Virus record (IMG/VR): IMGVR_UViG_3300028854_000020
Span: 933-64,932 of that record
Direction: 5' to 3' (one strand)
Origin: a virus
Taxonomy: Duplodnaviria; Caudoviricetes
DNA length: 64,000 nucleotides
Shown here: positions 1-64,000 of the stretch, piece by piece
Numbering within the stretch: position 1 is the first letter of the stretch
Layout of the letters: each line of letters opens with the position of its first letter
Translations under genes and position numbers: made by a program
The notes under the pieces: model-generated
What the model was told of the DNA's origin: nothing
What the model saw: only the letters and a program-made list of their open reading frames with translations
The model's database searches: none

Positions 1-2
1 AG

Positions 3-170
3 TTTAGTGAACAGATGGAAGTGGCTGTGTTGGTTTGTGCAGAAGAAGGCTTTTATCGTCAAGGAAATCTTGATATTTATTGTGAATATTATAATATACC
101 GGTTTATCATAGTATTGATAATATGCTCGTTGATCTTCGTAAAATTATAGATTCCGATTGTAGAATATAA
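3..170 (+). CDS. C-terminal fragment of a nucleoside 2-deoxyribosyltransferase-like protein (gene starts before the window)
   Basis: Frame 3 reads ...VCAEEGFYRQGNLDIYCEYYNIP..., resembling the family C-terminal motif; stop at 168-170. Confidence 0.5.
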   Translation, partial: FSEQMEVAVLVCAEEGFYRQGNLDIYCEYYNIPVYHSIDNMLVDLRKIIDSDCRI

Positions 171-204
171 TATATAAAAGAATAAATACCATAGAGGATA
201 TGGT

Positions 205-789
205 ATGCTTATTAAAGAACTTCTCATTGAACGAATTGTAAATCTGTTCAAAGCTGATGAAAAACAAAAATACGCCGATGAAGTATGGGATGTTCTTCAA
301 CAATCTTATGCTCCTATTGGTGGATTTGGAACATCTGCCACAGTTGATGAATTAATTGAAAAATCTGGTTTATGGAAATTGGTTGTGAGAAATGGAAACA
401 TTTCTGCTTTGGAAATTTATCGTGATCAATTCGGTAGAAAAGGAATTGGATTAGGAACAAACGGGACATATCAAGGTAAAAAAGATTTAAGAATGATTAT
501 TAAAGATGGTATAAAATATAAACGTTCTTGGGCAGAAGTTAGCGGAAAACCAGAGTATATATATAAAAGATATGGAGGAATTCCAATATCTGCAACATAT
601 GCAGAATTATTAACAAAGCATCCAATAATATCTATAAATGATGATGGATATCATTATACTCGATTAATATATGGGGTTCCAAAAGAGAAAATTATATATG
701 GAGTAATAAATCTATCATTACAAGATAGAGAAATGTTACGAAGCAAAGGAATAAAACTTCACGAGTTACCACAAAATATAAAATTATAA
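205..789 (+). CDS. hypothetical phage protein, probably late
   Basis: 194-aa ORF; AATAAATA late-promoter motif at 181 and GAGG RBS. Confidence 0.7.
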   Translation: MLIKELLIERIVNLFKADEKQKYADEVWDVLQQSYAPIGGFGTSATVDELIEKSGLWKLVVRNGNISALEIYRDQFGRKGIGLGTNGTYQGKKDLRMIIKDGIKYKRSWAEVSGKPEYIYKRYGGIPISATYAELLTKHPIISINDDGYHYTRLIYGVPKEKIIYGVINLSLQDREMLRSKGIKLHELPQNIKL

Positions 790-804
790 AGGAAATTATA
801 TTAT

Positions 805-1281
805 ATGAATCATAAGAGTCCCGAATGGTGGGATATGTTTTTTCTTGGCATGGCAAAATATACTTCTCAGGCTTCAAAAGACCCATCAACAAAAGTTGGT
901 GCAGTTATTGCAAATGGAAAACATTTAGTATCTGTTGGATTTAACGGTTTTCCAGAGGGTGTAGATGATGATCCTGAATTATTACTTAATAAGGAATACA
1001 AATATTCAGTTATAATTCATGGAGAAATTAATGCTATTCTTGCTACAAATTCAATACTACTTGGCACCTGCTTGTATACTTTTCCATTCATGCCCTGTTC
1101 ACGATGTGCGTCAATAATTATCCAAAAAGGAATTAAACGAATAGTATCGGTTAAAAATGATAATCCAAGATGGGGCGCTGACCAGATTTCTATGGATAAT
1201 TTCAAGAAAGCTGGCGTAGAACTCGTTATATATGATGAACTTATAGAACTTTCAGAATTTGACAAACACACTAAGATATAG
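805..1281 (+). CDS. dCMP deaminase
   Basis: SKDPSTKVGAVI, HGEINAI and PCSRC zinc motifs. Confidence 0.92.
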   Translation: MNHKSPEWWDMFFLGMAKYTSQASKDPSTKVGAVIANGKHLVSVGFNGFPEGVDDDPELLLNKEYKYSVIIHGEINAILATNSILLGTCLYTFPFMPCSRCASIIIQKGIKRIVSVKNDNPRWGADQISMDNFKKAGVELVIYDELIELSEFDKHTKI

Positions 1282-1304
1282 TATACTTAAATAGTGAGAG
1301 GAAA

Positions 1305-1838
1305 TTGATGAAGATAATTTATACACATGGATTTCGTAGCCAAGGCAATAGCTTTAAGAGCGTTGCTCTTCGTGAGCGTTTTGGAGATGATAACGTTGTG
1401 TATCCTGATCTTCCGACAAATGCTGACGCAACCGAAGCTATTCTTGATAAGATCGTAAAGGAAAATACAAATTTTCCAATTGTTTTTGTTGGAACCAGTC
1501 TTGGTGGATTTTGGGCAAATTATATAGCTCAGAAATATGATATTCCTTGTGTCATTGTTAATCCATGCTTTAAGCCAAGTATATCTTTGAAGAAGTATGG
1601 TGAAAATGTTGATGGTTATGCGCAGCGCGAAGTATGGTTGGAAAACAACACAAATGGAAATCTGATAAGTCTGTTTGTTGCCAAGAATGATACAGTGTTA
1701 TCAGCAAAGGAAATGTTGGCGGCATATCCTCATACTGCATCTACTACAATTCTAAAGGACGGTGGTCATAGATTTGATATTCATTGGAATCTTGTTGTAG
1801 ATAAGGTTTCGGAGATTGTCAAGTTCAAAGAAGAATAA
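1305..1838 (+). CDS. YqiA/UPF0227 family alpha/beta hydrolase (esterase)
   Basis: YTHGFRS, GTSLGG nucleophile elbow, VNP, GGHRF. Confidence 0.88.
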   Translation: MMKIIYTHGFRSQGNSFKSVALRERFGDDNVVYPDLPTNADATEAILDKIVKENTNFPIVFVGTSLGGFWANYIAQKYDIPCVIVNPCFKPSISLKKYGENVDGYAQREVWLENNTNGNLISLFVAKNDTVLSAKEMLAAYPHTASTTILKDGGHRFDIHWNLVVDKVSEIVKFKEE

Positions 1839-1940
1839 TAATTTTAAGTCTTTGAAAATAAAGGGCTTAGGATTGTTGTTTTTGTTGACATTTAACCAAA
1901 TTTTTGATATACTAAAAGAGTAAGACAAGGAGAATTTGAA

Positions 1941-3098
1941 ATGAAACCAATGCCAGAGCATATCGGAGTCGGAATTACAGCAATGACTTCGTTGGAGTGC
2001 TTAGGCTCATTTAAACATGAATCTATAGGCATTTATCACAATTATTTTGTTACTGAAACTGCATGGGACTGGCCCAGCAAACCTAAACCTTCTAACATTG
2101 TTTTAGATGGTTTCTCCCCTAATCTAAATAAAGAATTACACATCGGCCATTTAAAAAATTTGGTCATTGCTTCTGCTTTAACAAATATTACATCTGCTTC
2201 ACCTGTTGCAATGTTAGGCGCAGCAAATGGAATAAACAATGGAGCGATGGAAGCATATAAAAAATGGTGTAATCTTGCAAACTACCATCCAAAAATTTAT
2301 CTTGATATAGAACTCCCTGCGCCATCAGAAAATCTTTATGATGGAGTTTCTGAATATGCAGGTTGTAAAATGTTCAACAATGTTGTAATTTACAAGTCTA
2401 CAGGCGCAAGCACATATGCAGCGCACGATTTAAGTTTTGCTAAACTTGTTGCGCCCGATTTTTATTTGACTGGACAAGAACAAAAAGAACATTTTTCTAA
2501 TTTGGGTTTGGGAACGAAGCATCTTCCAATGGGTTTGGTTCTTGGTAAAGATGGTTCTAAAATGAAAAGTACAATTAAAAAAGATGGAGATATTGCTAAC
2601 GGAATTACTGCGCAAGAATTAATTGATGAAATTTCAAAAATAATTAAACCAACACCCGATCCAATGGCTTTAATTTGGAATGTACTGGCATGGCAGTTTA
2701 ATTCTGCTTCCGTGAGCAAAAATACTATTTTGGATATAGAAAATTGGTGTAAAATTACAAGTCCGGGTATTTATATTAGTTATACTTTTGCTAAAATTCA
2801 AAAAGCATTGAGTTTTGCAAAAATAATGGGAGATAAAAATCAATTAAGTTTGGATGATGCTAAACTTTGTGGGTTTGCAAGTTATTTTCATTATTATTTG
2901 AATAAAGCAATTGAAAATAATGAACCATATTATATTGCACAATTTGCATTGTCATTATCAAAAAAATTATCTGAGATATATGATAAAAAATCTATTAAGG
3001 ATGGCACTGCTAGTTTTATATTTTCTGTGAACTATTCGCTAGACATATTGAAGCAATGTATGATATTATTAGGAATGAATGTTTTGAAAGAGATTTGA
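1941..3098 (+). CDS. argS: compact arginyl-tRNA synthetase-like protein
   Basis: FSPNLNKELHIGHLKN (HIGH), KSTGASTYAAHDL, EQKEHF, KMKS; DALR-like helical C-terminus ending ILLGM; only 385 aa. Confidence 0.75.
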   Translation: MKPMPEHIGVGITAMTSLECLGSFKHESIGIYHNYFVTETAWDWPSKPKPSNIVLDGFSPNLNKELHIGHLKNLVIASALTNITSASPVAMLGAANGINNGAMEAYKKWCNLANYHPKIYLDIELPAPSENLYDGVSEYAGCKMFNNVVIYKSTGASTYAAHDLSFAKLVAPDFYLTGQEQKEHFSNLGLGTKHLPMGLVLGKDGSKMKSTIKKDGDIANGITAQELIDEISKIIKPTPDPMALIWNVLAWQFNSASVSKNTILDIENWCKITSPGIYISYTFAKIQKALSFAKIMGDKNQLSLDDAKLCGFASYFHYYLNKAIENNEPYYIAQFALSLSKKLSEIYDKKSIKDGTASFIFSVNYSLDILKQCMILLGMNVLKEI

Positions 3099-3099
3099 T

Positions 3100-3750
3100 A
3101 TGAAACAACCAATTCACAAATTATATAAATATCCACGCTCTCTGCATTTACCCAATAGCCAAGGTATTACATCCGATGATAAGGTTTTGTCGCAAGACAT
3201 TGTTGATTCGTGGAATTGGGAGGTTGTTATTTCAGAAAAAAGAGACGGAGAAAATTTTTCTTTATATTCAGATTATTTCCATGCTCGTAGTTTGAATTTT
3301 GAACCTCATCCAAGCAGAAATAGAATTGCCGCGCTTCATTCTCGGATAGCTTATCAAATACCGACTAATTTTAGAATCTGCGGAGAAAATTTAACAGCAG
3401 TTCATTCAATAAAATATTGCAATCTCAAAGAAATTTTTGAGGTCTTTGGTATATGGAATGAGGAACAATGTTTATCTTGGGATGATACAGTTATTTTTGC
3501 TAATCTTTTAAATTTGCCAACTGTTCCTATTTTATATCAAGGAATTTGGGGAGAATCTGTAGCAAAATCAATTGTAGAAACATTAGATACATCAAAACAA
3601 GAAGGTTTTGTTGTTAGACCAACCCGCGCATTTTATTTAAATGAGTTTAATAGTGTAGTTGGGAAATGGGTAAGACATAATCATGTAATATCAACGTCAC
3701 ATTGGATTCGCCAAAAAATAGAATACAATGAGCTATCTTCTGTGCTATAA
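3100..3750 (+). CDS. RNA ligase family protein
   Basis: KYPRSLHLP, EKRDGEN (motif I), GEN, EGFVVR, KWVR. Confidence 0.85.
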   Translation: MKQPIHKLYKYPRSLHLPNSQGITSDDKVLSQDIVDSWNWEVVISEKRDGENFSLYSDYFHARSLNFEPHPSRNRIAALHSRIAYQIPTNFRICGENLTAVHSIKYCNLKEIFEVFGIWNEEQCLSWDDTVIFANLLNLPTVPILYQGIWGESVAKSIVETLDTSKQEGFVVRPTRAFYLNEFNSVVGKWVRHNHVISTSHWIRQKIEYNELSSVL

Positions 3751-3874
3751 TAGTTACATCATGAACGAAATTAAGAGCACGTTTAATAAGTCAAAAGCAT
3801 AAATACAGAGTAACACCATCGCGCCTGATTCAAAGTCAGGCCATTTTTATCTTATATTACAGAGGAATATTAAA

Positions 3875-6463
3875 TTGAATAATTCAGCAACAGATAAGTT
3901 ACCACGCCCATCACAAACAACTATTTTTCAAGACCCATTTAGCGAGGAAGTTTGGAAAAAAACATATAAAGATTATAAAGATACTGACATTAATGATACA
4001 TTTTGGAGAGTATCCGATGCTATTGCAAGTGTTGAAATTACAGAAGCATTACGAAATGAATGGCGCATCAAATTTTATGAAATGATGACAGATTTTTGTG
4101 TATTGCCCGGTGGGAGAATTCTTGCCAATGCTGGAACAGAATTTAAAGGAACAACACTTATTAATTGTTTTACAGACCCAAAAGTAAAATATGATGAAGA
4201 TAGTATGGTTGGTATTTTAGAATCATTAAGATATCAATCATTAACATTAAAATCAGAAGGTGGTTGGGGGAAAAATTTCTCGGCACTTAGACCACGTGGC
4301 GGATTTATTAAAGGTATTGGTGTTGAAACACCCGGCGCAGTAAAATTTATGGAATTGTTCGACAAGAGTAGTGAAATTATTACTGCTGGTTCTGGAACAA
4401 AATCTTTAAATAAAAAATCTAAAGGTAAAATTCGCAAAGGGGCCATGATGGGAATTTTAGATTGTTCCCACCCAGATATTATAGAATTTATTACAGCTAA
4501 ACAAACTCCCGGAAGACTTTCAAAATTTAATGTTAGTATAAATTGCACAGATGCGTTTATGGATAAAGTTTTGATCGTTGAAAAACTTAAAAAAGAAAAA
4601 GCACCACAAGAAGTAATTGATTTAATAACTTGGGATTTAGTATTTCCAGATACAACACATACTGCGTATAAATCTGAATGGCATGGAATTTTAAATGATT
4701 GGGTATCCAGTGGATATCCCATAAAAATTTATAAAACAGTAAAAGTTGAATGGTTATGGAATTTAATAACACAAAGCACATACAATAGAAATGAACCGGG
4801 TATTTTATTCTTAGAAAGAGCTAATAAATTTCATACTTTAAATTATCATGATACTATTATTGCAAGTAATCCATGTGCAGAGCAGATTATGTCATATGCA
4901 GGAACTTGTACATTGGGAACATTGAATTTAACTCAGTTTGTAAATAAAAATAGAACAGGTTTTGATATAGAAAAAATTAAAAAATATACTTCATATTTAG
5001 TTCGTTTTCTTGATAATGTAGATTCTTATAGTGATGCTCCATTACCCGAATATATTGAATCCTTGCGAAAAAAGAGGCGTATTGGATGTGGTTTAATGGG
5101 ATGGGGAAGTGCATTGTTTATGTTAAAGGTTAGATTTTCTTCATCAGAAGCAAAGAAGTTACAATATGAAGTTTTAAAAGCATTTACTTTATCTGGTGTT
5201 GAAGCATCAATTGATCTTGCAGAAGAAAAGGGGATGTTTGAATTATGTGATCCTGAAAAGCATTATTTAAGTCCGTATTGGGATAACATTGATTTACCAA
5301 TAACATTAAGAAATAGAATGCGCAAACATGGTATTCGTAATAGTTCATTATTCTCAATGCAACCGAATGGAAACAGTTCAGTTTTAGCAAATATTATCAG
5401 TGGTGGCATTGAACCAATTTTCCTACCAGAATATATTAGAACTGTTATTGTTGGTGAAACACCAGATCATATTATTGATGTAGCACCCAATTGGAATCAT
5501 GGAGATTTTGTTGAAACTGATATGTTTAAATTTATTCAAGAAGGGGATGAACAAATTCTTAAAGGAACTGATAAATTTGGAATAGTTTATAAAATTGATA
5601 AAAATCGTGGAATGACAAAAGAAGTATTGTGTCAAGATTATGGTGTTAGATATTTAAGTGCAATAGGAGAATGGAATCCTATTGCAGATTGGGCAATAAC
5701 TACAGAAAAATTATCAGTTGATGAACATATTTCCGATCTTAAAGGATTTGCAAAAGAAGTAGATTCTGCTTGCAGTAAAACTATTAATATTCCAAATGAT
5801 TATTCTTTTGAAGATTTTAAAAATATATATTTAGATGCTTATAATACTGGTTATATAAAAGGATGCACAACTTATAGAGCAGCTACAATGTCTTCTGTAT
5901 TATCTGCTGTTGCCAGCAAAGATGTTGATGAAGAAGTTATTTTAACTGATATTCAAATGCCAGATTCTAGTCTTGCAGAAGTTAAAGTTTTACGAGATTA
6001 TGAGGGCGGAAGTAGTAGAAAATGGTATGTAACTCTCACTCTTAACGACAATAAGGCTCCAATTGCATTATTTGTTCAAACTAACGCTATGGAAAAATCA
6101 GTTACTACCAATGATGCTGTAGAAAAATTGATTGCTTTGGCAAGAATTAAAGGAATTCCTGAAAAATTTGTTCAAGGAACTATTGATAAATCATTAAATG
6201 ATAATAATAGCACAAAGATTGCACGAACAATTGGTTTACTGCTTCGTCACGGCGTTCATATTAAAAATGTTGTGGCAGAAATTGATAAGGTTGAAGGTGT
6301 TACCTTTTCCAGCTTTTTATTTCATATTAAAAAGCTACTTTGTGGATTTGTTAATGATGGAACAAAAATTGAGGGTATAAAATGTTCGGAGTGCTCCGGT
6401 CAGTTAATTTATGAGAGTGGATGCCAACGATGTGTAAATTGTAGTAATTCAAAATGTGGATAA
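3875..6463 (+). CDS. nrdJ: adenosylcobalamin-dependent ribonucleotide reductase (class II)
   Basis: PGGRILAN, LINCF, NPCAEQ thiyl motif, SGGIEP, SKTINIP, C-terminal ESGC..C..SKCG. Confidence 0.9.
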   Translation: MNNSATDKLPRPSQTTIFQDPFSEEVWKKTYKDYKDTDINDTFWRVSDAIASVEITEALRNEWRIKFYEMMTDFCVLPGGRILANAGTEFKGTTLINCFTDPKVKYDEDSMVGILESLRYQSLTLKSEGGWGKNFSALRPRGGFIKGIGVETPGAVKFMELFDKSSEIITAGSGTKSLNKKSKGKIRKGAMMGILDCSHPDIIEFITAKQTPGRLSKFNVSINCTDAFMDKVLIVEKLKKEKAPQEVIDLITWDLVFPDTTHTAYKSEWHGILNDWVSSGYPIKIYKTVKVEWLWNLITQSTYNRNEPGILFLERANKFHTLNYHDTIIASNPCAEQIMSYAGTCTLGTLNLTQFVNKNRTGFDIEKIKKYTSYLVRFLDNVDSYSDAPLPEYIESLRKKRRIGCGLMGWGSALFMLKVRFSSSEAKKLQYEVLKAFTLSGVEASIDLAEEKGMFELCDPEKHYLSPYWDNIDLPITLRNRMRKHGIRNSSLFSMQPNGNSSVLANIISGGIEPIFLPEYIRTVIVGETPDHIIDVAPNWNHGDFVETDMFKFIQEGDEQILKGTDKFGIVYKIDKNRGMTKEVLCQDYGVRYLSAIGEWNPIADWAITTEKLSVDEHISDLKGFAKEVDSACSKTINIPNDYSFEDFKNIYLDAYNTGYIKGCTTYRAATMSSVLSAVASKDVDEEVILTDIQMPDSSLAEVKVLRDYEGGSSRKWYVTLTLNDNKAPIALFVQTNAMEKSVTTNDAVEKLIALARIKGIPEKFVQGTIDKSLNDNNSTKIARTIGLLLRHGVHIKNVVAEIDKVEGVTFSSFLFHIKKLLCGFVNDGTKIEGIKCSECSGQLIYESGCQRCVNCSNSKCG

Positions 6464-6481
6464 AACAATATCAACCAAATT

Positions 6482-6509
6482 AAAAAGACCAGACTAGTCT
6501 GGTCTTTTT
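6482..6509. terminator. bidirectional intrinsic terminator
   Basis: AAAAAGACCAGA-CTAG-TCTGGTCTTTTT perfect hairpin between convergent genes. Confidence 0.85.
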
Positions 6510-6526
6510 ATTGCTATAACTAATCA

Positions 6527-7921
6527 TTAAGATATTAAATCATCATTCCATAATTGATCCATTAATTGCCAATTGTCACGAAACATGTAATAATCTTTGT
6601 CGTGACCACTACGATCAAATCCATCATCATCATATCCATATGAATCATATCCTTCTATGTCATAGATATCTTCTTCGTTTTTACAATTTTCTCGAAACCA
6701 ATTTTCGTTTTCTTCATATAAATTACTAACAGTTGGTGAATAATCTTCTTCGTTAAACATATTATGATTCCTCCTATGATTTAATTCACTGTTCTAACAA
6801 ATGCACCATTACGTAATGCGAGTTTATTTTGGCCATTGGTGTTGTTTTGGGTAATATGGTGTTATATTTATATTTACCACATTTTTCGAGTGATATTGTT
6901 ATATTATTAATTTTAGCAACCCGGAACAAATCTAGATAATTGCTTAATATTGATATAACAACATAATCATCGATATTTATCTCTTGTCCAATAATATCTT
7001 TCATTGTGGCTCCATATCATAGGCATCTACCAGTTCACTTGGTCGTGGTTTTGCATAATTTTTCCAAATTAATCTGTTATCATTAGCTATTTGATAATCT
7101 GGAAGACAATAATAATCATTGTTCAATTCATGCCGCCAACAAGGAATTCGTGCAACATAATCTCGTTTTAATCGTTGGCCACAATTTTGGCATAGAACAA
7201 TCATGCCAAGTTTTTCAGCCATTAATTCAGTATCGGGAATATTATTCATATATTCTTTTCGGCCTCGCATAACACGGAATTAAACTTGGAGTATTTACAG
7301 GACAATAATATTTACCTGTTTCTTGATGAAGCCAAATAGATTCTGATGAAGTTTCTATTTTATGAATAGGGTGAGAACAATGAATACATAGAGAAAATAC
7401 ACCAAACATTTCACCCATCAAATATGAATCTGGAATATTAATATTCTGGTTCTGTTCCATTATACCACCATTCATCTTTTTGGATATCATCAAACAAATC
7501 TTCTAAATCAATGTCATTCATTGGCCAAGCTATTCCATCAGATTCATCATTGTAGCAATATGGATGATCACCACCTAATTGATTTTTATGCTTATAATTA
7601 TAATCCATAAAATTAACACGACAATTACTAGCGTATATTTCGCTATGACAAGTTTGACATAACTGTATTAGACCAAGTTTAGCAGACATATATTCTGTCT
7701 TACGCGCATTATGCTCGTCAATTTGTTCTTGTGTCGGTCCAAATTTATTTTCCATATTAGTGTTTCCAGTAATAAATCATCCAATAAAATACATACAACC
7801 ATCCCAATAGACAATGAATCACGGCCCAACCAAGAGAATGCCAAGTTTGCCAAGACAAAATTGCTGCAATTATACAACCTATAAGACCTAATGATTCTCC
7901 ATTATTATTTGAATTAGACAT
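6527..7921 (-). CDS. operon of six small hypothetical genes: 7757-7921 (membrane peptide, not in the track), 7438-7755, 7242-7493, 7001-7270, 6786-7004, 6527-6760
   Basis: Abutting minus-strand ORFs under a sigma70 promoter at 7978-7950; three share M.EK/MxGxxxLCxxC; 6786 ends LLEQ. Confidence 0.7.
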
Positions 7922-7936
7922 ATTTCCTCCATTTCT

Positions 7937-8044
7937 TGACTACAAGATTAGTATACCAAAATAAAGGTATATTGTCAAGCACAAAATAATAGTTGTAAAA
8001 ATATTATAAACAGGTTTGACAAACAAACCAAAGTTTGATATACT
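7937..8044. promoter_or_regulatory. divergent pair of sigma70-type promoters
   Basis: Minus strand TTGACA(7978)-17-TATACT followed by AATCTTGTAGTCA; plus strand TTGACA(8016)-17-TATACT(8039). Confidence 0.85.
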
Positions 8045-8050
8045 ATATTT

Positions 8051-8313
8051 ATGAATGAAAAGATTACAATTCGATGTCGGAATCGGAGCAATTGGCTGCT
8101 GTTAATCGATATGGTTATGCAATTTATTATATCAAAAACCCAAGCGAAGCCGTGCAATTGGCTGCGGTTAAACAAAATGTTTGGGCCATTGATGCCATCA
8201 AAAATCCAAGTGAAACTGTTCAATTGGCTGCTGTTAATAAAGATAGTCGGGTCATTAATTACATCAAGAATTCAACAATATCTGTTCAAATGTTGGCAAA
8301 ATTTTTATCTTGA
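8051..8313 (+). CDS. 22-aa repeat protein (DUF4116-like), 3 repeats; 5' end carries a 1-nt deletion, in-frame ATG at 8074
   Basis: QLAAV..NG.AI.YIKNPSE repeats; one A missing relative to the 57358 paralog start. Confidence 0.75.
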
Positions 8314-8364
8314 CAAACAAACCAAAATTTGATAAATTGTATTTGTATATGAAAGGATATCTAT

Positions 8365-8652
8365 TTGAAAGATGTGATTGATCAAGAATTGTCCATCGGT
8401 GATTATGTCACTGGTATATGGGCAAATGCCGAGCTTGAATTATTTGAAATAGTGGATTTACAAGAGAATGGAAAATTTACAAGTAATTCACGAATCAAAC
8501 GTGGCGCTGTTGTTGTTTTAAAGCGTTTATTTAACAGTGATGTTTCGGAAGATCGTCAAAATAAACCAGTTAAGAAACTTAATTCTCAGGTTACCAAAGT
8601 TCCAGAGCAAGCGGTTCGTGATTACGTTATGATGTATAAATTGGAAAATTGA
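8365..8652 (+). CDS. small KOW/YopX-like family protein
   Basis: D.IDQELSIGDYV start; ends MMYKLEN. Confidence 0.65.
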   Translation: MKDVIDQELSIGDYVTGIWANAELELFEIVDLQENGKFTSNSRIKRGAVVVLKRLFNSDVSEDRQNKPVKKLNSQVTKVPEQAVRDYVMMYKLEN

Positions 8653-8702
8653 GTTGACTTTTAATTGAAATTTTGATATACTATATTTGAGGTTGAGAAA
8701 GG

Positions 8703-9330
8703 ATGACAATATTGTCTACTTTTCGTTTTAACACGGTGAAATTTTGTGAACCAAATTTTTGTAAACTTTGTAAAATTCAATGTTTATCTTCGTTGGATTA
8801 TACAGATCATGTAAAAAATGTTCACCGCGCAACTATAGGCAATAATGGATGTATTCAAAAAGAATTTTGTAGTTGTGGAAAGAAGGCATTATACAGAGTT
8901 CGAGATAATGGATATTGTTCGGAGCATAGACAAAACGCCATCGATGATACTAAACAACAAACCATTAGGTATGATGGTTGGAAAACATCAATTGATGTTG
9001 CAATTGCAAAACGAGATAAGAATGATAAGAATACCGCTGGATTTCAAGTTGAATATCGTATACCGAAAGGAATAACAAATGTATAAAAAGGGTGATAGTG
9101 TAGTTTTGACAACTTCCGAAAGCGGAGATTGGATTGGCTTGTATATAAATGGAGAATTGGTTGGCCAAGATCATTCTTTTACATCCACTAAACTTTTGTC
9201 AATGCTTGGAGTTTCTCATCGAAATACTGTTGTTTCTGACGATATTATGGCACATGTTGCTGGATTTCCGGCAACTTTTGAGGAACTTGACGAATATCTT
9301 GACGACGAAATGAACTGTAATCTTTTTTAA
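8703..9330 (+). CDS. two hypothetical genes: 8703-9086 (Cys/His-rich) and 9079-9330
   Basis: ORFs downstream of a sigma70 promoter; RBS and overlapping stop/start. Confidence 0.6.
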
Positions 9331-9339
9331 GGAAAGACC

Positions 9340-9660
9340 ATGATTATATTAGCTTTAGTTTGGATACATTTTATTGCAGATTTTTTGTTGCAATCTGACA
9401 ATATGGCGATTAACAAATCAATTAGTAATAAATGGTTGACAATTCATGTTTTTACATATAGTTTGCTATTTGTAATGTTTGGTTGGAAGTTCTGGTTAAT
9501 CACTTTTGTTTTCCATTTTGTGACTGATTATATTACGTCACGTGGAACATCATATTTATGGAAGAAAAATGAACGTCATTGGTTTTTTGTTTTGATTGGT
9601 TTGGATCAGGCAATTCATTTAACCACACTTTTTCTAACGTATCGGTATTTATTCCTCTAA
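9340..9660 (+). CDS. DUF3307-like membrane protein
   Basis: [22 protein letters not shown] motifs. Confidence 0.8.
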
Positions 9661-9679
9661 TACAAAGAAAGGAACATAA

Positions 9680-10390
9680 ATGAAAATAACCTTCCCGTCA
9701 ACAATAAACCCGGAAAAATATCAATTCATATATGACACTGATAGTTATGCTCGAAGTGGCCCATTTGGTTATTGTTTTGAGTATCAAGAACGAAGAAATG
9801 ATGGTATTTCATTTACATATGCTATGTCTCTTCCAACTAATTTGGCAGGAGAATATCTTATATCATTGTCAGCAATTTTGATGGGTGAAGAAAATGATGA
9901 ATTGTATCGATCACTGTTTTATAGATTGACAAATAATATACCAAATACAGACATTATTTTCGCTTCCAAAGTTGTTTATAATGCAAAAAAGAGAAAGTAT
10001 TATTCCACATCGTTAAGAAAAATTTCATCTGTATCATCTAAGCAATATGATAAGAGGTTTGAGCAAGTTCATGATGAATTGGATGGTTCTGTAAAAAGCA
10101 TTTTTGAAATTTTGAATGGTCGTAATAATGAAGGTTTTCATCAATATGATGTTGCAAAGACAATTAATAAGTGGAGGCAATCCTTAAAAATGCGCGAGTA
10201 TCGTAAATTGTTTATGGAACTGCCAGCTAAATATTTGAAATGGACAGATAGTTATAATGAAGCGGCAGCAATAGATTATGCTTATGAAGCCGTTATGTCT
10301 GCTCTTACTATTTGGAAAACAAAAAAAGAATACAAAAATCATGTAGATCAATATATGCAAAATGCAATGGTTGCAAAACTGGAGTCGTAG
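9680..10390 (+). CDS. hypothetical protein ending AMVAKLES
   Basis: 236-aa ORF with AAGGA RBS. Confidence 0.7.
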   Translation: MKITFPSTINPEKYQFIYDTDSYARSGPFGYCFEYQERRNDGISFTYAMSLPTNLAGEYLISLSAILMGEENDELYRSLFYRLTNNIPNTDIIFASKVVYNAKKRKYYSTSLRKISSVSSKQYDKRFEQVHDELDGSVKSIFEILNGRNNEGFHQYDVAKTINKWRQSLKMREYRKLFMELPAKYLKWTDSYNEAAAIDYAYEAVMSALTIWKTKKEYKNHVDQYMQNAMVAKLES

Positions 10391-10445
10391 ACTTGACAAA
10401 AGAACTAAAATTTGGTATACTTTAAATAGTGGAGGAAACAATAAT

Positions 10446-10837
10446 ATGATGGGTGTTCGTGGGTATGCAACAAAAAAGTTGTTGAAGGCTGCAATTGGCA
10501 AACCGTTGCGGTATGTTGAAACGTCTATGTTTGGTCCAGAATATAAGGAAACTGGAAAGTTTTGTGTTGTTGGGCCTGATGCATATAATGATCGGCGCTG
10601 GTATGCCGAAGTAACCATGGAAAATGGATTGATAAAGAAAGTTACCTAATGAAAAATTGGCATATAACATGGCAGTTATTGTTATCAGTGATAGTAAGTT
10701 ATATCATTATTATACCAATGACTCGTTATATAATAATTCCATATATGCCATGGCATACGGTGTTAACAATTGATGGTGGAGCATTCACAATATTTCTGCC
10801 TTTTATATTGACATTGGGATGGAAGCTAGAGAGATAA
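10446..10837 (+). CDS. two small hypothetical genes: ~10446-10649 and 10649-10837 (membrane)
   Basis: Promoter TTGACA/TATACT at 10393-10421, GGAGG RBS, coupled stop/start. Confidence 0.6.
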
Positions 10838-10891
10838 ACGGCTTGGCAACGAAAAAGAATTTTTAAAAAAATTGGAAAGTTAATAAATTTT

Positions 10892-10974
10892 GCGACGGGG
10901 AGCGGCACCGCGAAAGGTTGTCAAACGTTCGTCTTGGTCGCGTCCAAGAGCCTGATAGCGCACGTCCGTCGCCA
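10892..10974 (+). ncRNA. candidate GC-rich structured RNA
   Basis: GCGACGG/CCGTCGC closing stem with internal TCTTGG/CCAAGA and GGCACC/GGTTGTC hairpins, in AT-rich intergenic DNA. Confidence 0.5.
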
Positions 10975-11129
10975 TATCTTTAAAACCATTCACCATTAAA
11001 TTTTGGTGGATAGTAGTATGGATTAATTGGTTTTGGTTTTTTGATTAATATAAGACCAAAACTAATTAATGCAATGCTGGCTAGAAGCGCAATTTTTGTT
11101 GGAATGTTCATATGGTTATTTAGGAGATT

Positions 11130-12312
11130 ATGTTGTCTACTTCTCACGATCCTTTAAAAATGATTGATAAAAATAGTAAACTAATTAATAAAAATGATTT
11201 GGTTAAATACCCTACATATGCAACTTATGCTGTTGCTCCTGTAAATAAGATTGAAAACTGGTCCACTCAAATTGTTTTTGTATTTGACGAGTATATTCGT
11301 AGAAATCCATATGAAGTTGAAGTTATTACTTTAGAAGAAGCAATGCTATTGGCATTTGAAGGGATTTCAGTGAAATTCGATGAAACATAAATTTTCTATC
11401 GGTGATTATGTTTGGTATCGTCCAATATATTTTTGGTTAATGGGAACCCAACTTGGAACAATAGAACGCATCGATGATGATACTATTTGGTTTAAATGTA
11501 AGTTTGGATTATATGGTTTACAAATTTGGGAAGTAACACCAGCAACAAACGAAGAAGTTATGTTGTGGAAATTTGAAAATTGAAAGGAATATAAAAATGA
11601 TTGATGAAAGAATTTATGTAATCGTTCCGCAGACAGTTCAGTGTGAAGTGATTACTCCGTTGGATAATGAAACAATAAAAGTGGAAACCAAGTCATTTCC
11701 AATGGTCGCTGGTCGTCTTATTGCGCAGGGAGTTCATATCGGAAGGATGCTTGGAAATTGGTATTTTAATAGAGGTAATCCAGAAATTACTACAATTGTA
11801 TTGAGTGTTCGTAATACAAAGGAACTGCGTAAAGTATCTGATGAAATTAAAAGAAAAGTGGATGAACTTGTAGAAACTGTTGATAGGATTCCTTATGAAG
11901 AGTTTCATGACACCAATGTTGCTTTTTATGGAACAGAAGATAAAATCCACACGATTACTGCATTTGGACCGATCACACCAGAGATTCGCGAATTGTTTGA
12001 AGAAGCGATTGGTCATTTGGAATTGTTCTAAATATTAGAAAGGGATATATGATTAGCACCAAAGAGGATCGAAGAAAAAAAGCAATTAATTTAATTGATA
12101 TTTTAACAAGCAATGTTTTATGCTTCAAAAGAACAAAACCAAAAACATTACCAAAAGGAATAAATTTTAATAACAATGAATGGATAAGTATTGAAACAGT
12201 ATATAGATTAATTTTAAATGGAAAAGATATTTCAATAAATTTTTTATTTGATCTTGAAGAAATAGAAAATAAATATAAAGAATATTTATTTTTGGCAAAA
12301 TTGGAAAGTTGA
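11130..12312 (+). CDS. four hypothetical genes: 11130-11390, 11380-11583, ~11597-12031, 12049-12312
   Basis: Coupled ORFs; three carry the shared C-terminal motif; the third has GRLIAQGVH reminiscent of PTH2-type peptidyl-tRNA hydrolases (weak). Confidence 0.6.
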
Positions 12313-12319
12313 AAATATT

Positions 12320-12736
12320 ATGAAGCAGAATATGTCAAAACGGTGGTCTCGTGGATTTGAAGTTGCTCGTGCAGCTTCGTTCCATAGCAATGGAATAACC
12401 AATGGCCAAAAGATGGGTGCGGCATTGTATGCTGGCTCTACTTTACTATCCCTTGGATTCAACGATTATGACCGCACATCGAAGCATTCTCAACATTCTA
12501 CTTACGTTGGTAATCTCCACGCCGAAATAGCTTGTCTGACAAGGCGTTGGCATTACGATAAATCCAATAATTTGATTTTGTATATAGCAAGAACGGTCAC
12601 TGATACGAAAAAGACTGTTCTGCAATATGGAGTATCTCGCCCATGCCAAAGTTGTATGAAAGCAATACAAGCATTTGGAGTTCGTCGTGTTAGATTTTTT
12701 GATGAAAATGGAATACCAACCGAAGTGAAAATTTAA
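12320..12736 (+). CDS. cytidine/deoxycytidylate deaminase-fold protein
   Basis: LHAEIA and SRPCQSC motifs. Confidence 0.8.
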   Translation: MKQNMSKRWSRGFEVARAASFHSNGITNGQKMGAALYAGSTLLSLGFNDYDRTSKHSQHSTYVGNLHAEIACLTRRWHYDKSNNLILYIARTVTDTKKTVLQYGVSRPCQSCMKAIQAFGVRRVRFFDENGIPTEVKI

Positions 12737-12775
12737 CTTGACTTTTATTCTAAAATGCGATAAACTAAATTCATT

Positions 12776-13936
12776 ATGTTATTTGGAGGAAAAATGAAAG
12801 TATTTTTAGGCATTATTTTTACATTATGTTCTATTTCAAGTTTTGCTCAGACAAATCCAACAGAAACAAAGACAGTTCAAGCATCTGTTCCACCGGCTAT
12901 TGTGATGGGAACAGCACCAGTGATTTCAGATATTCAACAGAAAAATTTTTATAAGGCTTTGGCGGAACAACTTAAAATTCAAATAGATTTAAAACAAGCA
13001 CAAGATGCCGTGAACGCTGCTGCAAAGTCTATGGTTGCAACATGCGGTGATAATTATAATCTAAATTATACTTTAACTCTTAATGGTCCCGATCCAATTT
13101 GTGTAAAAAAACCAAAGCAAAATAAGTAAGAAAGGAAATATATGAATATTCCAGAAGATTTGCAACAGATATATGAATTTTGCAATGATATGGTAATTAA
13201 TAAGGTTGAAACATTCAAAATAACACCAAAGAGCATGTTGTGTTTGATTGAACGCATTGGAGCATTAGAAGATTCTACTAATACATCTTCTTGTATTCAT
13301 GATAGTTGCCGGGAAAAAATCAACGAAGGAAAGAAAACTATAATTGAATTGAGACATGATAATAAACTTTTATCTCAACAGATTATTGATGTGACAAAAA
13401 CAGAAAGCCAAAAATTATGGAATAGTGTTGATGATGCCGCTAAAGAAATAGCTACGTGGCCAGAGTGGATGAAGGAAGGTAATTAAATGTCAAATTCTAC
13501 AAAGGTTTCTATATTTTTTGCAACTTGTATGGCTTTAATTTGTATAAATTTTACCATAGGCTGGTGTATACTTAATTATCATCCACACATGTTACAACCA
13601 ATTAATTCCGAAGTAATTACTACAAAATATAATAAATTTGTAACAGATGCAAAAGGAACAAAAGTTGTAATATATCATTCACCCTTGGTAAAAGATATGC
13701 CAGAAAACGAAAGATTTAAAAATACGATTTTCTTTGTTCAAGATGGTAGTGCAGTTTTACTTAATCTTGATTCTCTAAACTATAACATAGGCGAAGATGT
13801 CGTATGGAAATCAAATGGAAAATGGTATGGTGTATTAAAAGACAAAAATATTGATCCAGCAAGTATCAGATTTATTAATTATAACACACCAGAACAATGT
13901 CATTGTGTTCCTATTACTTTAATGGATGAAAAATAA
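12776..13936 (+). CDS. three hypothetical genes: ~12793-13129 (signal peptide), 13142-13486, 13487-13936 (N-terminal TM)
   Basis: ORFs with RBS; hydrophobic N-termini in the first and third. Confidence 0.6.
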
Positions 13937-14276
13937 AAAGGATAAAATGTTTCTATGGCTCGATGATATACGTGATCCCGCTCAATGTGGAGCAATTGGT
14001 GTAACTTGGGTTAAAACATACGATGAAGCAGTTGATTTGTTGAAAACAGGAAATGTAATAATTGCAGATTTAGATCATGATCTTAATATTCAACAAACTT
14101 TAGGATTGACAGATGGCAACAAAACAGGATATGATGTGATTGTATGGATGGAAGAACATAATATATGGCCGGAAAAAGTTTTGATTCATAGTCAAAATCC
14201 ATCTGGAAAATATAAAATGCTTCAAGCAGTTCAACGACATTATGGAAAGCTATTTCAGCCTCCATTTCGCGTGTAA
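13926..14276 (+). CDS. cyclic-phosphate processing receiver domain protein
   Basis: LWLDDIR, DLDHDL, TGYDV, IHSQNPSG motifs. Confidence 0.85.
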   Translation: MKNKKDKMFLWLDDIRDPAQCGAIGVTWVKTYDEAVDLLKTGNVIIADLDHDLNIQQTLGLTDGNKTGYDVIVWMEEHNIWPEKVLIHSQNPSGKYKMLQAVQRHYGKLFQPPFRV

Positions 14277-14281
14277 ACAGT

Positions 14282-14597
14282 TCTAATCCTGATAATGATT
14301 AGATGGCTGGTCCGGTGGTTTAACAAAACTAAGATAATTGACAGGTATCTTCATAAACGTCTTATTCCGTATGAATAAGTGGAGTCGGGGTATGTATCAT
14401 TTCATAAAATAAATGATTGGTGGAGGCGCATTACGGTTTTTTTGTGACGTGGTGCCCCCAAATTTGGTGGAGTGTAATAGAATAAAAGAACGGCAAAGGA
14501 TATATGCAATGTGTTAGCTACTATATTCCGTAGGTCTCAAATAAACACAGATTTAGTGACCCACGTTTTGAATATTCTATTACATTCCATCTAAATT
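14282..14597 (+). ncRNA. candidate multi-hairpin ncRNA
   Basis: ORF-free; hairpins TCTAATC/GATTAGA, CTTATTC/GAATAAG, ATCATTT/AAATGAT and a ~24-bp stem 14461-14484/14573-14597 with G-U pairs. Confidence 0.55.
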
Positions 14598-14610
14598 AAA
14601 AGAGAGAATT

Positions 14611-15156
14611 ATGAAAACAGGAACAAAATCAATATTATTCGGAGCACATTGTTTTTTCCTACATCCTTTTTTTGTGGCATATTCATGGTATAAACTATAT
14701 GGTTTTCCATTTGATCCAAGATTATGGTTTTGTTTCGGATTGCATGACATTGGATATTGGGGTAAAACTCATATGGATGATAATTTAGGGGAAACACATC
14801 CAGAAACAGGTGCTAAAATAATTGAATTTTTGTTTGGTAAAGAATGGGGAGATTTTTGCTTATTTCATTCAAGACATTATGCTAAGAGAGTTGGAAGACA
14901 ACCTTCAAAATTGTGTTTTGCTGATAAATTAGCTTTTGTTTATACACCAAAATGGCTTTATATTCCAATGGTAAGTTGGACAGGAGAAATTAACGAATAT
15001 TTACAGAATGCACAAAAAAATGATAATTCGCGTTGGGCACCAACAAATTTTGATAAAAATAAATGGCATTCTCAATTAAAAGAATATTTCATTAATTGGG
15101 TAGAAACTCATAAATCTGGTGCCGACGATACATGGACATTAAAAAGACATTCTTAG
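14611..15156 (+). CDS. HD-like hypothetical protein
   Basis: LHDIGY, HSRH, ADK motifs. Confidence 0.6.
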   Translation: MKTGTKSILFGAHCFFLHPFFVAYSWYKLYGFPFDPRLWFCFGLHDIGYWGKTHMDDNLGETHPETGAKIIEFLFGKEWGDFCLFHSRHYAKRVGRQPSKLCFADKLAFVYTPKWLYIPMVSWTGEINEYLQNAQKNDNSRWAPTNFDKNKWHSQLKEYFINWVETHKSGADDTWTLKRHS

Positions 15157-15179
15157 CTTGTATAAATAGAAGTATATGT

Positions 15180-15255
15180 TCCGAAGTGGTGAAATTAGCT
15201 ATCACGAGAGTCTCTGAAACTTTAATTACTGGATCGTGCCCAGTCTTCGGAGCCA
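15180..15255 (+). tRNA. tRNA-Gln(CTG)
   Basis: TCCGAAG/CTTCGGA acceptor stem, anticodon loop CTCTGAA, G73 and CCA; atypical T-loop ATCGTGC; TATAAATA upstream. Confidence 0.85.
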
Positions 15256-15440
15256 ATAAATTGGGTGATGATAAATGCCAACAACAGATGATCTTATAAC
15301 ACTATATGCAAACCTTGAAACGATTTTGAATGATTTGGATATTTATATAAAAAATGTTCAAGAAAAAAGAAAACTTGCCGCTGATTGTTTGGCAAAGTTA
15401 AAAGATAAAGCAATGAAAGAAATGGATAAATAGAAATAAC

Positions 15441-15515
15441 GCCTTGTTAGTATAGTGTTTATTACCCTACGCTGGTATCGTAGAAACGTGAGTTAGATTC
15501 TCACACAAGGCTCCA
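15441..15515 (+). tRNA. tRNA-Thr(GGT)
   Basis: GCCTTGT/ACAAGGC acceptor, CTACG-CTGGTAT-CGTAG anticodon arm, CCA. Confidence 0.88.
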
Positions 15516-15530
15516 AGATTTTATAAATTA

Positions 15531-15605
15531 GCCAGATTAGTTTAACTAGAAAAACAAGACTCCTGTAAAGTTTAGTTTTCGGGGCGGTTCCGAAATTTGG
15601 CTCCA
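15531..15605 (+). tRNA. tRNA-Thr(TGT)
   Basis: GCCAGAT/ATTTGGC acceptor, loop CCTGTAA (C33), T-loop GGCGGTT, CCA. Confidence 0.8.
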
Positions 15606-15611
15606 ATATAT

Positions 15612-15683
15612 TCCGAATTAGTTTAACTGGAAAAACATAGCCTTCGTAACGCTAAATTATCGGGTCAGTTCCGATATTCGGAT
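15612..15683 (+). tRNA. tRNA-Thr(CGT), CCA not encoded
   Basis: TCCGAAT/ATTCGGA acceptor, loop TTCGTAA, T-arm ATCGG-GTCAGTT-CCGAT. Confidence 0.75.
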
Positions 15684-15959
15684 CATTGATTAATTTAGTT
15701 AACAAATTCTCAAAAATATTATAATGAATATAGAAAGGAAATAACTATATGAAGGTTGGATATCGGTGGGCGTTAGCATCTTTTATTTTTGCATTTATTA
15801 TGGAACTTGCAGGAACGGTAACAAACGTATATAAATTGCAAATGTTTTTTCAATCTTTTGGTGCTCTTGGAATAGTATTCATGATGTTGTTTTTGATGAT
15901 AACATATATGGTTTAATCTGATTATTTTATGCTATAAAATTAATAGAAAGGAAATAGAA

Positions 15960-16400
15960 ATGGAACCGATTCTAGGATTTTTTGATAAGTATAGATTTTT
16001 AAGCAATTTTCATGAACATCCCGCTGTTGTAATTTATATTGATGATTTAACTGGTGGAAGACTTCCGTGTAAAAATGTTGAAGCTGCATTTCAAGCATCT
16101 AAAACATTAAATGCTCTTGAAAGATTGACTGTTTCTTTATCGCAAACTCCAAACGAAGCTAAGAAATTGGGGCGTCAAGTATCAATGCGTTCTGATTGGG
16201 AAAATATAAAATTTGATGTAATGTTAGAATTGTTAAATCAAAAATTTTCCTATCCTTATTATCGCGATCTTCTTAAAGCTACTGGTGATGCTTATCTAGA
16301 AGAAACAAATCCATGGAACGATAAAATTTGGGGTGTTTGTAATGGTGTTGGAATGAATTGGCTTGGAAAACTTTTAATGAAGGTTCGTGAAGGTTTATAA
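15960..16400 (+). CDS. NADAR (YbiA) family ADP-ribosylhydrolase
   Basis: FLSNF, EAAFQASK, AKKLGR, LLKATGDAYLEE, DKIWG, GMNWLGKLLMKVR. Confidence 0.92.
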   Translation: MEPILGFFDKYRFLSNFHEHPAVVIYIDDLTGGRLPCKNVEAAFQASKTLNALERLTVSLSQTPNEAKKLGRQVSMRSDWENIKFDVMLELLNQKFSYPYYRDLLKATGDAYLEETNPWNDKIWGVCNGVGMNWLGKLLMKVREGL

Positions 16401-16402
16401 TC

Positions 16403-17127
16403 ATGATTGATATTGAACTAGTAAACGAATTAGAAGAAAAACAATTAAAAATACGAATTAAAAAAGAGCAGGAAGACCAACAAAAACGCAATAAAGAACT
16501 TGAGGCAAATAGATTAGCAAATATTGAAAAAACAATAGCGGCTAGAAAAAAAGCAGAAGAAGTTTTTCCAGAAGCATTAAAAAGGATTGAAGCAGATATT
16601 AAAGAGGCAATTGCCAATAGAAGAAGAAAGATTATTTTTTATTGTTCTTATATATGCCGATGAAAATATGACTCAGTATTTACAAATAATGTTAATGCAA
16701 GCTCTTCCTTTAAATGGTTTTTTGTGTAATATGGACGGAAATACTATCAATATAAGTTGGTAATAATATGAATACAGAAAATAATAAAAAAATTCTTAAT
16801 AGATTTCCAGACTTATTTCCAAGTAACTTTTATTTAGGTATAGGTGATGGATGGTTTAATATTTTTAATGATCTATGCGAAGATTTGAAACCAATAGTAA
16901 AAAATTTAAATCCTCCCTTTACATTTATACAAGTAAAAGAAAAATTTGGTGGATTAAGAGTATATACTAACTATGATGGAGATGATAAAGTTAATCCTGT
17001 TATATGTCTTGCAGAAAAGAAAGCATTGGAAACTTGTGATATGTGCGGGGAAAAGGGTCTTTTACGAAATAGTGGTTGGCTTAAAATAAGATGTGATAAT
17101 CACGTTGATACTAAACATTATCTGTAG
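16403..17127 (+). CDS. two hypothetical genes: 16403-16663 (possibly frameshifted, continuing to ~16763) and 16768-17127
   Basis: Second ORF has the common phage GDGW...QVKEKFGGLRVY...CDMCG motif. Confidence 0.65.
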
Positions 17128-17143
17128 AAAGGTTTTATAAAAT

Positions 17144-17335
17144 ATGGCATTATACGAATATCATTGTTCTTCTTGTAAAAATGTATATGAAAAGATTCAA
17201 AATTTTAATTCTGAACCAGATAAATTTTGTCCAAAATGCGGAGAGCCTGTGGAACGTCCATTATTTGGTTCATCTTTAATATTTCATGGGACAGGTTTTT
17301 ATGTAAATGATTATGGAAAACACAATGACAATTGA
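17144..17335 (+). CDS. FmdB family zinc-ribbon protein
   Basis: MALYEYHCSSC...CPKCG...FHGTGFYVNDY. Confidence 0.88.
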   Translation: MALYEYHCSSCKNVYEKIQNFNSEPDKFCPKCGEPVERPLFGSSLIFHGTGFYVNDYGKHNDN

Positions 17336-17651
17336 ATTAGTATATAAAGAAATACCTCATATTTCTAAAAAAACACAAGAATATATAAACTATGTTCGTG
17401 AAATTTATCCTAATGCTGCTATAATATTTGATTCTCATGAATATTACAATAAAAAAATACAATTGAAACCGTTTTGTATTGGTGACATATATAATATTTC
17501 ATTTGATAAAAATAAAATATTGGTTTGTGATTATATAAACAGAAATATTTCGTGGAGGAATATTAGTGATTTTAAAAAAAACGTTTCCACGGCTTGGAAA
17601 AATGCATATAAAACTATACAAGATGAAACTTTAAAAAAACTAGAATCCTAA
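17325..17651 (+). CDS. hypothetical protein ending LKKLES
   Basis: ORF track 17307-17651; probable internal start. Confidence 0.55.
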   Translation: MTIELVYKEIPHISKKTQEYINYVREIYPNAAIIFDSHEYYNKKIQLKPFCIGDIYNISFDKNKILVCDYINRNISWRNISDFKKNVSTAWKNAYKTIQDETLKKLES

Positions 17652-17671
17652 ATACTTAGAAAGAGAAAAAT

Positions 17672-18268
17672 ATGTCTAATTTGTGCAGTAAACCAGTTCT
17701 TGTTTTAAATCAAGCATTTGAGCCACTATCGATTTGTAGTGTTCAGAGAGCAATGAAACTTATTGTCAAAAATCGTGCTCGTGTTGAAGAATCAAATGGG
17801 CAAAAATTTTATACTGGAAAAATGTGGGATGAAAGAACTGGAGATTTGGTAACAGTTGATTTCTTTCTTCCAAGCGTTATTAGATTATTGGAATACAGAT
17901 ACATCCCAGTTAGAATGCCAATCGTAACACGTAAAAACATTTTTAATCGAGATGGAAAAAAATGTGTATATTGTGGTCTTCATTTTTCGGAGCGGCAGTT
18001 AACATTGGACCATGTAATTCCAAGATCACGTGGTGGTAAATCAACATATGAAAATCTTGTTACTTGTTGCTGGCCATGTAACAAGAAAAAAGATAATAAA
18101 CTACTTAGCGAATTACCAGATATGCAACCTTGTTATTTACCTAAACCAAGCAATATTCACACAGGAAGATTTATTTTACGTAATATAGGAGATAGTGACC
18201 CACTGTGGAGAAAATATTTATTTTTTAACAATATTTCAAAAGAAGATAATCAGTGGGTTGATATGTAA
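17672..18268 (+). CDS. HNH endonuclease (host-like, McrA-type)
   Basis: VLVLNQAFEP, PSVIRL, RDGKKCVYCG, TLDHVIPRSRGG, NLVTCC..CN..K. Confidence 0.9.
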   Translation: MSNLCSKPVLVLNQAFEPLSICSVQRAMKLIVKNRARVEESNGQKFYTGKMWDERTGDLVTVDFFLPSVIRLLEYRYIPVRMPIVTRKNIFNRDGKKCVYCGLHFSERQLTLDHVIPRSRGGKSTYENLVTCCWPCNKKKDNKLLSELPDMQPCYLPKPSNIHTGRFILRNIGDSDPLWRKYLFFNNISKEDNQWVDM

Positions 18269-18283
18269 TAACTTAAAACAAAT

Positions 18284-18313
18284 ACCTCAGTTTTGAAACT
18301 GGGGTTTTGTTTT
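18284..18313 (+). terminator. intrinsic terminator
   Basis: ACCTCAGTT-TTGA-AACTGGGGT followed by a T-rich tract. Confidence 0.7.
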
Positions 18314-18357
18314 GAATAGCATAAATACATTAAGATCGTTGTTTGGAGAATGTATTC

Positions 18358-18795
18358 ATGGCTGTAAAAATAAGTCAATTACCGGCAGCAATCACTATTA
18401 ATAGTGACGCAATTTTTCCTCTGGTTCAAAATTCTACAACTGAAAAGGTGACAATTGAACAATTATCTGCCTATATTGGCGGTGGTGGTGGTGGTGGCCC
18501 ACAAGGTCCACAAGGATTTCAAGGTGCAAGTGGTTCACAAGGTCCACAAGGATTTCAAGGTGCAAGTGGTGGCGGCGGTGGCACAATATTATTATCTAAT
18601 GTTGCTCCTATTTCAGCAGGAGTATTTACGGCTTCGCATTCGTTAGGATCGGTTCCATTGGCAGTTGTTTTTACCATGACATCCGGTGGTCAAATTTGGT
18701 TAAATACGGCAAATGTATCACTTGGTTACGATTCTTCAAATGTTTATTGTGTGGCATCAGATGGCAATGTAACAGCGCATATGTATGTATTTTAA
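18358..18795 (+). CDS. short collagen-repeat protein, probably structural
   Basis: MAVKISQLP N-terminus; GPQGPQGFQG repeats; ATAAATA late promoter at 18321. Confidence 0.7.
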   Translation: MAVKISQLPAAITINSDAIFPLVQNSTTEKVTIEQLSAYIGGGGGGGPQGPQGFQGASGSQGPQGFQGASGGGGGTILLSNVAPISAGVFTASHSLGSVPLAVVFTMTSGGQIWLNTANVSLGYDSSNVYCVASDGNVTAHMYVF

Positions 18796-18807
18796 TATGG
18801 GGATAAA

Positions 18808-19959
18808 ATGAAGAAAATATTTATTACAGCAATTTTAATATCATGTATGGCTATTGTTGGGCATTCCCAACAAATAAATCTCGGCCCAACAAATCCACAA
18901 GTAAAAGGTATTTTGGGTCAAGATTACGGTGGAACAGGATCAAATCAACCAATTCCTGATTGTCATGGGCCAAGTGATGCTTTATCATGGAATGCATCTC
19001 TTTTTACATTTGGTTGTAATACATCTGGTGGTGGCGGTGGGGTTTCCTCAGTTTCGGCAGCAAGCATATATATGTTCACATTGAATGTTGCAAGCCCAAC
19101 AACAACTCCTGTAATTACAGTTACTTTTGGAAATGTGTTAAATCAACTTTATATTGGAACCGGCGCTGGAACAGGAGTTTGGACTACTATTCCTGATTGT
19201 GAAGGTGGATCAAACGCTCTTACTTATAATAATACTACTCAAGCATTTTCCTGTCCCGGAATTTCTGGTGGTGGAGGCGGAACCACAACACACCCAGTAA
19301 CATTTGCAGCAAGTGGTGGTAGTTCTGCTGGTGCTACTTTTAATGGTGCTTCTGCTTTAACTGTTGATTATCATACCATTGGTGCTCCTTCTACTACTGG
19401 AACAGGAGCATCTGGAACATGGGGAATTTCTCTTGGAAATTCCGTAACATTTGCTGCAACATCAGGCGCATCTCCCGGCGCGACATATAATGGTGGTTCA
19501 ATATTAACAGTTGATTATCTTACTGTTGGTGCTCCTTCTGTTACTGGCAGCGGGGCATCTGGAACATGGGGTATTAATATTTCAGGGACAGCAGTAGCAT
19601 TAGCTTCCGCTCCTACAACATGTTCGCTTGGTTCATATAGCTTTGGAATTGGAACCAATGGAAATGCAATATGTAGTTCTCAAAATATATCTATTACTTT
19701 GCCTTCTGGAACACCAATAAGTGCGCTTACTTGCACTGGTTATTTAACAGCTACCTTGGTTGGAACTCGTTCAACATCTGCTTTTAATACAGGTTTTGGA
19801 ACTAATCCATTGGCTGTTGCTGGATGGGGAGCAAACGGTGGATTGGTTTTTAACGTATGGCCAGATGCATCCAATGATATTATTGATTGGTCAGTATGCA
19901 ATCAAAGTAATTTTTCAATAACTCCCGGAGCAGAAACAATGAATGTTGGAGTTAAATAA
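18808..19959 (+). CDS. Gly/Ser/Thr-rich fibre-like protein with apparent signal peptide
   Basis: MKKIFITAILISCMAIVGHS leader; duplicated TFNG..TVDY.T.GAPS.TG.GASGTWGI unit. Confidence 0.65.
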   Translation: MKKIFITAILISCMAIVGHSQQINLGPTNPQVKGILGQDYGGTGSNQPIPDCHGPSDALSWNASLFTFGCNTSGGGGGVSSVSAASIYMFTLNVASPTTTPVITVTFGNVLNQLYIGTGAGTGVWTTIPDCEGGSNALTYNNTTQAFSCPGISGGGGGTTTHPVTFAASGGSSAGATFNGASALTVDYHTIGAPSTTGTGASGTWGISLGNSVTFAATSGASPGATYNGGSILTVDYLTVGAPSVTGSGASGTWGINISGTAVALASAPTTCSLGSYSFGIGTNGNAICSSQNISITLPSGTPISALTCTGYLTATLVGTRSTSAFNTGFGTNPLAVAGWGANGGLVFNVWPDASNDIIDWSVCNQSNFSITPGAETMNVGVK

Positions 19960-20471
19960 TGAAGATTTTACCTATTTTATTATCAATCATGATTGTCATA
20001 CAACCATGTATGTCAATACCACAAACGGTTGGTGGTGCCGGTAGAACAACTGGAAACAAAGGTATTCATGGATCATTTAATGTAAGCACATCGGGTTTAA
20101 CAGTATCATGTTCCAGTTCAGCGGCGTGTTCCGTTAATCCAACAAGCGGAACTGTTAATGGTCCAAATCAACTAGCTGGTGGAATAATACAATTTACCGC
20201 AACACACGATGGAAGTGGAACAATTGGTGGTGCGGCTGGCGGTGGGGCCGGTGAACTTTTAATTAGTTGTAATGGTGGACCAACCTTTGCAGTAACTATT
20301 GCGTCTTATTCATTACCAACGACATCTGCATCTATGAGCTATCTAACACCAACATGTTCTGGAGTTACAAATCTAAATCAAATAACTTTTCAGTCAACCT
20401 TGGGCGGCGGTGGTAGTAGTGGTTTTAATATGAATTTTTTTCCATCTTCCACGATTACAATGACTTTTTAA
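19959..20471 (+). CDS. Gly/Ser/Thr-rich protein with apparent signal peptide
   Basis: MKILPILLSIMIVIQPCMS leader; coupled to the previous gene. Confidence 0.6.
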   Translation: MKILPILLSIMIVIQPCMSIPQTVGGAGRTTGNKGIHGSFNVSTSGLTVSCSSSAACSVNPTSGTVNGPNQLAGGIIQFTATHDGSGTIGGAAGGGAGELLISCNGGPTFAVTIASYSLPTTSASMSYLTPTCSGVTNLNQITFQSTLGGGGSSGFNMNFFPSSTITMTF

Positions 20472-20564
20472 GTTCTTTATTTTCAACATAAAATTTTTCT
20501 TGACAAATGAATCCATATATTGTATACTAAAAATGTTGATAATTTGTTTTAAGAAAGGTATTTC

Positions 20565-21436
20565 ATGAAACAGAATTCAAATCCATCATTTGAAAAGGCT
20601 TCTCTAGAAGCACTAGCACGTGCGCGGTCATTTGGTGATGTCCCACGTATTATGGAAGCTGTAAATAGGGCTGCGATGTTAATTTCACTTTCACCGGAAA
20701 AGTCAGAAGAAATTTTTCGTGAAAAGATGCAGGAAGGTGTAAAGTTGTGAATATTCTAACTAAATGGTTTCATCGTCATACTTATGATGGTGATTCATGG
20801 AAATTAATTGATGCAGTAGAACTTGTTGATTCTACTCCTCGGTATACATATGTTGTTGGTGATCAACCAAAACCAATAATTATTGGAAAAAGATATGTTT
20901 ATACTAATACCTGTATGGATTGTGGAATGCTAACCGAAAAAATAATTAATTCATAAAGAAGGAAATAATGTCTAGTGATTGGTGGAATGGTTTTAATTGT
21001 GGGATGTATTTTTGTCTTGGAATTTGGTTTGTAAATTATTGGATAGTTCAACCAATTAAAAGAGTTCTTGTAATAATGAAAAAGAAAGGAAGAAAAAATG
21101 AGCGTAACGGCTGCTGATTTTATTAAGAATGTAAAAACCGGAGATACGGCTGTTGTTGAACTTGCAACTCGTGATACAGAAGATGGTTTTGCACCTGATT
21201 ATAGAAAACCACAGACTGTCATTCTTTATGTTCAACGGCGAACAAAGGCATATAAAGATAGATGGGGTGTGCATCCCGCTGGAGAATTGTCTAATTGCAC
21301 TATTCAAGGTGGTGGTTGGGCCGAGGGAGGAATAGATTCTTGGTCTGAAATATTTTGTGAATTTCAAGTTGAAAATTATCGGATGCATATCTTGTCTTGG
21401 AACGGCGATGATGTTATTCCATCTCAAACAGTTTAA
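20565..21436 (+). CDS. small hypothetical genes: 20565-20750, 20747-20956, 21098-21436
   Basis: Sigma70 promoter at 20500-20528; RBS present. Confidence 0.6.
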
Positions 21437-21781
21437 TATTAGAAAGACAAAAAATGAAAATCGCAGCCATAATTGATGTAGTGTTTATTTTTATTTGGAT
21501 TATTCTTGGAATTCATGATGAATTAAAGCATAAATAGAGGATAGTATGAAATATACAAAAATTTTGTGGATATTTTTAATTGGATTTTTTCAGGAATATT
21601 GATGTCTCGGTTGTGCATTAACTATAAACCATCAGAACTTGGAAGTTCATTGGTTACTAACACTGTGACATGTGAAGTTCTTGATAATAAGATTTATGAT
21701 TGTAAAATAAATGCTGATTACACGCTTGACGATGTAGTGAATGATTGGTATACTATTTATATAGAGAATACAAAGTAATTT

Positions 21782-21875
21782 AGCCCTATAGTTTAATGGC
21801 AGAACAGCGGTCTTATAAACCGTATTATCACTAGATTGGTGAATTGTCTCAGTTCGAATCTGAGTAGGGCTACCA
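21782..21875 (+). tRNA. tRNA-Ile(TAT) with long variable arm (94 nt)
   Basis: AGCCCTA/TAGGGCT acceptor, GCGGT-CTTATAA-ACCGT, 24-nt variable region containing TCACTA/TGGTGA stem, canonical T-arm, ACCA. Confidence 0.85.
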
Positions 21876-21900
21876 TAAATTTATTTTAGAAAGGCAATAA

Positions 21901-22143
21901 ATGAAATCATATGAACGATTGTTAAGTTCTCGTTTATTGGAATTGTCGGCAGATGCATTTAGTAATCATGGTTGTAATGATATGAGTAATGAAACTTTAG
22001 CTAATATTTCTATTACAGATTTAGTGCAATTAGAAAAAGATTTTAATAAATGGTATTTTCCTAAAAGTGAAGATTATATCCCATTTGATGCTATTGGTGA
22101 TTGGATGTGGATGAGTTATTTAGCATATAGATTAAAACAGTAA
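21901..22143 (+). CDS. hypothetical protein
   Basis: 80-aa ORF with RBS, between tRNAs. Confidence 0.6.
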   Translation: MKSYERLLSSRLLELSADAFSNHGCNDMSNETLANISITDLVQLEKDFNKWYFPKSEDYIPFDAIGDWMWMSYLAYRLKQ

Positions 22144-22153
22144 ATAGTATTAT

Positions 22154-22230
22154 GCCCCTATAGCTCAGTGGACAAGAGCAAACGGTTTCTACCCGTAAGG
22201 TCGGGAGTTCAAATCTCTCTAGGGGTTCCA
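22154..22230 (+). tRNA. tRNA-Arg(TCT)
   Basis: Canonical cloverleaf, loop TTTCTAC, A20, CCA. Confidence 0.92.
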
Positions 22231-22240
22231 AAAATTTTAT

Positions 22241-22316
22241 GGACCCATTGGCAATGGATAGTCAACTTGAATTCGAATCAAGTTTAGTGTAGGTTCGAGT
22301 CCTACTGGGTCTGCCA
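22241..22316 (+). tRNA. tRNA-Arg(TCG)
   Basis: GGACCCA/TGGGTCT acceptor, CTTGA-ATTCGAA-TCAAG, GTAGG-TTCGAGT-CCTAC, GCCA. Confidence 0.88.
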
Positions 22317-23105
22317 TTTTAAAACAGTATTTTTGATTTCTTCTCTATTACCAACAATAAGTGGAAAAAGTTGAATCAATTGTTTAATTTTGTCTGCATC
22401 CTCCCTCATTTTCATTGGGTTTTTAACATCAAGAAACTTATTAAAAGATGGCAAATAAAAATCGGGAAGATATGTTCTCCATTTATTGTTAGTAGTATCA
22501 AACCAATGTAATCTTTTAGATGGACGCAACCAAATAATGTTTTTTTCATCTAACCATTTTGCGATAAATAATTCCCAAGAAGATTGTAAACTTGTTTCTG
22601 TATTGTCATTTTTATTAAAATAAGAAATTCTAATTTTGGCACATTTATTTTTGGAACGAATTGAATCACGACATTCAATCGAACAACATTTTTGATCATA
22701 AAATTCTCTTTTAAAAGTAATATGACAATGATGACATTCATAAAATGGTTTTGATCGTGAAGTAATATTTTTATTTTGTATACCTTTTCGCGTTCCTTTT
22801 GGTAAACATATTTTTCCTTCTTTATAAAGAAATTTCATTTTTTGAGAAAATTTTTCTTTAACATCTCTTGGCCACGAACCACGTTTAATATTTCTAAATG
22901 AAGCAGCACAAGATTGATTACAAAAATTATTATAATGTTTTTCATATGGTATTGTTAAATTACAATGTTTACATAATTTAGGATTTTGGTTATATTTGTC
23001 TATATATTCTTTCGATCTGAATATATTGGCACAATTAGAAGAACAGAATTTTATTCGTTTATCAGTTCTATTAAAAATCATTTGACATTGTTTGCAATTT
23101 TTCAT
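22302..23105 (-). mobile_element. putative homing endonuclease: repeated Cys fingers plus PD-(D/E)xK domain
   Basis: C..C...FCS..C repeats; QSSWE, YLPDFYLP..NKFLDVK. Confidence 0.75.
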
Positions 23106-23169
23106 ATAATATATTTATATATTTTTCTAAAAATTATGAAGTAACGGTTCAAAAAGAAAAGAGCTAACA

Positions 23170-23943
23170 ATGCAATATATTATCCAAAATTCGGGTGTTA
23201 CTTTTGCTTGTTTAGATAATAATGTTGCTCCATTAGTAAAAGCAATTGATGAGATTGGTGCAACAAGAATTGCATGTGGTGTTATACCTTTTACTGATAC
23301 TATTGTGGGTATTGACGATATTGATCCAACGATTCCAACTATGTTTTATGGTTCTACTCGGTTGGTTGAAATTGTATCCAAACTTTCATTTTCGCCCGGT
23401 GTGTGGTTTAAACCTGAATGGTTTGATCCTAAAAATTGGTGCGGAAAACGAAACGATCTTCTCAATGAAAATCAAACATATATGACTGTTGGAGAACTTA
23501 GAAAAAATTGGATCGACAAAGAATTTTTTGTAAAATCTTCCGATCCAAAAATTTTAACTGGAATGGTGCTTGAAAGTGATGATTATAAATGGTGGATTGA
23601 AGAATATTCCCATTTAAAAGATGAAGATAGGTTAGTGATTAGTCCAGTTCAAAACATTGTTCAAGAGTGGAGATTTTTTATAATCAATGGAGAAGTAGTT
23701 ACAGGGTCTCAATATAAACACAATGGATTATTGAGAATACGAGAACCAATTTCTGATTATGTTTGGGATAAAGCCAGAGAAATGTCTAGAGATTGGATGC
23801 CATCACAAAATATTGTGATGGATATTTGTAAACTTGAAAATGATGAATTCAAAGTTGTAGAGTTTAATACAATTTCATGTAGCGGTTTTTATGCAAGTCC
23901 TATAAAACCATTATTAGAGAAAATTTCATTTATATATGATTAA
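23170..23943 (+). CDS. ATP-grasp domain protein (DUF4343-like)
   Basis: FYGS, FFVKS, EWRFFII.G.VVTGSQY, MDIC, VVEFN..SCSGFY. Confidence 0.8.
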   Translation: MQYIIQNSGVTFACLDNNVAPLVKAIDEIGATRIACGVIPFTDTIVGIDDIDPTIPTMFYGSTRLVEIVSKLSFSPGVWFKPEWFDPKNWCGKRNDLLNENQTYMTVGELRKNWIDKEFFVKSSDPKILTGMVLESDDYKWWIEEYSHLKDEDRLVISPVQNIVQEWRFFIINGEVVTGSQYKHNGLLRIREPISDYVWDKAREMSRDWMPSQNIVMDICKLENDEFKVVEFNTISCSGFYASPIKPLLEKISFIYD

Positions 23944-23990
23944 TTTATATAAATTTGATAAATACTTCTGGGTTTTATTGGAGGTATTTT

Positions 23991-24737
23991 ATGATTCCAT
24001 TTACATATTTAATTACTCATATTCCATCAGGAAAAAGATACTATGGTTGTAGATACGGAAAAAGAAGCAACCCATCACAATTAGGAAAAACATATTTTTC
24101 AAGCTGCAAAGAACTATATAAATTAATAAAATTAGAAGGAGTTATTAATTTTATTTTTGAAATTAGAAAAATTTTTAATGATCCTTTAAAATGTAGAGCA
24201 TGGGAAGCAATTGTATTACGACGATTAAAAGCTGCCCAAAGTGATAATTGGTTTAATAAATCAAATGGTAATAAACAATTTTATTGCACCGGTCATTCTA
24301 AAGAAACAGTTGAAAAAATGGTTCTTGGACACAAAGGTTATAAGCATTCTGATGAAACAAAGAAAAAAATAGGACAATCACATAAAGGGAAAAAAGGTCA
24401 GGCATGGACTCCACAACAAAGGGAAAAAATCCTACAAAAACAAATAGGTTCAACTCGATCAGATAAAACTAAGCAAAAGATGAGTTTATCAGCAAAAAAT
24501 AGAACTAAAGAATCTTATTTGTGGTCAGAAGAACGAAAAAATAGAAGCAAAGGAAAATTCAAGGGAAAAGAAAATGGTTTTTATGGAAAAAATCATTCTG
24601 AAGAAAGTAGAAAGAAAATGAAAGATTATCATGCAACTGCCCCTAAAGCAATATGTAAAGTGTGTGGATTTTCTACTATTCCACCATTAATTAAGCGATG
24701 GCATAATGAAAATTGTAAAATGTTAAAATCTAAATAA
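23991..24737 (+). mobile_element. GIY-YIG-type homing endonuclease with NUMOD3 repeats
   Basis: FTYLITH...RYYGCR; HSKET/HSDETKKKIG/GKNHSEES repeats. Confidence 0.82.
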
Positions 24738-25126
24738 GAAAGGAATAGTATGAAATATAAGTTAGAAGCAACAAATCGCAGTAAATGGATTGGTTTTTTA
24801 TCTATTATTATATTTTTTATATCTGTTGGAACATGGTCTTATAGAGGATTATTGTGTTCAATTTATTGTTTGATAATCTCTCTTGCTCAATGTGAGTTAA
24901 TCACAATTAAAAATAGTAAAGAAAACAAAGAAGAGGATAATGATGAAGAAAACAGTTGATATTGCTTTAGAATATTTACTAAAAGCACAAAAAGAAATTT
25001 ATGAACAATGTCCACCACCGTATGAATTTCCATCTGATAATGGAAGAGTAGCTCAACTTATATCAGATGCTATAAACACCGCAACTATAATCAAAAATAA
25101 AGCAACCAATTAATAAAGGAAATAAA

Positions 25127-25873
25127 ATGCAAATAACACAGTTTTCAAAACAAAATAATAGACCATATCAAGAAGATAGATCATTTATAAAAATTATGAA
25201 AACTGGTGTTCTTTTGGGTGTATTTGATGGACATGGTGGAGAAGAGGTTTCGGATTTTTGTGCAGATAATACTGTAAAGATTTTTAATCATATTAGTAAA
25301 GAAATAAAAAAAGACCCCGAAGAAACATTAAAACAGCTTGTTAAAAAATTAGATGAAAAAACAAATTATAGTTATTGTGGATCAACGGCTGCAATTGTTT
25401 TGATTAAAAATAACGAAGCACATGTTGCAATTTTAGGAGATAGTGGTGTTTTAATTAAAACATCCTCTGGTTCATTGTGGCAATCACCTGAACATAATGT
25501 TCGAACAAATGCAAAAGAATGTGATGAAGCTAAAGCACGTGGTGGATGGGTTGACACAAATCGTGGTTATCTATTTGATAGAAATGTATATAATGGACAA
25601 GGTTTGCAAATGAGTCGTGCCCTTGGTGATCGTGAATTATCAAGAGTATTAAATAGAGAACCAGAAATTTTTCATATCCCAATTAACAAAACTAGTTGGA
25701 TATTGGTTTATTCAGATGGTTTAATTGATCCATCTCATGCTAATCAAAATGCAGTTATTGGAATTGTAAAGGCTATTGAAACTTTACCAATTGGTGCAGA
25801 AGAATTGGTTCATGCCGTCTCCGATGTTCAAAATAATGATAATTCAACAGCTATTTTAGCTAGAATGGAATAA
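25127..25873 (+). CDS. PP2C-family protein phosphatase
   Basis: RPYQEDR, GVFDGHGG, GSTA, LGDS, MSRALGD, SDGL, DNST. Confidence 0.92.
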   Translation: MQITQFSKQNNRPYQEDRSFIKIMKTGVLLGVFDGHGGEEVSDFCADNTVKIFNHISKEIKKDPEETLKQLVKKLDEKTNYSYCGSTAAIVLIKNNEAHVAILGDSGVLIKTSSGSLWQSPEHNVRTNAKECDEAKARGGWVDTNRGYLFDRNVYNGQGLQMSRALGDRELSRVLNREPEIFHIPINKTSWILVYSDGLIDPSHANQNAVIGIVKAIETLPIGAEELVHAVSDVQNNDNSTAILARME

Positions 25874-25875
25874 AT

Positions 25876-26313
25876 ATGAGTTCTGTTATTAAAGATTTTA
25901 ATTCTGATTATCTATCAGTATACCTTAATCATCCAACTTTTACTTCATCAATAAAAAAAGCTAAAACATTTATTCCAAAAATCGAATTTGATTCTTTTGC
26001 GTTTCGAGGAATGAGTGGCGCTTTATTAGCTCCTATTCTTGCAATTAAATGTAAAAAACATCTAATCATGATTAGAAAATCTATTGAGGGTTCTCATAGT
26101 AATAGTATGGTAGAAGGATATATTAAAACAAAAAAATTTATTATTATTGATGATTTTATAGAAAGCGGAAATACAGTTAATACTATTATTGCAGAAGTAA
26201 AAAGATTTGCACCGAATGCAAAATGTAGTGGAATTTTGTTAATTGGTGGTTATAGTCGTATTCCTATATTTTATACAATGGCCAAGTATAAAAAAATGTA
26301 TTTAATAAAATAA
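25876..26313 (+). CDS. type I phosphoribosyltransferase
   Basis: IIIDDFIESGNT PRPP-binding loop. Confidence 0.82.
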   Translation: MSSVIKDFNSDYLSVYLNHPTFTSSIKKAKTFIPKIEFDSFAFRGMSGALLAPILAIKCKKHLIMIRKSIEGSHSNSMVEGYIKTKKFIIIDDFIESGNTVNTIIAEVKRFAPNAKCSGILLIGGYSRIPIFYTMAKYKKMYLIK

Positions 26314-26442
26314 ACACAAAAACAATCATAACTAATAAATACTAGTGTCATTTCAATTTAGATTTCAGGAGACAATAATGATGTGTCCTACCGAAATATC
26401 TTATCCTCAATTAAAAACTTCATTTCCATGGCAAAATAAATA

Positions 26443-27684
26443 ATGATTAAAAATAATATAACATGTATTTTCTGTCGTAAATCTAGAGATAAAAGTTTAA
26501 AAATGGTTATTAGTGGAAACTATGCAATATGTGATAAATGTGTTTTTTTATTTGGTGGTCTTATTAAAGGGTCTGTTACTCCACAAGTAGCTTCAAAAGA
26601 AGCAGAAAAAAAACAATTGGCTGAACAATTAGATAGTATGAAAATTCGTGAATTTTTGGATCAATATGTTATTGGCCAAGAACCAGCAAAAATTGCATTA
26701 TGTGTAAGCATAGTAAATCATTATAAAAGAATGTTGTATGGCCAAGATAATGATGAATTAAGTAAAAGCAATCTAATGATTACTGGACCAAGTGGGAGTG
26801 GCAAAAGTTTACTAATTCGCACAATAGCTAAATTTTTAGATGTGCCATTTATATCAATTGATGCGACTACTTTAACCGAAGCTGGATATATTGGCCAAAA
26901 TGTAGATACGATTGTATCTAGATTATTAATTGAGGCCAATGGTGATATCGCTACAGCAGAAAATGGTATTGTGTTTTTGGATGAAATAGATAAAATTGCG
27001 ATTGGAAAAACAAGAGTATCAGCTAATGATGGAAGAGTATCGGGTATACAATCTGCATTATTAAAAATGGTCGAGGGTTCAATTATTCCACTTGGTATGA
27101 ATTTTGAATTAAAAAGGTCATCTAAAATGGCAGAAATTAATACTTCTCATATTCTTTTTATTTGCGGAGGATCATTTACAGGTTTAAACGAAATTGTAAC
27201 TTCACGATTAAAAAAGAAAAAAGGTATTGGGTTTACTGATAATATTACAGGAATGAATAATATGGAATCAGAATATACTACCGAAGATTTTATAGAATTT
27301 GGCATGATTCCTGAATTTGTTGGAAGATTTCCAATAAAAACATATACAAAAGAATTAACTAAAGAAGAATTATTACAAATTTTGAATAATAGCAAAAATA
27401 ATATTCTTACCGATTATAAATTTTATTTTTCTGTAGATGAAATTGATTTAGATTTTACACCTGAATTTTTAGAAGCAGTTGCAACCAAAGCAAAAACAGA
27501 AAAAACTGGAGTTAGAGGGCTTCGATCAATTTGTGATGAATTGATGTTAATGCATTTATATCTACTACCAGAATATAAAAAACGTGACGTAGCAAAAATT
27601 ACTTTTTTTGAAGATTGTATCGACAAACAAAAATTACCAAAAATTGAAATATTTGAAAAGAAAAAAATGGTAAAATCAAAATAA
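26443..27684 (+). CDS. clpX: ClpX ATP-dependent protease ATPase subunit
   Basis: C4 zinc domain, LDQYVIGQ, GPSGSGKS, TEAGYIG, FLDEIDKI, IGF loop, PEFVGRFP, GVRGLR. Confidence 0.93.
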   Translation: MIKNNITCIFCRKSRDKSLKMVISGNYAICDKCVFLFGGLIKGSVTPQVASKEAEKKQLAEQLDSMKIREFLDQYVIGQEPAKIALCVSIVNHYKRMLYGQDNDELSKSNLMITGPSGSGKSLLIRTIAKFLDVPFISIDATTLTEAGYIGQNVDTIVSRLLIEANGDIATAENGIVFLDEIDKIAIGKTRVSANDGRVSGIQSALLKMVEGSIIPLGMNFELKRSSKMAEINTSHILFICGGSFTGLNEIVTSRLKKKKGIGFTDNITGMNNMESEYTTEDFIEFGMIPEFVGRFPIKTYTKELTKEELLQILNNSKNNILTDYKFYFSVDEIDLDFTPEFLEAVATKAKTEKTGVRGLRSICDELMLMHLYLLPEYKKRDVAKITFFEDCIDKQKLPKIEIFEKKKMVKSK

Positions 27685-27720
27685 TATTTTATTTTTCTTG
27701 ACAAACATGTTAATTACTGG

Positions 27721-27789
27721 TATAAATAAAGATGTGGATGCCTTCGGGGTTCACTAAATCATACTTGCTAAATATAGGAGAAATATATT
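27721..27789 (+). promoter_or_regulatory. late promoter and structured hsp20 leader
   Basis: TATAAATA, then GTGGATGCC-TTCG-GGGTTCAC hairpin and CTTGCT..AGGAG over the RBS. Confidence 0.6.
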
Positions 27790-28251
27790 ATGACAATGCT
27801 CACTAAATCCTCGCTTATTCGAAATCCAGAAATATTAAATTTATATCACTCTTTAATTGGTTTTGATCAGTTTTTTGATGATCTTGATAGTTTTCACAAG
27901 AAAACAAACTATCCTCCATTTAATGTGATTCGTGTAGATGAATTACATTATGTTATGGAATTGGCTGTTGCTGGATTCTCACCAAAAGATATTTCAGTTA
28001 CAAGTAAACAAGGAGTGCTTACTATATCCGCAAAAACTACAGAATCAGACTCTTTAAAAGAAACAAATTATATTTATAAAGGGCTTGCATCAAGAGCATT
28101 TACCAAAGATTTCAAGCTATATGAACATATTTTTGTGACCGGAGCAACTTTTGATAACGGTATTCTTAAAGTAAATCTTGAAGTTAAACTTCCAGATCAA
28201 CTAAAAGAACAAAAATTTACAGTTATGGATCATAATCAACCAAAAGTATAA
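27790..28251 (+). CDS. small heat shock protein (Hsp20/IbpA-like)
   Basis: IGFD, NYPPFNV, LAVAGF, YKGLASRAF, NGIL. Confidence 0.93.
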   Translation: MTMLTKSSLIRNPEILNLYHSLIGFDQFFDDLDSFHKKTNYPPFNVIRVDELHYVMELAVAGFSPKDISVTSKQGVLTISAKTTESDSLKETNYIYKGLASRAFTKDFKLYEHIFVTGATFDNGILKVNLEVKLPDQLKEQKFTVMDHNQPKV

Positions 28252-28265
28252 AGAAAAGAGAAAAT

Positions 28266-28583
28266 ATGAGCGAAACTTCCTGTGATGTAATAACAAAGGT
28301 AAAAATTGATACTACTTTGAAGCCTCCTACGCTTTATAGTGTAATTTATTTCAATGATGAAACAACCAGTGTTGTGTTTGTGGTTCAATCATTAATTGAT
28401 GTTTTTGGATATTCAGTGGAGGCTGCGATAGAAATGGCTCAAAAAATTGATGAACAAGGATCAGGAAACGCAGCATCAGGTTTACCTAAAGAACTTGCTA
28501 ATCATCTTAGAGATTTGGTTATTGTTCAAGCCAGATCAGAAAATTTTCCTCTGGTTGTAACAACCAAAGAGGATGGTATATAA
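28266..28583 (+). CDS. clpS: ClpS adaptor protein
   Basis: PPTLYSVIYFNDETT..FVV..L..VF, ARSENFPL. Confidence 0.85.
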   Translation: MSETSCDVITKVKIDTTLKPPTLYSVIYFNDETTSVVFVVQSLIDVFGYSVEAAIEMAQKIDEQGSGNAASGLPKELANHLRDLVIVQARSENFPLVVTTKEDGI

Positions 28584-28788
28584 ATGGAAAAAAATTTTTG
28601 GGATAGTGTTCCATCACGTCTGAAACAACAATGGGGTGATCATGGATATCCAGAATGTGATTGTGATATGTGTGGTGGAGACGAAACCTGTAAAATTCTA
28701 CCACCATTTGAAACAGGTGAAGAATATATAAAAAGGCTAGTGAGTTATATTATGTATTTAGAAAAATACAACTCACTAGATATTTAAA

Positions 28789-29085
28789 CTATTTAATTTT
28801 AACCTTGTTCTTTTTTGGTAATTTTGTTTCTGGTTTAACAACAACTGTTGTGATCTTCTTTTTAGCTTTCTTTTTTGGTTCTGGAATAATTTCAATTGAT
28901 TGAACTTTTGGTTCCATAGCTAATTCAATTTTTACATCTTCATCAGAAGCCTTGTTAGTGATACATTCTTCACAAACAATAGCAGACGTTTTTAATTCTT
29001 TGGCTTCTACTTTTGATTTTGGAATTACCAGTAATAATGCAATAATCGCAATTATTAAAATAAAAAATACAATAACATATGTCAT
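28789..29085 (-). CDS. membrane-anchored basic protein
   Basis: N-terminal TM, Lys-rich tail; CTAAATA late motif upstream on the minus strand. Confidence 0.6.
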   Translation of the reverse strand: MTYVIVFFILIIAIIALLLVIPKSKVEAKELKTSAIVCEECITNKASDEDVKIELAMEPKVQSIEIIPEPKKKAKKKITTVVVKPETKLPKKNKVKIK

Positions 29086-29203
29086 ATTAATACTCCTTGG
29101 CCGTATTTAGTATTAAAATAATTGTGTTGACAAAGAGTTGACAATTTGATATAATTCATTCAACTCAAGCAATGCTTGAAAACAATAAGGAGAAATAAAT
29201 ATT

Positions 29204-29452
29204 ATGGCTTTTACAAATATTTCAACTACGCAGCTTGTATTTCTGCATGATTATCTTAGAGGTAATACTCGCACATTGACTTCAAGACAGGCAGCAAGTC
29301 AATTTGGAATTCTTAATCTTCGTGCTCGTATGAGCGAACTTAGACAGATGGGGCTTCGTGTTCGCAGAGAACCATCAACAACTGGATATTCAAAGTATGC
29401 AGTAAGCGCACGTGATGTATGGGGATCAAAGGCAAGCCTAACCACTCGGTAA
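29204..29452 (+). CDS. winged HTH protein
   Basis: LTSRQAASQFGILNLRARMSELRQMG; terminator at 29472-29504. Confidence 0.7.
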   Translation: MAFTNISTTQLVFLHDYLRGNTRTLTSRQAASQFGILNLRARMSELRQMGLRVRREPSTTGYSKYAVSARDVWGSKASLTTR

Positions 29453-29537
29453 TTCAACTAAACAACTAACAAGAGAGGATGGCAATTGCCATCCTTTTCT
29501 TTTTGACAAACAACCCAAATTCTGATATACTGTATTT

Positions 29538-29801
29538 GTGAATGAGAAAAATTACAATTCAATGTCTGTATCGGGACATTTGTCTGCTGTTCAACAAGAT
29601 GGTTATGCCATTCAATACATCAAGAATCCAAGTGAAGCTGTGCAATTGGCTGCTGTTAATAAAAATGGTTATGTCATTTATTATATTAAGAATCCAAGTG
29701 AAGCCGTGCAATTGTCTGCTGTTCAACAAGATAGTTCTGCCATCGATTATATTGAAAACCCAACAATATCTGTTCAAATGATGGCAAAATTATTGTCTTG
29801 A
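29538..29801 (+). CDS. leaderless 22-aa repeat protein (DUF4116-like), 3 repeats
   Basis: GTG begins 7 nt after TATACT; TGA stop lies inside the next TTGACA. Confidence 0.8.
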   Translation: MNEKNYNSMSVSGHLSAVQQDGYAIQYIKNPSEAVQLAAVNKNGYVIYYIKNPSEAVQLSAVQQDSSAIDYIENPTISVQMMAKLLS

Positions 29802-29852
29802 CAACCAAACCAAAGTTTGATATACTAATCTTGTAGTCAAAGAAAGGAACAA

Positions 29853-30584
29853 ATGAAGAAAGTTGCAGAAGTTGTAATGCCGGTTTCTTATCCGCGTAAT
29901 GAGGTTTTTGCTGCCGCAATTGCGGCTCAACGAATCAATGGCGAATATGTGAAACGCGCATTTACTCCATATGTTCCCTATCGTCGCGGAAGAACTTATT
30001 ATGCTCCTGTGAACCGAACCCAAACTGATGTTTCGATTTGCAATAAACCATACAATGCTTATCTAATGAAGTCTATTTTGGAATCAAATAAAAGTGATAT
30101 TTTGCCGGAAGATTATGAACAGGGGGAAGTGATTCGTTCATATTTTTGTAGCAAGATCACTGCAATTTTTGATGGAACCGCGCAGGATTTTTTAAAGGGT
30201 GCTATTGAAGCGTCTATTGCTGATGAAATTTCTTCCACTCAACAGTTTGGTCTTATTGCTTCCCTTCCATCGGTATATGAACGCAATATTAAGCGTTCCA
30301 ATGATCGCGCTATTCTATCTGATATTTCTTCAAATAGCGTTCCATTGACATCTGTGATTGGAGACTATGTTAAACTTAATGTCACCGTTCTTGATTCAAT
30401 TTATAAAGAAAAGTATAATTCACACGCAGTTAATGTCAAAGTGAACAATGTATCTGAGAATCATGTATTGTTTTTCTTTGGCAAAGATACATATCAAAAA
30501 GGTTCGTCATATAATATTTCTGGACGAATCAAGTCAAAAGGAAATCAGATAACACAGCTTCATTATGTTAAGAAGATTGATTAA
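29853..30584 (+). CDS. hypothetical phage protein (possible C-terminal OB fold)
   Basis: 243-aa ORF with own promoter and AAGGA RBS. Confidence 0.65.
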   Translation: MKKVAEVVMPVSYPRNEVFAAAIAAQRINGEYVKRAFTPYVPYRRGRTYYAPVNRTQTDVSICNKPYNAYLMKSILESNKSDILPEDYEQGEVIRSYFCSKITAIFDGTAQDFLKGAIEASIADEISSTQQFGLIASLPSVYERNIKRSNDRAILSDISSNSVPLTSVIGDYVKLNVTVLDSIYKEKYNSHAVNVKVNNVSENHVLFFFGKDTYQKGSSYNISGRIKSKGNQITQLHYVKKID

Positions 30585-30607
30585 TAATTTTAAGAAAGAG
30601 GATAACA

Positions 30608-31729
30608 ATGACGTATTTAAATGACATTCTCGATATAAATTTTCTTGCTCAGTTGATCAAGGATGGATATATTTCACAAAAATTTCATAATGATTATCCT
30701 CTTGCTATATTAAATTATAGTAAATTGGCTCAGTTTGACGAAAAATTAGTTTGGAACAACGAAATGAATTTGTCTCGTGGGTTGATTTACAATACTGACA
30801 CGATGGAAGTTGTGGCCGTTCCTTTTCGTAAGTTTTGGAACATTTCAGACTCTCGGCATCCTGAAACTATGCCTGAAAATCTTCCGAATGAAATTCCTTT
30901 GTTTTTGGAGAAGTTGGACGGTTCGCTTGGAATTTTGTTTGAATGGGATAACTTGAATCATGTAGCAACTAGGGGTAGCTTTCATTCAGATCAAGCAGTT
31001 TGGGCAACTAACTGGCTTCGAACCACTCATCCTAATTTGCAATTGCCGAAGGAAGGCACGATACTTGCTGAAATTCTTTATAAACAAAACAAAATAGTAA
31101 TTGATTATGATTTTGAAGGTCTTGTTGTTATTGGTGCAATCAATAAGGCAACTACAAAGGAAATGAATCGTGACGATTTGAAGGTTTATTGCCGAGTGAT
31201 GGAATTGAATATTGTTCAGGAGTATAAGAAATCTTTGAACACTTGTCTTTCTGAGGATGAAAAAAATCGGGAAGGATATGTTCTTACTTATCCGTCAACT
31301 GGTATAAAGGTTAAAGTTAAATTTGAAACTTATTGTCAGTTACATAAGATTTTGACAAATTTGAACGCACATAGTATTTGGGAATTGCTGCGTGATGAAA
31401 AGTCTCAAACTATTTCTGATTGGTTGAAAGATGAAAATATGCCTGATACTTTTAAGAAGTGGGTTAAGACGGTTTGGTTTTCATTAATCGGGAAATTTGA
31501 AAATATTTTAACGGAAGCAAATCATCGCTATGTTTCTCGTCCAATGACTGATCCATTTATGCCGTATAAGGAATCTCGTAAGATTATGGCACAATATTTC
31601 ACTTTGGAAGAAAATCGTAAATATTCTGGTTTGTTGTTTGGTATGCTCGATAAGAAAAATATTGACAAATCAATTTGGAAAATGATTGAACCTGCTGGAA
31701 GTGATGTATTTCTTGTGGACGGAGAGTAA
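30608..31729 (+). CDS. T4 Rnl1-type RNA ligase
   Basis: SRGLI, PFRKFWN, EKLDGSLG, ATRGSF, EGYV, KVKVK..Y..LH. Confidence 0.9.
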   Translation: MTYLNDILDINFLAQLIKDGYISQKFHNDYPLAILNYSKLAQFDEKLVWNNEMNLSRGLIYNTDTMEVVAVPFRKFWNISDSRHPETMPENLPNEIPLFLEKLDGSLGILFEWDNLNHVATRGSFHSDQAVWATNWLRTTHPNLQLPKEGTILAEILYKQNKIVIDYDFEGLVVIGAINKATTKEMNRDDLKVYCRVMELNIVQEYKKSLNTCLSEDEKNREGYVLTYPSTGIKVKVKFETYCQLHKILTNLNAHSIWELLRDEKSQTISDWLKDENMPDTFKKWVKTVWFSLIGKFENILTEANHRYVSRPMTDPFMPYKESRKIMAQYFTLEENRKYSGLLFGMLDKKNIDKSIWKMIEPAGSDVFLVDGE

Positions 31730-31744
31730 TTTTCCGTCCATATT

Positions 31745-32161
31745 TTAAGAAATCCACCCTTGCCAATATAAATTATCAGTTGAAATTGGGGGAACAAAAT
31801 AAGTAACGGTATAGCCAGAAATGGAAAAACCGACACCCAAAATAAGTGGAAAATTATTCCAAACAATCACAGTTGCGGGAATAGGAGAGACAAAACCGGT
31901 TGTTGTAAAAACTGTTCTAATTCCATCGGGTGTTTCTTGAAATGTTCCAGAAACGGGAATATTTGCTGGTGTAGTGGCAGCAGTTACTACGGTAAGAATT
32001 TCTGTATTTCCTTGAAATGGAGCACCATCTGAAATGGTCCCGTTTCCAATAAACAATCTTTGACTATCCACCGACCACCCAAGTTCACCTTTAGAAAGCA
32101 ATGGAAGATTTTGTTGAAGTCCTGATCTTACTTGTATTTTAGAGTTTTGTCGAATTCCCAT
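31745..32161 (-). CDS. virion structural protein (SKIQVR.G...LP.L..GELGW..D..RLFIGNG domain)
   Basis: N-terminal motif common in myophage tail and neck proteins; late TAAATA motif upstream. Confidence 0.7.
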   Translation of the reverse strand: MGIRQNSKIQVRSGLQQNLPLLSKGELGWSVDSQRLFIGNGTISDGAPFQGNTEILTVVTAATTPANIPVSGTFQETPDGIRTVFTTTGFVSPIPATVIVWNNFPLILGVGFSISGYTVTYFVPPISTDNLYWQGWIS

Positions 32162-32210
32162 TATTTTAATTCCTCTGTATTATTTATCTATGTTTTTAAA
32201 TTTGGAGATT

Positions 32211-32720
32211 ATGAAAACTTCTAAACAAGAACAACTCGAATCAGTGAATAGAAATGGATATAATATTGTAAATATTAAAAACCCAAGCGAAGATGTTCAA
32301 CTGGCTGCTGTTCAACAAGATGCTCGTGCCATTTGTTACATCAAAAATCCAAGCGAAGCCATGCAATTGGCGGCTGTTAATCAAAATGGTTATGCCATTG
32401 AATATATCAAGAAACCAAGCGAAGCTGTGCAATTGGCTGCGGTTAATCAAGATGGTTATGCCATTAAATATATCAAAAACCCAAGCGAAGATGTTCAATT
32501 GGCTGCGGTTAATCAAAATGGTCATGCCATTCGACGTATCAATAATCCAAGCGAAGATGTGCAATTGGCTGCGGTTAATGAAAATGGTAATGTCATTCGA
32601 CGTATCAATAATCCAAGCGAAGATGTGCAATTGGCTGCGGTTAATCAAAATGGTCATGCCATTGAATATATCAAAAACCCAACAATTTCTGTTCAAATGT
32701 TGGCCAAATTATTGTCTTGA
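32211..32720 (+). CDS. 22-aa repeat protein (DUF4116-like), 7 repeats
   Basis: 66-bp tandem repeats; GGAG RBS; ends VQMLAKLLS with TGA inside TTGACA. Confidence 0.82.
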   Translation: MKTSKQEQLESVNRNGYNIVNIKNPSEDVQLAAVQQDARAICYIKNPSEAMQLAAVNQNGYAIEYIKKPSEAVQLAAVNQDGYAIKYIKNPSEDVQLAAVNQNGHAIRRINNPSEDVQLAAVNENGNVIRRINNPSEDVQLAAVNQNGHAIEYIKNPTISVQMLAKLLS

Positions 32721-32770
32721 CAAATGAACCAAAGTTTGATATACTAATCTTGTAGTAGAAATAGGATATT

Positions 32771-33121
32771 ATGAAAAACATTTCGATTCAAGTATTGGAA
32801 TTTTTAAAATTGTCATATCACAATAAATGGCTTTGTGATAACAAGATGGCAGTGTATGTGCGAAAAGGTCATCATATTGGATCAGATAATAAAATGCATT
32901 TATTTTTTGATATAGCTTCGGTTGAGGTTAAAGAAAAATTTCAGAAACAAGGAATATTTAAAAATTTTCTTTTGGAATGTCAAAAAATACAATTATATGA
33001 TGGTATTTTTATTGAAAATGTTTTAAATGAACATTTGAAGAAATATTTACAGAGACTTGCCAACGAAGATTCTAGATGGACTGAAAAAGACTCCTGTTTT
33101 ATTTGGGAAATATATACTTGA
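32771..33121 (+). CDS. GNAT-like protein
   Basis: DIASVEVKEKFQKQGIF acetyl-CoA-binding-like motif. Confidence 0.6.
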   Translation: MKNISIQVLEFLKLSYHNKWLCDNKMAVYVRKGHHIGSDNKMHLFFDIASVEVKEKFQKQGIFKNFLLECQKIQLYDGIFIENVLNEHLKKYLQRLANEDSRWTEKDSCFIWEIYT

Positions 33122-33400
33122 CAAATGAATCAAAGTTTGGTATACTATATTTGTGATTAAAAGAAAGGAACAAAATGAGAATTTGGAGTTGTAATCCTAA
33201 AACTGGAAATTTTCCGCCACTGCGAATTGCTTGGAATTTATTTTGGGCAATCCCTGCGTATTTTTCAATGTTTGTTTTTATTTTCTTTTGTTTTATGCAA
33301 GGTGGTCCCACTCGTGCCGAAGATGCGTGGGATAGATTGAAGTAATATTGTTGACAAATGAATCAAAGTTTGGTATACTATATTTGTGATTAAAAGAAAG
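33118..33400 (+). repeat. two identical ~50-bp promoter copies flanking a 56-aa membrane ORF (33175-33345)
   Basis: TTGACAAATGAATCAAAGTTTGGTATACTATATTTGTGATTAAAAGAAAG at 33118 and 33351. Confidence 0.85.
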
Positions 33401-33624
33401 AAAATATGAAGAGAACACCAGATTCAGAACTTAAAGAGGAACTTCGTATTGCTCTTTGTGATGCACAAGATCATTTTAGTAAATGCTCAAATGATCTTGA
33501 TAGAGACGAAGCAAATTATGAATTTTTGAAAGCATTATATACTCGATTTAATCGAATTAAACCATCAACTGAGCCTCAATAAGCTCCACAACAGTTGGCA
33601 AAACCAACGAAAGGAATTATTTTT

Positions 33625-34044
33625 ATGCATATTGATCCAAGAACATTTTCATTTGCTGGCACTAGTATGGACTCCGATGGAGTTTATAAGGCTCGTTTTG
33701 CCAACAAGCTAGACACTCGGCCAAAGGTTATGGAAAAGCTATTTGGTTATACCAATGTTGTTTTTGTTCCGCTTCCAAATCCGATGTCAAAGCTAGATGC
33801 TATTGCATATCTACTTGAAACTAAGCCAGAGGGTGTTAATGTTGATGCTCTGTGTGCCAAGGCTATCTATATTAATACACAGATTGGCAAGATTGATGGC
33901 ACTATTCCGAAGCGTCTCCGTGGTCGCCCTCGTAAGAATCCATTGGTTATTACTTCGCCAGTGGTTGCACCAAATAGTATTGTAAATACTATTGTCAATG
34001 CGGTTCGTGAGGATACAAATCATAAGACATTGACTTCAAATTAA
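33625..34044 (+). CDS. hypothetical protein with AT-hook
   Basis: KRLRGRPRK motif. Confidence 0.65.
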   Translation: MHIDPRTFSFAGTSMDSDGVYKARFANKLDTRPKVMEKLFGYTNVVFVPLPNPMSKLDAIAYLLETKPEGVNVDALCAKAIYINTQIGKIDGTIPKRLRGRPRKNPLVITSPVVAPNSIVNTIVNAVREDTNHKTLTSN

Positions 34045-34080
34045 GTTGACAGTCGGATAAATAAGTGGTATACTTGTTTT

Positions 34081-34513
34081 ATAAGTGAGTATTAATACCA
34101 AAATGTTTAATAAATGAACTGGAGGGTATTTGTATGTAGCGAATAATAATCAAATAAAGGAACATCTGATAATAAATACCAAAAAGTAATATAAGTAAAT
34201 TTATGATATGAAATACCAATACCAAAAAGTAGTAAATTTAGAAGAGTGTTGTAAGTAATACCCTGACCTTGTATAAGCAAGGCAGTAAATCCTAAGATAT
34301 GACTGATAATAAAGCTATCTTAGAGTAAATGTAATAAAATAATTTAGTATACGAATACCAAAAAGTAGTAAATTTGTAGTAAAAATTTAATGATTATAAA
34401 TACCAAAAAGTAGTAAATTTAATGTAATGTAATAAACAATTTATATCAATACCAAAAAGTAATAGGAAATGCGCCGGAGGCTTAAATTTAAAGGCCATAG
34501 ATGGCGCATTTCC
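34081..34513 (+). ncRNA. candidate repeat-containing ncRNA (alternatively an origin with iterons)
   Basis: Promoter TTGACA 34046 / TATACT 34069; AATACCAAAAAGTA at 34175, 34218, 34354, 34399, 34448; closing hairpin GGAAATGCGCC/GGCGCATTTCC. Confidence 0.55.
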
Positions 34514-34536
34514 ATTTCAAAGAAAAGAGAAATAAA

Positions 34537-34869
34537 ATGGCAACGGATATTACAATAACAACAAAAGCAATTATCGATCAGATTGATAAATTTCCAACGC
34601 TCGATGATTGGTGGACTGCGTGTATTCTTACACCGGAAATTAAGGTGTTTTTACCACAACTTTTTGCATTATTATTGCTTGAAAGTGCTATTTTTTATAT
34701 TCATGATTGGTTAGCCGCCATTTTATGTTTCATGATTATCATATCTAAAATATATAATTTTATTGCATCGCTTGCAATAAAATTGACACAGGGATATTTG
34801 CTTCTACAGATTCGCGATTCATATAATAAAGGAATAAAAGATAGCGAATCACTACAAAATAAAATTTAA
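34537..34869 (+). CDS. membrane protein
   Basis: Two hydrophobic segments. Confidence 0.6.
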   Translation: MATDITITTKAIIDQIDKFPTLDDWWTACILTPEIKVFLPQLFALLLLESAIFYIHDWLAAILCFMIIISKIYNFIASLAIKLTQGYLLLQIRDSYNKGIKDSESLQNKI

Positions 34870-34879
34870 AAGGAATAAT

Positions 34880-35176
34880 ATGATTAGCTCTAAATTACAC
34901 ACTATTCAGCAACATGAAGAACTTATTGGAAGTCGTTTCCAAATTGCACATCTTGTAATGCTCAGAACAAAACAATTAATGAATGGCGCACCAATCAGCA
35001 AAGGTATGCCAGAAGAATTTACATGTCAAAAATATGCTGATATTCCGAATCACAGATATCCAAAAGTTGCATTGGAAGAATTGCGCCTCGGCAAGTTAAA
35101 ATGGAAACGTGGTAATGCTCCTGAACCGGCTGCAATTCCATTAATTGAAGTAAATCCTGTTGTTTTTGGAAGTTAA
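34880..35176 (+). CDS. rpoZ: RNA polymerase omega subunit-like protein
   Basis: SRFQIAHLVMLRTKQLMNGA and PKVALEELRLGKL match the two conserved omega blocks. Confidence 0.7.
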   Translation: MISSKLHTIQQHEELIGSRFQIAHLVMLRTKQLMNGAPISKGMPEEFTCQKYADIPNHRYPKVALEELRLGKLKWKRGNAPEPAAIPLIEVNPVVFGS

Positions 35177-35198
35177 AATATTTTAAGTGAGGTTATAA

Positions 35199-35870
35199 AT
35201 GATTTTTTGGGGTGATCCACATGGAAATCTCGATCTTCTTCGTCGAAAGATGAAAGAGCAACATACCAAATTTCCAAATGATACACAAATTTCAGTAGGT
35301 GATAACGGGTTTGGATTCCCCAAATCTCAGAGTATTGTTTTTCCAGATTATTTTAAGATGATTCGTGGAAATCATGATTCACCAGAAGTTTGTCGTGCTC
35401 ACCCAAATTATCTTGGAGACTACGGAACAAAAGAAATTGATGGTTATAAAGTATTCTTTGTTTCGGGTGGGTGGTCAATCGATAGGCAATTTCGCAAAGA
35501 AGGGGTAAGCTGGTGGCCAGATGAAGAATTATCCATTGCAGAATTGAATATTGCTATGGAAGAATATCTTGATGTTAAACCTGACGTAATGTTAAGTCAT
35601 GACGGGCCTACTCCAGCAACACATTATATTCTTAATCGTTATGCTCTTCAAAATAATAATTATTATAGCGAAAGCAGCGTGACACCAACTAGAACCGGTC
35701 AAGCACTTTCAGCTATGTTTAGAGAATATCAACCAAAAATGTGGATTTTTGGTCATTGGCATTGTAATTTTGACAAAATAATCAATGGAACAAGATTTAT
35801 ATGTATTCCAGAACTAGAATCGATTAGGGTTGAAGATATTCTACCACTTGACAAAGATATCAAAATTTGA
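35199..35870 (+). CDS. calcineurin-like metallophosphoesterase
   Basis: GDPHG, VGD, RGNHD, SHDGP, FGHWH. Confidence 0.9.
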   Translation: MIFWGDPHGNLDLLRRKMKEQHTKFPNDTQISVGDNGFGFPKSQSIVFPDYFKMIRGNHDSPEVCRAHPNYLGDYGTKEIDGYKVFFVSGGWSIDRQFRKEGVSWWPDEELSIAELNIAMEEYLDVKPDVMLSHDGPTPATHYILNRYALQNNNYYSESSVTPTRTGQALSAMFREYQPKMWIFGHWHCNFDKIINGTRFICIPELESIRVEDILPLDKDIKI

Positions 35871-36061
35871 TATACTATATATAGTAAAAGAAAGGACTAT
35901 ATGTTAACATTGATTCTGATTCTTTTGGTTGCCGTGTATTTTTCACAAAAACGAAAAAATGCAATAACAGAAGATGAAAAACGCGCATGTAGTAGATTAG
36001 TTGTTTTCATGTGGGTTTTCTTGATTTTAATTTTGTTTCATGGTTGTTAAGAAAGGTAATT

Positions 36062-37969
36062 ATGTCCAGATCAAGGCGTAGACAAAAGAAAGATGTTTTC
36101 AGTGTCGTTGCTGCGGTTAAGAGCAATGCTAGGGATCGTATTGGAACTCCAAAGGCATCTTTTGTGATTACACCAAAGAATCAACGGTCTCCCCGTTACA
36201 AAGAAAAATTTACGGAAATTGATGATGAAATTAATACGGAGAAAGAATAATGGATTTAGTAGAATGTTCGGATTGTAAACATATTTGGATCATACAAAAA
36301 GTTATACCATATAGTTATTATCAAAAAAAAGGCCATACTGTTTGTCCAAAATGTTTAAAATTTAATTTACGAGTTAAGTATACTCATATTGACGACAATG
36401 CGTATTTATATTTGCGCAAACTTCCAATAGTTACTTTTATTAAATCAAATTTTTGGTGCGATGATCATATCATAAAATATCCAAAAGATACATTATTAAA
36501 ATTGTTAAATAAAAACAAATTTCTTTTTAAAAGAAATGAATCATCGAGTTATTGTGTTTATTATTATGATACTAATAATAATTTTGTGTTGATTAATTAT
36601 TCTAGAAAAAATAAAATGTCACATGCTTATCTTGGTTTTAAAAATAACAATGATCCGTTAATTAAGAAAATTATTGATGCTATCAAAGAAGATAAGCGAA
36701 TCAAGAAAGAGTTTGTTCCGCCAACAAAACCAATAATTGAATCGATAAAGGATGCAATTGGATATGATGTAACAGTTGGTGATTGGGTTGCACACTGGTC
36801 CACAAAATCACTTGGTTTTGGAAAAGTAAAAAGTATTGAATCATTTTCGATTTATGGAAGAGAAGATATTGGAATAAAAGTTCAACGATATAAACAAACA
36901 TCACAAATTAAAACATCGGATCAATTTGTTTTGATATCTCCAGAAAAAAGCATGCTTTTGGAATTGGAAAGGTAAATGGCACTTAACATAAAACCTAAAT
37001 CAATGAATGATGCAATCGGCGGAACGGTTATTATTGGTGATTGGGTTGCATTTTCAACAGGAATTCATGGTAAACTTTCCATTGGTAAAATTAATAAATT
37101 TAACGATTGTTCAATGATTGTTTATCGTCGCAAAGGTAAGGCATTACGTAAACAATCAACCCAAGTAATCAAAATAACAGATGAACAAGTAATGCTTCAT
37201 ATGTTCACGGAGAATTAAAAATATGACACAACATGTGCTGGCGCAGTGCCCAAATAGACATATAATACCATTATCGTTTAATGGAAGTATTAATAAATCT
37301 TATTGGAATAAGATTGTTCCTGCCATCGGAGAAACATTATCATGTCATGAGTGCAAAACTACAAACAACTATAATTATAATTTTTATGCTATAGCACAAT
37401 ATGATGCGAGACTTTCAATTAATAAATTTGTAGTTGAAACATTTGGCAGAGTATCATATTTTAATAAAGACCAACTTTTGAAAATGAACAAAGATTCCGT
37501 TCGCAAAATATTAACAGATCATAATTTTGTTTATGATGAAAAATCAAATATTTGTGATAAAACTATGGTTTTTTCATCTCCAGAAGGTTATAAAGCTGTA
37601 TTTATTGTAAAATCTGGATGTAAAACACAACAAATGTTTTTGTTAGTTCCAGCAAAACATGAACTAATTAAAAAAATTGATAGTGCAAATAAGAACGATA
37701 AAAGACAATTTAAGATTGAGGCTCCTCCAAAGATTATTTGTCCAACTGTTATTAAAGATTGTCTTGGAACTGAATTGTTTGTTGGTGATTGGGTTGCATA
37801 TTCTTCGATGTCTTATACTGCATTGAGATTTGGAAAAATTACTAAAATTAATCCAAAATCTGTAACATTAAAAGACAGTAAAGGCGGAAGAAAAATTCCG
37901 GGTAAAGATGTATCACAGATTATTAAAATTCCAGATGAAAGGGCGATGCTTTTGATGTTGGAAAGTTGA
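36062..37969 (+). CDS. four genes: 36062-36250 (basic) and 36250-36975, 36976-37218, 37223-37969 (C-terminal KOW-like domain plus shared C-terminal motif)
   Basis: D.IG....VGDWVA...L.FGK domain; ends MLLELER, MLHMFTEN, MLLMLES. Confidence 0.7.
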
Positions 37970-38130
37970 TTTGTCCTTGACTTCCTTCATAAATAAATGT
38001 ATACTAAGAATGTGTACAACTATAAAGGGGATCATGACAATGACTGGAAAGTTGATTTGTCCTTGACTTCCTTCATAAATAAATGTATACTAAGAATGTG
38101 TACAACTATAAAGGGGATCAAGACAATGAC
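37959..38130 (+). repeat. 86-bp tandem duplication of promoter plus RBS
   Basis: Units at 37959 and 38045 differ at one base. Confidence 0.9.
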
Positions 38131-38407
38131 AAAATGGTTTGATGATGTGATCGCTGAAAAGATACACAGTGCTAATAATCATGTAATTTTGATTCCTGCA
38201 CAAAACCCAAACGCTCCTCTAGATACAGTGGATGTTTATGATGGCGTAACTGGAAAAGTTCTTGTTACTGATGTTCCAGAATCATCTGCCCAAGATTTTG
38301 CAATTATTTGGAATTCTTTTATTGATGATTCGGAAAATAATGAAACTGCCAAGAAAATAAATTTGGCATGGTTAACTGACAGTGTTGGAAACAGAAAGAG
38401 ATATTAA
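38126..38407 (+). CDS. hypothetical protein
   Basis: ATG follows the AAGGGG RBS of the second repeat unit. Confidence 0.6.
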   Translation: MTKWFDDVIAEKIHSANNHVILIPAQNPNAPLDTVDVYDGVTGKVLVTDVPESSAQDFAIIWNSFIDDSENNETAKKINLAWLTDSVGNRKRY

Positions 38408-38579
38408 TGAAAAAGATTGATAATTTTGACACCTGTATTGCTGCATTAGATTTTATCGATAGTTTAGCAAAGAAGAATAAAAAATACAAAGGATTACTAA
38501 ATAACACGTCAAATAATGATTTTAGTAAGGTTGTTTGGCAGGTTACTTACGATACAGAGTGGTTAAAAGATTAAATGCT

Positions 38580-38930
38580 CAGAAGTCGAAAGACTTTAAT
38601 AATAGTGAGAGGAGACTAACTTTATATGTATTCGGACGCGGATTGCGATATTCCGCCGGTTCCACCAAAATATGATTTAATGTTAGACACGAAACGTCTA
38701 TACGGGACCGACCAGTTTCGACGGGTATATTATAGGGAAACGTTACTATTCATGATGTGGTTCTCGCTTCATGTAAAACAGAGAGCACCATTTATAATTG
38801 CTGCTAACCGCATCAATGGCGTTAATGAAATTGCAACCTACAATGTAGTGCGCAATCAAGTTAACGTGCCAGTTCTAGCGTAATTGCAGAACTCCGGGGA
38901 ATGGCCCACCCTGTAAAATAACGGGCCATA
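38580..38930 (+). ncRNA. ssrA: circularly permuted (two-piece) tmRNA
   Basis: Acceptor piece ends GGACGCGG..CCGCCGGTTCCACCA (38667), upstream of the coding piece starting GGGACCGACCAGTTTCGACGGG (38704); G3-U70 pair; tag frame 38800-38883 after ATAATT. Confidence 0.88.
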
Positions 38931-39000
38931 TAAATTTAGAAAGAAGTTATAATGTTAAATATAAAATATAATTCGCTAAAATTGAAAAACTTTTAAATTT

Positions 39001-39705
39001 ATGAATATAGAAATAATTGAACCAAATTTAAACATTGTTTTTAATGGTTATAAAAATATTATAGCAATGGATATGGTTAACATACAACCACTAATGAAAC
39101 CTTTTTCTATATCATCACCAAAAAAGCATTGGGAAATAAAGAAATCCGGTCATCGATGGATTTTGGAAAGATGGACAGATTATAATTTTTTCACTCTATC
39201 TAGTCCAACACATCTTCACGAATGGTTTGATACCGAGGAAGAAGCTATTCAAGTAATGATGTTGGAAAAATTTGAAGAATAGGAAAAGATATAATGAAAA
39301 ATTATAGAATTCAATTTCGTGGAATTGGTCCTTTATGGACATATGAAAAACCATGGGCAGTTATTGAATATAGTGCAGAACATCTTCCATCAGCAAAAAT
39401 ATTTGCTACAGAAAAAGAAGCAAATGAACATTTAATGTTAAAGATGTTGGAGCAATAAAATGATGCCAAGTGATATGTGGGAATTCTTTTATGAATATGT
39501 AGAAGATTGTAATAATATTATAAAATATGGTGATATAAGAAAACTCCCTCGAAAATTTGATTGGAAACATCTATGTTGGTATAATGATAGATGGGAAGTA
39601 ACAGAAGGTGTTCTTCATACAAGAGCAGAAGGAAACAAATATTATATCTTTGATACCGAAGAACAGGCAAATGAATTTATAATGTTAAAGATGTTGGAAC
39701 AGTAA
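39001..39705 (+). CDS. three related small genes: 39001-39282, 39293-39457 (not in the track), 39460-39705
   Basis: All end F(D/A)TE.EA....ML..(F/L)E(E/Q). Confidence 0.7.
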
Positions 39706-39728
39706 AATTTATAATAAGAAAGATTAAA

Positions 39729-40289
39729 ATGAAAATACAGTTTTTAGATTGTGAAATGTTATGTTGGGATAATATTGAGCCACCACAAGGACAAATCAAA
39801 CATATTATTCAAATAGGAATAGTTGAAGTAAATTCAGAAGACCTAAAAATATCCAGAAGTAAAAGTTATTACATTCGACCAAAAAATAAAGATTTTGAAT
39901 GTAGTGATTATTGCTCAAATTTAACAGGTATTACTCGCTCTAAGATTTTAGATGAAGGAAGATATTTTCCTGATGCAATGAATACAATAAAGAAAGAGTT
40001 TGGTCCTTCTTCAAAAATAACATATGCTTGGGGTAGTGATTACGAACCAATAGCAACTCATTGCTCAGACTATGATTGTAGTAACCCATGGGTAACATCA
40101 GGTATTTTAGATTTTGGAATAATTTTTCGTTCTGCATATAATTATAAACATAAAATGCCACTTATTGATGCATTAAAATCAGTTGGTATTCAATTTGAAG
40201 GACGGCAACATGATGCAGAATGGGATGCAAGAAATTTAGCATTACTACATAATAAAATGATGATGACAATTCGTAAATCTATGCTATAA
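39729..40289 (+). CDS. DEDDh 3'-5' exonuclease
   Basis: LDCEM, IIQIG, LTGIT, AWGSD, FEGRQHDAEWDARN. Confidence 0.88.
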   Translation: MKIQFLDCEMLCWDNIEPPQGQIKHIIQIGIVEVNSEDLKISRSKSYYIRPKNKDFECSDYCSNLTGITRSKILDEGRYFPDAMNTIKKEFGPSSKITYAWGSDYEPIATHCSDYDCSNPWVTSGILDFGIIFRSAYNYKHKMPLIDALKSVGIQFEGRQHDAEWDARNLALLHNKMMMTIRKSML

Positions 40290-40296
40290 TAGACAA

Positions 40297-40860
40297 ATGG
40301 ATATTAATGAACTATTAATGGTAATTAAAGATATTACACCTTCTGCAATTGAAGAGTTTAATGATGTTCGTTTACCGTGTTTATTTAATTTTTGGGGAAG
40401 ATCATTAATAGAAGAGTTAGAAAACGAAGATCAAAAAACAGTTGAAATTACAAAGGCATATTCACGAGGAATCAATAATTCGTTTTTTAGACGTATTGCT
40501 GATAAGTTACCTGATTATAGTGAACACACAACAAATGGTGCAGATTATAAATATCATGATTTGTTAATTGAAGATAAAAATTCCTTTTCACATAAATCTG
40601 GTCATTGGATTGGAAATGGATTTGTAAAATGTGGAACATATTTACTTAAAAAATTTGAAGTTGACGAAACTGGTAGAATAGTAGCAGCTTTTGTTGCATT
40701 AATTATTGATCCAGATAGTGTTTGGACAGAAAGAACATTAAAAACAAATAGGTCTGTGATAGAATTTAAAATATCAGATCAACATAAGATGAATATTATT
40801 TATGGTTCTATAAAAATAAATAAAAAAAATATAAAACCAATTTTATATAAGGTGAGTTAA
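40297..40860 (+). CDS. hypothetical protein, possible PD-(D/E)xK nuclease
   Basis: GADYKYHDLLIEDKNS pattern; stop overlaps the MTase start. Confidence 0.45.
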   Translation: MDINELLMVIKDITPSAIEEFNDVRLPCLFNFWGRSLIEELENEDQKTVEITKAYSRGINNSFFRRIADKLPDYSEHTTNGADYKYHDLLIEDKNSFSHKSGHWIGNGFVKCGTYLLKKFEVDETGRIVAAFVALIIDPDSVWTERTLKTNRSVIEFKISDQHKMNIIYGSIKINKKNIKPILYKVS

Positions 40861-41741
40861 TGGCTGATCGTAAATTATCAGATATTTTTGTGGTTCCTCC
40901 AATTTCTGTATTGGACATTCGTCAAAAATATTGGAAAGATCGTAGGAAATTTTGGTTGTCGCTTGGAATACAAAGTGAATTAGGAAGAAATGAAAATTTA
41001 CTAAGTTTGTCACCATTGTTACAAATAAAACAAAAAGCAACTTCTATTTTTGACCCAGTTTTATGTGAAATAATATATAAATGGTTTTCAGGTAAAGATG
41101 ACATTGTTTTTGATCCTTTTGCTGGTGGTTCAGTTCGCGGTATTGTAGCGAGTATATTGGATAGAAATTACATTGGTATTGATTTACGAAAAGAACAAAT
41201 AGAACATAATAATTTACAAGCAAATAATCTTTGTTTAAATCATATTCCTACTTGGTTATATGGTTCTTCTATAGATATCAGTGTTGAACAAAAATATGAT
41301 TTATTTTTTACTTGTCCACCGTATTATGATTTGGAAAAATATAGCAATGATGATAAAGATTTATCAAATATGTCAGTTGAAAATTTTGAATTTACATATG
41401 AAAATATTTTAGAAAAAAGTTTAGATAAATTGGAAAATGATAGATTCGCCGCAATTGTTGTTGGTGATGTAAGAGATGAAAATGGAAATTATAGAAAATT
41501 CCCTCAAAAGACAATAAATATTTTTGAAAAATATGGATGTAAATATTATAATGATTTAATATTGTTACAGGAACCAGCAACAGCCGCAATGAGAAGTTTC
41601 AATTATATGAATTCTTCAAGAAAAATTGCCAAGGCACATCAAAATGTATTAGTATTTATTAAAGGGGATGCGAAAAAAGCAACAGAAAGATTAGAAGTAT
41701 TTCAAGATAGTAATTCGCAATATGAAAATTTTTTTATTTAG
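40860..41741 (+). CDS. DNA amino-methyltransferase (N4-C/N6-A)
   Basis: SIFDPVLCE, DPFAGGSVRG, GIDL, TCPPYYDLE. Confidence 0.85.
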   Translation: MADRKLSDIFVVPPISVLDIRQKYWKDRRKFWLSLGIQSELGRNENLLSLSPLLQIKQKATSIFDPVLCEIIYKWFSGKDDIVFDPFAGGSVRGIVASILDRNYIGIDLRKEQIEHNNLQANNLCLNHIPTWLYGSSIDISVEQKYDLFFTCPPYYDLEKYSNDDKDLSNMSVENFEFTYENILEKSLDKLENDRFAAIVVGDVRDENGNYRKFPQKTINIFEKYGCKYYNDLILLQEPATAAMRSFNYMNSSRKIAKAHQNVLVFIKGDAKKATERLEVFQDSNSQYENFFI

Positions 41742-41957
41742 GAGAAATATGAATACTTATAAAGTAACATTTGACCGTATCGATTCATCAAGCGGTGATC
41801 AATTAGTAAAAACTATTACAGCAGATAAATATAAATTTGAATCTGATCACAATGCATATATATTTTATATTAACGATATGAAATTTGCGGAAGTAATATA
41901 TGAACATATTTTATTAATTGAAGTAATTGAAGAATAAATAGCACAAGTATAAAGATT

Positions 41958-42300
41958 CTGTGATGGAGAAATAGTCCACTAGTAGAGAAAACAGTTCATA
42001 GAAATGGTTATGAAATATTTACTGGGAAAGTAGTCTCACTGATTGGTGCAACATGCGTCCGATAGCAATGTTTCGGAAGTCAGCAAAATTGATGAGTGGC
42101 AGAGGGAAATCTCATCTCACAGATAAATCTATTAATGGCGGAATAGTAATCCACCCGGAATAAAATAATTTATTGAAATGACAATAAATAAATAAGGGGA
42201 ATGTAGACGCATAGGTAGCTGGTCCCACGCGATTATCAATAGCAATGGTTTGATTAGCCTAAAAATTGTTACGTGACAGAGGGAAATCGTAACTTCATAG
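41958..42300 (+). ncRNA. tandem pair of homologous structured RNAs (41958-42122 and 42129-42300)
   Basis: Same order of stems; covarying stem GATGAG/CTCATC versus GTTACG/CGTAAC around conserved loop TGRCAGAGGGAAAT; AATAAATA upstream, terminator downstream. Confidence 0.75.
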
Positions 42301-42304
42301 TATG

Positions 42305-42334
42305 AAAAGGCAGGAGTTAATCTCTTGCCTTTTT
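42305..42334 (+). terminator. intrinsic terminator overlapping the probable nadA promoter
   Basis: AAAAGGCAGGAG-TTAAT-CTCTTGCCTTTTT; TATACT follows at 42348. Confidence 0.8.
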
Positions 42335-42369
42335 GTGTATATTTTGTTATACTTGAAATAGAGGTTTAT

Positions 42370-43458
42370 ATGGAAAACCAAATTTGTTCTCTTGAAAATT
42401 ATCTACAGTTTCCTGATAATACAATGGATAGTAGAATTGCTATAGCAAGAAAAATACTTGGTGATTCTGTAGTAATTTTAGGTCACCATTATCAGCGTGA
42501 CGAAGTTCTAAAATTTGCTGATTTTACAGGAGATAGTTTCAAACTTGCAAAAGATGGTGCAAAAACAAAGGCAAAATATATTATTTTCTGCGGAGTATAT
42601 TTTATGGCCGAAACTGCGGATATTCTTGGCCACGATCAAATTGTTATTCTACCCGATTTGAATGCTGGTTGTTCGATGGCTGATATGGCTGAAATTTCTC
42701 AAGTAGAAGCATGTTGGGAAACTTTAGAAAAAATTGGAATAACAAATGATTTAATTCCAATTACTTATATGAATTCTACCGCTGCAATTAAAGCATTTGT
42801 TGGAGAATATGGAGGATTAGTTTGCACTTCTTCTAATGCCCAAAAAGCATTTGAATGGGCGTTTGCTCGTGGCAAAAGAATTTTGTTTCTTCCAGATCAG
42901 CATCTTGGTCGTAACACTGGTTATAATATGGGAATTGCATTAAACGAAATGATTGTATATGATCAATGGAGTATTCAGGGTGGACAAAGTAAAGCAAGTT
43001 ATGATCAAAGTAAAATTATTTTATGGAAGGGTCATTGTGCAGTTCATCAGCGATTTTTACCAGATCAAGTTGATATAATTAGACAGAAGCATCCAGATAT
43101 TCAAGTAATTGTTCATCCTGAATGTAGGTTAGAGGTTTGTCTAAAAGCTGATCAAATAGGTTCTACAGAACAGTTGATCAAAATTGTAGAAGAATCTCCT
43201 ATTGGTTCTAAATTTGCAATTGGAACTGAAATTCATTTGGTTAATCGTCTTGCCAAAAAATATGCTCCGTTAGGGAAAACCATTTATAATCTTACTGATC
43301 AAGGATGTTTATGCACCACAATGTTTAGAATTACTCCACAACATTTAGCTTGGGCGCTGGAAAATTTAGTAAACGGAAATGTGGTCAATCAAATCAAGGT
43401 TCGTGATAATGTAAAGAAATGGGCCAGAGTTGCACTTGACAAAATGCTTATTTTATGA
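42370..43458 (+). CDS. nadA: quinolinate synthase
   Basis: ILGHHYQRDEV, FCGVYFMAE, AGCSMADM, YMNS, CTSSNA, CAVH, HPEC, CTTM. Confidence 0.96.
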   Translation: MENQICSLENYLQFPDNTMDSRIAIARKILGDSVVILGHHYQRDEVLKFADFTGDSFKLAKDGAKTKAKYIIFCGVYFMAETADILGHDQIVILPDLNAGCSMADMAEISQVEACWETLEKIGITNDLIPITYMNSTAAIKAFVGEYGGLVCTSSNAQKAFEWAFARGKRILFLPDQHLGRNTGYNMGIALNEMIVYDQWSIQGGQSKASYDQSKIILWKGHCAVHQRFLPDQVDIIRQKHPDIQVIVHPECRLEVCLKADQIGSTEQLIKIVEESPIGSKFAIGTEIHLVNRLAKKYAPLGKTIYNLTDQGCLCTTMFRITPQHLAWALENLVNGNVVNQIKVRDNVKKWARVALDKMLIL

Positions 43459-43740
43459 TATTAATCAAATAAGAAAGGAATATTATGACTAAACCGGTTT
43501 GGACTCAAGAAGAACTTAAAAATAAAATTGCGGAAAATCTTGATATGTGGATTGGAATTTATTTTAATAGTTCCAATGAGAGAAAAATCAAACGTTGGGT
43601 GAATTTCTAACAACAACGATTAATGAACTTGCGCCTGATTATTATGGCGATTATTTCAAGTTTTAATTAGTGGCAGATGGAATTTTCGGCCAATAGAAAC
43701 ATCTGCCGGGGCGGTGAATGCTGTATCCAATTGATTCTAA

Positions 43741-43770
43741 AGGGACGAAAATTCAATTTCGTCCCTATTT
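43741..43770 (+). terminator. intrinsic terminator
   Basis: AGGGACGAAA-TTCAAT/ATTCAA loop-TTTCGTCCCT followed by ATTT. Confidence 0.65.
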
Positions 43771-44073
43771 GGTGTTTTAAGAGGTTCGGTGATGTCTCAG
43801 TATCATTTTATTTTAAAGACCTCTTAAAACGCATTTTATGACGATAAAATAATCATATTTTAGTTGACAAACCACAACATATTTGGTATTCTATATTTGT
43901 TGGTAGGGATTGAAAGTCCTAATCTGACAAGTTGACAGGAGTGATATCTGAGTCAACATTGCATCATCGGGTTTCTACCTGTGAAATTTGGAATGGCACC
44001 GTTTTGAAGGGCATCAGACGGGCCAAATGGAATGGGAGCCATAGAAACCCACGATTTTATTTGAGGTAATAAT

Positions 44074-45066
44074 ATGAAAAGCACCGAAGTAAATCCAGTT
44101 CTGACAACGATTCGCGCTCTGTTGAAGTTCAAAAATGATACCACTATTGCTGAAATTTCTACGACTGCTGGTATTTCTCGAAAAATAGTTCTGGATGTCA
44201 TCAATCGTAATGGAAATATGGTGTGGCGTGATCGCACCAATGGAAAAATTACTCGTGTTGATCCACAGAATATTCTGTGGGGGAAATTGTGGGCAGATGG
44301 AGCATATTTTCGCATTGGTGAAGAGAATTACGGATGTGCTCATACCTTGGTATTCATCGGTCACGAAGAACTAAAAAATGATTTGCTTAAAAACGATTGG
44401 GCTGGTGGTTTGGGTGATTGCTACCCCATCAAGTATGTTCCAGATACTCCTGAAAACAGGGCAGTTATGGTTGCCAATGGTTGTATTTTTCATGATGATA
44501 TTGCTCCTACAGTTGATGATCGTTTGTGGAAGGAATAATTTAACATTTTTGAAAGAGGAATATTTTGGAAAATGAAAAACTGATTGCACCAGAACTATTG
44601 AAAGAAATCATTGCAATTCTAGCATGGAGAGCAAATTATCCACTTAACAAATTGTCGGAACTTGTTGTCCCGGCCCAAAATAATTTGAAAATGCGCGGAA
44701 AGAATGAGTTGCCACCATTGACATTCTAACCAAAATCTGATATACTAATCTTGTAGTCAGAAATGGAGGAAATTTATGATCACGCCTGACCAAACTCGTG
44801 AACTTCTTGATTTATTTCCAGATGCCGATCTATCTATCATTGAATCAATTATTTACGACAATGGTTGGTCTGGATATGAAGATTCTGCATGGTTGATCAT
44901 TTTTGAGGGTATTGATGGATCAACACAGGCTCTCGAATATTCATCTTGTTCTATGTGCGATGGGGAAACGTCTAATACATTTACTCCACGAGAAATAAAC
45001 GACTATGAAATGGAAGAACTTGTTTTACAAATGGAATCTGATATTGCTGAAAATGCTAATAGTTAA
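44074..45066 (+). CDS. hypothetical early genes: 44074-44538 (N-terminal HTH-like) and 44776-45066 (acidic)
   Basis: Each has a sigma70 promoter (43864 and 44718) and an RBS. Confidence 0.65.
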
Positions 45067-45154
45067 ATAAATCATTTTTTGGTTGACAAGTGTCTCCAGA
45101 CTTGATATACTAATCTTGTAGTCAGAAATCAACCCGAAAGGAACAAAAAGACAA

Positions 45155-46282
45155 ATGGCAACAGTGACGATTATCAGAGGATTTAGCCGTGGGCAGTTCA
45201 TCCATAACCAAACCTTCACTCTTCTCAAAGGTTTGCAGAAATGCAAGTCTGGAAAGCAGCACGTTACCGTTGACGGTATGGCTCTTTATGGTATTCCTTC
45301 GGCCCGTATCAAGGTGAAGTCCGAGAAGGATTTTGTCATTGATGGTGAACTTCCGGTTGACGAAAAGATAGAAAAGACTCCCAAGACTGAAAAGGCGCAA
45401 ACTGCACGTCAGATCGCCGCTGCTTCAAAGAACAATGAGGCCGTTTCTCTGTTGGAAGATACAACTATTCCTGATATTGAGTCGAATGAAACTGATGAAG
45501 AGGTTGTTACTCGTATCAGTGATCGCTTCTCGGTGCTCAACAAGCTGACTCTTGGTGCCCGTCGCGGTGATATTCGTGCTCTGTTTGTTACGGGTGCTCC
45601 GGGTGTTGGAAAGACTTTTGGTGTGGAACAGACTCTTGCCGAAGCAAACATGATTGAACAGTTTGAAGGATCGAAGAAGCGATATGAGATTGTAAGTGGC
45701 GCTTGTAGTGCTCTTGGGTTGTTTATGAAGTTGTATGAATATAGCAGCGAAAACGATGTTCTTGTTTTTGATGATTGTGATATGGTTTTCCAAGATGAGA
45801 CTGCTTTGAATTTGATGAAGTCTGCTCTTGATACTTCTGCAAAGCGCAGGATTTATTGGAATCTTGCTTCCAAGTTACTTGATAAGAAGGATATTCCCAA
45901 CGATTTTGACTTCAAGGGAAGTATTATTTTCATTTCAAACATCAATTTTCGTAAGGTTCGCGGAGAAAAAATGAGAGCACATTTGTCAGCCCTCATGTCG
46001 AGAAGTTTTTTCCTCGATTTAACTGTTAGCACTTTCCGCGAGAAGATGTTGCGCATCGAAGATTTGGTTTCAAACAAGGGGATGTTGGATCAGTTCCGTC
46101 TTTCTGCAAAATGTAGTCGTGAGATTATGGCTTTCCTTCGTGAGAATGCAACCAAATTCAATGAACTTTCTTTGAGAACGGTGATTAAACTCGCGTGTGT
46201 TGCAAAAACATTCGATGAAGATGCCACCGAGTGGAAAAAGGTAGCGGTGATGAGTTTGTGTGGTAATCCACTTAGCTACTAA
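45155..46282 (+). CDS. phage AAA/P-loop ATPase
   Basis: GAPGVGKT Walker A, VLVFDDCD Walker B, IIFISN, ALMSRS. Confidence 0.85.
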   Translation: MATVTIIRGFSRGQFIHNQTFTLLKGLQKCKSGKQHVTVDGMALYGIPSARIKVKSEKDFVIDGELPVDEKIEKTPKTEKAQTARQIAAASKNNEAVSLLEDTTIPDIESNETDEEVVTRISDRFSVLNKLTLGARRGDIRALFVTGAPGVGKTFGVEQTLAEANMIEQFEGSKKRYEIVSGACSALGLFMKLYEYSSENDVLVFDDCDMVFQDETALNLMKSALDTSAKRRIYWNLASKLLDKKDIPNDFDFKGSIIFISNINFRKVRGEKMRAHLSALMSRSFFLDLTVSTFREKMLRIEDLVSNKGMLDQFRLSAKCSREIMAFLRENATKFNELSLRTVIKLACVAKTFDEDATEWKKVAVMSLCGNPLSY

Positions 46283-46290
46283 TCAATAAT

Positions 46291-47022
46291 TTAAGAAAGG
46301 GAAGATTCTAATTCTTCCCTTTTCTTTTTGTTTTCAAAATAAGTTTTAATTTGTTTATCAATTGATTCTTGGCTACGAACATATGAACCATTAGCTTTTC
46401 TGGTGGCGGTTATATTAGCAATATGCTCTGGTGATTTTGGTGTAACTTTTATTCCAGCTTCTTGTCTTTTCTTACAAGTGTCTCTTTGTGCTTGTTTTGA
46501 TTTTTCTGATCGTGCATAATTATCATTCTTTTTTCGAGTAGCAACACCATTTTTGATAACTTCTGGAGAATTTGGTCTTCTATATGTTCCGTTTATGATT
46601 TTGGTTTCTTTGCTTTTTCTTGCTGATTCTGGTGTATTTGTGTTCCATTTCCCTCTTTCAAGCCTTGTCGCTAAACTTCTTTCAATTGCATCTTGGGAGC
46701 GAATACTTCCTAATGATCCATCTCCGCCATCTGACTTGTTTCGTAAACAACCAGTTCCAATATTAATACGACCATATAAATAAATTTTTAATATTTCCAA
46801 TTGAAATGCATCGGCTTCATTTATTGGTTCTGAAATTATAATATTATTTTTATCTTTTGGAACAGATATTCCTTTTTGATGTTTAGAATAAGGTCGTCGT
46901 TTTATTCCTTTGCCAATATAATAAGGTGTTCCAATATCACCATATTTTGATTTTCGCGAACGTATGTATTCGTAGACATAATATTTCTTTTCTTGAGAAT
47001 ATATTGCAGTATAAATAGTCAT
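46291..47022 (-). mobile_element. GIY-YIG-like homing endonuclease
   Basis: YYVYEYIR, PYYIGKG, GRINIGTGCLRNKSDGGDG, basic repeat tail. Confidence 0.8.
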
Positions 47023-47096
47023 TAGCTGATTGCCCTCCATGGCATTAGAACTAGCAGGATTTCGCGATCCGTGGCTAGTATATTTATTTATCAAAT

Positions 47097-47477
47097 TTAT
47101 GTAATCTTCTTCACAACCAAAATACTTCTTCTCTTTTTCTTTTGACTCAATGCCGATAATGATACAGCCTGTCCATGAATAATTGTAACTTCCTTAGTAA
47201 TAAAGGTTTTGAAAATTTTATTAAAAGGTTTCCATTCTTCTTTTAAATAAATGTCGATGGGTAATTGACGATTCGATTCATAATACCATTTTTCGGCGAG
47301 TGCCAAAAATAATCGTTTTTCTTCTTCTGTTTTCAAAAGACCAAAATCATAAATACTGGTAATTGTGGCATCTGTATTTTGTATGATTCCAACATATTCG
47401 TCATGAGAATCACCGTATAATAATACTGATATAAATGGAAAAGATTCAGTTAGTTTTTTATATAAATTATTTGGCAT
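47097..47477 (-). CDS. conserved phage hypothetical protein
   Basis: FPFIS..Y...EYVGIIQN...W..ESNR.LPI motif recalled from jumbo phage proteins. Confidence 0.65.
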   Translation of the reverse strand: MPNNLYKKLTESFPFISVLLYGDSHDEYVGIIQNTDATITSIYDFGLLKTEEEKRLFLALAEKWYYESNRQLPIDIYLKEEWKPFNKIFKTFITKEVTIIHGQAVSLSALSQKKKRRSILVVKKIT

Positions 47478-47544
47478 TGTATCCCTTTATACATATTTAA
47501 TTTCCAATTCTATTTATGTTTTTGATTTATAACTAAATACAAAT

Positions 47545-48372
47545 ATGCAACTTATACGAACATATTTTGAAAATAAGGAACCAAAAATTCGAGCACAGAT
47601 CGTTGGATTTTCAAATGCCAATACTGGTATTGGATTGATTGGTTATAATGAGGATCGCGTTATGTATTCAACTCCGTTACAATTATTTTCGGGTGTAAAT
47701 AATCCAGTTAAAATTTCATGCTTGAATTCAGATCAAAAAAGAATAAATGTTTCCAATGTGAATATTCAATGTGGATTATTTGTTCCAAATACTCAAAATG
47801 AACTTATAACCGCAAACGCAACAAATATTGATTCGGCTAACGGAATTGTTGAAATAATTTTTACTCCAAGCCAATTAGCCCCTCTTGATTTTGGATTATA
47901 TGAAGTTGCTTTGACCGCCACAGATGCGAATTTAAATTGTTATCCCATTTATATTGACGATAACTATAATTCTCGCCTTACGACAAGATTATCCAAAGGT
48001 CCAGTTCTTGCTTATGCTGATCCAATTCCTCTTTCATTTACTGATACTGTTGATGTTGGAGTAGTAAGTAACAACATTGATTTAACTCAACGTCCGATGA
48101 ACAGCACAACAGCAACAGTATGTGCAAATCTTATCGCATATACAGGAAATATTATTGGTCAGGGTTCACTTGTTACAATACCATTTCCAAATGATTGGGG
48201 AAATGTTTCAAGTTCATATTATGCAAATGTAACGGGATTAGTTTTTCAAAACATGATAGGTTCGTTTGCGTTGGCTCGTTTTGTAATTGAGGGTATCGAT
48301 CCACATGGATATGGAAATGTGTCACCATCAAATATTGCATTATATATCAATGGTGCAAACATCAGAATTTAA
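47545..48372 (+). CDS. probable structural or baseplate-associated protein
   Basis: CTAAATA late promoter; beta-rich composition. Confidence 0.55.
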   Translation: MQLIRTYFENKEPKIRAQIVGFSNANTGIGLIGYNEDRVMYSTPLQLFSGVNNPVKISCLNSDQKRINVSNVNIQCGLFVPNTQNELITANATNIDSANGIVEIIFTPSQLAPLDFGLYEVALTATDANLNCYPIYIDDNYNSRLTTRLSKGPVLAYADPIPLSFTDTVDVGVVSNNIDLTQRPMNSTTATVCANLIAYTGNIIGQGSLVTIPFPNDWGNVSSSYYANVTGLVFQNMIGSFALARFVIEGIDPHGYGNVSPSNIALYINGANIRI

Positions 48373-48409
48373 TATTTACATTTGAAAATTGATCTGATAT
48401 AATCAATTC

Positions 48410-49414
48410 ATGAACCTCGTCTCACAGACAATTTATGATTATTGGTGTCGATCCAGAACAAAAATGTCTCCGTCTGGATGGTTAACACGCAATGCTCCGT
48501 GCTGTATTCATCGTGGAACTACTCAAGACAAACGTGGGCGCGGTGGATTAAAACTAGATAATAATACCGAAGCAATAACCATAAAATGTTTTAATTGTAA
48601 TTTTGTTTGTAGTTTTACTCCCGGAAAACCTCTTTATCCTAAAATGCTTTCTATGATGAAATGGCTTCTTATTGATGATAATAACATAAATCAACTAAAA
48701 TTAGAGAGTCTAAGAATATTAAGTTCCACAGGAAATGAAATAATAACTCATACACGAAGAGAAATAAAACCAATTGAATTACCGGAATGTTATCTATTAC
48801 AAAATGAATTATCAAAATATTCAAAACATGTTGATTTTTTGAAAAGTAGAGGATTTAATTGCGATGATTTTCCGTTTCTTGTTTCTCCTGATTTAACATA
48901 TAGAAGTCGGGTTATTCTTCCATTTATATTACAAGATACAATAATAGGATATTCAGCAAGGTCAATTGTTCCAACTGAAAAACTTAGATATATAATGCGT
49001 ATGACAACCGAATTTGTTTTTGGTTTAGAATGGGTTTTACCAGATCATGAATGGGTTTTTGTAACTGAGGGTTTGTTCGATGCATTAAGCGTAAAATGTT
49101 TAGCAATTATGCATAATGAAGTTGGAGATGCACAGGCAGAAATAATAAATGATCTACAAAAGAAAATTATTATTGTTCCAGATTTAGATGTTTCTGGTTT
49201 AGCTAAAAGAGATAATAGTTTGATTGATACTGCAATAGACAACGGTTGGTCAGTTTCTTTTCCATTATGGAAAGAAAAAGATATAAACGCTGCATATGTT
49301 AATTATGGCCCGCTTTTTGTTGTTAAACATCTTCTTGACCAAAGCACGAATAATACTACAACGATTAGGTTGAAACAAAAACTATTACTTGATGAATTAA
49401 AAAGTAAAAAATAA
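48410..49414 (+). CDS. DNA primase
   Basis: N-terminal Cys-rich zinc domain; GYSAR; VTEGLFDA and VPDLD TOPRIM motifs; adjacent to helicase. Confidence 0.85.
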   Translation: MNLVSQTIYDYWCRSRTKMSPSGWLTRNAPCCIHRGTTQDKRGRGGLKLDNNTEAITIKCFNCNFVCSFTPGKPLYPKMLSMMKWLLIDDNNINQLKLESLRILSSTGNEIITHTRREIKPIELPECYLLQNELSKYSKHVDFLKSRGFNCDDFPFLVSPDLTYRSRVILPFILQDTIIGYSARSIVPTEKLRYIMRMTTEFVFGLEWVLPDHEWVFVTEGLFDALSVKCLAIMHNEVGDAQAEIINDLQKKIIIVPDLDVSGLAKRDNSLIDTAIDNGWSVSFPLWKEKDINAAYVNYGPLFVVKHLLDQSTNNTTTIRLKQKLLLDELKSKK

Positions 49415-49551
49415 TTTTCTCGGAGGAATAAATCACAGGGTTCGCCTGATCTTGATTACGATTCAAATGAGGATAATATTTAAGTATTGACTTATAAATT
49501 AATAAGAGTATACTTATTTTAACGCATATATAATTTCAAGGATTAAAAAGA

Positions 49552-50829
49552 ATGGCAATAGAAAAATGTTCACCTGAATTACAACGAATTTTCTTGAATT
49601 TTATTCTTAGTAGTGGAACTCTTTATGTAAGAATTCAAAATATTTTTAATCCTCAAAATTTTGATCGAAGTCTTCAAAAAGCCGCATCATTTATTCAAGG
49701 GCATGTTCAAAAACACAACACAATCCCAACAGTTCAACAAGTCAATGCAATTGCTGGAACAGAATTGGAATTGATTGGTGATATTATGGAAGGTCATGAA
49801 TCTTGGTTTTTAGATGAATTTGAACAATTTACAAAACGAGAGGAACTCGAAAGAGCAATTTTAAAAAGTGCTGATTTATTAGGAAAGGGAGAGTTCGATC
49901 CGGTAGAACAGATAATTAAAAAAGCGGTTCAAATATCTCTAACACGAGATTTGGGTATTGAATATTTTTATGATCCCAAGGGGAGATTAATGAGATTAAA
50001 AAATAGTAATGGACAAGTTAGCACCGGATGGAAAGATATCGATGAAAAGTTGTATGGTGGATTCAATCGCGGCGAGTTGAATGTATTTTGTGGTAGTTCT
50101 GGAACCGGAAAAAGTTTATTTCTACAAAATCTTGCATTAAACTGGATGCAAATGGGACTTAACGGAATTTATATTACATTGGAATTAAGTCAAGACCTTG
50201 TAGCAATGAGAATTGACAGTATGATATCTGAGATTGGCAGTCGAGATATTTATAAAAATCTTGATGATGTTGAATTAAAAATTTCAATGGCCGGAAAAAA
50301 ATGTGGTAGACTAAAAATTAAATATATGCCATCACAAAGCACAGTTAATCAAATAAAAGCATATGTTAAAGAATTGGCGATTCAAGAAAATTTTAAACCT
50401 GATTTTATATGTTTGGATTATTTAGATTTGATTATGCCAAGTGGTGCAAAAGTTGATGTGGCAGATGTATTCACAAAAGATAAATTGGTATGCGAAGAAA
50501 TACGAAATTTTGCTGGTGAGTTAAAGTGTTTATTATCAACAGCTTCACAATTTAATCGTTGTCAAACTTTAGATTCGGAAATCATTATTAATGGACAAAA
50601 AACTACAATTAATAATGTGAAGGTTGGAGATATTTTAGATTCCAACGGAGAATCAGTGATAGTAACAGAAGTTCTTCCAATTATAAAACAACCAGTTTGG
50701 GAAATTGTAACAAAATCAGGTAAAAAAATAAAAGTTAGTAGCAGACATAACTTTCCAACACAAGCGGGAATTAAAAGTTTAGAAACTGGTTTGATTATTG
50801 GAGATAAATTGAGTAGCCGTGATAAATAG
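49552..50829 (+). CDS. replicative helicase (gp41/DnaB), N-part fused to split-intein N-fragment (50560-50826)
   Basis: GSSGTGKS, ITLELS, LDYLDL, ASQFNR followed by CQTLD...HNFPT intein blocks A and B. Confidence 0.92.
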   Translation: MAIEKCSPELQRIFLNFILSSGTLYVRIQNIFNPQNFDRSLQKAASFIQGHVQKHNTIPTVQQVNAIAGTELELIGDIMEGHESWFLDEFEQFTKREELERAILKSADLLGKGEFDPVEQIIKKAVQISLTRDLGIEYFYDPKGRLMRLKNSNGQVSTGWKDIDEKLYGGFNRGELNVFCGSSGTGKSLFLQNLALNWMQMGLNGIYITLELSQDLVAMRIDSMISEIGSRDIYKNLDDVELKISMAGKKCGRLKIKYMPSQSTVNQIKAYVKELAIQENFKPDFICLDYLDLIMPSGAKVDVADVFTKDKLVCEEIRNFAGELKCLLSTASQFNRCQTLDSEIIINGQKTTINNVKVGDILDSNGESVIVTEVLPIIKQPVWEIVTKSGKKIKVSSRHNFPTQAGIKSLETGLIIGDKLSSRDK

Positions 50830-50850
50830 AATAAAGGAGAGCTACTCAAA

Positions 50851-51990
50851 ATGAATCATATTTATATTCGCAGCCGAAAATTAAAAAAACTAAATTTAAC
50901 ACAAAGTGATATTGATCATTTAAACCAAATTGAATATTCAAATAAAAATTTAACACTGTTAGTAAAAGCAATTGTAAAAAATTATAATTTTGGGTTGTCT
51001 ATGGAACATTTATCCAAAAATTGGAATAAAATTGTTGCTCTTGGTAGAGATTCTTCCAGCTTAGAGGCTTATATAATTAGATATGGAAAAGAATTTGGTG
51101 AGAAATATTTTCAAGAAAAGATTCAAAAAACAACCTGTGATACTCAATATTATGTTGCTTTATATGGTGTTGAGAAAGCAAAAGAACAACTTAGGTTAAG
51201 AGGTGCATCTGAACAAATATATATTGAAAGACTTGGTGAAGAGTTAGGAAAACAAAGATGGCAAGAATATTTGGTTCGTAGGAAAATGGCATATGTAAAG
51301 AATAGAAAAAATGGTTATGAATATGCAAAATACAATCGTGAATATTATCATAATTTACATGGTATTGAAAAGGGAAATGAAATATATGATAAGAAAATCG
51401 CAGCACAAGCATATAAAGTAAGTTTGGCTTATTATATAGAAAAATTTGGAGCCGTTAATGGGCCAGAAAAATGTCGTGAAAATAAAGATCATCTTAGTAT
51501 AAGTTATTTTATAAAGAAACATGGAAAAGATTTAGGAACAGAAAAATATACTGAATATTGGGAAAATTTTCGAAAAAATAACGGTTCTATGACACGCTCA
51601 AAAATTAGTAAATGGTCAATGGAAGTTGTTGATGAATTATTAAAGGTATTTCCAGATTTAATTCAATATGGAAACAATGAAAAAAGTTTTATTTTATGTG
51701 AGGGTGATAATTTAATAGGTTATGCAATTTATCCAGATTTGGTGTATAATGATAAAATAATTGAGTTCAATGGAGATTTGTTTCATGCAAATCCAAAAAT
51801 ATTTGAAAAAGATGAACATCCACATCCATTTGACAAAGAAAAAACTTCAAAAGATATATGGCAACACGATGCATTACGAAAAATGGTATTTGAAAAAGCT
51901 GAATTTAAAGTTTTAGAAATTTGGAATTCTGATTGGATTGATGATAAAGAAGGAGTTTTAGAAAAATGTGTGAAACATCTGAAATCTTAG
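50851..51990 (+). mobile_element. free-standing Vsr-like (EDxHD-type) homing endonuclease inside the fractured helicase gene
   Basis: YG.E.G helical repeats; PD...IIEFNGDLFHANP...IWQHD...VLEIW. Confidence 0.8.
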
Positions 51991-52475
51991 ATTATAATGA
52001 TGAAATCGTTGCAATAAATTATATTGGTATCGAGGAAACCATTGATATTAATACAAATGGAAATAGATTATTTTGGTCAAATGGAATTCTTACGCATAAT
52101 AGTTCATTTGACGAAACTGAATTTACTGGTGCATCTATTGCTGGTGGTTTAAGTAAATTGAATACTGCCGATATTCTATTTGGTATTTTTACAAGTCGTA
52201 TGATGAAAGAGCGTGGAGCAATCCAACTTCAATTTATGAAAACTCGTAATAGTGGTGGAGTTGATAGTAAAGTTGATTTAGATTTTGATGTTAATTCATT
52301 ACGTATTACTGATTCTTCAAAACCAACAGATCAAAATTCAGCAATGACCGGTAGTAATGTTTTAGCTAAAATTAAAAACAGACAAAAAACTGACGAAGTA
52401 ACAATTGGTGGAGTAACAGATAATAGAAAAGATTTATTAAAGTCTTTGTTGGGGAATATAAAAGCAAACGGATAA
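51966..52475 (+). CDS. split-intein C-fragment (51966-52100) fused to helicase C-part
   Basis: ...RLFWSNGILTHN/S splice junction, then IAGGLSKLNTAD and QFMKTRNS. Confidence 0.92.
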   Translation: MCETSEILDYNDEIVAINYIGIEETIDINTNGNRLFWSNGILTHNSSFDETEFTGASIAGGLSKLNTADILFGIFTSRMMKERGAIQLQFMKTRNSGGVDSKVDLDFDVNSLRITDSSKPTDQNSAMTGSNVLAKIKNRQKTDEVTIGGVTDNRKDLLKSLLGNIKANG

Positions 52476-52486
52476 GAAAGGATTTT

Positions 52487-53283
52487 ATGATATTTATTAT
52501 TTTTATTATTTTTTTAATATGGTTAATAGTTGGATTAATTTGCGGAGGGTTTTCTATAAGTGAATTTGATATTAACCCATATGAAAATAAATTTGAAATT
52601 AAAAAATTAAATGTATATGAATTTGGTCTTTTGGTATCTTATATGATGTTTGGACCATTAACGCTTTTATTAAATTTTATTAGGATTGGATCAATTAACA
52701 AGTGGCATTGGTCAGAAAAATTATTGACAATTAAAAGAAAAAGAGAATTATTTATTTTACGAAAGTTGGAGTCTTAGAAAGGATTTTATGATATTTTTAT
52801 ATGTTTTTATTTGGGTTATGTGTGGATATATATCTTGGGGGATTTTAGAGGGTCAAATGCAATATATGTTTCCAATTAACAACTTTCATATTTTAAATAT
52901 AAATTCTATGGCTATTTTATCTTTTTATCTTTTAATTGGACCGTTTTCGTTAATTGCTGTAATAATTATTATATTAAGAGAAACAGGATTTCATAAACCA
53001 CATTGGATATGGAGTGTTATTAAAGAACAAGAGCGACAAGCATTTCTTAAAAAGTTGGAGTCTTAGATTTGAAGCAGAGTAGTAAGAGGTAGTTATGGCT
53101 ATATTAAAATTTGAAATTTATATTAATGATGAACTGGTTGATACTATTGATTCCCCATATAAATTAATGACAACTCGCTCTATAATAGATAAATATCTAG
53201 ATGAAAATCCTTCTATAAATAGAAAAACTGCTAAAATAAATGTGAGAATTGTAAATGCTGATTGCAAGGGGTGTGGCAACTAA
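52487..53283 (+). CDS. two paralogous membrane proteins ending KLES (52487-52777, 52788-53066) and a small ORF (53095-53283)
   Basis: Shared TM pattern, GP motif and HW. Confidence 0.7.
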
Positions 53284-53348
53284 CCTGTTTGTTTTCAATG
53301 ATTTATTTTTGTTGACATTTAACCACTATTTTGGTATACTGGAACTGT

Positions 53349-54371
53349 ATGAAAAAACTATTCACTACCGAGTATGGAAGTCGTCTTTATGGTACTGCCA
53401 CGCCCACGTCTGATACGGATGTGAAGCACATTGTGCTGCCGTCTATGAATGATCTTTTGCTTGGAAAATCTCTTGTAAACAAAGTAGATAAAACCAATTC
53501 TGTAAAATTTACTAAGAATTCTGCCGAAGATATTGATGAAGAATTCATCAATGTTCAAACGTTTGCAAAGGATTTTATTGGTGGTCAAACATATGCTTTG
53601 GAAATGTGTTTTGCAGTAGATTATGATAATGCAGGTCAGATTATTCATGATCCCTTGTTCAAGGGATTTTGTCATGAACTTAGAAATATGTTTTTAACTT
53701 CAAATATGACAGCATTGATTGGATATGCTGTAAATCAGGCATCATTATATTCTTTTAAGGGTGAGAGACTCAATGCTTGCCGCGCAGCGAAAGAATTATT
53801 TGAAGAGATGATTGAAAATTTTGGTGAGGATTTTAAACCTGTTGACTGTCGTGAAATATTTGAAAATAAAGCTAAAATCATTGCTGAAAATTTTCCAAAA
53901 TATTTTTCTTTGGAAGAATATGCCATTAATCACGAGGGAATGTTGCGTCCATGTATTAAATTGTTGGAGAAGATTTTGCCATATACAAGCACGTTTAAAA
54001 CTACGCTTGGTGTGGTTAATACAAATCTCAAGAAATATGGAAGTCGAGCAGATGCAGCCTCCATCGATAATGTGGACTGGAAAGCTGTGATGCATGCCCG
54101 TAGAGTAGTGGATGAAGGTATTTCTATACTAACTGATCGAAAACTTTCCTTTCCTTTTAATAAAGAATATGTAGATTTTTTGCTTTCTATAAAAAGAGGA
54201 GAACTTCCAAGAGAAGAAGTGTTTAGTGAATTAAACTCGCGTCTTGAAATATTGAAAACGCTGGAAGCAAATTCTACTCTTCCAAAAAAATCTGTTGAAC
54301 TTTCTAATACCTTGGATGTATGGTTGCTTGAGTGGTTGCGTATATGGTATGGATTGGAATTTTCATTATGA
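53349..54371 (+). CDS. Pol-beta-family nucleotidyltransferase (phage type)
   Basis: GSRLYGTATPTSDTD, DWKAVMHARR, LLSIKRGE. Confidence 0.85.
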   Translation: MKKLFTTEYGSRLYGTATPTSDTDVKHIVLPSMNDLLLGKSLVNKVDKTNSVKFTKNSAEDIDEEFINVQTFAKDFIGGQTYALEMCFAVDYDNAGQIIHDPLFKGFCHELRNMFLTSNMTALIGYAVNQASLYSFKGERLNACRAAKELFEEMIENFGEDFKPVDCREIFENKAKIIAENFPKYFSLEEYAINHEGMLRPCIKLLEKILPYTSTFKTTLGVVNTNLKKYGSRADAASIDNVDWKAVMHARRVVDEGISILTDRKLSFPFNKEYVDFLLSIKRGELPREEVFSELNSRLEILKTLEANSTLPKKSVELSNTLDVWLLEWLRIWYGLEFSL

Positions 54372-55848
54372 AATACTCAATTCCTTTGGATTGTAATTGG
54401 TTGCCGTATGTGAATGCATTACAATCATTATATAATGGCGAAAATTTTAATATTACAACTTTTGAACAACAGTGGAAAAGTAAATTTGGTGTATCGTTTG
54501 TTAAAATAACTGGACCAAAAGCATGGTTGATGGAATTTGAAAGCAAAGAACATTATGTATTATTCATGTTGGAATGGAGTTAGATATGCGTTATAAAGTT
54601 AAACTTGAAGATATTGAAGAATGTTTTAATAATGCATGGTCTGTTGCCTGTTCTGAAATACCAGAACATGGTATTGGACAAGATATAGAAGAATATTTTT
54701 GGAAAAAATATAAAATATTGTTAATTAATTCTAATCTTGATCGTATACCACGGACAAAAAAATATAATTTTGGTTGGACACATTTAGTTTTTAAAAGTAG
54801 AGCGAGTTATGTTTTATTTATTTTGGAATGGAGTTCATAAATGTCTGTTACTATAACTGCTCGTGAATTAGGAAAAAATTTCATTGATGCCCATGATTCT
54901 TTATGGTATGATCGCGGAATAACTTTGAGTGATGGTATGGATGTAGTAGATCAAATTAAAGGATGGAAAAATAAATTTGGTGCTCGTGTATATGGTGGTC
55001 ATTTTGATCATGTGCAAGCAGGAGTCTACGTCGAGGGAGAATGGAATACTATTGATGCTGTTGTAGAATTTGAAAGTAAAGAAGCATATGTATTATTCAT
55101 GCTGGAATGGAGTTAATAATGCGTTATAAAATTTATGGAAATAATATATATAAATGTTGGATTAAAGCACACGAGGCTCTATGGAATGGAGAGAATACTC
55201 TTTCAATAAAAGATCAAATAAGGTTATATAAAGAAATATATCATATTGATGTATCTGGTGGTCCATATGACAATACTATAACAACCAGACCAATATGTTT
55301 AAACTTTGAAAGTAAAGAAGCATATGTATTATTCATGCTGGAATGGAGTTAATAATGCGTTATAAAGTTAAACTTAAAGATATTGAAAATACTTTTAATA
55401 ATGCATGGCTGGTTGCATGTTCTGAAATACCAACACGTGGTATTGGAAGAGAGATAGAAAATTATTTTTGGAAAAAGTATAAATTATTATTAGTTAAACG
55501 AAATCCTAAAACTCAAAGTGTTGGTTGGATATGGTCGCATTTAGTTTTTAAAAGTAGAGCAAGTTATGTATTATTCATGTTGGAGTGGAATTAATAATGC
55601 CATATAAAGTTGATATAAACCAATATTTACAAGATCGTAATATATTTCATAATGCACATGATGCATTGATTTTTACATATCCTAACCATAATCTTGAAGA
55701 TATAAGACAATTATGGAAAAATATATATGGTGTAAAAATAATTTATAAAACGATAACATCACAAGCGTGTGATCCATATCAGATATGGACAGCAATGGAA
55801 TTTGAAAGTAAAGAAAAATATATGTTGTTTATTTTGGAATGGAGTTAA
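54368..55848 (+). CDS. tandem array of six paralogous ~75-90 aa proteins ending F(E/K)S....Y.LF.LEW(S/N)
   Basis: Starts 54368, 54586, 54841, 55119, 55355, 55597; identical 62-bp junctions at 55069-55130 and 55305-55366. Confidence 0.8.
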
Positions 55849-55851
55849 ATT

Positions 55852-56430
55852 ATGAGCACTTTTATAACGGCTGATCCCCATTGGGGGCACAAAAATATTA
55901 TCAAATATACCAAAAGACCATTTAACAATGTAACAGAAATGGACGAAACATTAATTAAAAATTGGAATAGTGTTGTTCAACCAAATGATGAGATTCATGT
56001 TGTTGGTGATGTTGCATTTTGTTGTTCTATGGATTATGCTCTTGGTGTTATGAAGAGATTAAATGGAACAAAACATTTGGTTGTTGGTAATCATGATCAA
56101 CTGGCATTAGGTATGAATGATATTAGACCCGGAACATGGAAGACAATCAAGGAAATGAATGAAATTATAATTCATAATCAAAAAATTGTTCTTTGCCATT
56201 ATCCTATTGCCGAGGGACATTGGCACCATGCATATAAAGGAACTTGGATGTTATATGGTCACGTGCATGGAACCTTTCAAAATTCTGGAAAATCATTGGA
56301 TGTTGGGGTAGATTGTTGGAATTATACTCCTGCAAGTTTTTGGAATATAAAAAAGAAAATGGATGAAATTCCTAATCCATTTGTTATAGATAAAAAAGAT
56401 GAATGGGATAAATCAGATAGAAAGGAATAA
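55852..56430 (+). CDS. metallophosphoesterase
   Basis: ADPHWGH, VGD, GNHD, CHYP, GHVH, DVGVD. Confidence 0.9.
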   Translation: MSTFITADPHWGHKNIIKYTKRPFNNVTEMDETLIKNWNSVVQPNDEIHVVGDVAFCCSMDYALGVMKRLNGTKHLVVGNHDQLALGMNDIRPGTWKTIKEMNEIIIHNQKIVLCHYPIAEGHWHHAYKGTWMLYGHVHGTFQNSGKSLDVGVDCWNYTPASFWNIKKKMDEIPNPFVIDKKDEWDKSDRKE

Positions 56431-56432
56431 AA

Positions 56433-57313
56433 ATGTTAGATGATATTTTAGAAATGTTAATTTGGCCTTTTTTTATTAGTTTTGTATTATATATTTGTTG
56501 GGTTTTGAATTATAATTCACATATTGATGATATGAATAATATTATCCGCTATCAACAAATAGTTTCATCTGTGCAATTTGAACAAGCAACATTCTTAATT
56601 GCACATGATGAAGAATTAAAATATGAGATTCGATTGGAAATTAAAAATGAATGTTTATGACAAAAATGGTATACCTTTGGAAATAGGTGATTTCGTTCGC
56701 AATGACAAAAATATTATAGGTAAAGTTCTAAAAATACCTAATGAAAGTTTAATTCAAATATTTTGGTTCTCACTATTAACTATGAGTCTTTGGATGAAGA
56801 CAAACAATTTAGAAAAATTATCAGATGAAGAAGTTATGTTATGGATGTTGGAGCAATAATGAACAAAGATAATATTGGAGATGTGGTAAGATTTGATTTA
56901 AATTTTCCTTACATTGTTGAATCTAAGATTGGTAAAATAATAGATATAATTTTAGATTCATGGGGAGATGTGTGCTATTATATTAAATACGATGATGGTT
57001 GGGAGCTTAGAAAATTAAATGAATTTGAATCTTTGACAGATGAACAGGCAATGCTATGGATGTTGGAACAGTAATGAACGAAGATATATGTGTTGATAAA
57101 AATGGGGTAATATTGGAAAAAGGTGACATCGTTAAATTTAGACAAAGTGATTTTGGAAAAATAGAAATAATGGAAGATTCGTGGGGAATAAATAATTGGG
57201 TTATTACTGTGAAATGGTTATTTGTTGGAGAAAATAACCGTATTTGTTGGGATGCAAATCGAGTTGAAAAATTATCAGATGAAGAGGCAATGATAATATA
57301 TTTAGAGCAGTGA
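56433..57313 (+). CDS. membrane ORF 56433-56660 and three KOW/YopX-like paralogs (~56647-56859, 56859-57074, 57074-57313)
   Basis: DKNG..LE.GD.V motif; ends L(S/T)DE..M...LEQ. Confidence 0.75.
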
Positions 57314-57357
57314 AATAAGATGTTGACAACCAAACCAAATTCTGATATACTAGATTT

Positions 57358-57885
57358 ATGAATGAAAAAGATTACAATTTGATGTCGGAATCGGAGCAAT
57401 TGGTAGCTGTTAATCAAGATGGTCATGCAATTTATTATATCAAAAACCCAAGCGAAGATGTGCAATTGGCGGCTGTTAATCAAGATGGTCATGCCATTCA
57501 ATATATCAAAAACCCAAGCGAAGATGTACAACTGGCTGCTGTTCAACAAGATGCTCGTGCCATTCGTTACATCAAGAATCCAAGCGAAGCCATGCAACTG
57601 GCTGCGGTTCAACAAGATGCTTATATTATTCGATTTATTAAAAACCCAAGCGAAGCCGTGCAACTGGCGGCTATTAATAAAAATAGGTATGCCATTCAAA
57701 ACATCAAGAAACCAACGGAAGCCGTGCAATTGGCTGCTGTTAATCAAAATGGCGAGGTCATTTATTTTATTAAAAACCCAAGCGAAGCCGTTCAATTGGC
57801 TGCTGTTAATCAAAATAGTTATGCTATCGATCATATTGAAAATCCAACAATTTCTGTTCAAATGTTGGCAAAATTATTGTCTTGA
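57358..57885 (+). CDS. leaderless 22-aa repeat protein (DUF4116-like), 7 repeats
   Basis: ATG begins 7 nt after TATACT(57346); stop lies inside the next TTGACA(57882). Confidence 0.85.
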   Translation: MNEKDYNLMSESEQLVAVNQDGHAIYYIKNPSEDVQLAAVNQDGHAIQYIKNPSEDVQLAAVQQDARAIRYIKNPSEAMQLAAVQQDAYIIRFIKNPSEAVQLAAINKNRYAIQNIKKPTEAVQLAAVNQNGEVIYFIKNPSEAVQLAAVNQNSYAIDHIENPTISVQMLAKLLS

Positions 57886-58334
57886 CAACCAAACCAAATT
57901 CTGATATACTAATCTTGTAGTCAAAGAAAGGAATCAAATGGACACAATTTCAAAGATTTTGGATGGAATAACGGGCGATGGGTGTATTCGTTTCAATGAC
58001 GATGGACCCGATGAATGTAAATATTGCGGAGAGCGTTTTACGCTATCATATAGTTGCAATCATAGCATTGATTGTATCTATGATATGGCAACTAAACTTT
58101 ATTACAATGAAGATGAACTACGAAGGCAGCGCAGGAACTTTTGAAAAAGTGTGTAAATATGCTTTATTATTTTTTGTTTTTTATTTGTTTGATTAATTGG
58201 GCAGCATTACCAATTAATATTATTTTGCTTATATTGATTAATAATCAAACACAAGATATTTTAGAATATATTTATGATCGTGGTCCAACACGATCTGAAT
58301 TATATCTTGAGGAAACTGAATGGAGACGGTAACC

Positions 58335-58591
58335 ATGTATATGCAAGATAAAAATGGAAAAATGTTGTCATATGGTGATGTTGTTTGGATTGAAGTTTTT
58401 GAACCAAAATTTGAACATAGTGGAGTTAAAAGAGTTTTAGGAAAAATTATAGCCGACCGCGAATATGATACTTGGGGAAAATCAGAATTATGATTAGTCC
58501 TCTAGAGAACATTGCAGACAGACCAAGAAAACCAAATGAAACAGAAAAAGCAACAACTGACCAAGCCATGATGTTTTTGCTTGAAAATTAA
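58335..58591 (+). pseudogene. frameshifted KOW/YopX-like paralog
   Basis: DKNGKMLSYGDVV start; 1-nt deletion in GGGGAAAA near 58480; shifted frame ends DQAMMFLLEN. Confidence 0.65.
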
Positions 58592-58684
58592 AAACATAAA
58601 CCGTTTATTTTCAATGGTTTATGTTTTATTTTATTGTTGACTTTTAATTTTAATTTTGGTATACTTTTAATAGTGAGGGAAGAG

Positions 58685-60016
58685 ATGACAACTCGTGAGA
58701 ATGCAAATTTCGTGATGGAGAAACTTGAAAATGCTGGATTTAAAGCATTTTTAGTTGGTGGCGCAGTGAGAAATTTATTGTTGGGATTGAATCCTCATGA
58801 TCTGGACCTCGCAACCAGCGCAAATCCAACTCAAGTTGCAACGTTGTTCCCAAATAGCAAATTTGTAGGTGAAAATTTCGGTGTATCTTTGGTTAATATC
58901 GAAGATGATCAGTTTGAAGTTGCTACTTTTCGTCTTGATGCAGCGTTTACTGCAACTTCTGATGGTCGGCACCCCGATGAAGTAAAATTTACCACTTCTG
59001 CCGAAGAAGATTGCCAACGAAGAGATTTTACGTGCAATGCATTATTTATGGATAGGCATGGCAAAGTATTTGATTTTGTTGATGGTGTTGCAGATATCAA
59101 TAATAAAGTTTTGCGATGTGTTGGCAATCCACTTGATCGTTTTCGTGAGGATAGTTTGCGAATGCTTCGTGCTGTAAGATTTTGTGCTTGTCTTGATTTT
59201 ACAATGGATAAGGAAACAAAGGTCGCGGTTGTTGCTTTGGCGCATACAGTTAAAAATCTCCCCGCAGAGCGCGTTGCCAGCGAACTTAGCAGAATGTTGA
59301 CAAGTGGACACGCCGATGTTGCCTTTGATCTGTTGCTGGAAACTGGTTTGGCTGCTGTTGTTATTCCGGAACTTTGTGACTTTGTTGGTTGTGAGCATAA
59401 TTCCAATTTTCATCCAGAGGGAGACGTTGCTAATCATGTTCGTTTGCTGCTTGCTGGTTTGGAGAAGGGTTGTAGTTTGACTCTTGCTCTCAGCGTACTT
59501 TTGCATGATGTTGCGAAACCAAAGACTCGTCGTTTGAATAAGGATGGAAAGACACAGTTTCTTGGTCACGAAACAGTTGGTGCAGCTATGGCCGAAGATA
59601 TCTTGCATCGGTTGAAGTTTAGTAATGACGTAATTAAGACTGTTGTTAGTCATGTAAGGAACCACATGAAGTTTTTCTGCACTCGACAGATGAAGCGTAG
59701 CACTCTTATGAGGTTTTTGCGCACGGATAATTTTCAGGAACTTTTGGCACTTGGTAAGTTGGATGTTGCTGCAAGCAATAAGGATTTCAGCGACGTTGAT
59801 TTTGTTGAGAGGTTCTTGAAGGAAAACGCCGATGAATTGAAGGCGGATCGTCTTGTTAACGGTGATGATTTGGTTGCTATGGGTTTTGTTCCCGGCCCCA
59901 ATTTCAAGGTATTGCTGGAACAGGTAGAGACGGCTCAGTTTGAAGGCAAGTTTACAACTCGCGAAGGGGCGCTGAATTTCCTTCGGAATAAAGCGCCCCG
60001 AAAAATGAAGGGATAG
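58685..60016 (+). CDS. cca: CCA tRNA nucleotidyltransferase with HD domain
   Basis: LVGGAVR, DLDLAT, EVATFR, RRDFT.NA, RFREDSLRMLRAVRF, HPEGDV, LLHDVAKP. Confidence 0.92.
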   Translation: MTTRENANFVMEKLENAGFKAFLVGGAVRNLLLGLNPHDLDLATSANPTQVATLFPNSKFVGENFGVSLVNIEDDQFEVATFRLDAAFTATSDGRHPDEVKFTTSAEEDCQRRDFTCNALFMDRHGKVFDFVDGVADINNKVLRCVGNPLDRFREDSLRMLRAVRFCACLDFTMDKETKVAVVALAHTVKNLPAERVASELSRMLTSGHADVAFDLLLETGLAAVVIPELCDFVGCEHNSNFHPEGDVANHVRLLLAGLEKGCSLTLALSVLLHDVAKPKTRRLNKDGKTQFLGHETVGAAMAEDILHRLKFSNDVIKTVVSHVRNHMKFFCTRQMKRSTLMRFLRTDNFQELLALGKLDVAASNKDFSDVDFVERFLKENADELKADRLVNGDDLVAMGFVPGPNFKVLLEQVETAQFEGKFTTREGALNFLRNKAPRKMKG

Positions 60017-60018
60017 TT

Positions 60019-62630
60019 ATGTTTGCCATTGGAGATTATGTTTTGGTAACATTTGGGGGTGGCCAAAGTTTGTTAAGTAGTAGAAAATATCCCGGTCAAA
60101 TTATTGAATATCTTGGTGATAATCAATTTAATGTTCAGCTTTTTGCTGTTAAGAATCGTGATTATGTTATTTATTCCACAGAGTTAGAACTTATAACAAA
60201 TGAAGAAGCTATGCTTTATATGTTGGAGCAATGATGAAAATTGGAGACTATTGTAAATTCAAACCGCTCTTTCAATATGAATCAATGATTGTTAAAATTT
60301 TTTCATATGAATATAAAAACAATACATCATCTTATTATTTGGTTACAAATATTTATACACATGAAAAATATGCAGCATATGATTTTCAACTTGGTGAGTT
60401 ATGCAATGAAGAAACAACAATTTATTTATTAGAAAGGTAATAATATGACAGATATTAATGGAGTAGAATTAAAAATCGGTGATATTATTTGTTATCGTAA
60501 TACCGCTGCTAATATTTATTTTAATGATGGTATTGGAAGAATTATTAGATTTATAGATAATTTCTGCGGAGAACAAACCGTGCTAATAAATCCGCCTAAT
60601 TCTTGTGAGCAATATAAATTTTTGTTCAATGTTGAGCTATGTCCAGAAACTATAGCAATGCTTTATATGTTGGAGAATTAATTATGTCAATTAAAAATAA
60701 AATGACAGATCGCAATGGAAAAGAATTAAAAATAGGTGATATTGTTAAATTGCGTAAAGATAAAGATGGGGATAATTTTAATCGTATTGGAAAAATTGTT
60801 GATAGCCATATAAATGAATATGGTGAATATTTTTTAGACGTTTACTATTATGCTGATAATATTGGCATGTGCGGTAAGTTTCCAATCAATGTCGAATTTT
60901 TATCTGATGAAGAAGCAATGTTGTTTTTGTTAGAAAGATAATATGACAGATATTAATGGAGTTGAGCTAAAAATAGGCGATGTTGTTTGCTTTCGTATAA
61001 CGAAAGCAAAATTTATTTTAATGATGGTATTGGAAAAATTATTGATTAATCAACAATTTTTGTGGAGAGAAAACAGCATTAATAAAAATTTCAGGAAAGT
61101 ATACTCAATATAAATTTTTGTTCAATGTTGAGCTATGTCCAAAAGAAAAAGCTATGTTATGGATATTGGAGCAATAATGAATGATCGTTTTAAAAAGAAA
61201 ATTAATATCGGTGATTGGGTAGTATACTGGCATAAAAGAGAAGGATTTTCTCGTCCAGATATTGCAGAAGTTGTAGAAATTACCAAAGTTCCATATACAT
61301 CCAGATCATTTGCAAAAATTCGTTATACTTCTCCGCATAAACAAATATGTTATTGTGATAGAAATGCTTCTGGAATTACTTTGTTAACTAACGAAGAAGC
61401 TATGTTGAAAATTTTGGAAAAGGTAACAGAATGATTGCTACAGACATAAACGAAAATGTTTTAATATTTAATGATTATGTTGTTTATAAACACGAATATG
61501 CTGGTGAAGATATTGATGAAAATTATGAAAAATTTACAGGATTTGGTAATTTCATACGTATAGATGGAGACAAGCAACGTGAGGCATGTTGGTTGAGGAT
61601 ATACAATAAAAAAATGGGAACATTTATCAAACATAGATTAAATGTTAAAAAAATTGACAAACGAAGAAGCCATGTTGAGAATGTTGGAGAACTAATGGAT
61701 TATTATTTTGATAAAAACGGAAATGAGATTAATATTGGTGATCTTATATATTATTATGCATATGATTCTGAGTATGTCATGAAAAAGAAAATAGGTAAGA
61801 TAGTTGATCTTACTAAATTTGGAAAAGTTTATTTTGGTATATGTGATTTATATGGAGATAGTAATAAGTATAGTGGCAGCGGAGAACGAAATATTTATGA
61901 AGTCGTAAAAGTTCCTATAATAGACCAAACAATGATGATTCTAGAAAAGTATACAATATGAAAAACGATTTACAAATTGGAGAAATGGCAAAATTTGGTT
62001 CCCCAATGATATATGTAAAAATTATTGCTATGAACCGTTTAACTAATATAGCTAGAATTGAATATAGTGGAGTAGAATATTGCGTTTGTCTCAATCACCT
62101 TTCTCCTATTATAATAGAAGAATATGTTTTATGGAAATTGGAAAATTGATAATGACATCAGATTGTAATAAAAACAAACTTCGAAAAGGTGATTGGGTAA
62201 AATTTTCTCAGGGTTGCATTGGACAAATTATTAATATAAAACCTTATATCGATGACGAACTTTGGAAATCTGCCGACGGAATTGAGATTTTATATAAAAA
62301 CCGACGTATTATTGAATATGGTAAATATGTTCAAAAAGTATCAGATGAAGAAGCTATGTTATGGATGTTGGAGCAATAATGAAAAAAGCATTTGATTATT
62401 ACAAAACACCATTATATGTTGGAGATTATGTTTTGTTTCGTATTGATGGCTGTGGCCATACTGATATCATGGGAAATATTTCATCAATATTTGACTGCAC
62501 GGATAAAGATATTATTAAAGATAATTTACTTGTTAATATAAGACATGGAAACGTTTTTTATACTAGATATGGATTTCAAGTTGAAAAAATTTCCGATAAA
62601 AAGGCAATGGTAAGATTACTAGAACAGTAA
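60019..62630 (+). CDS. tandem array of about 11 KOW/YopX-like small genes, including frameshifted members at 60943-61177 and 61431-61695
   Basis: (D.NG.EL.)IGD.V...G.I core and EEAML..LE(Q/N/R) ends, mostly with TAATG-type coupling. Confidence 0.8.
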
Positions 62631-62648
62631 ATTTAAGAAAGGAATTTT

Positions 62649-63692
62649 ATGAAAAAATTAATAGTTGGTGGAACGTTTGATGATAATAATGGCAAAACAT
62701 CATATATTGTCAAACAATTGATTGATTCTCTTGGAACAGATTGGGAAAATGTCAATGGTGGTAATATAACATATATTAATACATTTGATCCAACGGGAAT
62801 TGATGTTTTACTTTGGATGCCAAATATTGCTAATGACGAAGTAAAAATTTTAGATAGTTTAAAAATAAAAAATTCACATATGTTATTGATTCAATCAAAA
62901 CGTGTAATTGAAAAAGAATATTATCCTTCTGATATTGTTGGTCGGTTATTAAAATCACATTCTGCTCTTGGTATTATGATTTCCAAAGATGAAACATATC
63001 GTTTTCGTGTTCTTGATCCGTTAGGAAATTTGTGGTGCGATACCAAAGATATTAATATCGTTGGGGAAACAATTCAAAATAGAATTATTTATCTTTTATC
63101 TTTGACCCGCATTGGATCGAAACAAATGGAACTATCCAATGTATTTTCTGCTCCACAAAAATTTATTGATATTATTAAACAGTATGGCAATGAATTTACA
63201 AAATTTGTTAATGCAATCAATCCAAATAGACTGCTCGGTAATGCTTCTACTCGTTGTTCCTCTGGATTTCCAGCAATGCGTTTAGATAATCACATTCTTG
63301 TAACAAAAAGAAATGTAGATAAAACAACATTAAATATTGATGATTTTGTTTTAGTTAAGAATGAGATAAACAACATTGTATATTTTTCTGGTAATAACAA
63401 ACCAAGCGTGGATACACCAATTCAATTAAGAATATTTGATTATTATAAAAATATAAATTATATTATTCATGGTCATGTATATATTAAGAATGGTATTTTT
63501 ACAACTAACAAAATTCCTTGTGGATACATTGAAGAGTTTGAAGAAATTAAATCATTGTTTGCCGATAAAAATTTAACTAATTTTTCTATAAATCTTAAAG
63601 GGCATGGATGTTTAATCATGGCAGAAAATTTGGATTATTTACAATCTCAAATTATTAATCTAAAAGAAAGACCATTTCCTGAATCTAATTGA
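62649..63692 (+). CDS. protein with C-terminal class II aldolase/adducin domain
   Basis: GNAS.R, KPSVDT, YIIHGH, PCG, LKGHG. Confidence 0.75.
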   Translation: MKKLIVGGTFDDNNGKTSYIVKQLIDSLGTDWENVNGGNITYINTFDPTGIDVLLWMPNIANDEVKILDSLKIKNSHMLLIQSKRVIEKEYYPSDIVGRLLKSHSALGIMISKDETYRFRVLDPLGNLWCDTKDINIVGETIQNRIIYLLSLTRIGSKQMELSNVFSAPQKFIDIIKQYGNEFTKFVNAINPNRLLGNASTRCSSGFPAMRLDNHILVTKRNVDKTTLNIDDFVLVKNEINNIVYFSGNNKPSVDTPIQLRIFDYYKNINYIIHGHVYIKNGIFTTNKIPCGYIEEFEEIKSLFADKNLTNFSINLKGHGCLIMAENLDYLQSQIINLKERPFPESN

Positions 63693-63750
63693 AAATAAAC
63701 ATCTTATTTTTTGTCTTGACAAACAAGCCAAATTTTGATATACTAAATTT

Positions 63751-64000
63751 GTGAGTGAAATATATTACAATTCGATGTCGGAATCAGAGCAACTGGCGGC
63801 TGTTAATCAAGATGGTTATGCCATTGTATGGATCAAAAACCCAAGCGAAGATGTGCAATTGGCTGCGGTTAATCAAAATGGTTATGCCATTTATTTTATC
63901 AAAAATCCAAGCGAAGCTGTGCAATTGGCCGCTGTTCAACAAGAGGGTTATGCCATTGAATACATCAAGAATCCAAGTGAAGCCGTGCAATTGGTTGCTA
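63751..64000 (+). CDS. leaderless 22-aa repeat protein (DUF4116-like), runs off the window end
   Basis: GTG begins 7 nt after TATACT(63739); QLAAVNQDGYAI..IKNPSE repeats. Confidence 0.8.
   Translation, partial: MSEIYYNSMSESEQLAAVNQDGYAIVWIKNPSEDVQLAAVNQNGYAIYFIKNPSEAVQLAAVQQEGYAIEYIKNPSEAVQLVA

What the first reader, a model, noticed from the sequence alone, without database searches (positions are those of the whole stretch)
34046..34513. Promoter-driven 430-nt non-coding tract with repeated AAUACCAAAAAGUA
Seen: a consensus sigma70 promoter, no ORF, five exact AATACCAAAAAGTA copies (three extend to GTAAATTT) and partial AATACC copies at 34094, 34212 and 34257. Neighbouring full copies are 43-49 nt apart with unrelated A-rich linkers, with one 136-nt gap containing two small hairpins, and the tract closes with an 11-bp stem. 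Inference: a multivalent protein-sponge RNA (CsrB-like logic), a type III antitoxin or CRISPR-repeat mimic, or origin iterons next to an AT-hook gene.
Basis: partly seen in the sequence, partly recalled or inferred. Interest (0 to 1): 0.7.

Follow-up and report, generated by a model that had tools for sequence, protein, structure and literature searches.

The report
Repeated-box leader RNA in peat phage
An uncultured peat-bog phage has expanded a short control sequence ahead of a small membrane-protein gene into a 430-base gene-free stretch with five identical 14-letter boxes, probably a multi-site docking platform for an unknown factor.

Summary
There are five exact AATACCAAAAAGTA copies, three of them extended to 22 nt, all on the + strand. 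They sit behind one of about 20 near-identical host-type early promoters, with no + strand ORF. The linkers between copies are no more alike than shuffled sequence, so the core itself is kept.

Seven related phage loci keep the same gene order: AT-hook protein, spacer, small membrane protein, omega-like protein. Their spacer, measured in five of them, is only 43-134 nt. Three of the seven carry a clear single copy of the box and four a diverged word. It always abuts a conserved hairpin, so the array is a lineage-specific amplification.

The "11-bp closing stem" is that hairpin. Its pairing covaries (10 of 14 pairs) and its internal loop fits the kink-turn consensus in 5 of 8 loci. No Rfam family matches it.

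The tract is present in contigs of 3 of 3 peat metatranscriptome libraries laid. That is consistent with transcription but does not prove it.

My best reading (0.4) is an RNA leader whose unstructured A-rich boxes bind a trans-acting factor multivalently. DNA iterons for the neighbouring AT-hook protein (T4 oriE-like) remain a serious rival (0.25). CsrB, ToxI and CRISPR-mimic membership is not supported. This scan has noted repeat-motif phage RNAs and iteron arrays on other DNA, but not this sequence.

The parts
33625..34044 (+). Gene for a conserved small protein with one AT-hook (RGRPRK). It lies directly upstream of the tract. The true start is probably the ATG at 33625, not the TTG at 33595.
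   Evidence: 8 homologues at 49-100% identity, all starting at the MKID/MHID position. Pfam AT_hook is matched weakly in 5 of 8 members. No fold match.
34046..34074 (+). Host-type (sigma-70-like) early promoter, TTGACA-17-TGnTATACT. The predicted start is near 34081 (inferred).
   Evidence: 11 of 12, with TG. One search finds 20 such promoters on the + strand and 2 on the - strand of the window; this one has a different spacer and is the only one with a long untranslated leader.
34094..34107 (+). Degenerate first box AATACCAAAATGTT. Of the window's copies it is most like the single box of relatives (TAATACCAAGCTGTTTTA, TAACACCAAATTGTTTTA).
34175..34188 (+). Exact box 1. GTAAATTT follows after a 6-nt insert.
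34212..34217 (+). Partial AATACC copy. It is a 6-nt tandem duplication that is absent from one contig of a DNA metagenome run, so it is polymorphic in the population.
   Evidence: table 4: 6 letters left out at 34212 in X14.
34218..34239 (+). Exact box 2 (22-mer AATACCAAAAAGTAGTAAATTT)
34257..34289 (+). Degenerate unit: AATACC, then a small hairpin (34267-34282), then GTAAAT.
34292..34330 (+). Degenerate unit: an 8-bp hairpin (34292-34323) whose loop holds CTGATAATAAA (also found before box 1), then GTAAAT.
   Evidence: (family D6)
34354..34375 (+). Exact box 3 (22-mer)
34399..34420 (+). Exact box 4 (22-mer)
34448..34461 (+). Exact box 5. It lies 3 nt before the conserved hairpin, the same position as the single box of relatives.
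34465..34513 (+). Conserved hairpin with a kink-turn-like internal loop. The outer stem has 11-12 bp. On the 5' side lies (G)GA at 34476-34478. The inner stem is 34479-34483 with 34492-34496, and its loop holds TAAATTTA. On the 3' side lie the AUA bulge (34497-34499), then G34500, A34501 and U34502.
   Evidence: -26.9 kcal/mol, z -5.6. (covariation). (model R1 finds it only at this syntenic site). (K-turn definition).
34524..34869 (+). Shine-Dalgarno-like AAAGAG (34524-34529) and the gene for a conserved 110-aa membrane protein (ATG at 34537) with an invariant WW motif. The omega-like gene (34880-35176) and a metallophosphoesterase gene (35199-35870) follow.
   Evidence: The same order is seen in L016, L017 and L032.

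Best explanation
The tract is the expanded 5' leader of the operon for the membrane protein and the omega-like protein, and possibly also a stand-alone non-coding RNA. It is transcribed from its own host-type early promoter.

In related phages the spacer between the AT-hook gene and the membrane-protein gene holds one short A-rich box directly in front of a conserved kink-turn-like hairpin, which lies about 20-40 nt before the start codon. In this phage the box was amplified to five exact and about three degenerate copies, roughly 45 nt apart, and a consensus promoter was acquired.

The 14-22-nt cores have stayed letter-perfect while the linkers have randomised, and the cores are predicted to be unstructured. 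I therefore infer that each core is a binding site on the RNA for one trans-acting factor, most likely a protein that reads single-stranded A-rich RNA. The array would then either load that factor cooperatively next to the hairpin to control the downstream genes, or titrate it away from other targets (sponge logic).

Shown: the repeats, the promoter class, conservation of the box-plus-hairpin module, covariation of the hairpin, and presence in RNA libraries.
Inferred: the transcription start, that the RNA and not the DNA is read, and that a factor binds. The factor's identity is unknown.
For: (1) Selection on the core. Five copies are identical over 14 nt and three over 22 nt. Flanks are no more alike than shuffles: 0.62 vs 0.59 +/- 0.03 upstream, 0.55 vs 0.58 +/- 0.04 downstream.

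(2) The promoter is credible. It is one of 20 TTGACA-N15-19-TATA[AC]T sites on the + strand against 2 on the - strand. For 16 of the other 19, the next ORF of 40 aa or more starts 6-59 nt after the -10. For two more an ATG follows at about 24 and 8 nt by eye. One runs off the window. Only P34046 has a 426-462-nt leader.

(3) Strand bias. All copies are on the transcribed strand. The tract is 48% A and 9% C on that strand. By recalled knowledge, C-poor RNA is a poor Rho substrate.

(4) The ancestral module looks like RNA. In 7 related loci the box lies 0-3 nt before a hairpin. In the 5 kink-turn-bearing sequences that hairpin has 98.6% of cells paired, and 10 of 14 pairs changed on both sides. 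0 of 500 shuffles reach this, and slid controls give 26-35% paired.

(5) The cores fold to nothing. MFE is 0 for 3 of 5 unit segments and -2.2 and -2.4 kcal/mol for the other two, none better than shuffles.

(6) Presence in RNA libraries. Six metatranscriptome runs hold 26-55% of the sampled words of 33600-35200. All 3 RNA runs laid have contigs on the tract, and one contig (X16, 34391-34840) bridges from box 4 across the hairpin into the gene (table 8).

(7) Dosage. Promoter gain plus box amplification both raise the number of boxes per cell, which fits a dosage-dependent function (inference).
Against: No binding factor is identified. The record encodes no Hfq, CsrA, RegA, L7Ae or ToxN family protein. 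It is only about 64% complete.

Presence in an RNA library does not prove transcription, because DNA can be present in it. Contigs give no strand, no ends and no levels (tool notes).

The array is unique to this lineage, so there is no comparative test of the repeats themselves.

A conserved DNA-binding-type (AT-hook) gene sits next door in all close relatives. AAATTT, a classic AT-hook target by recall, is enriched in the tract: 6 copies against 1.05 in shuffles. Four of the five exact copies fall within 0.1 turn of one helical face at 10.5 bp per turn. Both points favour a DNA reading, although the phasing vanishes at 10.4 or 10.6 bp per turn.

The small upstream hairpin that some relatives can form around the box shows no compensatory change.
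Confidence: 0.4

Rival explanations
1. DNA iterons. The boxes, with the adjacent AAATTT minor-groove sites, are binding sites on double-stranded DNA for a phage protein. The obvious candidate is the AT-hook protein encoded immediately upstream. They would form an origin of replication activated or primed by the early promoter (T4 oriE-like), or another nucleoprotein assembly site such as a partition-like or titration array.
For: Exact direct repeats with diverged spacers are the iteron signature. The tract is 77% A+T.

An early promoter fires into it. T4 oriE likewise combines an early-mode promoter with a cluster of 12-nt direct repeats (PMC3016281, passages read).

The AT-hook gene is linked to the box in all 7 syntenic relatives. 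AAATTT occurs 6 times and the palindrome TAAATTTA 4 times in 468 nt, against 1.05 and 0.13 in shuffles.

There is a weak 10.5-bp periodicity of AA: 21 of 500 shuffles reach it, uncorrected for the 10 periods tried.
Against: Relatives at 52-65% protein identity have one box at most, not an array, and the box always abuts an RNA-type covarying hairpin.

Spacing is uneven (43, 136, 45, 49). The phase agreement disappears at 10.4 or 10.6 bp per turn.

Cumulative GC skew rises steadily through the site with no turn.

The primase and helicase genes lie about 15 kb away. No initiator-like fold was found for the AT-hook protein.

Degenerate units keep AATACC and GTAAAT while inserting hairpins of 16-32 nt between them. 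A rigid DNA-binding dimer would not tolerate that.
Confidence: 0.25
2. Cis-only leader. The A-rich unstructured tract simply acts in cis on the downstream mRNA, as a ribosome or S1 landing pad, an mRNA stabiliser or a Rho-resistant spacer. The repeats are products of replication slippage kept by drift or gene conversion, with no dedicated factor counting the copies.
For: A contig in an RNA library bridges tract and gene. A 6-nt slippage polymorphism exists at 34212. Relatives manage with a spacer of 43-134 nt. The composition is A-rich and C-poor.
Against: Slippage or drift does not explain letter-perfect 14-22-nt cores amid linkers that are as different as shuffles. The other 18 promoters of this class that can be judged inside the window need no such leader.
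Confidence: 0.2
3. Molecular mimic of a host immunity RNA. The tract would be a pseudo-antitoxin of a type III toxin-antitoxin system (as in phage escape from ToxIN), or a decoy of CRISPR repeats.
For: The layout of promoter, repeats of about 45 nt, hairpin and gene recalls toxI-toxN (recalled architecture). The cores contain AAAU, the recalled ToxN cleavage context.
Against: Units are not near-identical tandem repeats. No Rfam match at E up to 10 falls on the tract. No ToxN-family protein is in the record, and the downstream gene is a conserved membrane protein that relatives carry with one box at most. A two-core search of 185,579 species genomes gave 71 stretches, and none carries the extended core. 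The 14-22-nt core is shorter than usual CRISPR repeats (recalled).
Confidence: 0.05

Closest known systems
Bacteriophage T4 oriE: early-mode promoter plus a cluster of 12-nt direct repeats ('iterons')
   Same: Both lie in the early region of a large lytic-type phage. Both have a host-RNAP early promoter next to a cluster of short direct repeats. In both the role of the repeats is unproven. [quoted passage not shown]
   Different: The T4 repeats are evenly spaced and recur in syntenic regions of close relatives. Here spacing is 43-136 nt and relatives have one copy at most. There is no sequence similarity. No RepEA or RepEB analogue was identified.
CsrB/RsmY/RsmZ-type protein-sponge RNAs
   Same: The logic is the same: one transcript carrying many copies of a short, exposed motif, so that it can bind many copies of one protein.
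   Different: There is no GGA motif in hairpin loops. No Rfam match falls on the tract. No CsrA is encoded in the record. The motif here is a 14-22-nt A-rich single-stranded word.
ToxI antitoxin RNA of type III toxin-antitoxin systems, and phage pseudo-ToxI (recalled; no paper read)
   Same: A promoter, then repeats of a few tens of nt, then a hairpin, then a gene.
   Different: ToxI units are near-identical head-to-tail repeats processed by an adjacent ToxN endoribonuclease. Here only the core is conserved, and the next gene is a membrane protein conserved in relatives that lack the array.
K-turn stem-loop in the 5' leader of archaeal L7Ae mRNA (translational autoregulation)
   Same: Both are small hairpins in a 5' leader, close to the ribosome-binding site, whose internal loop fits the K-turn consensus. 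Sources: abstract of PMC6298567 seen in the listing, and the K-turn definition in PMC4316175, passages read.
   Different: The setting here is a phage of bacteria. No L7Ae-family gene is in the record. By the published 3b.3n rule (abstract of PMC4382518), these sequences (3n = G, or 3b = C) should fold in metal ions alone, unlike the L7Ae leaders described as protein-dependent. Binding was not tested.

Membership tests
CsrB/Rsm-type sponge RNA | Many GGA motifs exposed in hairpin loops or single strands | tested here: not met
   The repeated core AATACCAAAAAGTA(GTAAATTT) has no GGA, and the cores are not in hairpin loops.
CsrB/Rsm-type sponge RNA | Match to an Rfam CsrB/Rsm covariance model | tested here: not met
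   cmscan of 33000-35500 at E up to 10 gave only two unrelated matches, both outside the tract.
Type III antitoxin RNA (ToxI-like) | Near-identical head-to-tail repeats (defining feature recalled) | tested here: not met
   Only 14-22 nt of each 43-49-nt unit is conserved. The linkers equal shuffles.
Type III antitoxin RNA (ToxI-like) | Adjacent ToxN/AbiQ-family endoribonuclease gene | tested here: not met
   The downstream protein has no Pfam or PHROG hit. PF13958 is absent from the record at E up to 1. The record is 64% complete.
CRISPR-repeat mimic (RNA anti-CRISPR) | The unit matches the CRISPR repeat of a host array | tested here: inconclusive
   A two-core pattern search of species-representative genomes gave 71 stretches, none with the extended core. 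The host is unknown and only exact words were searched.
Iteron-type phage origin (T4 oriE-like) | Cluster of short direct repeats beside an early promoter | tested here: met
   The T4 description comes from PMC3016281.
Iteron-type phage origin (T4 oriE-like) | Even spacing, and similar iterons in syntenic regions of relatives | tested here: not met
   Spacing is 43, 136, 45 and 49 nt. The 7 syntenic relatives have one box at most.
Iteron-type phage origin (T4 oriE-like) | Replication starts there | not testable with these tools
   Only contigs of runs were available, so there is no depth profile. GC skew shows no turn, which is weak evidence in a co-oriented phage.
Kink-turn RNA motif (closing hairpin) | A three-nucleotide bulge followed on its 3' side by G.A and A.G pairs, with a canonical helix 5' of the bulge | tested here: met
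   The window, L017, L036, L034 and L032 (5 of 8 aligned loci) read: inner stem, AUA, G, A, N, outer stem, opposite (N)GA, inner stem. L016 is degenerate, and L033 and L035 are plain hairpins. The definition comes from PMC4316175.
Kink-turn RNA motif (closing hairpin) | Both flanking helices real (covariation) | tested here: met
   10 of 14 pairs changed on both sides, 98.6% paired, 0 of 500 shuffles as high. There are only 5 sequences.
Kink-turn RNA motif (closing hairpin) | Adopts the kinked fold or binds an L7Ae-family protein | not testable with these tools
   No PF01248 in the record. Folding needs a bench test.
Intrinsic terminator (closing hairpin) | G+C-rich stem followed by a T run | tested here: not met
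   0 terminator-like sites in 33000-35500. In the window the stem is followed by ATTTCAAAG. Only L016 and L033 have TTTT.

The most novel reading that the evidence does not exclude
A lytic phage has turned a one-copy protein-binding box of a kink-turn-containing mRNA leader into a promoter-driven, multivalent decoy RNA. By carrying six to eight copies of an exposed A-rich word, this RNA would sequester a host (or phage) single-strand RNA-binding protein during early infection. It would be a phage-encoded protein sponge of a new sequence class, caught next to its one-copy ancestors.
Probability: 0.2. Interest if true: 0.75.

Novelty: new variant of a known kind. Interest (0 to 1): 0.5.

Why it matters
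Two things come out of this.

First, there is a clean natural example of how a repeat array arises. Relatives carry one box, where a box is recognisable at all. This phage carries five exact copies plus degenerate ones and a new promoter, and a slippage polymorphism is still segregating. That gives a direct handle on what the box binds: pull down with one word, and compare one-copy and multi-copy phages.

Second, the closing stem is a small, covarying, kink-turn-like hairpin. It is conserved in front of the same membrane-protein gene in several uncultured large phages and matches no Rfam family. K-turn operators are known from archaeal and eukaryotic leaders and from riboswitches, but I found none described for phage leaders. 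That rests on one full-text search, where I saw only the listing and abstracts.

If the array is instead a DNA iteron set for the AT-hook protein, it would identify the function of a protein family that currently has no annotation and no recognisable fold.

Tried and rejected
Known RNA families. cmscan of 33000-35500 at E up to 10 and of five relatives' loci at E up to 1 put nothing on the tract or the hairpin.

Known phage genomes. blastn of 33500-35500 against 50,697 phage records gave no match.

The same array elsewhere. The two-core 14-mer pattern gave 0 stretches in IMG/VR. A looser three-core pattern gave 25 stretches. Most are open reading frames with tandem coding repeats and a few are unrelated perfect tandem repeats; none is related. 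The two-core 11-mer pattern in species genomes gave 71 stretches, none with the extended core. This scan's notes hold no look-alike stretch.

Relatives by single proteins. Searches with P0001 and P0002 found none. Alignments were needed. The RNA ligase loci (L006-L015) were scanned with model R1 only.

The Fur 7-1-7 word at up to 3 mismatches hits the left flank plus half-core of 2 of 5 copies. The window total is 32 against 21.6 +/- 5.1 expected, so I rejected it.

Similarity of the core to the conserved spacer of the early promoters. It is limited to ACCAAA. TACCAAA occurs 0 times in promoter cassettes and AACCAAA 0 times in the tract. Not pursued.

Helical phasing and A-tract periodicity. 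Marginal and sensitive to the assumed pitch.

Kissing between the TAAATTTA in the hairpin loop and the same palindrome in units 1, 2 and 4. Duplexes are only -3.3 to -4.7 kcal/mol at 37 C. Kept as a note only.

AT-hook protein. Nothing useful came from the PDB profile search (best E 1.1), Foldseek PDB (0 matches at E <= 0.001), VIA wide (best Z 3.8) or the Atlas.

RNA-binding or partner proteins in the record. L7Ae, RegA, ToxN, Hfq and CsrA were not found. The record is incomplete.

AATACC triplet in L019, L020 and L031 with spacing of 47 and 136 nt. It lies in coding sequence and is a coincidence.

Read laying, items not used as evidence. Contig depth on the tract was higher than on flanking contigs in 2 of 3 RNA runs (44.7 and 31.4 against 2-13), while the DNA run was flat. 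The tool states that contig depth cannot rank parts. Some bins lacked cover in the RNA runs (X15 20, X16 24 and X17 13 of 30 bins covered, against 30 of 30 in the DNA run). Absence of cover proves nothing. Contig breaks at 34383 and 34420 coincide with the repeats and are assembly effects. An odd 21-nt piece at the head of one X17 contig was left uninterpreted.

Supplementary files of papers were not consulted.
Full report
WHAT IS THERE

The window is 64,000 of the 64,932 bases of an IMG/VR virus record judged about 64% complete. It is A+T-rich, at 28-40% G+C per 2-kb window. It carries six tRNA genes. It also encodes an Rnl1-type RNA ligase, a ribonucleotide reductase, a primase, a DnaB-like helicase and a tRNA nucleotidyltransferase. 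Genes run almost entirely on the + strand.

Fourteen runs labelled DNA with a query ('DNA?': guessed) and six metatranscriptome runs, all labelled peat metagenome, hold the stretch 33600-35200 or part of it.

- The promoter TTGACA-17-TATACT with an extended -10 TG lies at 34046-34074.
- There is no + strand ORF of 30 aa or more up to 34501.
- There are five exact AATACCAAAAAGTA copies plus a 2-mismatch copy. That gives 7 matches at up to 2 mismatches in the window against 2.36 expected, and 0 of 100 shuffles reach 7.
- Three copies extend to a 22-mer.
- Spacing is 43, 136, 45 and 49 nt.
- The closing stem is 11 bp and perfect.

THE CORE IS SELECTED, THE LINKERS ARE NOT

The 20 nt before the cores, and the linker after position +22, are no more alike than composition-matched shuffles: 0.62 vs 0.59 +/- 0.03, and 0.55 vs 0.58 +/- 0.04. 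Recent duplication would leave the linkers alike, so the perfect 14-22-nt cores are being maintained.

The 136-nt gap is not empty. It holds two degenerate units. In one, AATACC (34257) and GTAAAT (34286) are separated by a small hairpin. The other, at 34292-34330, has CTGATAATAAA, the word that also precedes box 1, in the loop of an 8-bp hairpin that is followed by GTAAAT. AGTAAAT occurs 6 times in the tract, out of 19 on the + strand of the whole window. The array therefore has about eight units of 36-53 nt.

The partial AATACC at 34212 is a 6-nt duplication that one contig of a DNA run lacks, so slippage is still going on.

THE PROMOTER IS ONE OF A CLASS, BUT ITS LEADER IS UNIQUE

The window has 20 TTGACA-N15-19-TATA[AC]T sites on the + strand and 2 on the - strand. 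Most share a conserved spacer (consensus about AAnnAAyCAAAnTTTG) that P34046 lacks.

For 16 of the 19 others, the next ORF of 40 aa or more starts 6-59 nt after the -10. For two more an ATG follows at about 24 and 8 nt by eye. One runs off the window. Only P34046 is followed by 426 nt without a possible start, or 462 nt to the ATG at 34537.

RELATIVES SHOW WHERE THE ARRAY CAME FROM

The upstream gene encodes a conserved protein with one AT-hook. It has 8 homologues at 49-100% identity, and the start is probably the ATG at 33625. An alignment of these brought in 16 viral and 25 metagenome loci. I examined 26 of them, leaving out duplicates of the same contig.

Seven loci keep the downstream membrane-protein gene: L016, L033, L032, L036, L034, L017 and L035. 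Where the locus reaches far enough, the omega-like and phosphoesterase genes are kept too. The script's spacer figure is reliable for five of the seven and is 43-134 nt. In L017 it reads 250 nt only because an in-frame TGA splits the gene, and L035 gave no figure. In the window the distance from the stop codon at 34044 to the ATG at 34537 is 492 nt.

A box related to the repeat stands once in each spacer, directly before a strong hairpin:
- TAATACCAAGCTGTTTTA in L016 and L033
- TAACACCAAATTGTTTTA in L017
- more diverged AAAACAyC... words in the other four

In the window, the first degenerate box (34094, AATACCAAAATGTT) resembles this ancestral form. The last exact box (34448) occupies the ancestral position, 3 nt before the hairpin. 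The array is therefore a lineage-specific amplification of one part of a conserved two-part module, and it came with a new consensus promoter.

No other array of this kind was found:
- 0 stretches for the two-core 14-mer in IMG/VR
- 25 unrelated stretches for a loose three-core pattern
- 71 stretches in species genomes, none with the extended core

THE CLOSING STEM IS A CONSERVED, KINK-TURN-LIKE HAIRPIN

Across eight loci the outer stem covaries, with 6 of 10 pairs changed on both sides. In the five loci with the full form (window, L017, L036, L034, L032):
- 98.6% of cells pair
- 10 of 14 pairs have changes on both sides
- 0 of 500 shuffles reach this
- slid controls pair at 26-35%

These five share an asymmetric internal loop. 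On the 5' side it reads (N)GA next to a 3-5-bp inner stem capped by UAAA, AAUA, GAAA or GCAA (an 8-nt loop in the window). On the 3' side it reads AUA, G, A, N.

This is the published K-turn pattern: a three-nucleotide bulge followed on the 3' side by G.A and A.G pairs, with the canonical helix 5' of the bulge (PMC4316175, passages read). The 3b.3n positions are U.G, A.G, A.G, G.G and C.C. All fit the rule '3n = G or 3b = C' for K-turns that fold in metal ions alone (abstract of PMC4382518, seen).

L016 keeps only AUAGAG in a plain loop. L033 and L035 are simple hairpins. A covariance model of the hairpin found it in 443,242 bases only at this syntenic site, in 6 loci, and nowhere else in the window. 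Rfam has no match. It is not a terminator by the scan.

RNA OR DNA?

For RNA:
- The promoter class is real and all copies lie on the transcribed strand.
- The sense strand is 48% A and 9% C.
- The cores are predicted to be unstructured: MFE is 0 in 3 of 5 segments, and none is better than shuffles.
- The box is welded to a structure that only makes sense as RNA.
- Degenerate units tolerate hairpin insertions between AATACC and GTAAAT.
- Contigs of all 3 RNA libraries laid lie on the tract, and one bridges box 4, the hairpin and the gene.

The tool warns that presence in an RNA library is not proof of transcription, and that contigs give no strand, ends or levels.

For DNA:
- An AT-hook gene is the constant neighbour.
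- AAATTT (6 against 1.05) and the palindrome TAAATTTA (4 against 0.13; 8.5 per kb against 0.14 per kb elsewhere) are enriched.
- Four of the five exact copies share a helical face at 10.5 bp per turn, but not at 10.4 or 10.6.
- The AA periodicity at 10.5 bp is marginal: 21 of 500 shuffles reach it, with ten periods tried.
- T4 oriE is a precedent for an early promoter beside short direct repeats whose role is still undefined (PMC3016281).

MECHANISM

I commit to the RNA reading at 0.4. The tract is the leader of the membrane-protein and omega-like operon. Each exposed core binds one copy of a factor that relatives recruit once beside the K-turn hairpin. Amplification plus a strong promoter makes the RNA a multivalent loading platform or sponge. 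The factor is unknown. The record encodes no Hfq, CsrA, RegA, L7Ae or ToxN family protein, and the AT-hook protein has no recognisable fold.

The rivals are DNA iterons for the AT-hook protein (0.25), a cis-only leader with slippage repeats (0.2), and an immunity-RNA mimic (0.05).

COMPARISON AND NOVELTY

It works like a sponge or an iteron array, but it is a member of none of the families tested. The CsrB, ToxI and intrinsic-terminator features are not met. The oriE-like features are half met. The K-turn features are met at the sequence and covariation level.

I found no description of a K-turn operator in a phage leader in one full-text search (listing and abstracts only). This scan has earlier notes of repeat-motif phage RNAs and iteron arrays on other genomes, but no look-alike of this sequence.

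I rate it a new variant of a known kind, with interest 0.5. The anatomy and its evolutionary origin are clear and unusual. The function is still inferred.

Noticed in passing
window 1259-63744 (20 sites; e.g. 29798, 32717, 33118, 33351, 57882): About 20 near-identical early promoter cassettes. Beyond the -35 and -10 they share a conserved spacer (about AAnnAAyCAAAnTTTG) and often the same short leader (aatcttgtagtcaaagaaaggaac). A conserved spacer suggests either cassette duplication or a factor that binds between the hexamers. P34046 lacks it.
   Followed up: partly
window 34483-34490, and 34196, 34233, 34414: The palindrome TAAATTTA sits in the loop of the closing hairpin and in three repeat units. 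Relatives have tetraloops there instead. Loop-to-unit pairing is possible but weak (-3.3 to -4.7 kcal/mol at 37 C).
   Followed up: partly
L017 5635-5997: In this 360-kb relative, the membrane-protein homologue has an in-frame TGA exactly at the first of the two invariant Trp codons (LDA*WH against DDWW). The three neighbouring genes that I read through have no internal stop (which stop codon ends them was not looked at). It could be a point mutation, readthrough or local recoding.
   Followed up: partly
window 34880-35176: The 98-aa protein two genes downstream matches RNA polymerase Rpb6/omega weakly (E 2.9e-5, 24.4 bits, just under the cut-off of 26). It is conserved at 53-64% identity in L016, L017 and L032, always after the membrane-protein gene.
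   Followed up: partly
window 33625-34044 and relatives (alignment A1): The AT-hook protein family is a globular N-terminal domain of about 100 aa, then RGRPRK, then a C-terminal helix. It has no Pfam domain beyond the hook and no structural neighbour (best VIA Z 3.8). It occurs in contigs of up to 372 kb.
   Followed up: yes
window 32190-32720, 29853-30584 and the starts after promoters 8016, 29503, 57323, 63716: Several early genes begin with the same N-terminal words (MNEKITIQCRNRSNWLLL-like). One carries DUF4116 repeats. This is a multi-copy early gene family spread with the promoter cassettes.
   Followed up: no
L069 374-560 (IMG/VR record of 6,298 nt): An unrelated small element has four perfect 44-nt tandem repeats in a stretch without a long open frame. 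It surfaced only because it shares the word TACCAAA..GT.
   Followed up: no

Follow-up and report, generated by a model that had tools for sequence, protein, structure and literature searches.

Positions 38585-38928 on the + strand of the window, by which we mean the whole 64,000-nt stretch of DNA analysed here, very probably form a functional tmRNA gene of the two-piece kind, carried by a jumbo-type phage from peat. A two-piece tmRNA in a phage is an already known kind of gene. What is new is a clade-specific, selected tag that lacks the usual Ala-Ala end, together with a re-tooled phage ClpX to which the tag may be matched.

Genomic context

The window is a 64,932-base IMG/VR virus record minus its first 932 bases, with a GC content of ~32%, and the public runs that contain its sequence are labelled peat metagenomes. 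Nearly all of its genes lie on the + strand. Pfam matches include a ribonucleotide reductase, a dCMP deaminase, NadA, a DnaB-type helicase, PP2C, Hsp20 and ClpX, as well as two RNA ligases, a CCA-adding enzyme and an ArgRS-like protein; together with six tRNA genes, these last four proteins are in keeping with a phage that invests in translation machinery. In its helicase and ClpX the phage is closest to the jumbo phages PA5oct, Atu_ph07 and Phosso (39-48% aa), and the IMG/VR record with the nearest helicase (80% aa), G003, is 359,890 bases long. For these reasons the record is probably a fragment of a jumbo-phage genome, despite a completeness estimate of 64%.

Kin phages were reached only through the helicase and ClpX; the proteins flanking the locus (37223-37969 and 39729-40289) are without relatives in IMG/VR. 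The helicase search of IMG/VR returned 48 kin loci, and tmRNA genes were sought in 10 of the corresponding records: eight longer than 150 kb (L150, L151, L155, L167, L168, L177, L180 and L186) plus L142 (80% helicase identity) and L144 (62%). A permuted tmRNA scored above the cut-off in 7 of these 10 jumbo-phage records.

Anatomy and detection of the permuted gene

The tmRNA_permuted model of Rfam (RF04321) aligns over its full length (positions 1-213) to 38601-38841 with 63.0 bits against a gathering score of 47 (E = 8.4e-10 over the 64-kb window). A combined pattern for the tRNA-like part gave one match in the window and none in 100 shuffles, and the match of the locus to a permuted tmRNA is far beyond chance. 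Membership in RF04321 is backed by the score, by an Ala-type acceptor, by the permuted order of parts and by a tag frame that ends in a stop codon. A sequence-only reading of this DNA had proposed a circularly permuted tmRNA in a phage; the Rfam check that it suggested was passed, and every element that it had named (the coordinates, the pairings, the encoded CCA, the spacer, G3:U70, the resume codon and the 27-codon tag) is present in the sequence (Table 1). The suggested check with ARAGORN held in part. The default and -ps settings call no tmRNA at the locus; at 80% of the threshold (-ps80) the program reports a permuted tmRNA with identical pieces and the same 27-codon tag, labelled 'Tag not identified'.

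Table 1. Coordinates in the window of the permuted tmRNA gene, its parts and the ClpX region
Feature	Position	Strand	Description
Phage ClpX	26443-27684	+	413 aa; Pfam zf-C4_ClpX, AAA_2; ~11 kb upstream of the tmRNA gene
Hsp20	27790-28251	+	Follows ClpX
5' hairpin	38583-38596	+	5 pairs, GAAA loop; just upstream of the acceptor piece
Circularly permuted tmRNA gene	38585-38928	+	From Rfam, ARAGORN -ps80 and the sequence
Acceptor piece	38601-38667	+	From the Rfam alignment, ARAGORN -ps80 and the three-phage pair table
Outer inter-piece helix	38601-38608/38743-38750	+	8 pairs
Inner inter-piece helix	38626-38634/38722-38730	+	9 pairs, 3 of them G-U
T stem	38638-38642/38652-38656	+	5 bp; 9-nt loop TTGCGATAT
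3' acceptor strand	38657-38663	+	CGGTTCC; then discriminator A 38664 and encoded CCA 38665-38667
Intervening segment	38668-38703	+	36 nt; holds a 5-bp hairpin, 38684-38700
5' acceptor strand	38704-38710	+	GGGACCG; start of the coding piece
Coding-piece start	38704-38799	+	Acceptor strand, GTTTCGAC motif, inter-piece 5' strands, candidate PK1, resume context
Candidate pseudoknot PK1	38751-38755/38769-38773 and 38760-38765/38781-38786	+	5 + 6 bp, drawn by eye
Tag reading frame	38800-38883	+	27 sense codons (AANRINGVNEIATYNVVRNQVNVPVLA); GCT resume codon 38800, TAA 38881-38883
Post-tag H-type pseudoknot	38895-38928	+	S1 38895-38899/38909-38913; S2 38902-38907/38923-38928

The acceptor stem joins the two pieces by 7 pairs, among which G38706:U38661 occupies the G3:U70 position. 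The T loop is as atypical as the sequence-only reading had said: it has 9 nt with a U-U closing mismatch and carries G at position 55, and it keeps U54 and A58 as in standard T loops. Within the mismatch, UGCGAUA shares 5 of 7 positions with the alpha consensus and likewise with the standard loop. The resume context reads TATAATT followed by GCT, and since RF04321 aligns TAATT|GCT with its own UAAaU|GCa without gaps, we take GCT 38800 as the resume codon. At candidate PK1 the helix that the Rfam model places there is unformed, and when the kin are aligned with MAFFT the drawn pseudoknot is retained in part. Folding the precursor, or the two pieces, to minimum energy recovers the T arm, the acceptor stem and the spacer hairpin; the inter-piece helices are absent from these folds. 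No prominent sigma-70-like promoter or intrinsic terminator is seen at the locus.

Several of these results count against a working tmRNA. The RF04321 score is low, the second lowest among the permuted tmRNAs scored in this analysis, with only the homologue L193 (48.6 bits) below it. No lineage model is passed: alpha_tmRNA (RF01849) reaches 41.5 bits under a cut-off of 50 and covers only positions 77-179 of 355, the tRNA-like domain, the beta- and cyanobacterial models (RF01850, RF01851) give no match at gathering score in the window, and relaxing E to 10 adds two overlapping clan matches, both below alpha's 41.5 bits. To these may be added the rejection by ARAGORN at default settings, the T loop with its G55, 9 nt and U-U mismatch, a tag without an Ala-Ala end, and a PK1 that the alignment fails to support. 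The default setting of ARAGORN also misses L193 and the gene of Phosso, which argues that phage tmRNAs are under-annotated.

Homologues in sister phages

The structure can be judged by comparison, because true homologues are present in the two closest helicase kin (80% aa): G003, with tmRNA locus L192 (87.1 bits to RF04321), and G004, with L193 (48.6 bits). Pairing was tabulated from a three-way MAFFT alignment of the window, L192 and L193, and the covariation is that of three sequences. All 7 acceptor-stem pairs are kept in all three phages, 4 of them changed on both sides, and the G:U at 3:70 is common to all. The T stem keeps 5 of 5 pairs with 3 changed on both sides, the outer inter-piece helix 7 of 8 with 3 changed on both sides, and the inner inter-piece helix 7 of 9 with one pair (38629/38727) changed on both sides. 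The post-tag pseudoknot is retained in all three with differing stem sequences, as judged by eye given that MAFFT misaligns both pseudoknots. The 5' hairpin of the window is identical in L193, which also has the spacer hairpin 38684-38700 and a 9-nt T loop; L192 has a standard 7-nt T loop and, at the same place as the 5' hairpin, a GAAA-loop hairpin with another stem (again by eye, since MAFFT misaligns this element).

These compensatory changes bear on whether the locus could be a functionless decaying or captured host fragment, or whether the 85-codon open reading frame 38626-38883 could be the real gene. The low model score would suit the former, and for the latter the tag frame can be followed, without a stop, through 58 further codons upstream to ATG 38626, with AGGAG 11 nt ahead of it; yet the RNA helices are maintained in three phages, the region is present in RNA-library contigs, the frame has no Pfam or PHROGs match, and conservation in L192 and L193 tracks RNA pairs instead of the frame, so that both ideas are highly improbable.

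Other searches yielded no relatives. In blastn, 38400-39000 had no match among 50,697 phage records. A T-arm pattern run over IMG/VR turned up two GC-rich genes of alpha type, neither of them a relative, and a T-loop pattern found one locus, L133, a chance match. Pattern scans of metagenome contigs gave no loci and then four (L138-L141), none of them a tmRNA; a scan of genome contigs gave four, comprising two Sphingomonadaceae tmRNAs and two chance matches. The Sphingomonadaceae genes share the T-arm geometry of the window, which can be drawn as 5 bp + 9 nt or 6 bp + 7 nt, but their extra pair is G-C.

Presence in RNA libraries

We compared the locus with assembled contigs, as distinct from reads, of four metatranscriptome runs from four studies. 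In three of the runs contigs identical to the window lie across the gene, in X15 at 38629-38925, in X16 at 38680-38927 and in X17 at 38585-38879; the fourth run, X18, covers downstream sequence only. Thus 38585-38927 is covered by contigs of three studies with zero differences. Sequencing-adapter letters directly precede 38585 (in X17) and 38629 in two contigs, and contigs from two studies stop at 38925 and 38927, at the end of the post-tag pseudoknot, which gives a weak hint of a 3' end near 38925-38927. X15 and X17 cross the spacer and so represent precursor or contaminating DNA, not mature pieces. No contig in the four runs covers 38300-38584, and downstream contigs have lower depth figures; depth and uncovered flanks are unfit for ranking genes or for placing a transcript boundary. 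On this evidence the locus is an expressed-looking tmRNA gene.

One contig has an unusual form. The contig of X16 has 248 nt and an overlap of 30 nt, and its sequence passes from 38927 back to 38680, the form in which assemblers print a circle or a head-to-tail repeat. It would correspond to a circular or head-to-tail RNA made of the coding piece and 24 nt of the spacer; the phage encodes two RNA ligases.

Relation to known phage tmRNAs

The sequence-only reading had placed two-piece tmRNAs in alphaproteobacteria, some betaproteobacteria and cyanobacteria and had seen novelty in a phage example. Neither the restriction nor the novelty stands. A two-piece tmRNA has been described in the OM43 phage Melnitz (Buchholz et al. 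2022, PMC9004378). That report lists 133 unique tmRNA genes from 402 of 18,146 phage genomes, and ARAGORN suggested a two-piece form for 53 of the 133, 50 of these 53 belonging to marine or aquatic phages; its Table S1 names Caulobacter, Synechococcus, Pelagibacter, Roseobacter, Sphingobium and other phages (PMC9004378). A 2025 tmRNA database holds 79 phage sequences (PMC11915505). In our searches a generic permuted-tmRNA pattern found at least 118 IMG/VR loci, with ARAGORN at default settings calling 57 of the 118 matches listed. When 10 permuted loci were scored with Rfam, RF04321 was passed by all 10, the alpha model by 5, the beta model by 4 and neither by 1. Permuted tmRNAs were also found in 12 of 79 ClpX-bearing IMG/VR phage records searched, in addition to the 7 of 10 helicase kin.

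Like Melnitz, HTVC008M, Mosig, the Caulobacter phiCbK-like phages and cyanophages (PMC9004378), the window carries a permuted ssrA on a large lytic-type phage genome. The order of acceptor piece, short spacer and coding piece is the same, and no phage SmpB is found. The window differs from the tmRNAs described there by the absence of blastn similarity, the miss by ARAGORN at default settings, the 9-nt T loop, the 27-codon tag that ends VPVLA and not AA, and an origin in peat instead of marine samples. Unlike phages described in that account, it has no Rfam match to a glutamine riboswitch in the window.

Nearer systems combine a permuted tmRNA with ClpX in one genome, as the window does. Both co-occur in the Sinorhizobium phage Phosso (PV764938.1), where the tmRNA is unannotated, and in G005, G006, G008, G010 and G011; in AP-J-162, tmRNA, ClpX and Hsp20 are annotated (PMC11242549). 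The helicases of this group (Phosso, AP-J-162, G005, G006, G008, G010 and G011) are related to that of the window at 47-62% aa and the ClpX proteins at ~40%. Unlike the window gene, the tmRNAs of these kin pass the alpha or beta models (84-117 bits), their tags are short and canonical (for example ANDNVSTKVALAA or ANDSQFALAA), and their ClpX proteins keep GYVG in pore-1 and ITRDVSGEG in pore-2.

Lineage of the permuted gene

The sequence-only reading had raised the possibility that the phage gene was permuted on its own, in an event apart from those behind the alpha-, beta- and cyanobacterial genes. The window, L192 and L193 pass no lineage model, the window matching alpha at 41.5 against 50 bits and over the tRNA-like domain only. 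Yet the part order and the break point, which falls after the post-tag pseudoknot and before the inter-piece 3' strands, match those of alpha- and beta-type genes, and because of this shared architecture an independent permutation is not supported. The post-tag pseudoknot also resembles theirs in sequence: with L016 the agreement is 83% across 36 nt, with the beta-type L106 95% across 19 nt. A similar pseudoknot element with differing stem-2 sequences occurs in L016, L006, L030, L031, L106 and L097 and is modelled in the Rfam beta_tmRNA family; the strict pattern for it occurs in 23 of 119 sequences, compared with 1 of 119 shuffles. Kin phages reached through the helicase have ordinary genes, beta-type in L190, L191 and L195 and alpha-type in L194, and divergence from such genes is the simpler reading. 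L192, L193 and L289 pass neither the alpha nor the beta model, as with the window, and the same is true of the tmRNAs of G015/G016 and G001. A separate permutation is thus very unlikely, and we conclude that the window gene is, by its sequence and architecture, best read as descended, with much divergence, from permuted forms already known.

Among these the alphaproteobacterial two-piece tmRNA (RF01849, Caulobacter type) is the best-scoring lineage model and has the T-loop G55 and the post-tag pseudoknot in common with the window. The window carries GTTTCGAC where the alpha consensus has GGATCGAC, retains U54/A58 as standard loops do, stays below the alpha cut-off with a match to the tRNA-like domain only, and encodes a tag unlike alphaproteobacterial tags.

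A conserved tag family without the Ala-Ala end

The tag was correctly singled out as unusual in the sequence-only reading, with its 27 codons and an end of VPVLA instead of AA. L192 encodes a tag of 26 codons (AVNNSGRNAEIATYTVALNRVAVPVA) and L193 one of 23 (ANSVNDGTEVYTHSVKIRVPVMA, hand translation). The window and L192 tags have the same residue at 14 of 26 aligned codons, 7 of these through other codons, and differ at 12. VPV and the terminal Ala are invariant in all three tags, and none of the three ends in Ala-Ala. The three are homologous and belong to a clade-specific family in which E-I/V, T-Y/H and V are conserved along with the VPV(x)A ending. Since residues are kept through synonymous codon changes, the tag peptide, besides the RNA, is under selection, and this selection argues that the tag frame is translated.

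This conservation weighs against the view that the RNA chiefly sequesters host SmpB or blocks host trans-translation and does no tagging. Such a decoy function was proposed for the tmRNA of mycobacteriophage DS6A, described as a tRNA-like domain only (PMC4131195), and the tRNA-like domain of the window gene is itself divergent; but the reading frame, the resume context, the stop codon and the post-tag pseudoknot are all retained, and a tag peptide kept by synonymous changes in three phages would be superfluous for a pure decoy. We regard a decoy role as quite improbable and keep to a tmRNA that tags.

More distant kin have ordinary tags, ANDEMFALAA, ANDSQFALAA and ANDDYYDYALAA. Long clade-specific tags do occur in other large phages: those of G015/G016 have 21 codons and end DVLA, those of G034/G017 have 29 and end LAV, and that of G001 has 31 and ends IAA (hand translation). 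They have no sequence likeness to the window tag and belong to other clades (ClpX at most 45% identical or absent), and our literature search found no description of any of them. At several IMG/VR loci the tag is 22-27 residues long and ends LAA or VAA, according to a rough heuristic parser that could read 61 of 119 sequences, 39 of them ending AA. For E. coli, the Ala-Ala-COO- end is reported to weigh most in recognition by ClpXP (Fei et al. 2020, PMC7652416). The reader of the window tag is most likely a protease system distinct from, or an altered version of, canonical ClpXP.

A phage ClpX as candidate tag reader

The phage's own ClpX is a candidate for this reader. It aligns nearly full length with E. 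coli ClpX chains (310 bits) and retains the C4 zinc finger, Walker A and B, a GYIG pore-1 loop and GIGF at the ClpP-docking IGF position. G003 and G004 each encode a ClpX of 69-71% identity that precedes the tmRNA by 11-12 kb and shares its strand, an arrangement matching that of the window. Residues Y153, V154, T199, V202, R228 and H230 are reported as those by which E. coli ClpX recognises ssrA (Fei et al. 2020, PMC7652416). The window protein carries Y, I, A, G, L and R at the aligned places, a departure from the E. coli-type set that may bear on its specificity. Across 88 aligned phage ClpX proteins (5 kin, 80 IMG/VR loci and 3 GenBank phages), pore-1 is GYIG in 5, namely the window, G003, G004, L204 and L205, and GYVG in the other 83; the five also have a rebuilt pore-2 loop in common.

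These features raise the prospect that tag and ClpX are matched, the VPV(x)A end serving as a degron or handle read by the phage ClpX through co-changed substrate loops. We consider this a minority reading, well below an even bet; it would refine the explanation of a working tmRNA and not exclude it. Among 18 records with a ClpX and a readable tag (ClpX-bearing IMG/VR records plus kin and Phosso), pore-2 positions 199/202 are T or S/V in all 11 whose tags end AA. In the 3 with VPV(x)A ends they are A or T/G, A or S, and in the 2 with DVLA ends (G015, G016) N/I, so that V202 is missing from all five. The 2 with LAV ends (G034, G017) have S or A/V, and this clade's retention of V202 speaks against the match. 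The co-variation of tag end and pore-2 is suggestive and comes from two clades with both changes, for which p is ~0.045 on 12 lineages in a hand calculation uncorrected for ancestry. H230 is missing from several AA-tag phages as well (Phosso, G005, G018, G019), which means that the RKH loop does not tell the tag types apart.

Further points against a match come from ClpX proteins without a tmRNA. Atu_ph07 and PA5oct have ClpX and no tmRNA, and the phage ClpX surely has substrates besides the tag, as ClpX has many. G013 and G014, with ClpX of the GYIG type, gave no tmRNA up to an E of 10, the best match (L292) being rejected; because both records are fragments, this absence is uninformative. 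Taken with the conserved synteny and with pore loops altered only alongside a non-canonical tag, a possible circuit of tag and ClpX has some comparative support. Alternatively, the tag may conceal rescued products from host ClpXP.

The sequence-only reading had gone further and imagined a private circuit of ribosome rescue and degradation, which the gene content does not bear out. Its suggested search for smpB turned up no member of the family in the record, nor in 15 kin records that include Phosso and three with a completeness of at least 90%, with control genomes positive; the absence of a phage SmpB means that host SmpB is needed as partner. ClpP gave no family match in the window record. 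ClpP-family matches are present in 11 of the 15 kin records, six at 217-269 bits; the others, that of G003 among them, are partial (88-107 bits) and could be head-maturation proteases. With SmpB and ClpP absent from its record, the phage would draw SmpB, AlaRS and EF-Tu from its host, and perhaps ClpP as well.

Proposed mechanism

For the working two-piece tmRNA we propose the following course. A single transcript of ~340 nt, roughly 38585-38928, would be cut by host tRNA-end enzymes at G38704 and trimmed to the encoded CCA at 38667, with loss of the 36-nt spacer; removal of the spacer by tRNA-end processing is expected from known two-piece tmRNAs (PMC11915505). The coding piece probably ends where the post-tag pseudoknot does. 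An acceptor piece of ~70-80 nt and a coding piece of ~225 nt would then be held together by the acceptor stem and the two inter-piece helices, and host AlaRS would charge the tmRNA by way of G3:U70 and the discriminator A. Together with host SmpB, the charged tmRNA would enter stalled ribosomes, where translation would resume at GCT 38800, and the product would gain Ala and the 27 encoded residues with their VPVLA end. 

Biological meaning

Phage tmRNAs are known, but to our knowledge none has a tested function. The case described here joins a selected tag that departs from the near-universal Ala-Ala rule with a loop-altered phage ClpX in conserved synteny. The tmRNA, the tag and the phage ClpX are three clonable parts, and they turn the question of why phages carry a tmRNA into a direct test.

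It is conceivable, though we hold it rather unlikely, that the peat jumbo-phage clade runs a partly orthogonal quality-control route, in which its own tmRNA writes the conserved 23-27-residue VPV(x)A tag. A like drift of tag and unfoldase may have arisen more than once in jumbo phages, as in G015/G016. Should tag and ClpX prove to be matched, the products of stalled ribosomes would have a partly orthogonal route in these phages, and the pair would provide a naturally occurring orthogonal system of degron and unfoldase, as well as a case of viral rewiring of ribosome rescue.

Tags and spacers of permuted tmRNA genes in other phages

Permuted tmRNAs of other jumbo phages also carry long tags that are clade-specific and have endings other than LAA. 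Those of L289 and L290 (tmRNA loci in the IMG/VR phage records G015 and G016) end in ..EDVLA, and those of L285 (G034) and L286 (G017) in ..LAV. Hand translation of a further jumbo-phage locus, L016 (G001), gave a tag of 31 codons. CCA is not encoded in the L289 gene.

Phosso, a Sinorhizobium jumbo phage distantly related to the window phage, carries an alpha-type permuted tmRNA (L126) with the tag ANDNVSTKVALAA and a spacer of ~410 nt. The gene was missed by ARAGORN, and no feature is annotated at its position in the Phosso record. In L002, an alpha-type permuted tmRNA from IMG/VR, the intervening segment is ~85 nt longer than in L003, another tmRNA locus, and includes tRNA-like T-arm sequence; the tmRNA was the sole ARAGORN call at this locus. 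Small ORFs were seen within the long spacers of L286, L195 (G010) and L196 (G011), that of L286 encoding a hydrophobic peptide of 21 residues with GGAG upstream.

Features of the window and of Phosso
Feature	Location	Strand	Remark
ArgRS-like protein	window 1941-3098		385 residues; weak matches to two ArgRS domains
RNA ligase, first of two	window 3100-3750
tRNA-Ile(TAT)	window 21782-21875		94 nt
RNA ligase, second of two	window 30608-31729
RlaP-like protein	window 53331-54371
CCA-adding enzyme	window 58634-60016
Alpha-type permuted tmRNA of Phosso (L126)	PV764938.1 349596-350198	-	113 bits

Other features of the window

The tRNA-Ile(TAT) has a 21-nt extra segment, apparently unpaired, between its anticodon and T stems, which is unusual for an isoleucine tRNA. 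The ArgRS-like protein, much shorter than bacterial ArgRS, weakly matches the Pfam class-I ArgRS catalytic domain (28.6 bits) and the DALR anticodon-binding domain (22.8 bits). Immediately 3′ of the last tmRNA stem lies TATAAAT (38928-38934), described in PMC9004378 as the core of the T4-type late promoter; the next ORF starts 67 nt downstream, at 39001.

An RNA-library contig that connects back on itself

In the assembly of X16, one of four metatranscriptome runs compared with the window, a contig of 278 nt (248 nt plus a 30-nt overlap) spans the tmRNA coding piece. It corresponds to positions 38680-38927, comprising the coding piece and 24 nt of the spacer, and position 38927 connects back to 38680. 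Such a junction is characteristic of an RNA that is circular or joined head to tail. Among the phage's own genes are those for the two RNA ligases, the CCA-adding enzyme and the RlaP-like protein listed above. A library artefact could also account for the junction.

Follow-up and report, generated by a model that had tools for sequence, protein, structure and literature searches.

Two related RNA units lie in a 64,000-nt stretch of phage DNA (the window), taken from an IMG/VR virus record of 64.9 kb (bases 933-64932). They occupy a 432-nt gap between an open reading frame (ORF) of 71 aa (41722-41937) and nadA (42370-43458, + strand), which encodes quinolinate synthase (Pfam NadA, E 8e-100), and all genes near the units are encoded on the plus strand. 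The core of the first unit spans 41958-42122 (+) and is followed by an A/U-rich linker of 7 nt (42123-42129, +) and by the second unit (42130-42299, +). An intrinsic terminator-like hairpin of 17 pairs with a T run is located 3' of the second unit (42300-42338, +); one such element was found where 0.3 were expected, in agreement with the strong terminator proposed in the first-pass annotation of this DNA. The DnaB-like helicase of the window finds its closest GenBank matches, at 45-48% identity, in helicases of phages of 280-490 kb. The window further encodes an RNA ligase of the T4 type (PF09511, E 2e-9), a second RNA ligase (PF09414, E 1e-27), RlaP, a CCA-adding enzyme and a ribonucleotide reductase.

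The first unit (type A) is closed by helix P1 (41958-41963 with 42117-42122), as derived from the covariance model and from compensatory pairs. P1 encloses a long P3 arm with an outer part (41979-41986 with 42018-42025) and an inner part (41995-42001 with 42008-42014), P4 (42039-42044 with 42078-42083), P4a (42059-42062 with 42073-42076, loop UAGCAAUGUU) and P5 (42091-42096 with 42111-42116, loop UGGCAGAGGGAAAU), all on the plus strand. The second unit (type B) shares this fold. The annotation had described two diverged units with one layout, and both were found at the positions it gave and could be aligned over their whole length. Its closing stem for the first unit, CTGTGA/TCACAG, is retained, while CTAT/ATAG in the second proved too short and is replaced by TATTAA/TTCATA, which contains one mismatch.

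To compare the two units, a covariance model was built from the first unit alone, using the helices of the annotation. It recovers the second unit with 72.2 bits (E 1.6e-15); elsewhere in the 64 kb it returns only two matches, with E 0.31 and 1.1. By sequence alone (nhmmer) the two units match with 25.0 bits, so that much of the model's score is contributed by shared pairing. In the two-unit alignment, both sides change in 15 of the 40 pairs and 93.7% of cells pair; sliding the partners by 1-3 columns leaves 0-2 pairs in which both sides have changed. Identity is higher in unpaired columns (76%, 63/83) than in paired ones (51%, 40/79). Single-sequence folding energies are unremarkable against shuffles (z -1.42 and +0.06 for the window units), and the common fold is weak in the second unit, at -12.8 kcal/mol versus an optimum of -30.2. 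Among the unpaired columns of the two window units, a search for conserved pseudoknots of at least four pairs found none.

Homologues were sought by way of the helicase, which led to 48 related IMG/VR loci; the two-unit model was then applied to the complete records. The RNA was found in two of these 48 phage records, as three units with 91-113 bits. G163, a 16-kb contig whose helicase is 74% identical, carries a tandem pair (112.9 and 91.4 bits), and G162 (70 kb, helicase 80% identical) carries a single unit (106.8 bits). A five-unit model run over 50 records returned the five known units at 134-179 bits; the remaining matches, at 10-16 bits, were rejected. Among the rejected candidates were a match in G180 (15.9 bits) inside an ORF of 322 aa and matches in G207 and G195 (13.9 bits) that lack the conserved loops. 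The close relative G161 (helicase 80% identical) is without the RNA, which is therefore dispensable.

Broader searches yielded no further members. In IMG/VR, a scan for a loop 15-mer produced 106 stretches, all by chance; a two-loop pattern gave 27 stretches, none confirmed by model R2; and a core pattern fitting all five units picked out just the G162 and G163 contigs in a scan that did not include the record of the window. The two-loop pattern gave at least 116 stretches in metagenome contigs, and R2 found no unit in 100 and 16 of them. A linker-plus-loop pattern gave one stretch, which is no homologue. Queries of IMG/VR with single proteins, NadA and the AAA protein, returned no matches; this method also missed the nadA of G161 (82% identical). 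The RNA was not found at 23 methyltransferase loci and in 5 whole records, at 80 acidobacterial nadA loci, by the model in 5 and 151 Acidobacteriaceae genomes, or by the pattern with one mismatch in 401 Acidobacteriota genomes. A blastn comparison with GenBank phages gave 8 records with chance matches of 27-46 nt only. The family as known is small, with five units in three contigs.

Degenerate pieces resembling the 3' part of a unit are present directly upstream of the first intact unit in both relatives. The G162 piece (L409 10670-10699) resembles the last loop plus the 3' strand of P1, and the G163 piece lies at L408 ~10578-10523 on the minus strand; in G163, AUAGCAAUG is found inside the 71-aa ORF. 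These pieces, which nhmmer places at just E 14 and E 3, may hint at turnover of the array.

With five units aligned, covariation becomes extensive. The stored structure contains 30 compensatory pairs among its 40, and pairing extends to 93.4% of cells; none of 500 shuffles reached this, and slid controls gave 4-10 compensatory pairs. The refined structure has 33 compensatory pairs out of 45, with 94.6% of 221 cells paired (shuffles 0/500, slid controls 4-9). The alignments A5 and A6 were fitted to the structure of the model and are biased towards it. When RNAalifold was applied to the five-unit alignment, all helices were kept except the small UGG/CCA hairpin, which was replaced by a long-range helix absent from the annotation's list. 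In this helix, three nucleotides of the small-hairpin loop (GNG) pair with the linker 3' of P3 (CNC); in the first unit of the window these are GAG at 41966-41968 and CUC at 42035-42037 (+). In addition, UA (41972-41973) pairs with UA (42031-42032, +). The long-range helix reads GAG/CUC in one unit, GCG/CGC in three and AUG/CAU in one, so that 15 of 15 cells are paired and two of the three pairs are compensatory. It emerged only when five units were aligned, and the refined structure counts it as a pseudoknot beside a P2 of two pairs. Since it lies outside the model from which the alignments were made, it provides the most independent evidence of covariation. The 'n' positions of the conserved linker GAAnGTAGnCnCA are explained by it as well, because they are paired with the small-hairpin loop. 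Apart from the TGG/CCA hairpin, which never covaries and is broken in one relative (UGA/CCU), the helix list of the annotation is supported, and its claim of selection on RNA structure is borne out by compensatory pairs in the two-unit as well as the five-unit alignment.

The alignment thus shows a P1-closed junction of the long P3 arm, a P4-P4a arm and the P5 hairpin, with the helix between loop and linker in addition. A U.G pair is invariant in all five units, which fixes the plus strand as the sense of the RNA. Conservation is concentrated outside the helices: 42 of 115 unpaired columns are invariant versus 11 of 80 paired ones, and across all 10 unit pairs identity amounts to 67-85% in unpaired and 42-63% in paired columns. 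Conserved single-stranded elements are found in P3 (AAAACAG), the linker (AAWGUAGWC), the P4 loop (CAYGCG), the P4a loop (AGCAAUG), 5' of P5 (AMAAUU) and in the P5 loop (GUGRCA-N2-3-GGG). Where an RNA of complex fold keeps many unpaired nucleotides invariant, it usually turns out to be a ribozyme, a riboswitch or the core of an RNA-protein machine. As far as sequence conservation can tell, the pattern points to a specific partner (a protein, a small molecule or another RNA) or to catalysis.

Two types of unit can be distinguished. Type A comprises the first unit of the window, G163 unit A and the G162 unit, and type B the second unit of the window and G163 unit B. The latter two share the last-loop sequence GUGACA, CCACCC and the 16-mer GGGGAAUGUAGACGCA, and the linker between the G163 units is likewise 7 nt long. 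As both types are present in the window and in G163, the duplication predates the split of these phages.

The RNA matches no recognised family, as the annotation had stated. At the gathering score, no family of Rfam 15 was found on the window units; at E<=10, the matches touching the units within 41700-42500 were terminator-driven or far below threshold, and at E<=5 none of 11 matches at the loci of the relatives overlaps a unit. Self-cleaving ribozymes (hammerhead, twister, hatchet, pistol, HDV-like, hairpin) gave no match at E<=10 in the window or at E<=5 in the relatives. In the first unit, GAUGAG forms one strand of a stem, and the second unit does not conserve it. Literature searches, at the level of main texts, on phage circular RNAs, jumbo-phage non-coding RNAs (ncRNAs) and acidobacterial phage nadA turned up no account of the RNA. 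Together with the three further covarying homologues in G162 and G163, these searches identify the RNA as a real, new, covariation-supported family.

A tandem RNA in front of nadA is suggestive of a riboswitch, in particular because the host copies of the gene carry tandem NAD+-I riboswitches. With NadA of Acidobacteriaceae the phage protein shares 68-75% identity, and an acidobacterial name is attached to 79 of the 80 best loci kept. The NAD+-I riboswitch (RF03013) was found directly upstream of nadA in all 15 host loci scanned (29 matches), with two domains in 14 loci and one in the remaining locus. This riboswitch is reported to occur exclusively upstream of nadA (PMC6859854) and to contain the ACANCCCC bulge in each of its domains (PMC7297122). 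The phage units resemble the riboswitch in that two similar units stand in tandem before an acidobacterial-type nadA and in that the P4/P4a stem has an asymmetric 5' internal loop. On the other hand, NAD+-I domains are bulged stem-loops of ~50 nt, whereas the phage units are ~165 nt long with five helices, and the ribosome-binding site lies outside the second unit. The ACANCCCC bulge is absent from both units, where CAACAUGCG and CCCACGCG stand instead; the internal loops of the units read GGUGCAACAUGCGU and GGUCCCACGCGAUU. No match to RF03013 (gathering score 37.5 bits) was obtained at E<=10 in the 64.9-kb record, which leaves the NAD-type ligands considered in the annotation without support.

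Gene order separates the RNA from nadA. In the window, the order is exonuclease, ORF, methylase, 71-aa ORF, two RNA units, terminator and nadA, with the AAA gene further on. In G163 the exonuclease is followed by two ORFs, two RNA units, a small ORF and, further on, the AAA gene, and in G162 by one RNA unit, a hairpin with a T run, a convergent gene and, further on, the AAA gene; neither contig has nadA in this region. In G161 (360 kb), conversely, the exonuclease, three ORFs and nadA (81.6% identical) precede the AAA gene without any RNA. A search of this interval with filters off gave 6.3 bits at best, and the G161 nadA starts 44 nt after the preceding ORF. Only one of the three RNA-bearing contigs thus has nadA adjoining the RNA, and the tie to nadA suggested in the annotation does not hold. 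Nor is control of nadA by terminator read-through supported, since the G162 unit faces a gene on the other strand; in the window, no antiterminator pairing and no pairing that would disrupt the terminator core was seen. Because RNA and nadA occur apart, the RNA is a gene of its own in a variable spot of the replication module, and its adjacency to nadA, as judged from these gene orders, is accidental. A tandem-aptamer riboswitch or leader that senses NAD+ or a related compound, controls nadA through the terminator and stands in for the NAD+-I riboswitch of the host would account for the position of the RNA immediately before nadA, from which a terminator separates it, for the acidobacterial type of NadA with its RF03013-bearing host loci and for the CAACAU in the internal loop of the first unit. 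Lacking the NAD+-I match and bulge, and already contradicted by RNA without nadA, nadA without RNA and the convergent gene behind the G162 unit, this explanation is highly improbable. The locus may serve as a warning case, in which an apparent riboswitch before nadA turned out under comparative genomics to be a matter of accidental adjacency.

Both phage copies of nadA (window 42370-43458; G161 L412 2723-3814, minus strand) are without the tandem NAD+-I riboswitch. This suggests an acidobacterial host and a loss of the riboswitch when nadA was captured, as far as can be read from the sequences.

Expression was assessed with Logan contigs of four peat metatranscriptome runs from four studies, mapped to 40500-44500. 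Neither the level nor the strand nor the true ends of an RNA can be taken from such contigs, and parts of the locus without cover (the second unit, the terminator and most of the flank) carry no meaning. Sampled words of 41500-43000 were present at 0.84-1.00 in 16 peat DNA runs, 13 of them flagged as possible sources, and at 0.08-0.20 in the four RNA runs; the peat habitat is taken from run labels only. The first unit is covered by RNA contigs in three of the four metatranscriptome runs, which is evidence of its transcription. The X17 contig (198 nt, depth 31.4) reads 41968-42120 and then 41953-41997, the X19 contig (205 nt, depth 39.8) reads 41990-42129 and then 41955-42019, and the X20 contig is linear (152 nt, 41967-42118). 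X18 has a nadA contig and none on the first unit. All contigs on the first unit are 100% identical to the window; those on neighbouring genes have depths of 2-6, although contig depth cannot rank genes.

The X17 and X19 contigs each consist of a cycle plus a 30-letter overlap, as expected of a circular path in a 31-mer graph, the cycles measuring 168 and 175 nt. Their head-to-tail joints place the RNA of the first unit at 41955-42129 (+). The X19 joint connects C42129, the last base of the linker, to A41955. At the X17 joint, AGAU occurs at both ends and leaves an ambiguity of four letters; one of the possible readings links G42122, with which P1 ends, to A41955. The joints were thus obtained in two of four RNA runs and in two studies, and contigs cannot separate a circle from a head-to-tail artefact or a DNA variant. 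The ends of the RNA are thus found at the base of the predicted closing helix, which lends independent support to the fold. In nature, the first unit is produced as a separate molecule, which may be circular.

Below P1, and separated from it by a 3-nt bulge, AGAUU (41953-41957) can pair with AAUCU (42126-42130, +) as helix P0. Its G-C pair is replaced by A-U in G162 (AAAUU/AAUUU), and P0 is weak in G163 unit A as judged from folds and flank duplexes. An ORF without end on a circle of 168 or 175 nt, similar to that of DRT2, was considered and rejected, as three rounds of the circle bring 6-12 stops in every frame. In a 50-nt X17 contig (depth 6.7) a sequencing adapter is joined at 41968, and the X20 contig starts at 41967. 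These ends at 41967/41968, inside the GAG of the long-range helix, may reflect a frequent fragment end, a stop of the reverse transcriptase, a cleavage site or copies of one molecule.

The annotation had placed a late promoter motif before the units; the motif lies at 41947-41954. A promoter function is not supported: the RNA contigs already start at 41953 and 41955, in or beside the motif; the motif TATAAATA is frequent in the AT-rich window (8 times on the plus and 10 times on the minus strand); and the relatives do not conserve it. A conserved AUUC, of which A41955 is the first base, precedes P1 in the first unit of each of the three phages. In G163, the stop codon of the upstream ORF lies 0-3 nt before this AUUC, which leaves no room for a promoter between ORF and unit and would imply excision of the RNA from a longer transcript. 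In the window, the motif AG|AU is found at both ends of the first unit; the end motif on the 3' side is not conserved in the relatives.

In a small clade of giant peat phages, the units of ~165-175 nt occupy a variable site flanked by the genes of the DnaQ-like exonuclease and the AAA protein. The explanation that we favour, with some reserve, is that they are two paralogous genes of a new family of structured phage ncRNAs that stand alone and are excised at the foot of the closing helix, their ends probably being joined. The RNA would be cut from a longer transcript at A/U-rich single-stranded sites flanking the closing helix, marked in the window by AG|AU on both sides. The 5' site (R-N|A-U-U) would fit the preference of RNase E. 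Such cuts would leave a 5'-phosphate and a 3'-OH, the substrates of ATP-dependent RNA ligases, and one of the two ATP-type RNA ligases of the phage could join the ends held by P1 into a circle. Joining into a circle would protect the RNA and explain its persistence. The joined RNA may then act in trans by binding a protein or a ligand within the RNA-repair and tRNA-centred biology of the phage; as a reading of gene content, neighbourhood and gene repertoire point loosely to RNA metabolism. Against this explanation stand the fitting of the alignments to the model, folding energies no better than those of shuffles, joints that lie 7 nt apart and the 4-letter microhomology (AGAT) in one of them. 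The stronger version, in which the folded RNA is covalently circularised by a ligase of the phage or by its own catalysis and persists, within infected cells or in the environment, as a nuclease-resistant circle, can be put forward only tentatively and is more doubtful than the favoured explanation as a whole.

How the ends came to be joined can be read in other ways. The first unit might be a stable linear small RNA, with joints produced by template switching on an abundant RNA or derived from rare DNA variants in which the unit is duplicated. The microhomology at the X17 joint fits template switching of the reverse transcriptase as well as a tandem duplication in DNA, a cyclic contig needs few joint-spanning reads, the joints are 7 nt apart and the X20 contig is linear. 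However, joints were obtained in two runs of two studies, both compatible with a 5' end at A41955 in the conserved AUUC, and the phage has two RNA ligases; the version with DNA variants would need two different exact duplications of the first unit. A linear RNA is therefore possible, though it does not seem likely to us. Less plausible still is that each unit is a ribozyme that cuts its own borders and rejoins the ends in the manner of hairpin-ribozyme satellites, which would make it a viroid- or retrozyme-like element within a DNA phage. Head-to-tail joints exactly at the unit borders in two studies, AG|AU at both ends in the window, the many invariant unpaired nucleotides, the tandem arrangement, the lack of room for a promoter in G163 and, weakly (E 14 and 3), the degenerate partial units upstream in G162 and G163 would all suit such an element. 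Yet known self-cleaving ribozymes gave no match at E<=10, the 3' end motifs are not conserved in the relatives and the two joints differ. Moreover, no RNA-only replication is needed, since the stretch 41500-43000, in which the locus lies, is represented in the 16 DNA runs by 0.84-1.00 of its sampled words.

That the pair is a decaying tandem DNA repeat without function is scarcely credible. The small size of the family, its absence from G161 and the degenerate remnants nearby might be read in this way, but compensated changes in stems around constant loops already contradict it, both paralogue types are kept in two phages, and the RNA is present in RNA libraries.

The phage RNA can be compared with known RNA systems. 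ROOL and GOLLD are orphan complex RNAs of roughly 500-800 nt that are tied to phages and tRNA clusters and are contained in Rfam. The phage RNA is similar in being phage-borne and richly structured, in occurring in genomes with tRNA genes and in having no fixed downstream gene; unlike ROOL and GOLLD, its units have no match in Rfam 15. In type III toxin-antitoxin systems, ToxI-type repeats of ~36 nt are followed by a terminator and the toxin gene. The order of tandem RNA repeats, terminator and gene is the same at the present locus, but the phage repeats are ~170 nt long and folded, and the downstream gene is a genuine nadA and a different one in the relatives. Y RNA/YrlA with Ro60 is similar in that the small RNA has a closing stem and the genome many RNA-repair genes. 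Ro60 (TROVE, PF05731) had no matches in the record, a genome fragment, in which RtcB is likewise absent, and the phage units had no Rfam match to Y RNA. A small ncRNA found end-joined, with a closing helix that juxtaposes its ends, is also reminiscent of DucS, a bacterial ncRNA reported to have linear and circular forms (PMC10504365), and of circular satellites with hairpin or hammerhead ribozymes. The phage RNA has no sequence or motif relation to these, no ribozyme motif was found in it, it is encoded in phage DNA, and its circle is known from contigs alone.

New classes of complex RNA are rare and often open new biochemistry. The phage RNA offers a structure backed by covariation, expression in nature and the testable oddity of joined ends. 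It may be a natural substrate or partner of the phage RNA-repair enzymes, for which, to our knowledge, the mending of cleaved tRNA is the only well-known role. An excised circle, if true, would make the RNA the first class of structured circular ncRNA known to occur naturally in a bacteriophage.

Further features of the window concern RNA metabolism. A dense set of RNA-repair and tRNA genes is encoded at 1941-3098, 3100-3750, 30608-31729, 35199-35870, 53331-54371 and 58634-60016; its members are the PF09414 and PF09511 RNA ligases (the two ligase genes lie at 3100-3750 and 30608-31729), a metallophosphoesterase, RlaP, a CCA-adding enzyme with an HD domain and a short arginyl-tRNA-synthetase-like protein. 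ARAGORN and Rfam together identified six tRNAs and one permuted tmRNA in the window, none of them at 41950-42300. The permuted (two-piece) tmRNA gene (38601-38841, +) lies 3 kb upstream of the RNA units; it matches RF04321 with 63 bits against a gathering score of 47 and is not reported by ARAGORN. A tRNA-Ile with anticodon TAT (21782-21875, +) is 94 nt long according to ARAGORN, compared with 72-77 nt for the other five tRNAs, and may contain an insertion or intron. Finally, the ~600 nt 3' of nadA (43459-44073) contain ORFs of just 41-54 aa, and an X17 RNA contig (43725-44038, depth 4.3) is located inside this stretch, which could represent another non-coding transcript or small genes.
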